Shown here: positions 1 to 64,000 of the stretch, piece after piece
How positions within the stretch are numbered: the stretch's first letter is position 1
Layout of the letters: each line of letters opens with the position of its first letter
Assembly: GCA_951406725.2 (NCBI GenBank)
Contig: OX597825.1
Coordinates: 38,998,001-39,062,000 of the forward strand
DNA length: 64,000 bases
Source of the DNA: Octopus vulgaris
Taxonomy: Eukaryota
Reading direction: 5' to 3'
Position numbers and translations under genes: made by a program
The notes under the pieces: model-generated
Databases searched by the model: none
Told to the model about the DNA's origin: nothing
What the model saw: the letters and a program-made list of their open reading frames with translations, nothing else

Positions 1-1400
1 CACGATTAAAAGTTGTGTCATGGGGGTGACGATGGAAAATATAGTTGAATGCCAGAGGATCCTTGGACAGGGAGTCAGTAGACATGAAACAGATAACAAT
101 ACTCGTAGGAACAAAAATAACAACCACAACAGAGGGAATGACAGGGACCAACAGACAGACATAAAACCAAACACTAATATGAACAACACATACACCAGAA
201 ACAGGAACAATGAAAATATCACTAGCGATAATCAGAATGATAGTAATAATGGCAATGGTAGGAATAATGGTAAAAACAATAATAGTGTTAGTAGTAGTGG
301 AGAGGCCCAACAACTCAAGTATAGCCATACGGAGCCCCGCATATGTCCATCAGATAAAGAAAATGATCGCACATGCACTAGGAGCTAGTTTCGGCGTTAG
401 TATCGCTGGTGGTGTGGCCAAACTTTTCATGAGGCACATAGGACACCGAACTCTGGCTAGAAATTGTGAATAATAAAACAAATCCTTCATTCATACTATG
501 CCAAACCTATGGCCTCAAAATACTTAATCCACCGAACTCAGCCATTGCGGACAATGCAAAATTCAATATTTTGATGGCAGACCTCGTCAGAATAATGAGA
601 AATGTGTCATGCATGTGCGAGCCCACAGAGTTAAAGAGACACATACAATATTTCATTCACCGCATGCAGTTCTCAGGTTACAGCCATAAAGAAAGGATCA
701 GAGTATACAAAGGAGCCATTAAGAAATTTGAAAATATAATATGTAATGATAGGAATGGTATTTGCCCATTCTATAGGAACAAGTCATGGAACACTATAGA
801 AAGGACAAAAAAGAAAATAGGGAAGGCCAACTCTTGGTATGATAGCCATAAATACCAGAGTGTCATGTTCGTTGACACCACCCCTGGAGGTGAACTGGCG
901 TATCGCTTTAGAAGGACCCTAGACAAACTTAAGCTAATAATTAAGGTTGTTGAAAAGCCAGGCAACCCTATCAAATCTATAATTGGTAGAACCTATCCTT
1001 TTAGTAGAACCCCCTGTACAGATAGGTACTGTACTGTATGTAGATTTAGCCCACAAACAAACTGTAAACCCAGAAATGTAGTCTATAGTATAAGATGTAT
1101 AGAGGGACGATGCAGTAACAAGACAACGACATACGTAGGGAAACGGCAAGAAGCATAGGAGAGCGGGTAAATGCGCATTGGAGACAACTCAAAGAAGGTA
1201 AAAGCTCATCGATTCTGTACCAACACGCCGAACAAGAACACGGGGGATCAATCAATAACATAGAAATTAAAATATTATCCACACATAGATCAGATGCAAC
1301 AATTAGACAAATTACAGAAGCTACACACATAATAGAAAATAAACCTAGCCTGAATAGAAAACTAGAATGGAGCACTAACACACACCACAACATATGACGA
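1..1400 (+). mobile_element. Naiad-like Penelope-like element, degenerate copy 1 (RT with internal deletions, thumb, Cys linker, GIY-YIG)
   Basis: KMIAHALGAS..GVSIAGGVAKLFM; NAKFNILMADLVRIMRNVS; VMFVDTTPGGELA..IKVVEKPG; C-x4-C-x2-C-x7-C; VVYSIRC..YVG; frameshifted RQITEA..LNRKLEW. Homologous to 26325-27975 and 32340-33775. Confidence 0.85.
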
Positions 1401-1445
1401 TAGAGGATCCTGAAAACATAATAAATACACAGATAAATAAATAAA

Positions 1446-1490
<45 letters not shown>

Positions 1491-1507
1491 GTGTGTATAT
1501 GTATATG

Positions 1508-1559
<52 letters not shown>

Positions 1560-1927
1560 CGATTCAATTTATTATTATTATTACTAGTATTGTTGTTATA
1601 CATACATACATACAAGCATATGTAATGATAGTAATGGGTGGATGTAAACACATGAACAAAATAAGAATAAAGAAAAACAAACACAAAAACATGAACAAAA
1701 AAAATACGAAAAATACAAAATACAAATTACATGAACATATAAAATTACAAATTACATGAACATATATAAACAGAAGATACAAATATTACAGGCATCCTCC
1801 ACATACACACACTAAATAAACATAAACACACAGAGATATAAGCATGCGCAAATGAAGACATACAATAGAAATACATAATGGCTAACGGTTAGTAAGGAGA
1901 GACACAAATAAGTGAGAAGAAAACAAA

Positions 1928-1972
1928 GGACCACTGATGCGGTCACAGGAGTGTGACGAAAGAACTCTGGCC
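1928..1972 (+). ncRNA. Minimal type I hammerhead ribozyme, degenerate core, in the 3' tail of Naiad-like copy 1
   Basis: CCA-CTGATGC-G-GTCACA(GGAG)TGTGAC-GAAAG-AA-CTC-TGG; core has C in place of the conserved A9. Confidence 0.65.
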
Positions 1973-2149
1973 GAAATAAGATTAAGATTAATGTAAAAAA
2001 TAAATAACACTGAAGCAAAATAACACCAAATATATAGTGCGTGTGTTTTTATTGGCTAAACTGGCAAAATGACCATTCCGAAATATAACAATATCTGTTT
2101 CAACACACGACTTCACATAAAAAATCTTGCACAACAAATATTTAAACGT

Positions 2150-2180
2150 ATATACATATACATATATATGTATATATATA

Positions 2181-2224
<44 letters not shown>

Positions 2225-2348
2225 TATTTATACATATATATTTGTGTATGTGTATATATACGTATATATATACCTATATATATGTATATACATACGTATA
2301 TATATGTATATATATATATATATATATACATACATACATATATACATA

Positions 2349-2430
<82 letters not shown>
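2150..2430. repeat. (TA)n/(TACA)n compound microsatellite, representative of dozens of (TA)n, (CA)n and (GA)n tracts in the window
   Basis: Directly visible; such tracts generate the [12 protein letters not shown] ORFs. Confidence 0.98.
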
Positions 2431-2432
<2 letters not shown>

Positions 2433-3489
2433 GCATATTCATACATATACATATTCGTGTGCATGCACATGCATTATTATCCCTATGTATAAAATATTAA
2501 CAAATATACTCACGTATGTATTTGTGTGCTTGAACGTGTGGCGTTCATCAATACCATTTTAAAGTTATATACGTTATTCTCAGGTGAACTTTCGTAAACT
2601 AGTGATTGGGACACGAAACCTGAACAAAATTCATGTTTTTTTTCGTTGCAAACAATATTATAGTCCTTTATAAACATTACATATATATGTATAAACATTT
2701 ACAGTGTGGTTTACATGTATACAGATTAGATGATTTTGACAATCTCTGCATATGTTAAAACGGCGCTCATGTATATGTAAGTCTGCAAAATTTGAATATG
2801 TCTGTATTTACATCGCTGAAACCTCTGTGCATACGTTCCGTAAATGCCGGGGAGATTTAATAGGTATGCCAAAAATCTTCTCTTTAAGTCTATAATGTAC
2901 ACAGGTCATGTTTAAAATTTTCCTAAATATTTGCCCATTTCGTTCTCGAGAGCATTCATGGGAAAATAACGTGTCTCTGCGTAATGACTGTAATTTATAA
3001 AGTCTTCTATATATTTCAAAGATAAAAAAAAAACATACATGTAAAGTAAAATGGTTGCCGAGGCATACACACTACAAACGACGTAGTATTAAATTGGAAG
3101 GTAGCGTTGTATATGGGAATAAAATCGGTGAAACCAGAGTTGCTATTAAATGCATTGTAATTTGAAGTCTTAATTGTAAAGGCAATATCTTCGATTATAT
3201 TCTCAGTTATAAAATTTTGGCTAGATTTCGTCAGATTCGTTGACGTATACATCAGTTTTAATGACTTCGTTTGTTGGTGTGAATTTACATATAGTTAATG
3301 GTAAGCGATGGAATTAGATTAATTGCTCTTCATAGTTAAATATTTAATGAATTGTTTTGAGATATGTGCTAATGATGTTTATAAGGTGCTCATGTATATC
3401 ATAATATTCCTGAAATGTACATATACGTACATTGAAGCATAGATATACATATGCTGATATATGCATAACATACGTATAGATAAATGTCA

Positions 3490-3524
<35 letters not shown>

Positions 3525-3641
3525 TCTGTGTATGTATGTGTGTGTGTTTGTGTGTATATATATATGTATGTATGTGCATATATATATATATATATGTATG
3601 TTTATATACATATATATATGTATTTGTCTCTGTGTGTATGT

Positions 3642-3675
<34 letters not shown>

Positions 3676-5325
3676 TTGTATGTGTATATGGATTTATACC
3701 GTTGTATTAAACTTTTATTCAGAGATTAGTGACTGAAAACCAAACGTAAGTTAGGAATATGATATTGAGGTTAGATCACGAATATAATGTTTTCAAAAAC
3801 AAAGTTTTATCGCCGACACAGAAGCTCATATTACATTTAAGTTTGTATTTCTTAACTGAATTTGGTTGCGTATACGAATCGTGAGAAACTTATTGTTATA
3901 ATATATGTATCTGAATATGAATATGTGTGCACGTGTATTTGTCTGTGTAAGTATGTGTATGCGTGTATGCCTTTATATGTATTAAATTTTGTGCCTCTAC
4001 ATCTGTCTATACTCTGTGTTCTTTCATCTGAAATATATTTTAAATAATATAGACGAGATTAAATCAAATTATAGGAGTCGTTAGATTGTTGATACGAGAT
4101 ACATCATTTGACACTTGCGTCGGATAGATCTAACAATGATTTCTGGAAGGGTATTTGCAAGTCTTAACTGTCTCATCTCAAAGTGTAGAAGCTAGTGATG
4201 CGAAGAATTCAATGAAAGACAAAAAAATATTCATTGCTGTGAATCTGGGATGGACCGATAGTTAATGTACAATAGATGACAATATTGGTATAAACATAAT
4301 TTATCACACCGATTTTGCTTTCACTTACTTTCTACTATAGAAGAAATATACTATAAGATAATGTTAACAACAGCGTAGATTCACACATGATACCATTCCC
4401 TGAAACTATATCTACATACTTTCCGCTCAAGAAATATGTTATCATAAGATAATATCCGACGAAGACACAGTGGTTGTTGAGGTGTACGGCAGCTAACTTC
4501 AACTCTTACAGTCCCAGTTCCTTTGAATAAAATGAATCGAATTCGCGCGCATATCTATACACTAATGTTCGAATACCGGTTCATATTCAGTGCGGACCAA
4601 ACTGCAACGTTATATCTAATATATATGAACAAAATCTTTCAATTCCCATGCACAAACCCACAGGCATGCGTACACTAATATACCTCAAAATGCACGCTAT
4701 AGAAATTTGTAATATAAACCTCATATTTAAATCGAATGTATACTATGCTTCAACAAGTGCATATTATAACACCTATATTGTATGTAATTTTACTTAGAAA
4801 CAGGCACACGTTTAACAATATGCTATGAATTAAATGCAAGTAAACTAAGGGGAATGCCACGTACTATCAAAATACCGAATGAGTCAAACTTTTATTAACA
4901 TCAAGGAAAGGTTTACGATTAATATCCAAAGATTTACTAGAAAAATGAGTATTGCTAGAGATGTAATACGTCCAAATCTTTGTCGTTTCACAATTTGATG
5001 ACGACTACATATTACATTTCACAATGTGTTATTAATCTATGAAACTTTATTGTAGGGTCTACTGTTTGGGAAGCAACATATCACAGATAAAGAAAAAATC
5101 TATGGAAATACCTCAATGTCATCGTCGTTGGGTGTAACTATAATGTAACGGGAATGTGTCGCAAAATGCTAAATTTAAACTTGATTATAATAAAAAGATG
5201 GAAGTTATGTATTTGTATGTACGTATGGATATATGTATATATATATATATATATATATACATTGCATTTTCAAACCTTCTTTCATATATAATTCCACTCG
5301 TGCGCTACCTTACATCTCCACTTTG

Positions 5326-5373
<48 letters not shown>

Positions 5374-5619
5374 TATATATATACATGTATTAGGTATATA
5401 CATATGTGTATATGTTTTTTATATATACAATAAAAATGAACACCTGTGTGTGTTTCTGTCTATCTATCCATCTATAACACGAAAGGGTACAGCATCTATA
5501 TAAAACCAAAAAGCTAATCATTCTGTAAAACTTTACGCTGAAGACAATGTAAAAGGTCCCGAATCTCTACGTTCCATCCTACAGGGTCCTTTTGGAACGT
5601 GTTTGATGTAGGCCTGTTC

Positions 5620-6095
5620 CCAAATAATTGAACGGTCGAAGGGATAGCTTTGCTTACACTAATATAGTCTGAGGTTGACAAATATTTGTTCGAAATGGCA
5701 ATCATGACATCAAAGAATATTACAGTGAGTAATTTAAATGAGACTTGAGAAAATTTTCCCAGGGAATGAACATACTTACAAATATGTAATCTTTGTTGTT
5801 CACGACTCGGGAATTGTTAATTACCCGGTTCAGTTCTTAAACTCACTAGAGCGACAAGCAGCTCCTCATTATTTTCCATTGAAAATAGGATCTCCAATCA
5901 TGACTCTGCAGAAATTTTCTCAACTGAAGGTGTGCAATGACATAAGACTTGTCATGAAGAAATTAATGAGAAATGTCATATAGGCCACAATAATTACTGT
6001 CTGTGGAAAGGCGAAGATGTGTTTATTCCTCGTTTACCTTTAATACCTTCCAATAAGCCCCGCGAATTCAAACGACTTCAATTTCGAATATGTCT
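5620..6095 (+). pseudogene. Helitron-type Pif1-like helicase fragment
   Basis: FPGNEHTYK..NYPVQFLNSL..PHYFPLKIGSPIM..KVCNDIRL..NVI*ATIIT..GEDVFIPRLPLIPS..EFKRLQF, with a stop and frameshifts. Confidence 0.85.
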
Positions 6096-6604
6096 TTTGG
6101 ACTTTTTCAACTGAGAGTAAAACAAACAATTGAATTGAAGAAAAATTTTAAGGAAATGCTTTTAAATGTTATTTCCATAGTCATCAAATAGGTAGGACAT
6201 TTTCCTTTTTTCTGTCTGTCTCTCTCTTTAACTTTTGTGAAGGCTCGGAAGGCATTAGCAGATCTAAAGAGATTGTGAATAAAGATGCTTAGGAATATTC
6301 CTTCTGGATTTTGATTGCATAAACAGCAACAGCATCTGAGGAACGAAAATGTGAAGAAAATGGAGTAGGAAACGAAGAGAAAGCAGAAGAAAGAAAATAA
6401 AGACTGGTGTGGTATGACAGTACTAGACTATTCGTGGGATCTTCCTGAATGGTCAAGTAATCTGAAAGTGACCTGTTTTTGCTTTAGCAATAGAGAGTGG
6501 AATTGTTCTGAATAATGTCATGGGTAGTGACTCTCCTGAATATGTCGTTTTACTATTTGCTTGAGTATCATTCTAAGATCCTTGTAGTAGTGCCATCTGT
6601 GATG

Positions 6605-7185
6605 AAAGCATTGAAACAGGGTTTATAGATTGCAATAAAATATAATTCTCTGCTAATGCACTTATTATAGGTTTCATTGTCTCTGAATTTATAGAGGAAA
6701 AAATTCTGAAGTTGTGTTGTTCGTTGGTGACACAAATGTCCATGTGTTCGCTTAATGCTATTTTTCTGTATTACCGAATTAGAATCTGGTATCTATGTAC
6801 GGTCATCCTCTGGAGTAGACTGTTTTTGGTTTGTCTTATTTATTGCTCTCAACACCCTGAGAAAATTAACACATATATTAGTGTTTGCAAACCATATGTG
6901 ATGTTGTTTTTCACTGCAAAACTTTGACCCTGTTTGAAGGAGAACTCCGAAACCTCAATTACGTTAGCGCATATGCAATAGTTAGGTCTTCGGCATTTTT
7001 ACTGGCGGTTTCAATGTCGCTAACGAGTGTACTGGGGCTTGTGTTAGAAGACTATTCATTGACTTGGGTTGCCCTTTGCTCTTTATGACGGTGTGCGTTT
7101 GGAGAATTTAATTCATTCTGTGGTCTCTTTTAAGTAGGGGAATATTCTGGAGGGTGTTGTCGAAAGGGTCATTGTTTAGGAGGTT
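6605..7185 (-). mobile_element. Neptune/Poseidon-like PLE fragment (Cys linker and GIY-YIG endonuclease)
   Basis: Minus-strand translation KCRRPNYCIC..LIYVLIFSGC*EQ*IRQT..QRMTVHRYQI..LSEHMDIC..RELYFIAIYKPCFN; similar to 62895-63215. Confidence 0.75.
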
Positions 7186-7204
7186 GTGTGTGGATATGTA
7201 TGGT

Positions 7205-7692
7205 AGAGATTTCCCAATATCTACCGTTCAACTCATGCTATTCCAGATACACTAGAATGAGTAGCCATTTCAACCTGTCAAAAAGGATTTGTCGTACAGT
7301 ATCTGATACAAGCAGCAGGGACACACGACTGCATGAGCGAAAGGATACACTCATCAACAGAAACTATTCACCCTCACTAACAGATGTAGGTTTTCAACGT
7401 GCCCTATAACTCAACATCCACGATCACAGACATCGTAAACAAAAGAAGGATTTACAATCAAAAGCCCAGCAACACACATCCACAGGCAACCTCCTAATCA
7501 AGAAACCCTTCGAGAGTACCCACCAAAACATTCCTCTACTAAAAAGGGACCACAGAATAAAATTAATCCTCCAAACCCATCATAAGGACCAAAAGACAAC
7601 ACAAGTCAAGTAAAAGTCTTGTAAAAAAGCCCAACGACACTCGTCAATAAAATTGAAACCGTCAGTAAAAAAATGTGGAAGACCTAACTGTG
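7205..7692 (+). mobile_element. Neptune/Poseidon-like PLE fragment (RT thumb and linker), divergent from and partly homologous to the adjacent minus-strand copy
   Basis: QYLPFNSC..FNLSKRICRTVSD..RDTRLHE..LINRNY; ends in KKCGRPNC; 7505-7575 matches the reverse complement of about 7095-7170. Confidence 0.75.
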
Positions 7693-7763
7693 TTAGATGA
7701 GTGAAGGAATCAGAACAATTAGGCGGGCAAGACAGATGAAAATTATATAAAAAACAGAATTAC

Positions 7764-7839
7764 TCACAGACCGGCGGTTTCGTCTATCAACAAAAGAATT
7801 ACTTATATAATCCAATTGTCCGTACACTCGTCAGTGCGA
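7764..7839 (-). ncRNA. Type I hammerhead ribozyme (inverted copy)
   Basis: Reverse complement reads TCGCA-CTGACGA-GTGTA...TAGAC-GAAACCGCCGGTC-TGTGA; one stem II mismatch. Confidence 0.8.
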
Positions 7840-8306
7840 TCGTTTCAACAGGTAGTGTAATTTGAAAAACTAATCCCAGCTTTCTGTGCCAAAACAGACA
7901 CATGTTTAGTTTTACCGATTACATTAGGGATAATTTCAAATGTTTTAGTTCTGGCGCGCTAAAAATTCCGGAAGCGAAGGACTGCTGTAAATAATTTACT
8001 GCAGTTAATGCTGCCTATTAGAGAACATATTTATTTTAATATTTAAATAATGAGGGAGATAAATTAATATTAATTTAATTAAAATCAATTTAAAACCAGT
8101 AGCCTAGTATTAAAAAAATCTGAAAAATCAGAGAAAATTCTAATACATGTGTATATTCAAAGGGCAAGACCAAGGTAGTCGGCCGTATGCTAGAAATAGA
8201 TCACATTTGAAATTATCCCTAATGTAATCGGTAAAACTGAACACGTGTCTGTTTTGGCACAGAAAACTGGGGTTAGTTTTTCAAATTACATTACCTGTCG
8301 GAACGA

Positions 8307-8382
8307 TCGCACTGACGAGTCTACGGACAATTGGATTATATAAGTAATTCATTTGTTGATAGACGAAACCGCCGGTCTGTGA
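8307..8382 (+). ncRNA. Type I hammerhead ribozyme with intact core and extended stem II
   Basis: Stem I TCGCA/TGTGA; core CTGACGA; stem II GTCTA..GACAA..GGATTA/TAATTC..TTGTT..TAGAC; GAAA; stem III ACCG/CGGT; GTC cleavage triplet ending at 8377. Confidence 0.88.
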
Positions 8383-8535
8383 GTAATTCTGTTTTTTTAT
8401 ATAATCTTCATCTGTCTTGCCCGCCTAATTGTTCTGGTGTCCGCTGAATTTCCTCTAGAGAACATTCTTTGTAGTTTGATCGTTGGTGATCTATTTCTTG
8501 CATACGGCCGACTAACAAGTGGTCTTGCCCTTTGA

Positions 8536-8588
<53 letters not shown>

Positions 8589-8636
8589 CACATATATGTG
8601 TGTTTCCTACAACTCCACTTTGTTATATATCTATAT

Positions 8637-8750
8637 ATAGGCGCAGGAATGGCCGTGTGGATAGAAGCTTCCCAAACACGAAGTTCCGGATTCAGTCCCA
8701 TAGCGTGGACCTTGGTCACGTGTCTCCTATTATAGCTTCGGGCCGACCAA
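8637..8750 (+). mobile_element. Diverged 5' part of an OK-type tRNA-derived SINE
   Basis: ATAGGCGCAGGAATGGCCGTGTGG (A box-like)..GATTCAGTCCC (B box-like)..GGGCCGACCAA, homologous to other copies. Confidence 0.75.
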
Positions 8751-8933
8751 CGGTTACCAGAAGGACCCTACTCTACCATCTTCATGAAACTGAACAGCCA
8801 TGTTCAATAGAATCCATGTGAATAACTTTCAATATTCATAGTATAATTTTGGCGGATTTCCTCAACCCAGTCGACGTCGGGCATTTCTGTTAGTATATAC
8901 ATATATACACACTCACACACACACACACACATA

Positions 8934-9321
8934 CACTTTACTCTTTACTCTTTTACTTGTTTCAGTCATTCGACTGCGGCCATGCCGGAGCACCGCCTTT
9001 AGTCGAGCAAATCGACCCCGGGACTTATTCTTTGTAAGCCCAGTACTTATTCTATCGGTCTCTTTTGCCGAACCGCTATGTGACGGGACGTAAAAACACC
9101 AGCATCGGTTGTCAAGCAATGCTAGGGGGACAAACACAGACACACAAACACACACACCCATACATATATATTCATATATACGACAGGCTTCTTTCAGTTT
9201 CCGTCTACCAAATCCACTCACAAGGCATTGGTCGGCCCGGGGCTATAGCAGAAGACACTTGCCCAAGATGCCATGCAGTGGGACTGAACCCGGAACCATG
9301 TGGTTGGTTAGCAAGCTACTT
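8934..9321 (-). mobile_element. OK-type SINE, B box, body and tail (head separated by the Tx1 insertion)
   Basis: Colinear with the intact copy at 50452-50900; tail ends in GAGTAAA repeats. Confidence 0.92.
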
Positions 9322-9552
9322 TATTTCATATAATTTGCCATTTAGGCATTTACAAAGAGGGGACAAACAAAGACAGACAAATATAAAGGGTGAAGTAGCT
9401 TAACACAGTTAAAATTTTCGAATAAAATTACGGATAAGATTATAAACAATGAGTTTTACGAAGACAATGTTTAAAAATATTATTAATGATCATGTCGAAG
9501 GACGGACACCCAGCCATCCGGGTTGAACCTTTACTTTTTGATCTGGTCACAC

Positions 9553-12500
9553 TTACCTTGTGCCAAACATACCCAACTTGCATGCCACAGGCTTCCATCT
9601 TTTCACAAACATATCTCGTGACAGACACATCTTCTCCAGCCTGATTTTGCTACTGAGGTGGTAACTAAAAAAGTTAATCAACCCCTGGCCGGAGACAAAG
9701 GTGCCTGTCACTATACCTTTCGTACGCGTCTTCCATACTGTTTCTACACAGAAAAAACAAGCCTTTCTTTCCCTGTTAAGGAAAGGAGGCGGCACAATCT
9801 CGATGATAGACTCAGCTGTACTCTTCCCATCACTGACAACAGTTGTTCAGCAAAAGCTATCAGTCCCGATAACTCCGGACACTCCGCGAATGCGTGCAAG
9901 ACGGTCTCCCTATCCTGCTCACATCGCGGGCATCTCGGCGAGACGGCACTTCCGTGCCTTGACAGCTTGTCGCGAACAGGTAAAGCGGCACGGAAACACT
10001 GCCAGGCCAGGGATTTCTGATAATTATCCAGATACCCCGGCCCGAACGTCCTCCGGAACAGGTTGACCAACTGATTTTCATCGTAGCCCAGGGTCTCCCC
10101 CAAGGCGTCTTCGGACTTAACCTCCACTAACCCGCTATAGACATCCGTGGTGGAACTCCTGTTGCCGGCGTTGCCCGCCCGAGAGAGTAGCTGGAGCGCC
10201 TGACGGCACTCCAAATGCCATTCACTCAGTTTAGTTCTCCGCTTGATCCATGCACCGATGTCCGTTAGGGATGTTAACTGGGGAAGGTAGAACCGGACGT
10301 GTGGTGACCACACCTGCTCTCCATCCAGGTAAAGCCAGAGGTGCCTCAACCTTAACGCGAGTTTTCGCATCCTCAGCCAAGGCATCCCTAGCCCACCCTT
10401 TAGCGGTTTCTGGCAGCAGACAGAGCGCTTTACAAGTGGCTTTCCTCCTTTCCACAAAAATCGGAAAAGGATTCTCTCCAACTTGTTCAACCACAAATCG
10501 GGGAAAGGCACCACGGTCAGACGGTAGGTGATTACTGATGCTATAAACATCTGCACCACCTCCGCCTTCCCTAGCAGGGGTAACGCCCGCCCAGACCAGG
10601 TCTGGGTTTGAGCGGTCACCTTGTTGGCCACCTCACTCCAATTTTTCTCAATCTGGAGGTCTGGCCCGAACCAGACTCCAAGCAGCTTAACAGGACCTTC
10701 AATCCAACGCCCTACGACGTTATTGGACGGCATCGGCTTGCCCCTCCAGGTGCCGAGTTGCAAACCGACCGACTTGTCCTTGTTAACCTTTGCTCCTGCC
10801 ACAGCCTCGTAGCTTTTGATGGCCTCTTCCACCACTGGAAGCTGGCCTTCGTCTGCCACGCTGATGGAGGTGTCATCCGCATACGCCGTAGCTCCTCTTC
10901 CACACCCCTAGTGCTTCCTAGTGCCTCCAACTTCCGCAGCAAAGGCTCAAGAGCCAATACGTAAAGGAGCGAGGACAGGGGACACCCTTGACGAACTGAA
11001 CGCTCGATCCTGAACGGCTTCGAAAAGAAACCGTTCATCCTGACTACAGACTCGATGTCGTTATACAAAGCAGCGATCCAACCTCGAAAGGTCGGGCCTA
11101 GGCCAGCCTCTCCGAGGACCGCCGCCAAGTACCGATGGTCGACCCTATCAAATGCTTTGGACTGGTCTAAATGTACCAGTGCTCCCCCTGCGCCAGAAAG
11201 CTTCCCCACCCTCTCTAAGGAGTAGCGTATAAGGTGGAGATTGTCGTGGATCGTTCTGCCAGGGATAGCGCACGTTTGCGCTTCCCCGACAAGTTTGTCC
11301 ACGGCCCGCGCCAACATTTTTGCTAGCACCTTGGCCAGAATCTTTAACTCTGTGTTCAACAGAGTTATGGGCCTGAAGTTCCCTCTTTCGTCCCCCTTGA
11401 TCGGGTCCTTCCTGATCAACGTCAGCACCCCCCGGCTCGCAGACTTGGGAATTCTCCCATTCTGCTGCCAGTTGGCGTAGGCGCTAGCCAGCAGGTGCCC
11501 GAACAAGTCTGGCATACTTTTATAAAATTCATAGGGCAGACCATCGAGACCCGGCGACTTCTCCCCGGGACACTTGCCCAACACCTCGATTAATTCCCCG
11601 GCTGTGATTGGCCCTTCACAGCACTCAGCCTCCCGTGTTGAGAGGCGCGGGCCACCAGACAGGAAGTCTCTAAGGGCCTCATCATGATCCAGCTTCCCGC
11701 ACCTCCCGAACAACTCGGCGAATTGCTTGTGAAGTGCCTCACACATCTCGTCCCGCTTCTTGATCGTGCATCCGTTTTCATCAACAAGAGACCCAATTGT
11801 GGCATCGCTGCCCACGCTGTGTTTCTATCGTACGGGCCCATCCGGCGACATTAATTCCCTCACGGCCCAATGCTCGTACTTTAACCCGAACTCTACATCC
11901 CTCATGTTTGGTTTTGAGGTGACGGTCCAATGCCGTTCTCGCCGCTAAAATGTGAGATGCAGAGCCCAACCTCAATTCCCTCCTCTAAGTTCTTAACTAG
12001 TTGCCCTTCTATTCTAGCCCTATCTAGTCTTAGTTGTTTACTAAATCTAATGGACTCGAATCGAATGGCTCTTTTGAGGGCGAACCACCACCGGTTATTT
12101 AACACGGCTCCGGTTAACGCCCTCTGCACAAACCCCTTAATCCGGTTACGGTATGCCTCGCGAGTCACAATAGACTTGTTCAGCTTCCAGTAGCCGGTTC
12201 CTATCTTAAGTGTGCTATCTATGTCCAGTCTACACTTGACCATTCTATGGCCAGTATAGGGCAACTGGACGAGCTGTGGACAACTAAAACTAGACTTATC
12301 TCTAGTTCTTATCACTATCCTGTCTAGATAAGACTTGAACCTTCCGTCGCCACTCACCCAGGTCCACTCTGGGACGTTCGGATGGTCAAGTCTGTAACGA
12401 TCTGCCAACTGAAACCGCTTAAGCAGATCCACGAGACGTGAGTTCACTTTCCTATAGATCGAGCCAACGCTATCGATGTGTACGTCAACGATAGCATTAA

Positions 12501-12924
12501 AGTCCCCTAATATCACTAAAGTCTTCGACGTCACGAGAAAGCCCTCTAGGCGCCGATAAAAGTCAGTTTGGAAATCTCTAGCACAAGGTGCATAGAGTCC
12601 GATCAACCTGAAGGCCTTACTGCTGTATGTCACATCAAGGACGACCAGCCCACCTTCTGGGTCTACATAGACTGTACTTGTCTGCAGAGCCAAGTCTTTA
12701 CGGATCAGTACCACTACACCCCCTCGCCCTCCGGTCTGGCCAGGAGACATGATTTTCTCGTAGCCATTCAGGAGAGGCGAGAAGGTTTGTAGGCTGTCCA
12801 GCTTGGTCTCTGTAGCAACCATCACATGTATATCATGTGATCTGAGGTCGTCGAGGAAACAAGCCTGCTTCCACTTCAAACTCAAACCACGCACATTTAA
12901 ACAACCAAGGTTAAGAGAAGCCAT
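9553..12924 (-). pseudogene. Tx1 ORF2 (APE endonuclease, reverse transcriptase, zinc finger), frameshifted
   Basis: LNVRGL, LGDFNA, SYLDRI, GYWKLN, KSPGLDGLPYEFY, NFRPITLLN, LDQSKAFDRVDH, VRQGCPLS, AYADD near 10870-10888, GGLG, CPRC..ETVLHAFAEC; spread over ORFs 11902-12924, 10712-11815, 9744-10859 and 9553-9795. Confidence 0.92.
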
Positions 12925-13201
12925 TACAAAAAGTAAAAGTTCTACTTACATTTCGTTTGGGAGGTTGGGGCCGACCTCACCACACATTTGTGGGCCCCTG
13001 CTTTCTCCTCCTTCTTCAGATAGTCCGGCAAGTTCGCGATATGCCGGATGGCGTTTGGTTGTCTGTCTTTTAATTGTTTGAACGTTGTTTCCGCAATCCA
13101 CACACATCTCTCGTTTCGATCTTTGTATTTGTTGTACAGTCTTGCTGTGTGATGCGGAACCACAATATCGTTTATGCATTTGTTTTGCGTGTCATATTCA
13201 A

Positions 13202-14374
13202 TTAATATGAGTTCATTTTTTTGTCTTCTTTTTCTGGGCCAGTTGAGCGGGATTTTTTTTTTCGTGTCTGTGGTGTGTCTTTGTTTTTATTATTTTTTGT
13301 AGGGCATGTGGACGGGGATGATGCACGAATTCTTTTACGAACTGTTGTAAATCCCCCCTCTGATACCTCCATGGTATCGTCTGGGGTAGCAATAGTTTGT
13401 TCAGTAGGCGCCGCAGTTTTTAAGGGGGTGGGAGGTTTTAATAATGTAGGGGTTTGTGAGTGCGAGGGCTGGGTTTTTTCTTCAGTTTGTTTTGGGGTTG
13501 GCACCGTAACAGCAGGAGTGCGACTTTTTGTTTTTGTAGGGGTAGGTGAGTTTGCAAGGGTAGGGATTTTTTTATTATCTGAGGGGCCTGGTGTCTGCGG
13601 TTTCTTTTGCTTGTCTGGACAGTCTACACGAATGTGGCCCTTTTTGCCGCAGGCGTAACAGGTGGGTTTTCGGCCTTCGACCTGTACCCTGAGGGCCACG
13701 TTCTCACCCACGAGCACCCTCTCAGGAAGGAGCTGCAGGTCCTCCGGTGTTCCTTGAATTATTATATTAATGTCTCACCCAAGCCAATATAGAGGGGCAG
13801 AGCATGTTACCTGTATTATTTTAATTTTGTCCGTCATTTTATATAACAGAGCGGCCACTACCTGTACCGGATCTACTTCCGGCGGTGCTTCTGCAATCCT
13901 GACCCGGGACGTCCTGCGTCCCCTATAGCTTGGGAAAAGTACCACCTCCTTGGTTTTTAGGGGATTCACAGAATGCCCGCGGGCCACCTCTTCCCCCGAG
14001 AAGCGGACATCCACAGTGCCATATGCCCGTCCCCTGGCAACGAACACAATGTCCTTCCAAATCGGGGACAGGTATTTCTCGATAGTATTTTTTTCAAAGT
14101 GTTTGAACCTTCTGCTTTGTGGACAGGTTTTAAACACTACGGTCCGCTTCCCGGTCTCCACGATACTACCGGAGGGTGATATTTTAACATCACCACCCTC
14201 CTCTTTCATTCTTTTAAATAGCTCGACGAGCTGATTGACATTGATGTCAATGTTCTCGGTAGCCACTGCGGCTACCGCAGAAAACTTTTTACTACAGTTA
14301 ACATTGTTCTCCTCAAGAGCACTATTTTCGTGAATAATCTCAATAGACATTATTCTGTTGAAATTAGACAACAA
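13202..14374 (-). pseudogene. Tx1 ORF1 (gag-like with CCHC knuckle), frameshifted
   Basis: ORFs 13775-14374 and 13202-13717; CYACGKKGHIRVDC followed by a Pro/Thr-rich region and GGFTTVRKR. Confidence 0.85.
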
Positions 14375-14749
14375 AAAAATTACGAATATTGGTTTCCCAC
14401 AAAACTAGGAAACCTATAGAAAGTTTTTCTTCCAAAGCAGTTCAATGAGTGGTAAAAAGCAGTTCAAAAATTTCAATTCCCGCCCCCATTCTGGGGAGGG
14501 GCACGAGAATAGTCTGGCAAGACTATATATAGTCACGTAGATAAAAAAAGCCACAGTGGCTAACAGTTCAACAGTAACAAATTATCCAATTATTCCCCGG
14601 TAAAACCGGAGAACAAGACAGTTAAACAACGTTCAAAAACAAATTTTCAGTAGTAAAATTCAACAATTAACAACACAGCAAAACTCTTACCGGGAAGAAA
14701 ACGCGGCCAAACCGTAGTAAGGTAAGCAAAGTCACTCTTGAGTCAGTGA

Positions 14750-14787
14750 GGTTAGCAAGCTACTTACCACACAGCCACTCCTGCGCC

Positions 14788-14790
<3 letters not shown>
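14750..14790 (-). mobile_element. 5' head (A box) of the OK-type SINE split by Tx1
   Basis: Reverse complement ATAGGCGCAGGAGTGGCTGTGTGGTAAGTAGCTTGCTAACC continues directly into 9321 and below once the LINE and one TSD are removed. Confidence 0.92.
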
Positions 14791-14819
<29 letters not shown>

Positions 14820-14825
14820 TATATA

Positions 14826-14918
<93 letters not shown>

Positions 14919-15345
14919 AGGTTAGTTGAAATATGTTTGTCACATATTTCAACTGCTAAAGGCAAATACACTGCAGTTATCGTGGGCAAAATATCTGTCT
15001 TAGTGTAAAACGTGAAAACACCCAGTTCTTTCAGTGTCGCCCTCTCTCGGGAATCTTCATGCTGTGAGTTTAATGACTCTTGTTGATAGCTGAATCTATA
15101 CACATGTCATTGCACACCACAAATAAATACCCATGTATGTAAATCTTGCTAGACAAACCAACAGATGTAGGTGTACGCTTTGTCGCATGATGTGGGAAAA
15201 CATGTTTTTTCCATGTAGGGAATTAGATTAATTCAACTTCCTTGACTGAGGAATAATTGGCAATCTTACGTGGTTCATCTTGAAGTTTGTCACCGTGGTA
15301 TGCGACATATATTTTATAATAGAAATCAGAATGGACACACGCACA

Positions 15346-15402
<57 letters not shown>

Positions 15403-15404
<2 letters not shown>

Positions 15405-15721
15405 ACAATTGAGGGTAAAATTAATTAATTATTAATTAATTTCACCAAGTGTTCAGTATGCAAAGGGACCATTTAAGGCGAATTCAAATTATTACAATAT
15501 ATAAAAGGGCTTAGTAAAATAAATTACTTTGCCGCATACTGAACTCATTAGAAATAGCAGCTAAAAAACTTTTTAAAAACCATTTCTAATACTTAAAGAA
15601 AATCTCTCTCATATAGAGAGATTTTCTTTAAGTATTAGAAATGGTTTTTAAAAAAGTTTTTTAGCTGCTATTTCTAATGAGTTCAGTATGCGGCAAAGTA
15701 ATTTATTTTACTAAGCCCTTT

Positions 15722-15729
<8 letters not shown>
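15403..15729. repeat. Short probable PLE-terminus insertion with an about 234-bp near-perfect palindrome, embedded in (TA)n
   Basis: Palindrome 15496-15729 centred near 15612; 15403-15560 resembles the pLTR end at 8045-8200. Confidence 0.75.
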
Positions 15730-15766
<37 letters not shown>

Positions 15767-15867
15767 TATATGCATATATATATATTTCGCGAAGGCATTG
15801 TAATATTAAAAACCTGGTGTAGCACCAAATATACATGTGCCTCTGAGCAAAGAATTATTCGAGTAAA

Positions 15868-17379
15868 AGGTTGGTGTGTAGTAAGAAGCTTGCTTCCTAA
15901 CCAGATGGTTCCGGGTTCATTCATCCCCTATTTAGCACCTTGGGCAAGTCTCTTCTACCATAGCAACAGGCCGACCAAATCCTTGTGATTGGATTTGGTA
16001 GACGGAAACTGAAAGAAGCCTGTCGTTGGCCCTCTAATTGTTGAAAATAGCACCCTCCAAGAAAATGCCAAAACCATGTTTGAGATACTGCAGAAACAGT
16101 ACACCTCTGTTTTTAGCAATCCTGATATGCCGAATCTATACTGGATCAGTGATATTAACCCTGAAAACATTATATCGGACGTAATGTTTAGCGGCAATAA
16201 ACGAAAATAAACACAATTCACCGGCAGGCCATGATAGGTTCCCTGCTTGTGTCCTGTAGGTGTGTCCACACCAGCTTGCATCTCATCTTGCTAACCTGTG
16301 GAGGATCTCATTGTATGCTTGTTATATTACCGAAAACTTTCTATTCCAGTCTGTTGCCCCAGTTTTCACAAAGGGAAACAAGTCCCTTACAGTGAACTAC
16401 CGGCCGATCGCGCTCACTTCTCGTATCATCAAGGTATTCAAATACTCTACGCTCTTGAAAGCAACAGACTGTTGAACCCCAACCTAAATGGGTTCCGTAT
16501 TGGTAGGAACTGCCTAACGCAGCTCTTGCATCACCTTGATGACATTTTGAGAGCTTCCGGAGAGGGATCGAATAATGTTGTCATCTACCTTGATTTCAGC
16601 AAAGCTTTTGACTGCGTGGATCGTAAGATCCTCTTGAAAAACTATCCAACATCGGTATCTCTGGAAAGGTACTTCAATGGATCAAGTGTTTCCTGACAAG
16701 CAGAATCCAATGAATTGTAGTCGAAGTAGTAAAATCAAGCCGATTCAAAGTCAGTAGTGTTGTTTCTCAAGGCACTGTGTTGGGCCCACTTCTTTCATCA
16801 TCTACATCAATGATAATACTGACATCATCAAGGACAGTAACATAAGAATTTTTTAAGATGATTCTAAGATCTTGAGCGTTGTAAATTTAATGGGTGACTG
16901 TGCATGTCTTCAGTCAGATCTATTGGCTGTATTCTAATGGGAGAAAAACAATTATATGCTGCTCGCCGAGGAGAAATTTGAATTAATCCACTTCGGAAAA
17001 GAGGATACTGGGAAACTTCTATACTCCCTTCCTTCAGGTGAAACTCTCATGGCTTCCAACAACATCAGAGACGCCGGAGTGATTGTGGATAACATAAGTT
17101 GGGCCGCTCATATAAACAGGAAAGTTGACATGGCCGCAGAATGTGTTCCTGGATTTTTAGAACTATTCAGTCGAGAGATATCGACACCGGTATCCTTCTC
17201 TTCTCAACTGTTGCTGGAGCCCATTTTGAATACTGTTGTCCATTGTGGACATGCCTCCGTAAACAATAACTCTCTAATTGAGTGGGCCATGTTGTCTGAT
17301 TCCTGATTTAAATGACATTGCCAGGTGGTGCCATTAACTTAGACATGGCCTGGACCAATACTGACTGAATCCTATCAAA

Positions 17380-17419
<40 letters not shown>

Positions 17420-17620
17420 GTGTGTATGTATGTGGGTGGGTGTGCGCGTGTGTGTGTGTACATGTTTGTGTGTCGTGTGTTATATCCCCGTAACTTAGCG
17501 GCTTGGCAAAACGACCGATAGAATAAGTCCTGCGGTCGATTTGCTTGACTAAAGGCGGTGCTCCAGCATGACCGCAGTTAAATAACTGAAACAAATAGAA
17601 GAGTAGAAGCGAAGAGTATG
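15868..17620 (+). mobile_element. OK-type SINE interrupted by a CR1 fragment (head 15868-16026, tail about 17465-17620)
   Basis: Head ends GAAAGAAGCCTGTCGT; the SINE resumes after (TA)n/(TG)n with CCCCGTAACTTAGCGG..GGCGGTGCTCCAGCATG. Confidence 0.85.
16027..17381 (+). mobile_element. CR1-clade LINE fragment, 5'-truncated and internally deleted
   Basis: NYRPIALTS, GFRIGRNCLTQLL, VIYLDFSKAFD, QGTVLGP, EKFELIHFG; 3' end GGTGGTGCC..CATGGCC..CTGAA. Confidence 0.85.
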
Positions 17621-20600
17621 TATATGTATAAACACACTCACATACAGACAAACATACACTGAAATACACACATACGCTTTCTCAAAGCAAATTACTCTAA
17701 TATCATGAATTGAAAACACAAAACAAAAATGTAAATGGCTTCAAACAGCAAGATGACAAGAAGAGAGTATATGACATAAACAAACTATAACTGCTCCTCT
17801 TTAGCTGCTGAATCACCACACATAATATCAGAAATAGAATTTACTTAAATTAATGCCCTGCAGACAGGGTTTTGTTTCAGTGCCAAGCAATAGAAATTTA
17901 GGAAAGGAAATGAAGTTAGAAAGTGAAGTCTGATAAAAAAACAAAAAGAATAGAAAAATGTTTTATTAGCTAGACAAAAGCTTTTGACAATGCCGCCAAC
18001 TAATTTGCCGACTATTTTTCTAGATTGATCTGGATGACTACCAAATACCGTGTTCATTGTCTTCGTATTAGGGAATATAGATGTTTCTCTTGGGGAACAT
18101 GTATATTACTTATGTGATCAATTTGCACTTGTATTGCTACGTGGCTACGATAAATGTATACTTGGCCTAATTTATGCATTAAAAATGTCATATAAACCAA
18201 TAATAACACCATTCATAGTTATAATGACAATCAATGAAATATAATTAGAGAATTATTAAGATTTATAACTATATATATTTATGTTTATAGATATTAATAT
18301 ACGAAAATTCATATAAGGCTTTTTGTGATCACTTACAATACGGTAGAACAGCATTAATATCAGATGAAGAATAAAAGGAGTGGGAGGATGACAAAAAGCA
18401 GAAGGAAGATGAAGGGTAAGAAGAGAAGGAAGATGAAAAAGAAGAACAGGCAGACGAAGAAGAAGGAGGAGGAGATGCGTGCCCTCTTTATCAAACATAT
18501 CCGTTTCACAATATTGTCAAGGAATATACACAATGATACCATACTGTTTTGCAAAAGATACGGTATAAACAGGAAAGGTAAAAACATGACACACTAACAT
18601 TCTAACATAATTCTCCCAGAGTTGTTATACTTGCGAGGATTACATTGAAAGTCCACAAAATCAAGGCAAACTTGATCACAATGAATATCACTCCAATATA
18701 ACTTGTCTTTCTCAAGAGCAATATAGATTTGTCTGCCATGAACGTCATTGCAAATCACTTTTTAGTTATGTTGCCGTGGTCCGCATATTCCACTCCAAAT
18801 AAAATTTCCTTTTCAGGAAATTTAATTTCAACAAAGAGGAATGTATTTCTCTGAGGCTTTTCCAGTCTTGTATTCGGCACTTCCGATCGTGTCATGCACC
18901 CAACCGCTTTCATTATGTCTACCAGACATATAAAATCTACCGGCACATCCGGGCCAATGGGAAACGGTAGGGAAAAATTATATGGGAATAACTGGTAGCA
19001 GGTTCAGTCTTATATGTGATGACAGTTGTTCAACTTAACTCTCAATTTTCTGCGAGTGTGTACATAATAGTTTGTTTGTCACACCTACATCCAAGACAGG
19101 CCCGGATGACAATATTTCTTTGTTTGTTCAGATATTTTGTATCTAATCAAGTTCCTGGCAGAGTGCCTAGTCAGATATTTTGAGTAGTTACCCATCGACC
19201 TCGGAAAAACATCGCTCCCGAAAGGACCAGGAAACGAAATTTCATCGAAGAACATCAGTACATTTTCTCGTTGCTCATCTACCCGAAATCACATACATAG
19301 AACTTTCATCTGTCTCACAGCGTGGTTCATACTAAGTTGTAATCATATGACAATATTTAAGACGCAAAGCCCCCTTTCTTGACGTTTGTGTTACCAAAGA
19401 CCAATAGGAAGATATACATCTAACAAACGACGGCTACAATTGTTCAACACAAAGAATCACTGACAATGTCGTTGTGTCAGAGCCTGCCAACTCAACGCCA
19501 GTCAAGATATGTCCAAATTCTACACTCAACGTGTTTGACAGGGAAAATGGGCGCGTAACTAGTGGAATGAGCCCCTTCCTGAAAAGTCGGGATAATATCA
19601 CATGTTTTAAGATGCTCCATTTCACTTGAATGCAAATTGAGCACGACTGCATGCAGGTAATATATAACGATGGTGGGCTTCGGCCTCTATACCGACAAGT
19701 AATTTGTTCCGCTACATTTTGGCTCGTACTGGCCAGTTTGCTGATCAGTTTCTTCCAGTTCTTATCTACCTTTAAACTGAAGTGAAACCAAACAAGTTAC
19801 CATGATGTTGTTGACATTATGAGCCGAGTAATTCTGGTGCCTAGTTGAAGAACAACCAAATTTGCCTCCTTGATTTTGGTTCCTGTTGATGCCATGTCCT
19901 CCCTTAAAACATAAAATTTAATCAGGGTCTATATCACACACAGAATATGGTCCACGGAAAACAAATTAAAAGTGTTTGGCAAGTTTCGCCAGGTATCGTC
20001 CTTTCTACTTTTTTGACATATAATCATATTCCATAGCGCTAACATCGAAGCCTTCTTGTATCTCACGTTGAAAATGCTCGCAAACATTGGAGTCATTCCT
20101 GGGCGCAAATTTTATTTTTTCAGTTAGTTTTCTCGCTAACTTCACTTTCTCTATTTCTATTTCCATGGTAAATATTTTTGGGGGGAATGACTTTTGCTGA
20201 TGATGATTGCGGTCATTAACGCCTGCTTATCTAATACAATATTTCGGATTACATCTGAAACTCTTTGCGTCGTAAATAAGGTTAGTTTTCGTCACTAGCT
20301 CTTTGCACACGAAGCCTAAGTAACTCGGTCGTACAGCCCAAATATTTGTGAACTGCAGAGTAGAAGCTATTCAATTTTGGAAATTCTACGCTATTTCTAT
20401 ATTCTTCCGTTCGGACGCCTTAGTATTATAGAGATGGGTCGATGCGTTTTAACCATGTTCAAAATTATGCATATTCGACATCAAATTGTCACTTGGCAAA
20501 TATACACAAAAGTCTGAGCAATTTTGTGACTCTCTTGCGACTCTTGTCAAAGAAAATATTTATCCAGCGTTCGTAAAATATTACCCTCGTTCTGGTCTAA

Positions 20601-20898
20601 CGACCCTCCATGTTTGTTTACGTTCGGTTTCTTTGTCAGTCTCCACTGCCCTGTTTTTGTCCCAACTTTGACCCTCAATAAATCCCAAATTTATTTTGAT
20701 ACTTATGGGGGCAACTGTCTTCGAAGAATCATATTGCCGTTGAATGCTTGAAAGGCGGAGTAGATATACGGACGACTACTGATGAAGGGCCCTTCTTTAT
20801 GTTATCCTCCTGGTTTCCATTTGCTTCTTTCGTTGTTTGCGTATTGAACTCATTTGTTTTCGTAGTTCATATTGTTTACAGTTCGTGACGTCCTATAC

Positions 20899-20942
<44 letters not shown>

Positions 20943-20975
20943 GTGGCTAAAAAGCATTCGTGAAGTAAAATCACA

Positions 20976-23900
20976 TGATTTTACTTCACGAATGCTTTTT
21001 AGCCACTGCCATTTGGTGAATGAGAGAGTTCGATGCAGCTGCCCTCATCTGCACCTCCTGCCGTGAAGTTGGTTTATCTGGGACACCTGACAGGAAGAGA
21101 TCCAGTTTTATTTTAAATACATCTGCATCCACACCATGCAGGTCTCTCAGGTTCTTCGGGAGGTTATTGAAGAGCTGTGGGCCTCTGAAGCCCAGGCTAT
21201 CACAGTATCTTGTCCTACATCTTGATGGCAAATTTGGAGTCCTTGGCACCATGCAGTGGCACCCAGTTCTGGCATTTGTGTAACTCTTGATGCCAAAGTT
21301 TGGGACAAGTCCTTCTAGGATCTTCAAGATGTATATTATGGCATATCTTTCTCGCCTACGCTCTAAGGAATAGAGTCTTAATCTCTTGAGTCTTTCCCAG
21401 TAGCTTATGTGCTGCACAGAGGCTAGGCTATCTTCTTCGTGTAGCTTCGTTGGATCGCATCAAGTTCTGTGATTAACTTGACACTGGATGGTGACCATAG
21501 CTGAGAGCAATAGTCAAAGTGGCTTAGGACAAGTGTCCTCCAGAGGACCATCATGGTTTCCTGGTCTCTTGTTCTAAAGGTTCTAAGAATCCATCCGGTC
21601 AGCCGCCTACATTTCATTGCCAATTTAGCAACATGCACATGAAAGATTGCATCATAACTCATGTAAATACCCAGGTCTCGCACTGATTGTGTCTCTGAGA
21701 TTGCAGTCCCTCCATGTCCATTGTATTTATTGGGTATTGCATTTAGTTTTGCATGCTGATAGCATAAAGCTTCAAACTTTTCAGCATTGAACTGCATGCT
21801 ATTCTTTTCAGCCCACTTGTATATTTTGTCCAGCTCACATTGCAGGTGCTTAGTGTCTTCAGGGTTCTGTATTGCCTGTGAAACTTTTGTATCATCTGCA
21901 TAACTTGTGATCATGGCTCTCTGCGTGGCTGAGGGCATGTCTGAGAGGGGCATTAGGAACAGTAGTGGTCCCAAAACAGTACCTTGCGGAACACCGCTCA
22001 CTATTTGCGTGTTAATGGAAATGGCCGCATTGGCTACTACCACCCGACTTCTATCCTTCAGAAAGTCATGAAGCCATTCTCCCAATTTTCCAACTATGCC
22101 AAGATCACGCAGTTTATGACATATCATTCCATGATCGACTTTATCAAAGGCCTTTGCAAAGTCGAGATATATGACTTCCACATTTGAGTGGTTCAGCAGT
22201 CGTTTCAGCACCCAGTCAAAGTGATGTAGGAGCTGAGTTAAGCAGCTTCTTCCTGGTCGGAAACCATGTTGGGTGTCGGGCAGCAAGTTATTTTCTTCAA
22301 GGAAGGTGATTAGTCTCCTTCTGACTATTCGTTCTATGACCTTGCTGATTTGTGAGGTCAGAGAGATAGGTCTGTAGTTCTTGGCCTCCGCTCTGCTACC
22401 TCCTTTATGAATAGGGCATATTTTACTTTCCTTCAGATTTCTTGGAAGTTTGCCAGTTGCAAGGAAGCTCTGAAAGGGGACTCTGCAGTGGTCTTGCTAG
22501 GACTCCCTCACATACTTTTAGAAGGATTGCTGAGAATCCATCGGGGCCAGTAGCTGAGTTTGTTTTCATTTCATCTATAGCCTTTATTACATCATCTTGC
22601 TTTATATTGATGTAATCAATCATCACTGCCTCTGATTTTATATCTGCAGTGGTAAAGAAGTCAGTTAGATTTCTAACTTGAAAATACTCTTGAATTGCTC
22701 ATTTAGTATTTCACTTATCCTCATTGGATTTCCTGTGAGTGTGCCATCCTTTTCAAGGAGTGGCCCTATCTTACAGTGCACCGTAGCTGTTTCTTTGGCA
22801 TACCTGTAGAAAGCTCTGGGGTTAGATTTTATGTTGTCTATAGCCCAGGCTTCTTTGTCTGCTCTTTCTATTTCATGAGAGAGTTCCAGACATTTTTCAA
22901 TTTCCAACAGTTTTATTTTCAGGCGGGACTTTTTACTGCTTTCAATTTGTTTGTTTAAGCGATTTGAAACTTTTGTACGCCGTCTCATTAGAATTTTCCT
23001 CTCTCTGGGGATTTTGTTCTTGTGTACAGTGGCCTTTCTCTCTGGGACACATTTGTAACATATGGCTTGCATTACAGACATGAATTGTTGAAGTTTCATG
23101 TCGATGTCTGGCGAGGAGAGATATTCAGGCCAGTTTTGTTTGAGGATCTCTTTCTCAATTTGTTTCCAGTTTGCCTTATGGAAGTTCAAGCTGGAAAGAT
23201 TCTGGGAGTTTCTTGTAGGCTGCATGTCCATGCTTTCCTTTGGTCCGTACATGGTCAGCTCTACCATGTTGTGATCCGAGAGTAGTGTCGAGATCCATAT
23301 TATTTGTGAAGCAGAGATCCAGTATGTTACCTGCCCTGGTTGGTTGGAGCATTACTTGCTCCATGTACAGAGTGTTGATGAGGTTCAGGAGGGACCTCGC
23401 CTGTCCTCGTTCACATCGTGTCATTCCTGGGAGAGAAAGGCCTTCGGGCCATCTGACATTGGGTAGATTGATGTCTCCTATAAGAAGTACACTTATGTGT
23501 TGTTCTAATGTGACTAGACCTTTTTCTATTTTTATAAGGCAGTCTTCAAACTTCCCTACATGGCTTGGGGCATCTGGAGGGCGATATGTAGCACATATAA
23601 CTACACCAAGTTAACTAATATGTACAATTAGTGTGTCACACAGCGAATTTGAGTATGACAAAAGGACCTGGGGTGTGAGGTCCTCGCGGATTTACATAGC
23701 AACTCCTCCATGACTCCTTTCTTTTCTGTCGGTCCGTAGTACAACATACTGTGGTATGTGTATTTCCGCATCTGCTATGTCCGGTTTCAGGTGTGTTTCC
23801 GTAAGTGCTATGCATAAGGCTTAATTGCATGCAACAATGTCTCTCAAGAACGGGATTTTTGTCCTGTTACTGAGTGTTAGCAGTCCTCTGATGTTCAGTA

Positions 23901-24265
23901 AGAGCATTGAGGTGATGTGTATGCTGTTGCCGGTGGTGTCCACCTTGGGTCTATTTGCTGTGGCGGTCTTGTGTATTGTGAATAGTCCCATCTGCGAGAT
24001 TGAGTTTGATGTAGCCAGGTTAGCTGCTGTACAATCTTTTGTGCCATTTACAAAAAAGATTCTTGTTCAGCAGCCGCCCTTTCGATAACATGTTGGTAGT
24101 TTGTATCACGCACCACATCTGCGTACCTCCGTTTTGGGGCAGGTGGTGCGTGGTCCATTCCCTTTCATTTTGGTAGTAGGTTTCTGCCCTGTTTCATGTT
24201 TATGTGGCAAAACATATGGTGTGCAAAACGGCAGTCTGCACCTACCTCTCCATGCCAGGAGACAC
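20976..24265 (-). mobile_element. CR1-clade LINE (APE and RT, frameshifted), 3' UTR missing and replaced by a fold-back
   Basis: LLNIRGL, GDINLP, PTRAGNILDLCFTN, SATGPDG, QHGFRPGRSCLTQLL, YLDFAKAFDKVDH, GVPQGTVLGP, YADD, SYWERLKRLRLYSLERRRER. Confidence 0.93.
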
Positions 24266-25533
24266 CTTATATATATATATACAACATTAAAACTATATTA
24301 TACATACCTTTATGTATATAAAAAGAGAAACGTGTGTGGAGATACTGACAAAAAGTATGTGGAATACTCACAAATATCGACATATATGTCGATATTTTAA
24401 CGCATACACAAATTAAAAGCATAGTATTTAGATGTGTACGTATGCGCATAATGTTATTTATTAATATATTCCTATTAATTCATAAACACGCATATATGTA
24501 TAGATGTACTTCCACATACAGTGATGTGCATAATCGCTACGTAGAACAGCTTGATATCAGGAGTGCATACATGTGGTGAATGTAAAGTTTTGTAATAGTG
24601 AAGCATTTGGATGATAGGAGTGAGAGTGTTTATTATCAGTAGCTGCTGTTGCAAAACAAGAATGTAATTTAAATTAAACGATGGATAATATTATAATTTA
24701 CTTTTAATATGTTATGTTTACAAGTATTTACTAATTTTGGACTGAAGTTTAATTCTTTTTTTATTTGATAGAAGAGAAGTTTAAAGGCATTTCAGTATAG
24801 AACAGGTGCTGCAATCTTTATAGCGTTGCATATTTTTGTGTATGTGTAAAAATATTCCAATTAGTATAATATCATTATGGTGTAAGTGTTTAGAATTAAA
24901 TTACAACTATAAAAAATAAGTACAGTGTACTTTTTGTACTGCATACGAATATTGGTAATATACTTTAATATATTGGCCCTTTTATGAATTTATGACATTA
25001 AACTTGCTACTGTATATTTAATTGTTACCGTTATGCTATACATTATATTCCTCGCTAGACTGTTCTGTGCCTGTGAAGTAATACAAAAATATTACAATTT
25101 CACTTGCTTGTCATTTTGGATTGTTTAAAATTTTAGCAATGTTGTGTAACCCCAAAGACCAACATAAATTTAAATATGCTACTTCTATCACATATATCAA
25201 CGTTGGAGGTTTTTGCTCACCTTTGCCGCGTTCCATGGCGTTGATGTTTCTTTGTCTGATCTTGATGTATAAGCAGGTTATTAATATAGACAGGTATTTG
25301 ATATTTTGCGGAATAAACCTTTCTTTTCATGGTCTATTCTCCTTCATTTAAATCACTGATATATCAGCTGCATTTTGAAAGGGAAATAACATCGTACATG
25401 TAATGATTAATTTTCTGTTGTTGCTATTTTGTTACAAATAATCATTAGATGAAGAAGTAAAGAAGATTTCGGGACTGGCTAATTTATTAATTGAAACTAC
25501 AAAGCGATCATCAATCTTTTAAGTGAGCCTACT

Positions 25534-25610
<77 letters not shown>

Positions 25611-25619
25611 GTATATATG

Positions 25620-25651
<32 letters not shown>

Positions 25652-25740
25652 CATATATATATATGTATATGTATATATATACACATATATATATGTATAT
25701 GTATATGCATATATGTATATGTATATGTAAATGTGTATAT

Positions 25741-25775
<35 letters not shown>

Positions 25776-26259
25776 CAAACACACATACATATATGAATAT
25801 GAGTGTGTGTGTAATTGTGCGCGTGTGTTCGAATGTGCATACAAAACTATATGCAAACATGTCAGCAAGCACTCGCGCGAACATACATATGTGTTAGATT
25901 TCACATATTGCATGGCATCCCTTATCTTTAAGAGAATCTTTATGGCTTCTTATTTGTGGGGAAAGCTTAATGAATGTATGGTAAATTAATAATGATTATA
26001 ATCGAAAGACATTTACATATATTTATCATAAAGCTAAACAACCATTTTTAAAAAGTTCATTGATTTTCAAACGCTAGAAACAACAATTATACATCATCTT
26101 AATAAAGCAACCTTATTGTGTACTGGGAAAACTATATTTGTTGAAGTCTCTCAGCTCTCCTACCAAAATTTATTTCTTTTGTCACTAACTTCAGACATAG
26201 ATTTTACTTATATAAGGATATTCATGAATATAAATATAATACTGGTTTGCCGATGGTGA

Positions 26260-26307
<48 letters not shown>

Positions 26308-26324
26308 TACATATATATGTATAA

Positions 26325-27975
26325 ATATATACCCCTCCATCGATGTAGACTTTGCTGTCGATAAATGTATAGAAATAGTTAGTGAGAGTAGTATGATATT
26401 TAAGAATGTGGATGTATATGAACTAGGGTTCTTCCTGGCCCTGACGTGTACCAATGAATAGCTATCGCACAATAACCTTCTGTATTCTTGTCCCACTCGT
26501 AACAAACGAGGTAGACCACCTAACATTACCTCAGCATACAGGAAGACTCACAGTGAGCCCTGGCAGGGATGGACGAAGCCGGACTACCCACCTTCAAGTG
26601 CACACGACATTAGAACCACCATCGCACATTCTATCGGTGTCAGCCTGAGAATTACACTTAAAACACATATTTTTCAGTTTGTCAACATACTGTATAAGCA
26701 TACGATAGGCGGTGCTAATGGAGTAGGGATCGCCGGTGACGTTGCAAACCTCTTCATGGTATGGTGGGACAAACATTTTAAACTGCCTAGCAAACCGTAA
26801 CATCCACTTGCCTATGTACTCTCGTTACGACGACATTGACATTGACCTTGTCGTGAAATGTTATAATACAGACACAGTTATGGGCCCTCTACCAAGTGAA
26901 GAACAAGTGATGACATCTAGTACAACACATAGCTGACTCTATCCACAGCAGTATAAAAGTTACCATAGACTACCCCTCTAAACACCCCAGTAAACGATTA
27001 CCCGTCCTAGATACTGAGCTATGGATAGAAGATGCTATTGTTAATGGAACCATTAAACCCTGTATACTCCACCCACACTATCAGAAACCGATGGCTAATC
27101 CACTAGTAATCCGTAGTGACTCAGCTATGTCGAATACTGCCAAACTCAACATCCTAGTGGCAGACTTAATTAGAGTAATGTGGAATGTATCACCACTATG
27201 CCAACCAAAAGAACGACAACAACACATCCAGCACTACATATTCCGAATGCAACGCTCCGGAGACACACACGACGATAGAGTCAGAGTGTACAAGAGAGCG
27301 AAAGCAAGATTCGAACGCATTCTAAGGGACGACGAAAACGGTATATTCCCCCTATACCGCAACAAGTTCTGGAATAGTTTAGAGATGGACACCAACAAAA
27401 GGATGAGAAACGATACTTGGTATGATAACAGGAAATTTCACGAAGTAATGTTCCTTGACGCCACACCTAAGAACGAGCAAAGTAAGGCATTCAAAAAATC
27501 CTGCGCACTACTGGCCTTAAAATCAAAATTGTAGAAAAGACAGGTAGGACTATCAAATCGGCATTATGCAGATCATATCCATTTGATAGAATCACCCGTC
27601 AAAGTAATTGTGCAGTATGTTCGACAAACCCACATGTAAACTGCAAAACCAAGGGCACTGTATACCAAATTGAGTGCCAAGAAGGGGCTTGCGCGACTAA
27701 CCTAGAGTCATGCATAGGTGAGACGTCTGGGAGTATCAAGGATAAATTCAAAGAACACATGGAAAACTACATTGAAAGGAAGCCAAACTCCATCTTCTAC
27801 CAACATGCTGTAGACTGTCACAAGGGATCCTTAGGGAAACTTAAGTTAAACATCCTATCAACACATCCCACCGATGCAATGTTGAGACAGGTCACAGAAG
27901 CTGTTTGTATACAAGAATACAGACCTACTCTCAACCGAAAATCCGAATGGAGTAACATCCAGATCCCATTCGGGA
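26325..27975 (+). mobile_element. Naiad-like PLE, degenerate copy 2 (RT to GIY-YIG)
   Basis: YPSIDVD, GVGIAGDVANLFMVWWD, YSRYDDI, DYPSKH..RLPVLDTELW, AKLNILVADLIRVM, TVYQIEC..IGETS, AMLRQVTEAVCI..LNRKSEW. Confidence 0.9.
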
Positions 27976-28526
27976 GGACCATTCTACAACCACCCCTCTC
28001 TCTCTCGTTTACATGTAATCCTTACATACATGTTGCAATGCGTGGTGCTAAGACACTTATGTGCAGTTGTATATAACCGTATGAACGTACGTTGTTTGAT
28101 ACGTATGTGCGTGTGTGGTGCTATAAAAAAATGCACATGCGTGCACATATGAGCATGTATGGATGTATGTATGTATTGTATATGTGTGCGTTTATGCATA
28201 TATATAAAAAAAGAGCCCATAGGTTAATATAATCCATGTTCGATTTTTAACCGTTGTCCTTGTATACTGTGTCGTATTTTGTATGTATGTGTGTGTGTGT
28301 GCGTGTGTGTGTGCGTGGGTGTGTGTGTATGTGTGTAATAGGTCATATGTATATAGAAGTGGATAAGAATATATGAGTATATAATTTAAGATTATATGTA
28401 TATTTATGAGTGTGTCTATATGATTGTGTGTACTTGCGTATATGCATATGGTTATAGGTGCACAGTTGCACCTGAACGTTGTATCCATTCATAGTTAGAC
28501 GATGATGAGAGGAACAAACACACACC

Positions 28527-28580
<54 letters not shown>

Positions 28581-29572
28581 TGTGCGTCTATACAAACATA
28601 TATGTGTGAATATATACAACCTTCAACAAATTAACAGTCATGTACACAACTTGGACGGACACATACCAGTACACGGACATACGTTCACATGCACAAACAC
28701 ATGTACACACACACACAGACGCGTCTGCCCATTCCCCTAGATACTCACATACATACGTAGCACATAAGTACAAACATACATAAATACCTACGTATGGTCA
28801 TAGACACACACACGTACATACGCACGTACATGTACGCACACACATACATAGGCACATGCATACGTGCGCGTATACATAAATACGTGCATGCGTACGTACG
28901 TGCGCACACACATACTTACATACATACATACAGACATACACACATACATACGTATATATATTTAACCTGAACTAACTAGATATAAGGGAGAAAAAAAAGA
29001 TAAGTAATAGTAAAACAAAAGTTTTGTGATATAGAGATAAATGTCTGATAATAGGTTTTAGAGTTTTGTTTTGGGGGTGAGGGTCGTAAATCACTTCCTA
29101 GTTTCGGCAGGGGGAGGTTGAAATTTGTTATTGTTGAAATGAGTGGTCAGTCTACATCTATCCATCACTACAGGTTTATAGCTTTAAGTTTATAGTGTGT
29201 ATGTGCGTGCATATACACACATACATACATATATATATACATACATGCATACACACAGGTGTATGTACGTACATACATACATACATGGATGCATGCATAC
29301 ATGCGTGTATACATACATACACACATACATACGTACATATATATGACGAACTAACTGTTACTTTCTCAGATGCAGCACGGATTTTTGTCAGTGAACAGGT
29401 CACGGTCTTATAGCGAAGAAAATATTTTGACAAATTAAACTTAAATGTTGAAGTGAATCGAACGGCTTTTGTGTGTTTCTTAAATGGCTTACAAACACCT
29501 TCCACGCTGCAATTATTTTCGTTCCAGCACACGATCTCAGATCAAATCACTTGCTATGCAAGTACATCTCCG

Positions 29573-29658
<86 letters not shown>

Positions 29659-29674
29659 TTCATACACACAGACC

Positions 29675-29751
<77 letters not shown>

Positions 29752-29779
29752 ACGTGCTTTTCTCTTACTCATACCTTTC

Positions 29780-29990
29780 ACAATCAGCTGAAGTTGATTT
29801 TAGAACACCTACGAGATGTTCGGGCACGCACAAACATACCCGTCGCCAGTCATTAGCACTTGCCCAACCACTCTACATCTAATATTTCCATTTTTGGTCT
29901 CGCCCCGTACCACGGACCACACTCGCATCTCCGCCTTGAGGAGCGATACATTTTCAATCAACAAACATATATTCCTTTCGCACTCAAAAC
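29780..29990 (+). mobile_element. PLE GIY-YIG C-terminal fragment (Neptune/Poseidon-like)
   Basis: EHLRDVRARTNIPVASH*HLPNHSTSNISIFGL..LRLEERYIF. Confidence 0.6.
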
Positions 29991-31149
29991 AACACCCTCC
30001 TCTTAACGACTGTTTCTACACCCTCCTGAAAAAAAAGCAACTTTTTTTTACTTTCTTGTCTTCTCTTTTTCTATCCTCTTTCATACCCAATTACTTTCTC
30101 ATACTGTTATCGTTTTGCAATTTTTAATGTTATTTTGTGTCGAATTTTAATTTTTTTTTAACAATATTAATTTCTTTTTTATCCCTTTAATTTATTCTAT
30201 TTTTCTTTTCCTATCTTGTATCCGTTATTTTTGTATTTTTTATACGCTTTTTTAAAGTTTTACATATTGTACCCTACCCTCATTTTTTCCTTTTTTATCT
30301 ATTTTATTTTATGTTTTATTTTATTTCTGTATACATGCACACATATACACACACATGCACAAATACACGCACACGCACACTCATGAACGCACATATACGT
30401 TCCACACACACAACACACTACACATGACACATACATGCACACGTATACACACACACACACATTCACATACACACGCGCATACACGCGCATAAGCACGCAC
30501 GCGCATAAGCACGCACGCGCATAAGCATGCACGCGCATAAGCACGCACGCGCACAGAAACGCACATATACCTCTACACTCACAACTCCACGCACACACAC
30601 ACACACACGCACACATAAACACAGATACATACACACGCACACATATACACACGTACAAACATGAATTCACATATACCTCCCACACACCATGCACACAACA
30701 TGCGCATACATGCACAGACACAACACACACATACATGAGCACACTCACGTACACATACAAACACACGCATACACACACGCACACGCACACACGCAATCGC
30801 ACACACGCACATGAATGCACACATACCTAACACATATACACGCGCACCGCACACGTAACCCCACGTACACACCGCTACACACGCGCGTACACGTGCATAT
30901 ACACACAGACACACGCACGCACACGCAAATGAATGCACACATGCCATACACACACACAACACATGCATTCACGCACACAATTACACATGCGCCAGCTTAC
31001 ATACACGCACACACACGCACGCAATCGCATGCAGACGCACGCAGGAGCACACAGGTAGCTCCACGCACAACTACGCGAAGTAACACCACACAAGCTGCTG
31101 AATTCTTCCTACAGCACTAACAGGCAGAAAGTTCACTCATACATATATA

Positions 31150-31383
31150 TATTTCTTTACTACTCACAAGGGGCTAAACACAGAGGGGACAAACAAGGAC
31201 AGACAAAGGGAATAAGTCGATTACATCGACCCCAGTGTGTTACTGGTACTTAATTTATCGACCCCGAAAGGATGAAAGGTAAAGTCGACCTCGGCGGAAT
31301 TTGTACTTCGAACGTAACGACAGACGAAATACGGCTACGCATTTTGCCTGGCGTGCTAACGTTTCTGCCAACTCGCCGCCTTA
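31150..31383 (-). mobile_element. OR-type (Meta-domain-like) tRNA-derived SINE with a Tx1-like 3' tail
   Basis: Reverse complement AAGGCGGCGAGTTGGCAGAA..CCTTTCATCCTTTCGGGGTCGATAAATTAAGTACCAG..TTTGTCTGTCCTTGTTTGTCCCCTCTGTGT..GAAATA; possible TSD CATACATATATA at 31138-31149 and 31386-31397. Confidence 0.85.
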
Positions 31384-31776
31384 TACATACATATATAAAC
31401 GGACAACTTCACACAACCACCACATACACAACACATACACAGGCATGATATTAAACTCACACTAAGAGTCTAGCTTGTACGCACATACCTACACATAGAC
31501 ACACATCCCTCCTTCACTTTCATTCTCCTGTCTTAGAAAGAACTTTTTCTTCACCGATTCCCTTCCGGTCATTTCAAAATGTAGCTGCACGTGAATCGTT
31601 TCTTAACTCTCTTTCCTTTCCTGAGCGTCTGCTAATATTTTGCATGTACCACTAGCTCACGTTGTTTTTAGGGTTTGTTCATCATTTTTTTGGGGTGGGT
31701 GGGGGTACTAGCATATATATATAAAGAAAATTACCCTCCCCCGACACAACAGTGTATATATATATATATATATATA

Positions 31777-34150
31777 CACTGTTGTGTTGGGGGAGGGTAA
31801 TTTTCTTTTCTGCCTTATTATTTAACAAACTATCGGTAAAATGTCCACTTTTTATCTTATTTTTTGTTTATTTGTGTGCATGCGTGTGGGTCACTGTGTG
31901 TGTGTGTGTCTATGTATGCATGCATGCACGTATGTATTTATGTTTATGTATGTATACATGTGTGTGTATGCCTATGTATATATGTTTGTATGTATGTATG
32001 TATGTGCATCTTTATATGTGTGGACTTGTGTCTCCATATGTATCCTTGTGTAGAGTAAAGTGTGTGTGTATATATGGTCATATATTTCAGTCTCCATTTA
32101 CGTATGTGTGCTTGACTGTTCATATAACATATGTACCTCTCCGTCAGTATGTTGATCTGTTTATTTTCATATCCATATGCTTACATACATGTGCACACAC
32201 ACCACAGCCACACACACACATACATACATCTAACAACATAACAGCCCACTAACTAACTATTCTACTCTACCTGTGTAAACTGTGGGTATGTAGCTATGAT
32301 ATCTACTATGTATATATCCTATTTAGTTTTGGATAAGTTTCATATATAAGGACGTACTCCCGTATTTGAGTGTTGTGTCTTTTGGGAGCTTGGATAAGAA
32401 GCAGATGTGAAGTTGACCCAAGTTACCGCCATGGTGGTCTTTGGCATATTGGTAGAGTATGGAGGACTATATTTTGTCTTTATAAAGTCCCAGATTGTCA
32501 TTTAGTCGTTTCGCAATGCCCCTAGATGTCTCCCCTATGTACGTCTCATGTTCATATCTTTACAAGAACCTTATATGTATCTTATGCTGTAGGCTACATT
32601 TCGAGTTCTACAGTTAATGCCAGGGCTAATGCTACATACCATGCAGTTACCATTGGTGCATATGGTATTCTCAAAGGGGTACGTCCTACATAGTTGTGAT
32701 CTGACAGATTTCCCTGATTTTTCAACGATCTTAATGTTGAGCTTTTTCTCCTTCAGAGCTTTTCTAAATCTACGGGCTTGTTCTCCATGGACTGTGGCCT
32801 CTAAAAATATCACTACTTGATATTGTCGTTTTTATACCACGTATTCACTCTGTTTGCTTTATCACAAGTTCTTTGTATCCTATTCCATTCTTTGTTTCTA
32901 TATCTGGGGCTGGTACCACTGATATCATTACGTATAATGGTGTCTAATTTCTTTCTAGCCCCACCCCCGCTGTATTCTCGAACCCTATCTTTTTGATCAT
33001 ATCCAGAGAACTGCAAGCGGTGCATGAAGTTCTGTATATGTTGTTTTCGTTTCATAGCGTTTGCATAGTGGGGACACATTGTTCATTATTCTAACTAGGC
33101 CTGCATTTATTATGTTAAGTTTCATGTAGTGTGACAAAGCTGATATCTTGTGAACAACATATTTTGAAGTTATGTTTCATGTAATAGGAGTGAACGAGCT
33201 GCAATCTATTGTTCATAGTCTCTAACCAAAGTTCAGTATCAAGTACAGGGAGTCTATTGTTGGAGTGCTTAGTGGGGTAATCTATAGTTACCTTGATACA
33301 TTGGTGGATGAAGTTAGCTATTTGCTGGATGCTCTCCATTACATTCTCACTTTTTACATTAACGTCACTACAGTTGGTCCTAACTATGATATTAATATCA
33401 TGTACATATCTACTGTAGAGTAGAAGAGTTGTGGACTGTTCTGATAGCATTTGTTTAAGTTTTTTGTCCCACCAGGTCATGAAGAGGCCAGCCATGTCTC
33501 CAGCTACACCTACACCAATGGCTGCTCTTTGAAATTGTATGTATAGTTTTTGTTAAACTTTACTATGCTGTTCTTCAAGGTGGTTTTTAAACTGGCCCCT
33601 ATTGCATGTGCAATCATTTCTTTCACCTAATTGTTGTTCTCAGGGTTTTCTGTGGGTGCGCTCCAGCCACTCCAGCACTCTGTGGTGCTGTTCTTCATTA
33701 CTGAAGTGATAGTGGGTGGTCATCCCTTCTGTGACGTGTTGCGGCAGAATTTACTGTGGTCATGGTCATATAAATAGTTACTGTCATAGCATAGTCTGTA
33801 CATATGTAAACACACACATGTATACATACACACACATGCATACATACACACATAAATGCATAAGAGCATACATGCATGCGTATGCACACACACACTGAGC
33901 CACACACAAGAGCACACCCAAACAAAAAGGAACACAGTGTAAATAACGGACAGAGTTAAGACTATTGAGAAAGTTTCAAGACGCAACGAAAATTTTAGAA
34001 AAATAAAAGTAACAAAAAAGTGGAAATTTTACCGGTGAGGGTGTTAAATTATAAGGCACAAAAAATTACTCTTCCAAGACACAACGGAATATGCTTCAAC
34101 ACATGAACTCACATAAAGAATCTTGCAAACCAAATCTAAAAACGAAAAAA
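31777..34150 (-). mobile_element. Naiad-like PLE copy 3 (coding part about 32340-33775) with 3' tail and an inverted terminal repeat at its 5' side
   Basis: MAGLFMTWWD, YSRYVHD, RLPVLDTELW, KIVEKSG, NVAYSI..YIGETS; 31777-31850 is homologous to the reverse complement of 34017-34090. Confidence 0.85.
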
Positions 34151-34592
34151 AAATATATATATATATATATATAAGAGACATATATATACATAGTAGGCAT
34201 ATAGATAGGTAGACAGACGGAGAGACAGACAGTTAGATCGCTAGATAGATAGATAGATAGATACAGATTATTACAAGTGCTGTTACTTATTTAGATTTGA
34301 AAAAAATTGGAGGTCGTCTGAATTTTGCTTAACCATTATTAGCATTTACATCTGGTTCGGTTCGAAGATTCATCATATCAGATATTTACAAAATATTTTA
34401 TGCCTATTTTATATTAATCTGATAGAGAATGTAATCGTGTTACATATGTGTGTGTGTTTATATATGTGTACGTACATATGTTGCTGTGTGTATTCATGTG
34501 CATATATGCGTATGCAGATATATGCATGCGTGATGAATTTTCGGAGGCTTCGTGAGAGGAATAATAGATGAAAAGAAAGAAATACAAATATA

Positions 34593-34687
<95 letters not shown>

Positions 34688-35689
34688 GTGGGAATGCTCC
34701 TGCGATTATCTGAATTTTATTCTATTCATATGGTCAGCTTGTTCAAAGTTAATGACAATTCAAGATTTCAGTTTTGTTTTTCTCATGGTTTTGAAAACAT
34801 TTCTCTCTCCTAATTTTCTCTTTTCCCATCTCTCTGTTTATTATTGTATACCAAATTACTTGTATGTAAGAATACACATACATACATTTACAGATTTATA
34901 CACATGATTCATAAAATACATAATGCAATACATGTATCATGTACTTACACACATTACACATGCATACATATATGCATATATATAAATATGTATACACATA
35001 CATGCTCACGCTTCTGTAAATATCCATGTGTATTATATTTTAGGAAATTGCTGTTATTCGTTGATTGAAACGATCATTCATAAAAGAGATAAGAATGGAT
35101 GCACTCATTATTATGAGATATGAAAGAAAGCCGAGTGTTTCAAATCATATTTAAGATGTAAATATACATTCAACCTAATATCAATGGGTTTTGGTACAAA
35201 ACCGATATGCTTGATGAGTGTCAAAATCGAATATTCAAGGATTTACTTTTCATTATTTCACCGAAAATCCATGTGTAAATCCAACGATATTTTTTGCAAA
35301 CGTTAGCTTCGTCCAGTGCGAGTTAACTAAGTAAAATAATGTTCATAAATTATTTAATTTCAGTGATTGTTAACATAAATAGTGACCATATTTAAGCGGT
35401 TAGTATAGACATGAATTGCTTCTCAGTACTTAGGGTCATCGTTTTTTTACTGGTAAACGAGTAAGACCTTGAATTTGCTGTCTCTTTTTATTTCCAGATG
35501 CATTCTCAGTGGATTCTTGCTTAATTGTTCTTGCCTGATGTGCGGAGTGTGGATTCTAGCATATTGGCAAAGAGAACTCTTGTCTTCAATATAATTTTCC
35601 TTCCATCACGGCGATAGCGATAAACGGAGAGTGAATATTATAAACGCAAAATATTGGATCATATAAGGAAGTAGCAATAAGTCCAGAAA

Positions 35690-35870
35690 AACGATAATAA
35701 CTATGACCAGAAATTAATTAACCAATCCTTCACGGATAAAGGAATAGACTATTTACGTAACTTCGAAATGAAAGAGTGCAATTTGTGGGGATTACACAAG
35801 TTCCACAAAATCTCGGAAATACAAAGAGCCATATGCGTAAAGAAAAATCAATACGTAAAACTACTAAGTA
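35690..35870 (+). mobile_element. Highly degraded PLE RT N-terminal remnant
   Basis: DYLRNFEMKECNLWGLHKFHKISEIQRAI resembles the FYGLPKIHK motif. Confidence 0.5.
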
Positions 35871-36689
35871 TACAGGTCACCACCTTTGCTGATCGAGTAA
35901 ACGCCTGTGTATTACCGGTGGATATCATTTCATATATGAAAAACAAAAATAATTACATTACCGCCATATGGATAATGATGTCCTTAGAGATAGTTAAAAC
36001 TCGCAATAAATACTTATTCTGCCGACCGCATGAGAAGAATAAGGTAGACATTAATGTAGTTCTGAATATACAAAACTTTGGAGCGGCCATGAATGCAAAA
36101 TTATCTGCTAAATCAGATCAAACCTTATCTATATGACACAAGGCATATTGAAACAGTTAGAATTAAAATATTCTATCAACTTATTAAAGCGAAATGATTG
36201 CTTCTTTACAGAACATTCTTCTTTAGTGTGAATTAGCTTTGAAATAGAATTATTAAACTCAGAATCGGTTATTATAACTATAGTTATTTTATATTATAAA
36301 ATTTGGTAGAGTACTAAGTGAAAAAAATGCAACTTCTACGATCATTTGTTGACACGATGTAAAATACTTAAGGAACTAACAACTGATGTATTACCGCAGT
36401 TGGATGTTGGAAAATGCAAGCCCACAGTATGCGAAATCATTAAAATTAGTCTGAATACCTGCACAAAATTAGTTGTCATAAAAATATTGACAAAAGTCAA
36501 ATTTTTTTCCAATGGGGAAACAACTTAACCCTAATTGTTCATGCAAAAGTAAATCACTTTGAAGATCTCTACGATAATATATCATAAGAGATATTCTCCG
36601 GATGATTGACATGGAATTAAATGAATGTGATGTGGCGTCATTAAACAGCTAGCGATGATTACAAAATCATCGTTGTTATGCAACACCGA

Positions 36690-37016
36690 AAGTATGTAGT
36701 TTAGGAGTCAGTGTATTCGGCTCACGATCTTCACGTCATGGTTCGATTCTCCGCAGCGAGTTGTATCCTGGAGCAGGACATTTTATTTTGCGTTGCGCTA
36801 GTCAAATCAAATGACACAAATCAGCTATTCAAAGGATCCGTGATGCAAGAATCCCTTTGTTGCATGCAATGTATCATACTGAATATCCCTGAGAAATATG
36901 TTAGTAATACGTTTTGTATGTGGAGTGATCAGACACATACAGGTCAACTTCATCACGAGGTTGTTCTATAGATAGAATCAACTGAAAAATTCGTCGTCTT
37001 AACTAAAGGAGTGCCC
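36690..37016 (+). mobile_element. Old tRNA-derived SINE of a third family
   Basis: B box-like GGTTCGATTCT followed by CORE/V-like GTTGTATCCTGGAGCAGGACATTTTATT; single copy in the window. Confidence 0.45.
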
Positions 37017-37019
37017 AGC

Positions 37020-38530
37020 TATGCTGTAGCACACCATGACGAACGTTACAGAAATAATCTTATCAATAATCAAGAAGAATGGCAATTCATTACACATTAG
37101 AATATTCGCAGAATCGATTATGGACATCTGGGAAAAAATGGACTCCTGCCACATGAGCAGAGGGGTTGCAAGCGTAAGTCCAGAGGTACTAAGGATGAAC
37201 ACCTTGTAGACAAACCTGAAAGAGGAGGAAATCCCACCTATCCATGTCATGGATCGATTATCGTATGGCGTATGATCCCACATTCTTGGATTATGGAATG
37301 AATGAACCTATTTGGTATTGCATCGAATGTTGAGTGATTGCTTGAAAAAGGTATGACGAATTGGAGGACGGAACTGATAGCATATGGAAAAGTTTAGGGA
37401 CAACAGAAATCAAGAGAGGCATCTTCCAAGGGGAATGTCTGTCCCCACTGATCTTTGTAATATTTATCATACCACTAACGCTGATTCTGAGGAAAGCAAA
37501 TGCTGGGTACGTATTCAAAACCCGCCAACAAAAAATCAAGCACTTGTTATTCATGGATAAACCCAATCTTTATCGTAAAGATGAATTCCAAGTCAGTTCT
37601 GTAGTTCGTACAGTGTATACTTTCAGTGCTGATACGGGTATGGATTTCGGAATGAAAAAGTTTGGTGTGTGGTGTTGAAGAGAGCCCAAATCAAATGAAT
37701 GGACGGGTTAGCGATACTGTCGATGAAGTTTATGAAGCGGTATATAAGTACTTGGGAACATTGGAAATAGATAAATTGATGTTAAAAAAACGTTAAGTTT
37801 GAGTACTTGTGAAGACTGAGCCTGGTCCTTAAGTCGAATTTAAACGGACGGAATAAGATTGAAGCTATCAACACCTGGGAAGTTTTTACTCCTTAGATAT
37901 GGAGGAGGGGGAATCGCATGGACAATAGATGAACTAAACAGCTTAGACAGAAAGACAAGGACGTTACTGAATAGATATGAGATACTCTACCCGAAAAGTG
38001 ACACAGACAGACAGTATGTACCAAGAAAAATAGTGGCAAGAGAATTTATTGGATGCCAACAAACGTTAGAGGTGAAGAAAACAACATAGTAGGTATGCAA
38101 AGATCGTATGTGATTATATGATTCAGTGCGACCATGAGATAAAGAATAGGAAGGCAGACATAGTCTTAATTGAGAAAGAAAGCAAACGATGCTGGATGAT
38201 GCATATAGCATGCCCAGTTGACGGCAAGTTATGCGATAAGGAAGAATGAAAGGTTTGTTTTAGACATTAAACAATTGTGGTCGATGAAAAAGATGGTAGT
38301 AGTACCAATAATTGTCGGAGCACTGGGGACAGTGAGTAAAAAATCTTGAGGGGTACATAGAAAAAATAGAGGCTGCAAAAAGTGTGGGGCACTTTCAGAA
38401 AACAGCATTGCTAGGAACCGCTCGAATACTCCGTATGTTGCTCGAAAAATAAGGGGAGTTACCTTTGATATCTGGTAGCGAAAAGCTGGCACCATAGTAC
38501 ATCTCCAGCGATATACGCTGTGCAAAAACA
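37020..38530 (+). mobile_element. R4/Dong-clade LINE 3' part (RT and restriction-like endonuclease), degenerate
   Basis: [10 protein letters not shown](H)SWI, IKRGIFQGECLSPLIF, HLLFMD, LDRKTR, YVPRK, ADIVLI..IACP, VVPIIVGALG, QKTALLGTARILR; followed by (AAT)/(AGT) repeats. Confidence 0.88.
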
Positions 38531-38589
38531 ATAAATAATGATAATAATAATGATAGTAGTGGCAGCAGCAGCAGCAGCATCAGTAGTAG

Positions 38590-38655
<66 letters not shown>

Positions 38656-38725
38656 ATAATAATATACATTTTAATAATAATAAGAAAAATAATATCAGCA
38701 ACAGCAAAAATAATAATTTTAATAA
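38530..38725. repeat. (AAT)n/(CAG)n/(AGT)n trinucleotide tract between two R4/Dong pieces
   Basis: Directly visible. Confidence 0.95.
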
Positions 38726-40172
38726 TGTTGACCACTCTGGTATTACTTGGTCGCAGTTAACAAGGTGTTTAGTTGCACAGCTATTCACCAAATTTTTTGA
38801 ACCAGTAGTCTTGAACGCCATGTGGTCCTGGGGCCTTCCATTTGCTCATCGTTTTGTTGATTTCCTTCCACTTCCCTCACTGAAAGGATTAGTTCTGCGT
38901 GTTTTGGGCAGACTACTGTTTGTTTCAGTTCTTGCAACCGTTCAGCATCCTTCTTGTACTCCTTGTCTTTGCTCCAGATGTCACTCCAAAGCCTTTCACT
39001 GTCATTGTTATCTGTACCAATTCCATTTCATCTGTACACTCATCATTCATTTCTTTATAGAATCTATTCTGATCTACTCTAAATAACCTATTCTGCTGGT
39101 AACCCATTATTTTTTGGTCGTGTCTTACCATCTTTGCTTTCTTTACTACGACGCACTGCTTCAGCTCCTCTATTACTACTTTCAGACCCTTACTTTCAAT
39201 ATTATACTTCCTTTTCAGTGCCCTGCATTTTTTCGTTTTTAAGCTCCCCTTTCTCTTTTTGGTCTTACACAGAAATATCCTTCGAGAGCATATCTAACAC
39301 TCCCTGTATTTTTTTCTCCCCCATGTGTCTTTTCTTTTGTAACTCTCATCGTATTTCATTTTCTTCACATCAGCATCCACATTTTCTGCTACAACTACAC
39401 TCGCTGCCTTGATCAAATCATTTGTTTCTGTGATGTTGTTTGTTCTGATGTATTTCAGAATATCATTGACATCTTTCGTTTCTTGGTTCAGCTTCTACCG
39501 GCCAACCTTTTTTAAGGTTGCAAATAATGTCGCTATCATTCTCCTATAGTCTTACCTTTATTCTGTCGTAGATTGCCTTTTGTTCATCTGTCATGTCGAC
39601 ATTAGTTTTATTGTCTTCTTTTATATCATCTATAAGCCTCTCATCAAATAAACTACCACTGATCCTTTCCTGTGCTATCAGGTTACATTTAGTAATATGA
39701 ACTGTATTTTTATTGCTATCTCTGCTGCTATTTTCCAAGACCAGTCTTTCGATAGCTCCGAGCTCTACTTCTGTGAAACAACGATTTTTTTTTTTCTTAT
39801 TGCTCTAGCTTGATCACATAGTCGCTGTTCTGTGAGATGAAACAATCCCTTTTCCCTCCAATGATCATACATACGTTGCCGGTAAACCCTAATTTGAGCA
39901 CCATTTTCACCTACCATGTGTTCGGGTGCCTTTCTGGATATATACAAGCTGGAGCCGGACCAGAATCTCTGAGCTTGCCGGGTGCAATTCTGTCACCATC
40001 AATGGTTTCAGTTTCATTACCACTGTTATTCACAATATTGTTTTTATTCATTGCCACTCATATGAGGTAGCGATTATCAGGTTGCCCAATTACCAGTGTT
40101 TGTATTGTGACATATCACTAGGTGTATCATTAATCAGCCCATGGGGAGGCTCAGGGCGACTCCACCCGATCC
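38725..40172 (-). mobile_element. R4/Dong-clade LINE 5' part
   Basis: YRQRMYDHWREKGLFHLTEQRLCDQARAIRK; YQQNRLFRVDQNRFY; PGPHG..; 5' end abuts (TAA)n. Confidence 0.8.
40081..40171 (-). ncRNA. Candidate degenerate HDV-like ribozyme at the R4/Dong 5' end
   Basis: P1 GATCG/TGATT (first pair G-U), P2 GTCGCCC/GGGCAAC, P3-L3 GCC-TCCCCATG-GGC; the P1.1 GG and the catalytic C are not evident. Confidence 0.45.
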
Positions 40173-40229
<57 letters not shown>

Positions 40230-40249
40230 ATTATTATTATTATCATTAT

Positions 40250-40418
40250 TAGTCAGTGGTTGTATTTTTATCACATGCTTTCACTACACTACCGAGCGCA
40301 GCTCTGTGTGTCTTGGGTATGTGGCGCGGTTTGTTGTGATGCTCTTTTTTTAAAACTGTATTGAAAGTGTTTTATGTAGGATGTGCGCAGGTCCTAGTAG
40401 TGATATTGTCTGTATACC
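40250..40418 (-). mobile_element. Short R4/Dong 3'-end fragment with (TAA)n tail at 40173-40250
   Basis: IQTISLLGPAHILHKTL resembles the R4 C-terminal LLGTAHILRK motif. Confidence 0.65.
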
Positions 40419-40424
40419 ATCATC

Positions 40425-40456
<32 letters not shown>

Positions 40457-41112
40457 TATTATTATTAAAGGGAAGAATGAAATAATTGCTGTAAGGAATT
40501 GGAGCCTTTTGTTCTTTGCTTGAGTAGTTATTGTATGTCTTCAAACTACCTGCATCGTGTTTTCACTGTAGTTAAAATCTTTACTCTGCTGTAAAATGAT
40601 ATATATATGCTGAAAATAATTTGAGAATAATTGCATCTATATATAAGGACAACAATAAAAAATGAATAAGAGTAAACAATTTCTTTTATACCTACAGTAA
40701 CACTTTCTGTTTTCATGTTTTAGAATTGCACATAATATTGAGAATAGATAGGTTATTGTTCTTGGCAGATAATTACGATAAAGGAAGAAAAAAAACACAG
40801 CTTAGTAAAAAGAATCACGTTGATCTAATAAAAATAAACATTAAAAAACTATGTGAGAGAATTCACTGGTCAAAAGATAAATAAAAGTGATTAGAGAAGA
40901 TAGATAAATATCTTGTTTCTATATAAAGCATATCAAATTATGGGATATTAAATTATCGTAAATTGCACTGCAATAAATTCCATAACTGACAGCACAGTAA
41001 AAAGAAACACAATAAAAGTAATTCTATCGAACATAGCAAAATATGACATAGATGTATGTGTGTGGTTGTCTGTTCGTATGCCTGTGTAAATGTGTTTCAG
41101 CGAGTCGATTTG

Positions 41113-41192
<80 letters not shown>

Positions 41193-41217
41193 CCTATCTA
41201 TCTACCTACGTACCTAT

Positions 41218-41277
<60 letters not shown>

Positions 41278-41327
41278 ATATCTGTCTATCTGTCTATCTA
41301 TCTATTTATATATCTATCTATCTATCA

Positions 41328-41407
<80 letters not shown>

Positions 41408-41445
41408 GTCTGTCTGTCTATCTATCTATCTGTCTGTCGGTCTGT
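41113..41445. repeat. (CTAT)n / (GATA)n tetranucleotide microsatellite
   Basis: Directly visible. Confidence 0.98.
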
Positions 41446-42829
41446 CTGTTTGCCTGTCTGCTGCAGGTCTCTATGTCTGTCTCTGTCTATCTCTATCAAT
41501 GTATTTTTGTATCCATCTATCTACTTATCGCTGTATATAGATACATAATTGTTAAAGAGGACAATAAACTTTAAGGCTAAGCAAACATCTCAAGTCATAT
41601 ACATTATCATTATTGGAAAGATTTCAATGTCTTATAGCTGTTTCTGTGTTATCCCAGAGTATGAGCTATTCTGTCAACAGAGACAAATGGGGAGTATGAG
41701 ATGGGTATATATTAATGAAGTGACGACATATAGGAAGGGAGTAAGGCAATAAGGATGTGGACAGAGAGAGAGAGAGAGAGAGAAGGAACAAATGTTCACA
41801 TTTAAAATTTTCGATGTTGTAGAAATAAGGCTATAAGTTCTTAGGTGCAATTCTGGGTAAATCATTGTGTGTTAATATACTGATATTATAAACATCCAGA
41901 GAAAGACGCGGCGAAGATATCAAATTTTAATAAAAGAATGGTAGCGCAGGTGGTTATTAAGTGGTAGGAGGAAAGAAAAATAAATAAATAGAAAGAGAGG
42001 TATATAGAGTTAGGGGGAAATTAAGGATTCGCTTTTAGATAAATTAAGGTATATAAGCATATGGTGTCTAAGGATATGGTAAATAGGAGTAACCGAGAAT
42101 ATATGAGAGAGAACGAAGAGGTAGAAGTTAGCGTAAATAAATAAACAAAATAGAGCAAAACGAAAGGAAATTGAAGAGTAGTAGGTGTCGGTGGTATTCT
42201 TCCAGTCTATAGTTGTTGGGTAGGAAATCTAGTAGTAAAGATTTGTGTCCGATCTGGCTAAGTTCAATGGCTCTAGACTTATTTTTAGCCATGGGTTTAT
42301 GAGTTTGTAGGTATTTGAGAGTTGAAGAACTAGCTGAATGTTAAATTATTTAGGAGTAGGGGTTAGAATTAAATATTAGGCGATTTATTTGGTTATGGTT
42401 AAAAAATAAATTAAGTATAAATTTAAGAATTAATATTTATCTCATGAAGCGATGCGGTAAGGTAGATAGAAGAGATCTAAAAGAAAACGTAGATATAAGA
42501 GATATAGAGATATAGGAGAGATGGAAGAGATATTGAGGGTCACGTGTTAGTGATCATAGGATTTTGTATGTGAGTGCTATTCGTAGTGGGTGAAGTTACA
42601 TTTAGTTTTATGAAATAATTTAAAAGTACGGAAGAATTTGCGCTTACACGCAGTGGAGGCTTCGTTGTGTTTATAAAGAAATTGTTATGAGTTATGGATT
42701 AGAGGTTTAAGGGGTTCTTTGAAGCTGAATCCACAAATGGATTATTGGCCCTAAGAAGAGATACACGATTCTATTATAGCCCAGAAAAAAAAAAAATAAT
42801 AACAACAACAACAACAGCAACAACAACAG

Positions 42830-42860
<31 letters not shown>

Positions 42861-42863
42861 AAC

Positions 42864-42919
<56 letters not shown>

Positions 42920-43149
42920 CAACAAAAACTTCGAAAAATAACTTAGGAATGAGAACCCAGGCTCGAAATTTCCCCAGCCGGAAACATTGTGTTAACAACA
43001 AACAAGATAAGGACAAGTATTCGTCAAATGTACATAATGTAAATAAGGTACATAATTCCCCATCTCTTGAATATAGAACTGTATAACGATGTACTGTTAG
43101 TATTATTAAGTTGAGACAACCTTGTACAGTTATTATTTTTCATCTGTTA

Positions 43150-44700
43150 GGAACTCCAAAATCCACTAACATCTAACGACCCTAGTAAATTAATTCAACA
43201 TAACACTTATGTCCATGCATATAAACCCAAGAAACCAACTGACTCCAAAGCAAAACAAACCTTCATAACTACAACTATAGTGCCATTGTTAACACCAGCA
43301 TATTAAATTTACTACAACAGACAAATATACCTCCTGCCATAATAGAGAATACCACAGAGGATATCACCGGACACATTAAGTATCATACACAACAACCCAA
43401 CAACACCACCTTCAACGCCTTAACAATTAATAACCTTGGCACCAACTATAATAACAATGTCCTCACAAGCTCATCCGGAACAACCTTACTAACCTATGCA
43501 GCTTCAGAGGCCATAAATCCTGTCCTGTAGATAACCGCTGTCTCACTAAAACTGTGTTTAAATATGCATAGTTAATTCATACAATTAACAACTGAAACTA
43601 CATTTACATCGGCTCATATAGCACCACCTTCAAAGCTTCAGTGAGAAATCACTACTATAACTTCAAATCACACACAAAGTCTAACAGTACATCGTTATCT
43701 CAATGTATCTATTAACGAACGCTTGACTCAGCTCCCTTCTGTCTCACATGGTCCATAATCACCCACGCCAAACCTTGCAGAGGATATAATAATGAGTGTG
43801 ATCTCTATATAGGCGAGGTCACGCCTATTTTGCTCAATGAACGCAGCAGTATAATATTGGCCTGCAAACATTGGGTCTTAAATCTACTCTCGAAATACAA
43901 ATAATTATAACCAACCACTCTTGTCTCCCCGTAACTCTCATATTTTTCCCACTTATTAAACCTCACAACCACTGCTTATTAAACCAACAATATATTTTCT
44001 TTCCGCTTTTAATTTCTTATTCGTCATTTTCTATCCTTATTTTTACTTACTACCTAAACTATTCTTCTTTCTTTATATTTCAACTGTCCCTTCTACTCCC
44101 TCCACCCCTAAAAGTACAAATACATAAGCTTATATACACTTTCACCACTTCATTCGTTTTCTTTGTTTTCCTGTACCATTCTACGCCATTTGACCATAAA
44201 ACCACTAGTCGTGCTTAAACACCTCACCCTACCTTGCTTTATTTATACATACTTTCTTTTACTCCCAAAGACCAAAAGAATTTTCCCCATCCTCTCCTCT
44301 CCAATTTCTCTTCTGTTCAAATGTCAATCCCACTATTGAATTCTGTGATTAAGCTAAAACACCAGCCGACCCGTCAAATTCCTCCTTTCTCTCAACCCCC
44401 TGTATTTTATTTCAAGTAACTTATTTTTTTTGCCTCTCTTCATTCGTCACTTCTTCTATGAATTATATCTCCCCTCATTTATATATACAACGAATACTGT
44501 GCCCTCCAAATATTCCGACTGAACCATTGCGTCACTATGCACCTCCCTGCGACAATGTAGCCTTTGATGTAATCCAGATAACCTAGATCTGAAGAGTAAC
44601 CGGCCATATATGCCACACTTGGATTTTAACACTTCTGCGATTCCACTCGCTACGAAACATATGTAACCCAGATTTTCCATACTCCATTTCGTAACTCTCA
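43150..44700 (+). mobile_element. Nematis-like PLE 3' remnant (linker, Cys motif, GIY-YIG, tail with hammerhead)
   Basis: CSFRGHKSCPVDNRCLTKTV..YIGS..NHYYNFK..STSLS..WSII..AKP..CDL..CKHW at 43495-43875. Confidence 0.7.
44583..44672 (+). ncRNA. Degenerate type I hammerhead ribozyme
   Basis: CTGAAGA-GTAAC...GCTAC-GAAACATATGTA-ACCCAG; stems I and II carry A-C mismatches. Confidence 0.6.
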
Positions 44701-44724
44701 TACATGCATATGTATATATATATA

Positions 44725-44811
<87 letters not shown>

Positions 44812-45124
44812 TGTGTGTGTGCGTCTATCTATCTATCTATATCTATATATAAATATATATAAAACAATACAAAATGGGACAAGAACGCAAAACATCCAGA
44901 AGACGATACAAAAGACACGACCGGGTCATTCGAAGCCTTTAATCTTCAGTCAAGAACCAGATCATCCTCGCAATTTCACCGGATTAATCTTGATATACAT
45001 GTATAAGTATAAAATAAAAATAAGTGACAGAGTTGTGCGGATAATATCAGACTGACTTGTGGCTTCAATTTAAGTACCTACTGTGTGTTTGTATGTATAT
45101 AAATATGTATGTATGCATGAATTC

Positions 45125-45173
<49 letters not shown>

Positions 45174-45697
45174 TGCACGCTTGTATGTGTGTATGTAGTT
45201 ATGTAACTATGCATGCATGCTTCTTTGGATTATACAAGATAAATTTTCCTCTTCAAAATTTCAATTTTTTCCTAGCTATATGGCAACTCTCTCCTTTTTT
45301 TAGAGGAATTTACTGATGGTGATTGAAGTCGCCTGACTTTCTTTATACATGCATACATCTGTACGTGCTATGAGGATATGCAAGATTGTGAATAAGCTTG
45401 GACACACGAGTTTGCTTGCTGCAACAGGAAAAGTACGTTTCGTTACTGCCGCGGTAGTTGGGTGCATCTGCATTCATCAGACATGCACAGTATAGGGTAT
45501 GTGTTCTCTACACATGAACGGCAGATGCATAACTTTCAAAACGTTTTAGACATCTTCACTGTTCCACTAAAGAATACTATTTGGAAAAAATAAATCCGTG
45601 TTTAAATGATGACATGGCGTTCAACGACAATAGGCATAGATTAACATATATAGCTTAGATATAAGAGATGCGCGTAAATTATGTGTTTGCTTCACTT

Positions 45698-45754
<57 letters not shown>

Positions 45755-45759
45755 ATATA

Positions 45760-45797
<38 letters not shown>

Positions 45798-48104
45798 TAC
45801 ATTATATCTGCCTACACAACACTCATATATGTATGTTTCTATATATGTATATATGTCAGCATACATGTTTATAATATCTATATATTTGTATATGTATCCA
45901 TTTATAAGTATATATATATATATATATATATAGATAGATAGATAGATATATGTATATATATGTGTATTTGTATATGTATTTATACAGATGTGTGCACATA
46001 TATCTACGCATGAACAGAGAGAAAACGAAAGAGGGAAAGAGAGAGAGAACGAGTGCATTGAAAGCAGATTAAGCATACTAATTAGGCTAACATTAGGAAA
46101 TAATTTCCACAAAATTGGATTAATATGTTTTCCTATTGAATATGTAAATTTGTAAAATTTCACGCAAAGCTTTGTCGGAAAGAAAAATAATAAATTTTGA
46201 ATATATTCTATGTGTGAAATAAATGACTACGAAGACAGAATCAAAAGTGAACAAAATGTGGTACATATTCTTATTCGTGCGGTTAAAATTGGGTTATACA
46301 AGCTGAAATGTACCGCATAATAATCGCATATTTATTCACATACTTGGTAATATTAATATGAATCTAGAGTAAATACATTCTGCTAAGAATTACTACACAT
46401 ACATCTGTGTGAGAGTTCATACATATACATAAATGCATTTGTGCATGTATTTACATAGACTAAAATCTCTTACACACAAACTCACTATCAAACACTCAAA
46501 CACACATACACACAAACACACATTTCGTATATATATATACATACACAACATACATACATACACATATATATATGTATAAGTATATATGGATATTTACATA
46601 AAAGTACGTGTCTACCTATCTCTCTATATATCTATATATATATATATATATATATATACACGCACACGCGCACATATATATGTATGTGTGTATCTGTGCT
46701 ATTCACGCATATATATGTGTTTATGCGTTTCTTTGAATGTTACACCTGTGGTAAAAATAAACACTTTTCGTGATCGATGTTTCAGCGATCTGTAGCCGCC
46801 GGAAATTCCTCATGATTCATGTTTTCTTTTTTCTATAAAATTTCAGAATAAACATTAATAATATCTATATAGTGAATCGTTAAGAGCCAGCAAATGTCTT
46901 GCTAAATTCCCATGTTTTCAGGTTAGAGATTGACATATCCCTCATTGCCATTCACTTAATCTCTTCTGCAATCTTTGCAGTAAGTTATCACACAAAAATC
47001 AGCTCGTCTGGTAATGATCTAATTTTGAAAGTTCGTAATTTGACGACACGCATTTATGCACCATTGGGAAATGTATATATATATATATATATATATAATT
47101 ATTTATTCAGTATTACGAAATTGTTCCGCATAGGCGGCCAAATACTAAATATTTAAGCCTCCTTTAAAATAAAGAATAATTAAATAATTCTTAAACAAGT
47201 TGATTTTTTTTTGCACTGAAGTCTTCAAAAAAAATAATCAGTCATAGACTCTTTGGTTGCAATAATAACAAGAGCTACAAAAAGATAACATGGAATACTG
47301 TGTTTCTTTCTTCTCGTGATATATCGCTTAGTTTGACTTTTAAGTAATAGGCTCTCTATTATCCAGGATAACATGAATGTATACGTGCCTGCATTAGAGT
47401 GCAAGTAAGTGGTATAGGATGAGGAGAGAAAAGAAATGTATGAGGCCGAAATAGAGAGTATAAATGAGGCAGAATGTGATAGTGAGAAGAAGGTTTGTAG
47501 AGAAGTGAAGGGAGGGAAACAGGTGTAAAAGGGAGTAATGTTATAAAGGAATACGTAGAAATCGGGTGGAGAAAAGAATGTGATTCAGAGTATGTAATAT
47601 TGGGATGGCATAATGAAACAACGCCTCTTACTGTTAAATTAATCTCCACCAATAATTAAACATGTATTTCCTGTCATAAAGACACAGGGAGAGAACCTTC
47701 CATTTAAATTTCAGGAATGCCTCCAAATGATGCAAGTATATTTCGTGATCAACATCAGCTTTTAATGGAGACCAAACTTCGTAGTTTTATGGTGCAAGCA
47801 ATCACTCTCTTAGATGTTCTCCTGATGTTTGCATTCAAATTTTCACACTAATTCGTCCCTGTTCTACATATACAACAGGTCAAGTCAAAAGATACTCTAA
47901 TTAACATTGAGTTTTACAGAATACAATATTGAATCAAACATGAAGCTAAATATATAACAGGCTTTAAATATTGTAGATTGTGTAACATATTTAATGTATG
48001 GTGTGCTATTTTTTCTGACATATAAAATCTCTTCGGATAACCATGTATATGTGTGCATGTTTGTGTGCATATACGTATATATAGTCATGCATCTATCTCT
48101 CTAG

Positions 48105-48154
<50 letters not shown>

Positions 48155-48222
48155 ACATGCACATACATATGTGTGTTTGTATATGCATATATGTAAATAT
48201 ATGTATGTATCCCTTTCTCTCC

Positions 48223-48284
<62 letters not shown>

Positions 48285-49489
48285 ATGTATTTACCTGAAT
48301 TGAATCCTAATTGCTTTTCGCACCATCTAATATTATTTGGCGGTAATGAAGCTACATTTATAATACTGTATACAAAGATTAGGCACTCTATACTACTTTA
48401 TATTTAATTTGTTCACTTTCTGACTTTACTGATCGCCTCCGTCAGTTCTGCCCAAACGTCCAATCATGCATGTGTACATTACGGATGCAAATTGTTGCGC
48501 ACGTGCATAGTCGCTCACGTACACACACACATACATATATGAAATCTTTTATTCATATGCCGTACGTTTGAAAGATATATTGCTTTGTTTTAATGCAGAA
48601 TAATTTCATATTATGGCTAGATATGGTCAGTGATATTTGGTGCACGGCCGAATATAACTAAAGTAACAAGACTACTATTCGTCATCAATAATTATTCCAT
48701 AAGAGAATTCACGTAGAATTTAACTGTTTTGTGTTGCCGTGACGAATGCAAGATTGCCTGTCGTGGTTAAGTCAAAGTGGAGAATCATAATTTTACGTTA
48801 TATATTTTGGTTGTTTTGAAAACGAAAATCTGTGCTCCTGATTCTATTCAGTGTACACCATGAATGGTATCAGGAGGCGAGATTATTTTGAGCAAAAGTC
48901 GAGGTCACAACACAATGTATCTTAATAGGTTAGATTCCATTTCAGCAAATCAAATACCATTGCCGATTTTAAAGTGAGTAACTGACTTACTACCACTTAT
49001 ACACAGAAACGCCTTATTTACCACTGTCCCAAAGAAATCTACCTACCATATATCACTCACAATACTTTGATGAAAATTTGTCATATGGAAATAGAATAAT
49101 ATGGAACAAACTTGCATGGTTCACGTAATGCTATTATTTTTTTTCAGAAGCTTTATTCTTGGCAATACTTCTAAATTTCGTCGTGTATTTTAAAATCATA
49201 ACATATTTCAACCCAACATGCAGCCTACGTCCAGAGCAGTCGATTACCATCAGCTTACCCTGTGCCTACTATGTGCAAACCTAGTGCATATACCCTTACT
49301 TATTTCCAATCATATACATACATCAACACACGCACATTCAAAGATTTGAAAATCACAACACACGCGCTCAAATGTATATATCACATAGTAGAAATGGAAG
49401 GTGCGAGCGATATGTGTTTGTGTGTGCGTGTATATATATATGCATATATGCATTTATATATATATATATTTATAAATATAAACCTTTAC

Positions 49490-49544
<55 letters not shown>

Positions 49545-49548
49545 CCTT

Positions 49549-49589
<41 letters not shown>

Positions 49590-50451
49590 GCAAATGTATA
49601 TATGTATATGTCTGTATCTATACAGTCATGTAAGCAGACACATAGGCAGGGAAAATAAAATAAGTATGCTGTAAAGATTGCTTAATTAGCAAAAACACTA
49701 TCCCGAGGTGAGACACACCTGATTGAATTGCGATAACGGGAATCATTTTATGTTCTGGAAGTAGACATTGATGGGATAACAAGAAATTATCTACTAATGT
49801 CAACACATTATTCTCTCGCCTTTCTCTACCTACAGCCGTACGAATGAAAATAGAAGAGAAAAATTAACTTTTCTAGCTAATTATGTTTAGCTGCTAACAT
49901 TGTCTTGAATCGATTTTATTCCGTAATGTTAAAAATTAGAAAATAATAATGATAATAATAATGATGATGATGGTGATGATGATGATGATAATGATGATGA
50001 TGATGATGATGATGATATAGAGTAACTCTTTGAATTTTCATAACGACAACAAGAAATAAAGTGAGACAAATTTATTTCAGAATTGTTATTCAGAAAAATT
50101 TATTATTTATCTCAGAATATCTTTAGATAATAGAACATATTTATATTAAATTTCAAAGAAAATGTATCCTATTCTTTGTCTACATAAACATTTTCTCACA
50201 GCAAGTTGGGTATCTTACATATAATAAAGCGCAGCTTGTGGCCTGACACGCTAAGGAAAGAATTCTAGCAGCAGAAAGAATAGAAGTGGATGACAGTGAG
50301 AGAAGTTGAAAAGCAGGTGAACAACGTTCAACTATTTTGCTTTGAAGAGGCTGATATTTTAATCCAAATAAAACTGCAAATTTTTATCGTAAATTGTACT
50401 TGATTGACCAGTCCCGCATACGCAGGCAAACACACACATATATATATTCCT

Positions 50452-50669
50452 TACTCTCTCTCTTCTACTTGTTTCAGTCATTTGACTATAGCCATGCTGG
50501 AGCACCGCCTTTAGTCGAGCAAATGGACCGCAGGACTTATTCTTTGTAATCCTAGTACTTATTCTATCGGTCTCTTTGGCCAAACCGCTAAGTTACAGGG
50601 ACGCAAACACACCACCATCGGTTGTGAAGCGATGTCAAGGGAGGGCGGCAAACACAGACACACAACCAT

Positions 50670-50725
<56 letters not shown>

Positions 50726-50898
50726 ACTTATATACGACGTGCTTCTTTCAGTTTCCGTCTACCAAATCCACTCAGAAGGCTTTGGTCGATCCTAGGCAAT
50801 GGTAGAAGACATTTGACCAAGGTTCCACGCAGTGGGACTGAACCCGGAACCATGTAGTTGGTAAACAAGCTACATACCACACAGCCACTCCTACACCT

Positions 50899-50900
<2 letters not shown>
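50452..50900 (-). mobile_element. Full-length OK-type tRNA-derived SINE with internal (TA)n(TG)n
   Basis: A box TGGCTGTGTGG, B box GGTTCAGTCCC, body and GGCGGTGCTCCAGCATGG..CTGAAACAAGT tail. Confidence 0.92.
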
Positions 50901-50978
<78 letters not shown>

Positions 50979-50986
50979 CATATATA

Positions 50987-52197
50987 TATTTGTGTTTCAC
51001 ATGAAATGCCTCATTTTTAATTATTTGTTACTTCAGTCATTTAAAAACTCAATAATGTATATCTTGTATATAGTCTTCACTGTTTTTCTTTCACAACAAT
51101 ATTAGTATACAAAATTCGTACCCACAGACAGTATGAAAATGATAACAACATAACTGTTTGTTAAGTGATTTTCTCGTATGAGTACAAACTAGGTCATCAT
51201 GCTGCAGAAACTCTACGGAATATCAAGGTGGCTTTGGTAATAACATTAGAATGTTTAGAGATGTTTCCAAAGCTCTCGTTCAGGAGATGATAGCCTGAAA
51301 AATAAACCAAGGCGTAGGCCAAAATCAGCTATACGACATGATGGATTAAAGGCTCTGGTTGAACAAAATCCGAGAACAAAGTTTCAAATATTTTTATCAG
51401 AACTCCAAATATTTCGCACAACTGTTTGTGGACACCTGTAAAAAATTGGAAAAGTCAATAAAATAGATAGGTTTGTTCCACATGAACTGAACTAAATGAA
51501 AAAAAAAACCGACGCCTCGAAGTGTGCTCCTTATTACTTTCTCGACTGGAAAAAGACCATTTCTGCATCAAATCATTAATTGTGATGAGAAATGGATACT
51601 CTTTGACAACGGCAGGAGAACAAGACAGTGATTAGATGCAGGAGAGTCAACTAAACACTACTCAAACCCACTATTCCACGCTAAAATGTTAGATGTCACT
51701 GAATGGTTGTCTGCGAAGGGAGTCATTCATTATTCCTATTTCCAACAAGGCAAAACGGTAACAGCAGCATCGAATTGCCAATTGATTGTATGCATGCAGA
51801 TTTGAAAAAGAAGCAACCCGGAATAGTGAATAGAGATGGCCTAATTTTGCTCCACGACAATGCACATCCTGGCACTCCTGAAGCTACTAAAAGTTTCAAA
51901 GCCTGAATAATGAGATTTTGACACATCCTCCCTATTTTCCTGATATCTCTCCTACTGATCATCACTTACTTAAACATTCTCAGATAGAGAAGAGGTAATT
52001 GATGCATTCGGACAATTTATCACATCAAAAAGATGAATTTTGTTTTGAAGATGGAATATATGCCATAGAGAAACGTTGAGTGAACGTCATAAATGAACAT
52101 GGATCATACTTTGATTAAATAAATCAGTTCTCTAACATTTCTGAAACATTTCATTTTTACCCTTCAAATATGACATTACATATGAAACAACATAATA
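50987..52197 (+). mobile_element. Mariner (Tc1/mariner) DNA transposon relic
   Basis: FVPHEL, CDEKWILFDN, LLHDNAHP, HPPYFPDISPTD; imperfect TIRs about 50987-51015 and 52168-52197 flanked by TA. Confidence 0.9.
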
Positions 52198-52269
52198 TAT
52201 GCGTTATGTTTCAATATCTGTTTTTGCTTGCAATAGCCAGTTCGTTTGGTCAAACTGTCATGTCCAGTT

Positions 52270-52964
52270 GCTTCAGTTGCCAAGATATCAAAATTTGTCA
52301 CCAAGATGGTGACAGTATCCAGGCGAATGACCGGATGGATTCTGAGATCCTTCAGAATATGGGACCAGGAAATTATTTGTCGTCAGCCATGTGGACTACA
52401 GCTCTCACCTATGGTAGAAATAATTGCAGAATTTGAGATATTTCAGCGATACTACACGAAGAAGATTGCACCAATGGAACAACTGAGTTACTGAGAGAGA
52501 CTGAAAGCGCTACAATTCTTTTCTCTGGAGCGAACACGGGAGAGGCACGCCGTGTTATATATATGGGAGATACTGGAGGGGCTGACACAAAATTTTGGAA
52601 TTGAGAGTTATACAAGACCTCGAATTGGATGTCGCTGCACTGTTCCAAAATCCCAGCTGTCTCATCTAGGGGCGAGGACCATGTAGTGCAACAGCTTGGG
52701 TTTCAAGGGCCCACAGCTATTTAACTCCTTCACAAAACATCAGAGAGATCTCCTTGGAGTGGGATTAGTTGTTTTCAAGAAACAACTTGACCTCTTGCTA
52801 TCCATGATCCCAGATATACCAAAATCAAGGGAGGAAACTCAAAAGAGAGCAACAATATCGAAAACCCACCTTCACTAAAAGGCAAACACATAGAATCGTC
52901 GAAGTGATTACGGTGGCGGTGCCCCAGCTTGGCTGCAGCCTCAATGCTGATACATTTAAAGATA
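52270..52964 (+). mobile_element. CR1-clade LINE 3' fragment with 3' UTR
   Basis: RRMTGWILRSFR, QRYYTKKI, LGFKGPQLFN..FKKQLDLLLS; homologous to 20986-21600. Confidence 0.88.
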
Positions 52965-53105
52965 AAGTAATATAATAATATACAATGGGTTTGCTAAGGC
53001 GTGGCTGAAATATTCCTTTGTTTTCTGAAAAAAAACAACCTTTTGGACTTTTACATTCTTCTGTATAATAGCAACGATACATATTCTCTTGCCTTTCTTT
53101 TTCTT

Positions 53106-53145
<40 letters not shown>

Positions 53146-53180
53146 CCTGCACTTGTCTCTCTCTCTCTCTGTCTTTGTAT

Positions 53181-53217
<37 letters not shown>

Positions 53218-53396
53218 AGACAGAGAGAGAGAGAGAAGGGAGAGAGAGAGAGAGAGAGAAGAAAAAGAAAGGCAAGAGAATATGTATCGTTGCTATTATA
53301 CAAAATTATGTAAAAGTTCAAAAGGTTGTTTTTTTTCAGAAAACAAAAGAATATTTCAAGCACGCCTTGGCAAACCCATTGTATATTATTTTATTA

Positions 53397-53399
<3 letters not shown>
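52965..53399. repeat. About 435-bp imperfect fold-back centred on (TA)n
   Basis: Left and right arms are reverse complements with scattered mismatches. Confidence 0.9.
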
Positions 53400-53436
<37 letters not shown>

Positions 53437-53631
53437 TGAATTATCCTAGGTGAATGAATTATCCTAGCATGGAAAATTCGTTTAACCGATACCTGGGTAG
53501 CAAATTCACGTCAGAAAACACGGTTGACGTGACCTGTCAAGGGTAGAAACTCCGGATTCTTGTGTGGAAATTTGTGTGTTTTTTATGTATGAATAAATGA
53601 AAGAATGGAGTCGAACGAAATGTTAACAAAA

Positions 53632-53728
53632 TTCCTTTACTCTCGACACATGTTTCGAAGACGGCATACTTTTAATCCGAAGGAATAAAGGGTGCATTAT
53701 GCAATCTTCTCATCAGGAAAGATAAGGA
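53632..53728 (-). ncRNA. Type I hammerhead ribozyme, intact core
   Basis: CCTTATCTTTC-CTGATGA-GAAGAT...GTCTTC-GAAACATGTGTC-GAGAGTAAAGG. Confidence 0.88.
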
Positions 53729-54273
53729 GCCTCTCTCAGTCACAAGACAAACAAAAAATTTTAATGATTGCCTACATGGTGACCACAGTGATAACGGGTG
53801 TTTTTTATGTGTGTGTATGAATGTGTGTATATAACTGCATTTGTGTGTTTGTGTGTGTGAGATATATGTTATATATTCCATTGCTACTAAATATCTTTGA
53901 CGTATGTTTCTCTCTCTCTCTCTATCACACACACAATCAAACACACAGACACAAATATTTCACCTTACTACTACGTAAATTTGACGTTTGTCTATCTCAA
54001 ACACACAATCACACACACACACACAGACGCAGTTATATACACACATTCATACACACACATAAACACTTGCACTCATTAACACAAGCACACACCTGTACAT
54101 CCCCATACGTACAGCATACATAATGTCCCCTACCTATTTTTACTACTTCCTCCTTTTACCCAATTTTGACGTCAATGCTTATAACGGATTTTTAAAAAAA
54201 ACACCCATTATCACTGTGGTCACCATGTAGGCAATCATCATAATTTTCTGTTCGTCTTGTGACTGAGAGAGGC

Positions 54274-54370
54274 TCCTTATCATTCCTGATGAGAAGATTG
54301 CATAATGCACCCTTTATTCCTTCGGATTAAAAGTATGCCGTCTTCGAAATATGTGTCCAGAGTAAAGGAA
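54274..54370 (+). ncRNA. Type I hammerhead ribozyme in the 5' pLTR
   Basis: CTGATGA-GAAGAT...GTCTTC-GAAATATGTGTC; stem I has point mismatches. Confidence 0.8.
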
Positions 54371-54612
54371 TTTTGTTAACATCTTCGTTCGACTCCATTC
54401 TTTCATTTATTCAAATATAAAAAATACACAAATTTCCACACAAGAACCCGGAGTTTCTACCCTTGACAGGTCGATTCAACCGTGTTTTCTGACGTGAATT
54501 TGCTACCCAGGTATCGGTTAACCGAATTCTCCATTCTAGGATAATTCATTCACCTACTTAAATATTCTTATACAGTTTCCCTGACAACCTGCTAACTTAA
54601 CCGATCCCGCAA

Positions 54613-57201
54613 ATGGAGTTGTTCGATATTAACGCCTCCCTTAAGGACATCCCTATACCACCAAAAGAAGCCTTCCTTAAGGAAATTATTAACAAGACAT
54701 TTGCATTTATCATCCGCATCAGATTGCTCGCCTTCTTCCACGATAATGAGGACCTAAAACGGACCAGTAACGACGTCTCCCTTTCATATAAAAAACTATT
54801 TAAGTCGAGGGGAACTCCTCCACCTAATCCTAGACTGAAGAATTTCGAATATGATCTTTGGGACATCGTAAGGAATATTAAATTTCATAAATCACCCCTC
54901 AGGAATAAACACCTCAAATACCTCGATAAAGTCTCTAGAGATATAAACTGATTAGACTTTATCCTGGTCCAATCGATAAAACCGGGAACATATATAAGCT
55001 TGCCAAGAGCCATTATTTAGAACTGCTCAAAAGGGAGATACATAAGAATTACAGGACCACCAGTAGGAATACGCTCAGACAGGCCAACTTAGAAACTAAG
55101 AAGATTATGGAGACTTAGGGATTACAAATGAAGACGAAACCGTTGAACCCCAGACAACCAAGATTCATCTTAAAGGACCACTAACAGAACTTTCATACCA
55201 ACCCAGCATTGCGACTCATATGCCCTTCCAGTTCAGACATCGGTACCCTTAGTAAATGCATATTAGATAAGAATATACCTATATTAATTGATAAATTAAA
55301 ACTTAACTTATGGTCCAACTCTGCTCAAGTCGTAGATTGGTTTACTTCTATTACCGATAAGGCCAACACTAAATTTATACAATTCGATAAATCAAGTTTC
55401 TACCCGTCAATCAACTCTAGTGTACTTAATAAGGCCCTATGGCATGCACACAATAAAGCAGGCCTCTCCAGGGAGGAAATTTATGTGATAATAACAGCTA
55501 GAAAATCTTTCATACAGTTCGATAGCAAGTTGTGGGTCTGTAGAGACACCCCTAACGCCTTTGATGTACTAATGGGAAGTACAGACAGCGCCCAGATAGC
55601 CGATTTGGTCGGAATTTATATTCTCTACGAAATGGCCGACCAATTTCCGGACATCTGTGGAGGTCTGTATCGCGACGATTGTCTGCTTTACCTCCAGAAA
55701 GCTTCAAACCAAAAAATACAGAAGGTTAAGAACAGATTAGTTAGGTTTTTTTAGTAGAATGGGCTTGAGCATAGATTTTGACGATGAGTTAACTAAAGCC
55801 AACTTCTTAGACATTACCCTCAATCTGCAGAATAACTCATACTTCCCTTATCATAAACCTTCTACTAATCTTAAGTATATCAGCATTTTCAGTAATCATG
55901 CCAAGCCAATTACCGATAATTTAGTTAAAAACATATCTCTGAGACTGTCAAAATTATCAGCTAACGTCGACATCTTTAACCAAAAAGCGGAAATCTATAA
56001 CGCCGCCTTGTCAAGAGCCGGTTATAAGGAAAAAGTATCATACATCGACCCAGCTCATTTTAAACCAGCATCTGCTTCTCAAGATAGGAAAGCTACTCGT
56101 AATAAAAATAATGATTTCAATTCTAATAGGGCCAGCACCCCTGTACATAAGATAAATTTTTTACGGACTAGGGGAGGTAAGCGCCAAACAACCCCAAATT
56201 TCCAACACGGAAATTTTCCCCTTACTGTCACAAATAACACTAGGAACAATTCAAAGTCCACAAAAAACTATATCTGGTTTGTAGTACCTTTCGGTAAACA
56301 AATTAAATCGAACCTTCCCTTACAGTTCTGTGAAGCCGTTGCTAGGAACTTTCACAGTAATTCTAGATATCATTCTATTATCAATTCACACACGGTAAGA
56401 ATTGCATTTTCTAACACTAGGAATCTTTCACAAATTATTTCTTCCCATAATAACAAGCTACTAAACAAAGATTCTTCACCCGGGAGTTCCAACACTAAAC
56501 TTACCAATTCCAACCCATCATACAATCACAATAATAGAAATAGTATTGATAGTAACAGCATTCGTAGCAGCGATAGTGTTAGCAATGATAATATTTATAA
56601 TAGTATTAGTCGGGTTAATAACAATGGTAGTGTTGATGGTAACGACAACAACGGTACTCTTGTCGGAGATATTGCAGGTTGTAGTTCAATTAATAATAAA
56701 AATAATAATAGAAATAGTGTAATTGTTAACGCTATTAGTAATAAAAACAACAATCATAACAATAAAAACTCCGTCTCGATCTTGGAGGAAAACCCTAACA
56801 GATTAAAATTTTTGGCCAGTAATTCCAAAATTAAGAATTCCATTTACCAGTGTAGAATTTCTTCCGGTACCGATGACTTCTTCTATATAGGTGCGACCAC
56901 TTCTCAGTTATCAAAGAGAATTTCCAATCATTATTCGACTTTCCGAGATAAGAAAAAACGACATAGTACAGGGCTAAGCAAATTAGATTGGCGTCTTAAA
57001 GACAACAATATAACTTTCAAGTTGAATTGGTTCATCTTGTCTGTATCCTTTCCTTTTGATAAGAGCAGAAAATGTTGTAACATTTGTAATTCTAAACTCT
57101 TCTATATTCTTTTCGCCAAGGTTCCCCTAGTAAACACACTCATAGAAAGATCGTACAAATGTAAACATTGGCAGAAACACACTTTCCACTCATATAAATG
57201 A
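54613..57201 (+). pseudogene. PLE RT and GIY-YIG polyprotein with a few stops and frameshifts
   Basis: SLKDIPIP, FIQFDKSSFYPSI, FDVLMGSTDSAQIADLVG, GLYRDDCL, NFLDITLNL, IYQC..YIGAT..RISNH..STGLSK..CNIC..CKH. Confidence 0.92.
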
Positions 57202-57722
57202 TAAAGATAACCACTGTAGTTTTAACAATTAGCTTCATGTCCACACCACTGCCATAGACAAATTCTTTCCTATTCTTCCCTATGCCTTCGAACATTCCTT
57301 TATTCAGCGTTTACTTCCTCCTCCATACCTATTGCTCCGTTATATGTTCCATTGCTACTAAATATCTTTGACGTATGTTTCTCTCTCTCTCTATCACACA
57401 CACAATCAAACACACAGACACAAATATTTCACCTTACTACTACGTATATTTGACGTTTGTCTATCTCAAACGCGCAATCACACACACACACAGACACACA
57501 GAGAGACGCAAATGCAGTTATATACACACTTTCATACACACACATAAACACTTGCACTCATTAACACAAGCACATGCCTGCACATCCCCATACGTACAGC
57601 ATACATATTGTCCCCTACCTATTTTTACTACTTCCTCCTTCTACCCAATTTTGATGTCAATGCTAATAACGGATTTAAAAAAAAACACCCGTTATCACTG
57701 TGGTTACCATGTAGGCAATCAT

Positions 57723-57818
57723 CCTTATCTTTCCTGAAGAGAAGATTGCATAATGCACCCTTTATTACTTCGTAATAAAAGTATCCCGTCTTCGAAACAT
57801 GTGTCGAGAGTAAAGGAA
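57723..57818 (+). ncRNA. Type I hammerhead ribozyme in the 3' pLTR, intact core
   Basis: CCTTATCTTTC-CTGAAGA-GAAGAT...GTCTTC-GAAACATGTGTC-GAGAGTAAAGG. Confidence 0.88.
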
Positions 57819-57857
57819 TTTTGTTAACATCTTCGTTCGACTCCATTCTTTCATTTA

Positions 57858-57918
<61 letters not shown>

Positions 57919-57975
57919 TATTATATATATATATATAAATGAAAGAATGGAGTCGAACGACGATTTTTAACAACA

Positions 57976-58063
57976 TTCCTTTACTCTCGACATATGTGCA
58001 TATTCTTCATTCCGAAGGAATGAAGAGTGCATTATGCCGCCTTCTCAGCAGGAAAGACAAGGA
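57976..58063 (-). ncRNA. Disabled hammerhead (CTGCTGA core, GTCTTCGAAA deleted)
   Basis: Comparison with 60812-60910. Confidence 0.6.
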
Positions 58064-60811
58064 ACCTATGTCAGCATCATGACGAACAAAAACATTTAGA
58101 TGACTGCCCACATGGTGTCCACAGTGATAATGAGTGTTTCTTTAACACATTCCGTTATAAGCAATGACGTCAAAATTGGTTGGATGGAGAAGGTTCTAAA
58201 AAGTTCAAGAGTTCAAATTTGGTTGGAAGGAGAAAGTTCTAAGAATAGGAAGGTGACAAAGTGCAAGTTGTATGTATGGTGATACGTGGGTGTTTGCTTT
58301 TGTTAATGAGTTTGAGTGTTTATGTGTGTGTATGTATATAACTGCATTCTTGTCTGTGTGTGTGTGTGCGTGATTGTGTGTGTGGGGCGACAAATGTCAA
58401 ATACATTTAGTAGTGAGGTGATAAATTTGTGTATGTTTGTTTGATTGTGCGTATGATAGAGAGAGAGAGATGGGGGGAGAAATAGAGAGAAAGAGGTAAA
58501 CTTACCCCAACGAAATATAGTAGTAGTTCTTCATGTAACGGTGTAGAAAAAATGGATTTGTCTAGGGGGGTGTTGTAGAAGTGGAACTAAATTATTAAAA
58601 TCAAAGAGATTATCTATATTAATCATCATTCATATGAGTGGAAGGTATGCTTCTGCCAATGCTTACACTTATAGGATTTTTCTATTTTTGTGTTTACCAA
58701 GGGAACTTGGAGAAAAGGATATAGAAGTGTTCGGAATTACAAATAGAATACAGAAGATTAAGAACAGATTAGCTAGATTCTTTAGGAGAATGGGCTTGAG
58801 CACAGTTTTCGACGATGAATTAACTTAAAAGCCAACTTCTTAGACATTACCCTAAATCTGCAGAATAAGTCATACTTCCCTTATCATAAACCTTCTACTA
58901 ATCTTAAATATATCAGCATTTTCAGTAACCATGCCAAAACAATTACCGATAATTTAGTTAAAAACTTTTCTTTAAAACTGTCAAAATTATCTGCTAATGT
59001 CGACATCTTTAACCAGAAAGCGGAATTTTATAACGCCGCCTGGTCCAAAGCCGGTTATAGAGAAAAAGTATCATACACCGACCCGGCCCATTCTAAACCA
59101 ATATATGCTTCCCAGGATAAGAAAACCAATAAGAATAGAAATAGTGAGAAAAATGATTTCAGCTCTAACAACGTCGGCACCCCTGTACATAAGAAAAATA
59201 ATTTACGGACCAGGGGAGGCAGTCGACAACCAACCCCAATTTACCAGCACAGAAATCTTTCCTTTAATGTAACTGGTAGCGCTATGAGCAATTCTAAGTC
59301 CAGAAAAAACTATATCTGGTTTGTCATACCTTTCGGAAATAAAATCAAATCAAACCTTCTTTTACAGTTCCGTGAAGCCGTAGCTAGGAACTTTCCCAAG
59401 AATTCTAGGTATTACTCTACTATCAATTCGCATAAGGTAAGGATTGAATTCTCTAACACTAGAAATCTTTCGCAAATTAGTGCCTCCAATAATAACAAGC
59501 TGCTAAACAAAGATTCTTCACCCGGTAGTTTCAACACTACTCCTACAAATTCCAACCAAACATACAATAATAATAATAGAAATAGTATTGATAATAGCAA
59601 CATTCGTAACAGCGTTAGTATTAACAATGTTAATATTAATAATAATATTAGTTGGATTAATAACAGTGGTAGTGTTGATGCTAACAACGACAGCATTTCT
59701 ATAGTCAGGGATATTGCCGGCGATAGTACAATTAATAATAATAATAATAATAACAATAATAGAAATAGTATAGTGGTCAATGCTAGCAATAATATTTACA
59801 GCAATCATAACAATGAAAACTCTAGGAAAACCCTAACAGATTAAAGTTCTTGTCCAGTAATTCAAAAATTAGAAATTCCTTTTACCAGTGTAAAATTTCT
59901 TCCGGTACCGATGTCTTCTTCTATATTGGTGCGGCAGCTTCTAGATTGTCCCAGAGAATTTCCAATCATTATTCAACTTTCCGAGATAGGAGAAAACAAC
60001 AAAGTACAGGACTAAGTAAATTAGTTTGGCGTCTTAAGGGCGGCAATATAGCTTTCAAGCTGGATTGGTCCAGATTGTCTGTATCCTGTCCTTTTTATAA
60101 GAACAGGAAATATTGTGGCATTTGTAATTCCGAACTCTTCTATATCCTTTTCGACAAGTTCTCCTTGGTAAACACAATAATAGAAAAATCCTATAAGTGC
60201 AAGCATTGGCAGAAGCACACCTTCCACTCATATGAATGATGATTAATATAGATAACCTCTTTGATTTTAATAATTTAGTTCCACTTCTACAACACCGCCA
60301 TAGACAAATAATTTTTTTCTACTCCGTTACATGAAGAACTACTACTATATTTCGTTGGGGTATGTTTACCTCTTTCTCTCTACTTCTACCTCTCTCTCTC
60401 TATATATATATATATATATCATACGCACAATCAAACAAACAGACACAAATTTATCACCTCACTACTAAATGTATTTGACATTTGTCCCCCACACACTCAA
60501 TCACGCACACACACACACACGGACACGAATGCAGTTATATACATACACACACATAGACACTCAAACTCATTAACAAAAGCAAACACCCACACATCCCCAT
60601 ACATACAACTTGCACTTTGTCACCTTCCTATTCTTAGAACTTTCTCCTTCCAACCAAATTTGAACTCTTGAACTTTTTAGAACCTTCTCCATCCAACCAA
60701 TTTTGACGTCATTGCTTATAACGGAATATTTTAAAGAAACACTCATTATCACTGTGGACACCATGTGGGCAGTCATCTAAATGTTTTTGTTCGTCATGAT
60801 ACTGACTTAGG

Positions 60812-60910
60812 TTCCTTGTCTTTCTTGCTGAGAAGGCGGCATAATGCACCCTTTATTCCTTCGGAATGAAGAATATGCAGTCTTCGAAACATATGTCGAG
60901 AGTAAAGGAA
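60812..60910 (+). ncRNA. Hammerhead with mutated core (TTGCTGA)
   Basis: CTTTC-TTGCTGA-GAAGGC...GTCTTC-GAAACATATGTC-GAGAG. Confidence 0.7.
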
Positions 60911-61107
60911 TGTTGTTAAAATCGTCGTTCGACTCCATTCTTTCATTTATTCATAGTTAAAAAACACACACAAATTTCTACACGAGAACACGGGAATTCT
61001 GCCCTTGGTATGTAGCTTTAACCGCGTTTTCTGTCGTGAATTTGCTACCCGGGTATCGGTTAACCGAAGTATCCATACTAGGATAATTCATTCACCTACT
61101 TAAATAT

Positions 61108-61145
<38 letters not shown>

Positions 61146-61299
61146 CATTAATCAACTGATATTCATTATTCAATATTTAACAAAGAAATATAATAGGGAA
61201 AAATGTGTGTAGTCAAGTCATTGGCAGAAGGTTTATTAAGGCTTTTAACTCATTTCAAACTTCAGTAGCTAGAATTACTTCATTGACTGAGATCCCGCA

Positions 61300-62040
61300 G
61301 TCTGCACGAATCATACGGTGATAAGTCCTTTTTTGTTCGCGGTTTTCATTTTGCAGGATGTTAAACAGCAGGAACTGTTCAGTGCATTCGTTGGGTGAGT
61401 GTTGCAGTTAGTGACCAATCCATCTCAGCCGGCGTTCCTTTATTCCTGTGTTCATTTGCTTTTCGTCAACAATTTTGTAAAATGCATAGTTGGAAAATTG
61501 GTCGTTATATGATATCTGGTAAATTTTCCTCAGGTTTCTTCCTTGAAAAGTGTTCGCCATGGCCATTTTCCGATTCGGTTTTATTACCCACGCCTCGCAT
61601 TCATATATAAAAATCGGAAGACATAGAGTTTTATCTATCATTATCTTGGTTGTTAGGTTGATGCCAAATGACCAGAATTATTGAAGTTGTGACATTACTC
61701 CACATGCCACTTTAATTTTGTCTATGATGTCATTTGTTTGAATTATGCGATCAGTTACAATCGTGAGTGTATTATCAACCCTGGATAATTGCTTTCGATA
61801 TGCCAGGACACCTGTTGTTTCGTTTGTGTTTATATTAATGGCGATGTACTCTGCCTTCGATTCGTTTATTTCTACCACAGAGAATACTTCTCTCATGACA
61901 AGATCGAAGTAGTCTTGTGTTTCTATGATGCTAGAGGCAAAGACAACAATAGAATCTCCAAATGCGCGATAGACCTACTTATGTGACTCTTATATGCTAA
62001 TTCCATCATTTCTATGTGTTGCGGCTTCCATTACATGATC
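61300..62040 (-). mobile_element. RTE-clade LINE 3' fragment
   Basis: INESKAEY; IFIYECEAW..FQGRNLRKIYQISY..IKERRLRWIGH. Confidence 0.7.
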
Positions 62041-62059
62041 TATAACTACTCCACCAAAA

Positions 62060-62101
<42 letters not shown>

Positions 62102-62400
62102 TACATACACGCTCAACACACACACACACACATATATATATATATGTGTGTGTGTATATGTAAATTAAGAAATGGAAGTAAACGCAGGTGTTATTCAAAT
62201 AATATTTTAATAAAACCTGCGTTCAACTCCATTTCTTTTTTTATCTGTGTCATTCAAAAACATTTCAAGAAACCCTGTAACTTCTACCTTTGTAAGTAGG
62301 CTATAACATCCTTGGCACTTATGTGAGCTTTTCCTATCCTGGCAACTCTTTATTTATTTTTTTCCGTGTTACTTCTACATATTGAAAAAATACACATACA

Positions 62401-62475
<75 letters not shown>

Positions 62476-62894
62476 AATATGTTATAAAATGAAAATAGAA
62501 ACTACACGTGGAAACGTAATGGGGAAATTAAGAAAAATAAACGAAAATGCACATTGTAAATAAAAAAAAGTCAAGGATTTTTATGAAAAGTAGCGAAAGA
62601 TATATACAATTAGATGAACTGAGGTAGGAATAAAAGTAATAAACGTCGTTATTCTGAAATTATTGAAGAGATTCAAACGTATCGGTTTCGTAAGTTACTA
62701 ATCATTGCTTTGAATACAACTATTCATTGCTTTGAATGCCCACAGATTAATGAACGGTGTCAGGTCTTCTAGTTCCTGAGAAAAAAGATTATTTGAAATG
62801 GAGGTAAGTAGTTGTGGATTTGGTGCAATTAGGTTATAATTGTAATGTGAATGGTGTAAGGGATGGATGGGGGTTATTGGTGTTAATTGAACGG

Positions 62895-63215
62895 TTAGTA
62901 TTGTTCTGAATCATGGTATGTGTTCATATTTAGTTGGGGAAGATATTTATTGAGGAAAGTTGCCCCTTTATTCACTCTATGTTGGACTGAGTTGTTCTGC
63001 GAACATTGATAGAAGGGGAAAATTTTGAAATTACGATTAAGATTCCTAGCACATCTTTCTATGTGTTCATTAACCTGTAACTCTCTGTATTGTGGGTGGC
63101 GGATTTGTTCTTTGCGGGTAGTTGTTTTTCGACGGCGTGATAATCCTGTTTGGCCAATATAGTTGTTACCACATCCTAAACATGTCAATGCATGGCTTGA
63201 CATTTTATTAGGCAC
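62895..63215 (-). mobile_element. Neptune/Poseidon-like PLE GIY-YIG fragment
   Basis: ALTCLGCGNNYIGQTG..EQIRHPQYR..EHIERCA..FKIFPFY..FLNKYLPQLN. Confidence 0.8.
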
Positions 63216-63236
63216 TGGTAAAACTTGATTTGATCT

Positions 63237-63338
<102 letters not shown>

Positions 63339-63407
63339 TGTGTGTATGTATGTATATGTATATATAAAACCATGCATGCGTATAAATATTTATGTGCATA
63401 TATATAT

Positions 63408-63451
<44 letters not shown>

Positions 63452-63694
63452 TTTATATAGAGGTATAACTGTGCATGGGGTATGTTTGTATGTGTGTGTG
63501 CATACGCTTAGATGCATGATGTGTGCGATATTTTCAACCGAGACGCTCTGATTGTATCTGGTACTTCTGTGCATATATTTAATAGATTACTGACATTTAT
63601 TAATGCTCTCTCCTGTTTCAGACTATACGCGTATGCTAGTTAGTTAATATTTCCTTAGTAAGAGTGAACCACCAGAACCCTTAGTGCATTCGAT

Positions 63695-63870
63695 ATGAAC
63701 TTAACCGCGTTTCTTTCTGTTAGACCTTGTGAGTTCTAATGCTGCCAACGTTATCTTTGACATTCATTCTTCATAATCGATAAAATAGGTACCAGTTGAA
63801 TACTGGGTCGATGTAATCAACTTAAATACTTGCCTGAAATTCCTGGCGTTGTGCCAAAATTTGAGACCAA
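63695..63870 (+). mobile_element. Diverged OR-type SINE with a different 3' tail
   Basis: TCGATAAAATAGGTACCAGTTGAATACTGGGTCGATGTAATCAACTTA is shared with the 31150 SINE, then CCTGAAATTCCTGGCGTTGTGCCAAAATTTGA. Confidence 0.65.
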
Positions 63871-64000
63871 CCTTTCTTGTTAATCCTAGTTTGCAACGTT
63901 ATGTTGAAATATTCACATATTTAAAATTTTTTATGCCGTATAATGCAACATTACGTGAATGGTGATTTTTCAGCGAAAACACTTCTTCGGGGCAAAACCA

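Follow-up and report, generated by a model that had tools for sequence, protein, structure and literature searches.

The sequences of an Octopus vulgaris locus and of its relatives across the genome point, with a probability that we put at about 0.8, to a young family of LINEs whose insertions fall at a single bond, GGT/AAGTAG, located between the A box and the B box of an abundant SINE. The SINE head would thus be an added target class for sequence-specific LINEs, and together with passengers that encode only ORF1 the elements would form a three-layer system of SINE, SINE-targeting LINE, and passenger. Tx1 families that target other transposable elements have already been published (PMC4494074). 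The use of a SINE as a LINE target seems undescribed: we found no LINE targeting a SINE head in the literature, although Kojima and Fujiwara (2004), Repbase Reports, or paper supplements could hold one, and the main text of the 2026 octopus repeat annotation (PMC13282606) has no match to “target” or “nested.”

A LINE within a SINE

The locus lies in a stretch of 64,000 nucleotides (contig OX597825.1, positions 38,998,001 to 39,062,000), here referred to as “the window,” and consists of the following parts, in window coordinates.

8931..9305, minus strand: host SINE, 3' portion with B box, body, and short repeat tail, from alignment with 50444-50909
9280..9290, minus strand: B-box-like GGTTCAGTCCC of the SINE head, from the sequence
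9306..9321, minus strand: 3' copy of the duplication, AAGTAGCTTGCTAACC, the 16 bp of the original target; the first nick was probably at the 9321 edge
9322..14749, minus strand: full-length APE-type LINE, likely of the Tx1 clade, 5,428 bp without a poly(A) tail, terminus GAAATA
9336..9348, minus strand: terminal stem-loop TGCC-TAAAT-GGCA, which the ORF1-only passengers have in variant form
9393..9401, minus strand: tail motif AAGCTACTT, a candidate pairing motif that matches target bases 1-9 in reverse complement
9553..12924, minus strand: ORF2 (APE endonuclease, reverse transcriptase [RT], zf-RVT), with four frameshifts in the window copy
12942..14350, minus strand: ORF1 with a CCHC zinc knuckle, interrupted in the window copy by a stop and a frameshift
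14721..14731, minus strand: 5' UTR CTTTGCTTACC, similar to junctions of the 17-nt type and perhaps left over from an earlier leader
14750..14765, minus strand: 5' copy of the duplication, its right part likely RNA-derived across the family
14766..14787, minus strand: 5' portion of the SINE head; its A-box-like sequence, TGGCTGTGTGG, is at 14767-14777

The same 16 bp, GGTTAGCAAGCTACTT, occur at 9306-9321 and at 14750-14765, and identity stops at both edges. When 9322-14765 is excised, the remaining SINE is colinear with another copy, at about 50444-50909 (E 2e-108, 369/467 identities). On the minus strand, which carries both elements in the same orientation, the A box lies upstream of the LINE and the B box downstream. 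The first-pass annotation had described a full-length LINE splitting a SINE between its A and B boxes in the same orientation; the exact duplication and the colinear SINE bear out the split, and the orientation is as described. “Full-length” holds for the length of the insert and fails for its coding capacity, given that ORF2 is split over five frame pieces and ORF1 is also disrupted. Contigs from four DNA runs (A to D) cover the whole element; among the pieces listed for these runs, none spans the LINE-SINE junction. No RNA run was listed as carrying the element, which has no bearing on its expression.

Pfam domains within the insert are zf-CCHC, Exo_endo_phos, RVT_1, and zf-RVT, and the order in ORF2, an N-terminal APE endonuclease followed by RT, is that of APE-type LINEs of the L1 group. 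Other features of this group are also present, namely, an upstream ORF1, target-site duplication, 5'-truncated copies, and the absence of LTRs. The best PDB matches of ORF2 are to human L1 ORF2p (E 8e-67). The ORF2 match to zebrafish BAC82613 reaches 344 bits, compared with 229 bits for human L1. The BAC82613 record is labeled only as ORF2p-like, and we take it to be a Tx1-clade element. The LINE likely belongs to the Tx1 clade; no named Tx1 reference was among the matches of the homologue, cluster, and atlas searches with the LINE. The host SINE is presumably the OK SINE of octopus, as named in the first-pass annotation. The reference cited for OK is Ohshima and Okada (1994). The SINE, which may be tRNA-derived, has A- and B-box-like motifs and shares ten bases with tRNA-Asp; ARAGORN and Rfam called no tRNA on the interrupted SINE head.

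Site choice across the genome

Genomic copies were picked by the exact 23-nt 3' end (395 candidates listed), a choice that under-represents older copies and those with a damaged 3' end. AAGTA directly follows the LINE 3' end in 110/114 copies, and 97 of 100 other inspected copies are located at the same SINE site or its duplicate. The SINE body was recognized by score in 84 of the 100 and by eye in 4; the rest comprise 8 copies before a tandem neighbor, 1 with the SINE head upstream, and 3 off-SINE. For Tx1 families, target specificity has been defined by more than 20% of flanks being of one sequence type (PMC4494074), and the corresponding figure here is 97/100. The family is young (median divergence, 1.5%), with open ORFs in some copies. 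Random insertion at the same bond and in the same orientation has a probability of ∼1e-5, or 2e-4 with a generous SINE count, which excludes chance. Targeting of the SINE site by this LINE is real, and the SINE head proposed as a landing site from a single insertion proves to be that of the family, with uniform rather than heterogeneous flanks.

Target bases 1-6 are invariant in 84/84 in-register flanks. The AAGAAG variant is found at 0/84 occupied versus 12/48 empty sites (p 2e-6), which shows that the current LINE family avoids this older SINE variant. Recognition of the hexamer only was rejected (P 4e-55): AAGTAG is mostly outside SINE heads in independent DNA (11/66 sites within them, versus 10/11 AAGTAGCTT sites). 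Bases 7-12 are no better conserved at occupied sites (18/504 mismatches) than at empty ones (11/198, p 0.29), so specificity beyond the hexamer is not localized. The upstream side is dispensable, because the tail of another element or a satellite can stand there; the off-SINE satellite insertion L139 has a full 16-bp duplication and identical target bases 1-9. An APE endonuclease that reads ∼7 to 12 bases on the downstream side would likely account for insertion at a single bond. The 3' junctions are without a variable A tail, and SINE heads and bodies differ among loci, with different SINE subfamilies and 5'-shortened heads. Given ∼1,000 tails genome-wide versus >70,000 empty sites, the LINE has little effect on the SINE population, and each insertion presumably disables the Pol III promoter of the SINE that it enters.

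The first-pass annotation had also considered tRNA genes, which we did not see as targets, as 0/100 insertion sites are in a tRNA gene. The lone tRNA call among the 100 emptied sites was rejected as a target: it is a tRNA-Ser on the opposite strand, upstream of a 5'-damaged copy (L129) that has the SINE as its 3' flank. It could be argued that a tRNA gene is the selected target and that the SINE absorbs insertions by sheer number, since ten bases around the nick site are common to the SINE and to tRNA-Asp(GTC)-like genes (tRNA-Asp shares GTGGTAAGTA). We consider this highly improbable. Among 138 tRNA-Asp sites, none is interrupted at the shared GTGGT/AAGTA by an A-ending tail, a test of little power beside 64,971 SINE sites; base 6 is G in 84/84 flanks and T in tRNA-Asp; and both SINE variants, AAGAAG and AAGTAG, are occupied by passenger families. 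The ancestral target of the LINE may nonetheless have been a tRNA gene.

Junctions, a putative RNA leader, and the tail motif

For insertion into the SINE head, we envisage a bottom-strand nick at GGT/AAGTAG, which provides the primer for reverse transcription at the invariant 3' end, and a top-strand cut located 16 bp downstream. Full-length RNA would start ∼6 to 10 nt inside the upstream duplication, so that the cDNA end could anneal to the top-strand overhang and overwrite mismatching target bases, with a poor match leading to a one-base slip. The site would be regenerated at each insertion, giving rise to tandem chains, and the likely benefit is a landing pad that is harmless, dispersed, and self-renewing.

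Evidence for the leader comes from target base 13. Where the target has T, the 5' copy of the duplication has A in 21/21 full-length copies, and the T is retained in 3/3 truncated copies that have T13 together with a full duplication (L070, L124, and L146). Two tandem copies, L133 and L158, break the rule. Because the 5' duplication of full-length elements differs from the target at these 21 informative sites, the RNA likely has a target-like leader, as in R2, and the LINE likely rebuilds part of its site from its own RNA. The 21/21 overwriting supplies evidence from genome sequence that an APE-type element uses heteroduplex priming. Junctions of 17 nt occur at 21/28 mismatched versus 7/40 other targets (p 3e-6). 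Their inheritance along the element tree is unsupported (31/62 agreeing with kinship versus 27.2 expected, p 0.31, on a star-like tree with low power). Searches of the 5' end for HDV-like or other known RNA families returned microsatellite artifacts only.

A 5' duplication partly carried by RNA, together with a doubled SINE head in one copy (L094), could also suggest that there is no targeting and that the LINE and SINE halves move as one chimeric unit, a reading that we find barely credible. Among 18 truncated copies, the duplication is 16 bp in 4, 7 bp in 2, and not usable in 12, and the SINE head is still at the break in 8. We reject co-mobilization because 5'-truncated copies retain head and duplication; variation of the SINE parts among loci, tandem insertions without a SINE head, and the duplicated satellite site also stand against it.

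The tail motif AAGCTACTT is found once in the window LINE, 80 nt before its 3' end. It is perfectly complementary to target bases 1-9 and occurs in 95/100 copies, and as a candidate guide it is a weak lead. A moderately specific endonuclease could obtain the rest of its specificity from RNA if 3' read-through into the target (AATAAA across the junction) paired with the nicked primer strand and the motif with the top strand once displaced; such a strand swap would check about nine bases. In its widest form, 5' leader, 3' read-through, and antisense motif would pair with both site strands, allowing the LINE and its ORF1-only hyperparasites to be re-tuned to new SINE subfamilies through a few RNA bases while the landing pad is rebuilt at each jump. 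Both forms appear doubtful to us. In favor of RNA guidance are the motif itself, the 3' junctions, and the satellite site, which is the only clear off-SINE case to have a full duplication and shares exactly those nine bases. Furthermore, among passengers, counted by copies, GCTA(A)C is associated with AAGTAG sites (20 versus 1) and GCTTC with AAGAAG (14 versus 6; p 1e-5). Another SINE whose tail is similar was raised in the first-pass annotation as a possible user of the site; it lacks the motif and uses the site in 0/22 copies, although it may rely on another partner LINE. Against RNA guidance, a tree of 31/55 tails (24 dropped) yields just 2 independent contrasts with support (p 1 by sign test) and does not show independent co-evolution of motif and site. 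One GCTA passenger family occupies AAGAAG sites, and L088, L108, and L144 use the site without the motif (L079 was also missed by the motif search). The motif could also merely form a predicted hairpin with read-through RNA.

ORF1-only passengers and known systems

Elements of ∼2 kb that encode only ORF1 share the tail and site of the LINE and form tandem chains with it. Three are complete (L101, L133, and L158; 1,954 to 2,228 bp), with similarity to ORF1 (∼25 to 50% match between passenger and LINE ORF1) and no ORF2. With the same terminal stem-loop, they likely borrow the LINE ORF2 protein, which would bring them to the same bond. Of 996 shared tails, 837 are followed by AAGTAG (653) or AAGAAG (184); the other 159 have different flanks, of which 2 were inspected. 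Like HAL1 (half-L1), the passengers are non-autonomous LINE derivatives that encode ORF1, lack ORF2, and share the tail of a partner LINE. They differ in being site-specific, in several diverged families, and chained with the autonomous element (PMC5753468). HAL1 proper, of mammalian L1 descent, was ruled out because their ORF1 resembles that of the window LINE; they are analogues, not members.

As described in PMC4494074, Xenopus Tx1 targets Tx1D, the crocodilian Tx1-Mar and Tx1-9_AMi target Mariner-N4_AMi and Harbinger, respectively, Tx1-8_Crp and Tx1-4_AMi target LTR elements, and SINEU is a passenger of such LINEs. Like the octopus LINE, these are APE-type, sequence-specific within another mobile element, and accompanied by non-autonomous passengers at the same target. 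The octopus target is instead a probably tRNA-like SINE head, entered between its putative promoter boxes, and the octopus passengers encode ORF1, whereas SINEU-type passengers are snRNA-headed SINEs (PMC4494074). Multicopy targeting is likewise seen in Keno (U2), Kibi and Koshi (microsatellites), and other Tx1 families (U5 and 5S genes) (PMC4494074); the octopus target, however, is a dispersed parasite of >65,000 copies rather than a host gene or microsatellite.

Drosophila R1 is also APE-type, with an invariant 3' junction, a fixed downstream top-strand cut (14 bp, versus 16 bp here), tandem arrays in the regenerated duplication, and target sequence proposed at its RNA ends (PMC2718515). It differs in clade and in its 28S rDNA target, and ancestral-type R1 is without RNA-derived 5' target sequence (PMC2718515). 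For R2, whose RNA carries upstream target sequence, a cDNA-target heteroduplex has been put forward as the cause of its uniform 5' junctions and as a way for junction variants to spread, as we suggest here. R2, however, uses a restriction-like endonuclease and carries an HDV-like ribozyme (PMC3774820), whereas no ribozyme family was found in the octopus LINE. The joining of LINE 5' ends is a poorly understood step for which R1 and R2 offer too little variation in their rDNA targets. With a dispersed and variable target, every octopus insertion is a natural experiment on this joining. Specific target nicking has been demonstrated in vitro for Tx1L-EN (PMC1950540), and the youth and open ORFs of the octopus family make its endonuclease and RNA ends directly testable.

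The window insertion and its relatives

The LINE, a likely Tx1-clade element of 5,428 bp (window 9322-14749), is bounded by an exact duplication of the 16-mer GGTTAGCAAGCTACTT (9306-9321 = 14750-14765), and the match extends no further on either side. After removal of the insert and one 16-mer, the emptied site aligns to a SINE at ~50444-50909 over 467 columns at 79%. This agrees with the first-pass annotation, which had proposed that excision restores a SINE colinear with another window copy; its placement of the LINE, co-oriented between the SINE's A and B boxes, is likewise borne out by the motifs that flank the insert. The host SINE is a putative OK element.

Features of the insertion and its host SINE
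9280-9290: B-box-like motif of the host SINE
14767-14777: A-box-like motif of the host SINE
ORF1, minus strand: zf-CCHC domain
ORF2, minus strand: APE endonuclease, RT and zf-RVT domains

An internal 23-bp stretch of the host SINE (~9107-9129) is 91% alike to the LINE 3' UTR. The window copy is broken though full-length, with ORF2 in five frame pieces and ORF1 carrying one stop and one frameshift, and it differs by 4.2% from the remaining full-length copies. Across these 64 copies and the window copy, divergence has a median of 1.5% and a minimum of 0.17%. ORF2 is open for at least 1,140 aa in eight copies, both ORFs are open in L061, and contigs from four sequencing runs, with organism labels A-D, span the whole LINE.

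The element has the defining features of an L1-group APE LINE. ORF2 scores 344 bits against zebrafish BAC82613, presumably a Tx1-clade element, and 229 bits against human L1; these pairwise scores make membership of the Tx1 clade likely. The nearest named ORF2 relative is from Argonauta (61-66% identity). Relatives in the limpet Patella caerulea (cluster P0084) bear locus tags in consecutive order, a possible sign of tandem arrays and perhaps of their own target. A distantly related RT fragment at 21597-22475 (minus strand; 24% to the LINE ORF2) belongs to another LINE.

Targeting of the SINE head

We searched the 2.8-Gb genome with the last 299 LINE bases, flank excluded (395 candidates, 40 scored, 30 fetched), and AAGTAGC directly followed the 3' end in all 30 fetched copies, the window copy among them. 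The exact 23-nt 3' end has 114 matches genome-wide, and AAGTA comes next in 110. For flank analysis we used 100 copies, window copy excluded: 99 of the first 100 listed exact-end matches and one from the 299-base search. The 3' flank was SINE body by score in 84, SINE with deletions judged by eye in 4 (L073, L099, L146, L153), a tandem LINE copy in 2 and another element at the duplicated site in 6; one further copy had a SINE head upstream and unassignable DNA downstream. Only three lay off-SINE: L139, in a satellite having AAGTAGCTT in common with the SINE site, and the fragments L151 (194 bp) and L159 (30 bp). Given 64,971 exact empty AAGTAG-type SINE sites genome-wide, the chance of one insertion landing there is ~1e-5, at most 2e-4. 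Targeting of the SINE site is real, as the suggestion that the LINE uses the SINE head as a landing site had anticipated. Three LINE copies form a chain at G000:C9:2664555-2675451.

The 5' end was reached in 82 of the 100 copies, with a SINE head upstream in 66, another element's tail in 15 and a diverged head in 1. Among the 18 truncated copies, 8 keep the SINE head, and the duplication is 16 bp in 4, 7 bp in 2 and unusable or absent in 12. Travel of LINE and SINE as one unit is ruled out by truncated copies with head and duplication, and by SINE heads and bodies that vary from locus to locus.

tRNA genes had also been suggested as a target. GTGGTAAGTA is common to the SINE site and tRNA-Asp(GTC)-like genes (138 pattern matches; ARAGORN confirmed one of three tested). 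The tRNA-gene suggestion was not upheld, at low power: no tRNA-Asp-like gene was found interrupted by an A-ending tail, none of the 100 insertion sites is a tRNA-Asp gene, and base 6 of tRNA-Asp differs from the LINE target. tRNA-Asp-like tandem arrays with 158-bp spacing occur at G000:C5:51227262-51236040 and 51300915-51302067. At L129 (G000:C10:29428585-29435585), an opposite-oriented tRNA-Ser(AGA) gene lies directly upstream of a LINE copy without its first 71 bases.

Tx1 families with DNA transposons or LTR elements as their targets, accompanied by passengers, have been published (PMC4494074), and transposons figure in a list of known targets (PMC4640811). The LINE's use of a SINE is a variant of this habit; a SINE-head-targeting LINE was not found in the literature searched, outside which lie Repbase, Kojima and Fujiwara 2004 and paper supplements.

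Target recognition and the 5' junction

Target bases 1-6 are invariant in 84/84 in-register flanks. The variant AAGAAG (5,693 sites by exact count) occurs in 12/48 empty and 0/84 occupied sites (p 2e-6). The hexamer alone is insufficient, because in independent DNA 11/66 AAGTAG sites (two being the window's own duplication) sit in SINE heads, as against 10/11 AAGTAGCTT sites. Conservation of bases 7-12 is no higher than in empty sites (p 0.29), which counts against a sharp rule, and upstream bases are dispensable because tandem and satellite insertions occur. By analogy with Tx1L and R1 (PMC1950540, PMC4494074), the endonuclease itself may read the site.

Where the target has T at base 13, the 5' duplication copy has A in 21/21 full-length copies with SINE body downstream, whereas T13 is retained in 3/3 truncated copies with full duplication. 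Junctions are one base longer in 21/28 mismatched targets versus 7/40 matched (p 3e-6; 2 unparsed), and did not track copy relatedness (p 0.31). On the simplest reading of these sequences, the LINE RNA would start 6-10 nt inside the upstream duplication, the cDNA end would anneal to the top-strand overhang, and a poor match would cause a one-base slip. The exceptions to the leader pattern, L133 and L158, both lie in tandem arrays. Two origins of the leader fit the junction data equally: renewed reading of the sequence that flanks the parent copy, or permanent inclusion in the element. PMC3774820 proposes such heteroduplex 5' joining for R2, the model applied here, and PMC2718515 gives R1 fixed downstream cutting and tandem arrays, both parallel to the LINE. 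L094 (G000:C4:94679221-94686221) has a doubled SINE head at its 5' junction; some RNAs could carry the whole head, or the SINE could have been doubled beforehand.

Passengers and the tail motif

Thirteen LINE copies have other elements ahead of them whose tails end in a variant form of the LINE's stem-loop; within the DNA examined, ORF1 similarity was found in 10/13 and ORF2 in 0/13. Three complete passengers (1,954, 1,984 and 2,228 bp) have ORF1 only, as does HAL1, a known ORF1-only LINE derivative (PMC5753468). A degenerate tail pattern gave 996 matches, followed by AAGTAG in 653 and AAGAAG in 184. In a sample of 30 tails, 23 preceded AAGTAG, 5 AAGAAG and 2 other sequence, with ORF2 present in 4; 30 AAGAAG loci included 17 with SINE body by score and one with a diverged ORF2 piece.

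The motif AAGCTACTT, complementary to target bases 1-9, occurs once per element, in 95/100 copies. In passengers, counted by copies, the motif tracks the site variant (20:1 versus 6:14). Against this, one GCTA family occupies AAGAAG sites, the motif is absent from at least 3 passengers, and a tail tree (31 of 55 tails) holds only 2 supported contrasts (p 1). A link between tail motif and site choice is, on these sequence comparisons, a lead.

A second SINE family (31150-31450, minus strand) resembles the LINE tail in its last 60 nt (30 bp at 93%), has a stem-loop and ends in GAAATA. Its flanks, proposed as a check, show that the site is not used: AAGTAG follows the tail in 0/22 copies and 3' flanks are mixed. 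A related LINE without target specificity may have mobilized it.

The 5' ends of ORF1-only families (3' flanks of L065, L113, L114, L154, L158) contain the words CGCATG and CACGTG as well as donor-like GTAAG/GTAGG sites, which may mark Pol II promoters and a 5' UTR intron. At G000:C1:223689319-223706788, seven tails spaced 2 kb apart, a chain of 2-kb passengers, immediately precede one LINE.

Follow-up and report, generated by a model that had tools for sequence, protein, structure and literature searches.

Our data suggest that SINE B, which has 106,845 exact tails in the 2.8-Gb octopus genome that we searched, carries a tail that belongs to a Tx1-like lineage of octopod LINEs, several sister families of which probably copied it. 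The LINE family represented in the window (the whole 64,000-nt stretch of Octopus vulgaris DNA analysed here, contig OX597825.1) would account for ~0.01% of the copies. It is a bystander that targets another element, SINE A, rather than the driver of SINE B. The lineage has a common tail, fixed ends without poly(A) and family-specific targets, and SINE B insertions occur at two of these targets. A preliminary description of the window had proposed that a tail-recognising Tx1 drives a SINE; the constrained, lineage-wide tail on SINE B agrees with this, and the role given to the window family does not.

Structure of the window LINE

The window contains a full-length Tx1-like non-LTR retrotransposon of the L1 superfamily (9322–14749, minus strand; 5428 nt), ~95% identical to the intact copies L473, L475 and L476. 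Its ORF1 region (13202–14350, minus strand, bounds approximate) is interrupted by a stop in the window copy and encodes a zinc knuckle (PF00098; E = 8.6e-06, Pfam). A zinc-knuckle ORF1 is a feature of the Tx1 clade. ORF2 (9553–12924, minus strand) is frameshifted and lies in several pieces in the window copy, and other copies of the family have intact ORF2 frames of 1140–1150 aa. Pfam detected endonuclease (APE), reverse transcriptase (RT) and zf-RVT domains. This combination of an ORF1 with an APE/RT ORF2 nearest to L1 places the element in the L1 superfamily. For an intact family copy, the nearest solved relative was human L1 ORF2p (E = 4e-67), with R2 at E = 8e-20. Based on architecture and site specificity, the clade is likely Tx1. 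The named homologues came from Octopus sinensis and Argonauta, and no named Tx1 reference was among the homologues listed; the RT tree was a quick tree whose rows were octopod and unnamed sequences only. One close homologue (P0003) is deposited under the name of a bacterial metagenome-assembled genome and likely reflects host contamination.

Insertion of the window family into SINE A

We observed that the window LINE interrupts the tRNA-like head of SINE A, which the preliminary description had not mentioned. The 5′ part of this head lies at 14750–14787 and the remainder of the host, with its CORE-like motif, at 8941–9321 (3′ bound approximate). The insertion is flanked by a perfect 16-bp target-site duplication (5′ copy, 14750–14765; 3′ copy, 9306–9321; all on the minus strand). 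The first 30 copies fetched from the genome had an identical end base followed by an identical site. Parsing succeeded for 78 of 80 loci and gave 65 unique copies, all of them at one SINE A nucleotide; because the parser required the site motif, this count is no independent test of the site. By the script's test, 60 of the 65 ran on into SINE A and 5 into other sequence, some of which resembled the 5′ end of another element. The two loci missed by the parser were L141, which is at the site, and L188, which lacks the terminus.

The same 16-bp duplication as in the window flanked four full-length copies with intact ORF2. Three 5′-truncated copies (L006, L011 and L017) had the SINE A head upstream, and two of these (L011 and L017) had a copy-specific variant of the duplication on both sides. 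The presence of such a variant on both sides of the LINE indicates that SINE A is the target, not cargo. Even subfamilies merely 76–88% identical to the window copy were still site-locked. The window family thus shows sequence-specific insertion with target-site duplication, as described for the Tx1 clade. In some family copies (L020/L145, L147 and L182), the duplication was followed by sequence resembling another element's 5′ end, possibly reflecting stacking at the SINE A site.

Identity of SINE A and SINE B

SINE B in the window is 233 nt long (31150–31382, minus strand) and ends in a Tx1-type tail. It is surrounded by a TA-rich tract, and a 12-bp duplication may flank it. OR1 and OR2 are named as octopus CORE-SINEs (PMC4824008, PMC4758252), and a CCTTGGG-type motif is given for CORE/Ceph domains (PMC5786205). 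SINE A resembles OR1/OR2 in having a tRNA-like head and the CORE-like motif CTTGGGCAAG, which is related to CCTTGGG; this likeness is one of head and motif. SINE B differs from OR1/OR2 in that it lacks the CCTTGGG motif of the CORE domain. The label "OR-type", previously attached to the tail-sharing SINE, would therefore fit the host SINE A better. ARAGORN and Rfam gave nothing for a tRNA-related head in SINE B, for which "tRNA-like" is a by-eye reading. An assignment of SINE B to the Meta domain was dropped, as no sequence match was present in the MetaSINE supplement files searched.

The preliminary description had suggested comparing duplication lengths and target motifs between LINE and SINE. 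Among the 30 SINE B copies most like that in the window, 19 carried duplications of 9–22 bp, similar in length to the 16 bp of the LINEs; the target sites are compared below. Sampled SINE B copies were 89% identical, which makes SINE B older than the young LINE families. Strongly 5′-truncated SINE B copies with duplications were also present (L080, L286 and L317), one of them a 10-nt tail at the SINE B site.

The 3′ tail shared by the window LINE and SINE B

A pyrimidine-rich block of the LINE (9352–9381, minus strand) matched SINE B (31178–31207) at 28 of 30 nt. This reproduced the count first reported and exceeded the best matches (19–22/30) obtained when the window was simulated 40 times with a third-order Markov model. 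One of the two mismatches occurs in the window copy only, and most other copies of the LINE accordingly reach 29 of 30 nt. As described earlier, the block lies at a similar distance from an identical GAAATA terminus in both elements (30 nt in the LINE, 28 nt in SINE B), and poly(A) is absent from both. The terminus of the LINE (9322–9327, minus strand) had the same final base in 30/30 copies. The small hairpin reported around TAAAT also held up on folding: TGCC-TAAAT-GGCA (9336–9348, minus strand; 4-bp stem, 5-nt loop) was present in the predicted fold (z = −2.0), and it covaries across sister families. The SINE B tail (31150–31207, minus strand) comprises the block, a hairpin at the equivalent place (31162–31174) and GAAATA. 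The SINE B hairpin is of the form GCCC-5-nt loop-GGGY, with the stem broken in the window copy by a private G>A change, and was non-significant by folding energy alone (z about 0).

The block could have been a SINE remnant captured by this one LINE copy, as the preliminary description had noted. We found that the whole 399-nt 3′ query was covered at ≥96% in 40/40 scored copies (the best 40 of 807 candidates), so the block is not a remnant captured by the window copy. The tail was also kept in 30/30 of the top copies selected by protein, and 19 of 20 older family copies had a recognisable block and terminus. In 19 older copies, identity to a young copy was 88% in the block and 82% in the last 30 nt, against 69% elsewhere in the UTR; this set leaves out two young rows and one that lacks the terminus. 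These data support a tail that is fixed and under constraint in the window family and, together with the sister families below, in the whole octopod lineage.

Within the window, the SINE B tail matched no other LINE clade. A second, unrelated RT-bearing LINE fragment (20986–23351, minus strand) had a 3′ region without a match to this tail. The middle of SINE A (9126–9148) matched the Tx1 block at 21 of 23 nt beside a TG-rich tract, which may reflect either the ancient capture of a tail or a chance similarity of low-complexity sequence. A 45-nt minisatellite made of the Tx1/SINE tail block was present at L268/L269.

A tail common to the sister families

Sister families recovered by protein and DNA searches lie in (ATT)n or (CT)n tracts or have varied insertion sites. 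All of them end with a C/T-rich block, a short hairpin and a GAAAT(A) or A-rich terminus, and poly(A) is absent. Over 18 tails, 87.5% of the cells of the 4-bp helix were paired, with 14 two-sided changes; the tails were hand-picked and the counts ignore relatedness. The observed pairing was reached by 0/500 shuffles, slid controls gave 21–53%, and RNAalifold predicted the same helix unaided. The conserved stem-loop expected of a stringent SINE/LINE pair is thus evident from covariation and weak by energy alone.

The SINE B tail matched 17 LINE tails at 39–48 of 58 nt (best families, 45–48/58), compared to 31 ± 2.6 in shuffled controls (maximum 40; 510 shuffles). The two halves of the tail had different best partners. 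Its proximal 26 nt were identical (26/26) in the window family and the L193 group, whereas its distal 32 nt matched other sister families at 29/32 and the window family at only 19/32. The preliminary description had named a better match of the SINE tail to a different LINE clade as refuting its view. No such match was seen among the other clades in the window, but sister families match the distal half better (29/32 and, in the family Tx1-B described below, 31/35). The window family and the L193 group were sisters in the tree (support 99), and families with a SINE-like hairpin formed a second clade (support 100). The (ATT)n family fell outside both clades and also has a hairpin similar to that of SINE B. 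Because its two halves match different subclades, the SINE B tail is likely ancestral or recombined, combining the proximal block of the window subclade with the hairpin of the other subclade.

Pattern searches for a LINE that ends in the whole SINE B tail were negative (50 of 157, 30 of 30 and 30 of 234 matches examined). Six of the matches in the fully examined set carried LINE-type tails with a different hairpin, and the matches examined in the other two sets included no LINE. The protein- and DNA-seeded searches returned many sister families and none with both halves of the SINE B tail. Homology of the 3′ ends is thus present at the level of the lineage, without a single full-length donor.

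Several sister families have features of their own. A young family with an intact 1145-aa ORF2 lies in (ATT)n (L091–L120; C50, C47 and C4 near 93.8 Mb) and forms head-to-tail arrays with a period of about 5.87 kb. In another, which encodes a 1138-aa ORF2 (L191–L209), (CT)n tracts follow the element, as in Kibi. Further sister families (L121–L128; L223, L225, L226, L228 and L230; L215 and L220) are followed by recurring non-SINE sequences, which suggests more specific targets.

Insertion sites of SINE B and the family Tx1-B

If a carrier is site-specific, its passengers are expected at the site that it targets, as argued for SINEU (PMC4494074), so we counted SINE B sites per family. Exact SINE B tails lay at the SINE A site of the window family in 11 of 106,845 cases (0.01%). 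In 10 of these 11 copies the SINE A head was directly upstream, mostly with an 11–17-bp duplication. A looser control at 11 neighbouring positions gave 3 matches, one of them a clean insertion. Because the 11 insertions are far above local background, occasional cross-mobilisation is likely, with the window family or its older subfamilies copying ~0.01% of SINE B. The 30 SINE B copies closest to that in the window all lay outside the SINE A site. SINE B therefore does not share its target with the window family in the manner of a stringent pair.

In contrast, 27,810 of the 106,845 exact tails (26%) were followed by position 49 of SINE B itself. Many of these junctions lie in arrays of 184-nt units, so that insertions are overcounted; the arrays could grow by duplication or from read-through templates. 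A junction search at this SINE B site (30 of 54 matches examined) identified full-length SINE B in SINE B with a 16-bp duplication (L342 and L347). It also yielded one LINE-like 5′ end, which defines the family Tx1-B.

We observed that 29 of 30 Tx1-B 5′ ends were at the SINE B head site; of 20 copies fetched, 16 also had the corresponding 3′ junction. Tx1-B is about 5.35 kb long, two copies have an intact 1134-aa ORF2, and this ORF2 is 59% identical to that of the window family. Tx1-B and a SINE B variant agree at 31 of the last 35 nt, and the proximal block is absent from Tx1-B. Only 66 candidate 5′ ends were present, and Tx1-B, at 97.5% pairwise identity, is younger than the SINE B sample. 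SINE B shares its target with Tx1-B, with the arrays inflating the number of shared junctions.

The flank started with GGTA in 19 of 30 dispersed SINE B copies. Among window-like copies it started with ATATA or ATATT in 22 of 29, and the window copy belongs to this TA-start class. In a relaxed-target sister of the window family, the flank of 9 among 23 copies started with ATAT, and most of the duplications found measured 15–18 bp. From this we infer that the relaxed-target sister group is a candidate carrier for the TA-start class.

SINE B also joins itself recurrently near position 17 of its head (L065, L079, L307, L442 and L388), and one Tx1-B copy lies close to this position as well. At the self-junction with position 49 (for example L440), the terminus and the sequence that follows are nearly palindromic (GAAATA versus TATTTC). 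A read-through RNA could fold back on itself at this junction.

The 3′ UTR of the window family contains a 9-nt stretch complementary to the first 9 nt of its own target (9393–9401, minus strand; ~80 nt from the end), which lies upstream of the block common to SINE B. The complement was matched in 1 of 200 shuffles. At least 6 nt of it were kept in 45 of 47 family loci, whereas none of 8 other families tested had more than 6 nt. No target-complementary motif was found in the last 240 nt of Tx1-B. The motif may contribute to the poor use of SINE B by the window family.

Discussion

Relaxed template choice by way of poly(A) is usually exemplified by the L1-type elements of animals. Our data suggest that an abundant animal SINE has a Tx1-type tail, which would extend stringent recognition to a Tx1-like lineage and name a carrier lineage for a major repeat of the octopus genome. 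By analogy with stringent LINEs (PMC3747384), the ORF2 protein would bind the block and hairpin of the tail. Reverse transcription would start at the fixed GAAAT(A) end without copying poly(A), and the endonuclease of each family would set the landing site. Tx1-B would be one main carrier, nicking the SINE B head at positions 48/49–64, where 26% of exact tails are found. Relaxed-target sister families would be the main carriers of the dispersed copies, including the TA-start class. The lack of a LINE with the complete tail, the overcount from arrays, the low number and young age of Tx1-B copies, the missing proximal block of Tx1-B, the weak energy of the SINE hairpin and covariation counts from hand-picked tails that ignore relatedness all count against copying by several families, which we nonetheless consider probable.

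Some of these observations would be expected if one extinct or unsampled Tx1-like family with the exact SINE B tail had driven nearly all copies. Tx1-B would then merely have adopted a SINE head as its target, and the self-junctions would mostly reflect array growth or pairing of read-through RNA at the nick. No sampled family matches both tail halves, SINE B is older than the young families, long unit arrays exist, and the GGTA flank starts of dispersed copies are expected from read-through masters. However, insertions of SINE B in SINE B use the two boundaries of Tx1-B, with its 16-bp duplication, and SINE B occurs at the exact site of the window family far above background, which indicates that more than one family can take it. 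We regard a single lost driver as unlikely, although it deserves serious weight. That the window family itself recognises its own tail and drives a SINE B subfamily, as first proposed, appears very improbable. Its proximal block is identical to that of SINE B, nearly all SINE B copies at its site have the SINE A head directly upstream, most with a duplication, and its older subfamilies might once have been less specific. Yet the share of SINE B at its site is minute and includes none of the most window-like copies, its distal tail matches poorly, and even its divergent subfamilies are site-locked.

The block might also have passed from a SINE to the LINE, or have arisen by low-complexity coincidence. 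It is pyrimidine-rich and has the weaker match inside SINE A, but the tail type recurs, with covariation, in all of the sister families examined over the tree, and chance gives at most 22/30. The lineage-wide distribution rules out capture of a remnant, and we consider this pair of explanations extremely improbable as a whole. Returning to copying by several families, we give about even weight to a broader model. Here the RNAs of an animal Tx1-like radiation are recognised by a hairpin tail that lacks poly(A), the endonucleases diverge to different targets, and a SINE of >100,000 copies rides several of the families at once, its own head serving as the target of one carrier. A short UTR motif may explain the rare use of the SINE by the window family. 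If this is true, the passenger SINE B builds the target of its driver, and counts of insertion sites measure the trans-preference of each family directly from the genome (26% versus 0.01%). Single-nucleotide targets and naturally intact ORF2 copies make tail recognition and target choice separable family by family.

The closest known system is crocodilian Tx1-Mar, which likely moves SINEU, judged by their shared target (Kojima 2015, PMC4494074). In both systems Tx1 families insert into another transposon, and a shared target links SINEs to them. SINEU heads derive from U1/U2 snRNA and the target is Mariner, whereas in octopus the structured tail is shared by a SINE whose head reads as tRNA-like by eye; for SINEU-1, no LINE with a shared 3′ terminus is reported in the accessible text (PMC4494074). 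Unlike in Tx1-Mar/SINEU, the octopus targets are SINE heads, one of them belonging to the passenger SINE B itself. The sequence-specific Tx1 clade includes Tx1 in Tx1D, Keno in U2, Kibi in (TC)n and Koshi in (TTC)n (PMC4494074). The octopus families resemble these in being APE-type L1-superfamily elements with family-specific targets, including the sisters in (CT)n and (ATT)n, and differ in that a tRNA-SINE head is not among the targets named in the available part of that paper.

Stringent SINE/LINE pairs with a shared 3′ stem-loop are described for L2, CR1 and RTE (PMC3747384). Pairs from the L1 clade are ZmSINE2/3 with LINE1-1_ZM and SINEX-3_CR with L1-1_CR; the 2013 survey covers 58 SINE/LINE pairs, three of them with L1 tails, found in maize/sorghum and a green alga. 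Neither a Tx1 pair nor an L1-clade pair from an animal is in its table (PMC3747384). The octopus case resembles stringent pairs in its shared 3′ end, its hairpin with compensatory changes and a tail conserved above the rest, and differs in that the tail is common to a whole radiation, not to one partner. Neither a Tx1-tailed tRNA SINE nor a Tx1 that targets a SINE head was described in the literature searched, and repeat databases may already annotate these families. No such pair appeared in the accessible portions of PMC4824008, PMC4758252, PMC5786205, PMC10294476, PMC13282606, PMC5753468 and PMC5381603; the supplements of PMC13282606 may annotate the families.

Other features in the window

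Open frames at 442–1158, 26914–28076 and 55185–59844 resembled Penelope-type remnants by eye. Long inverted repeats with 92–96% complementarity were present at 57997–60879, 7749–8397 and 53620–54382.
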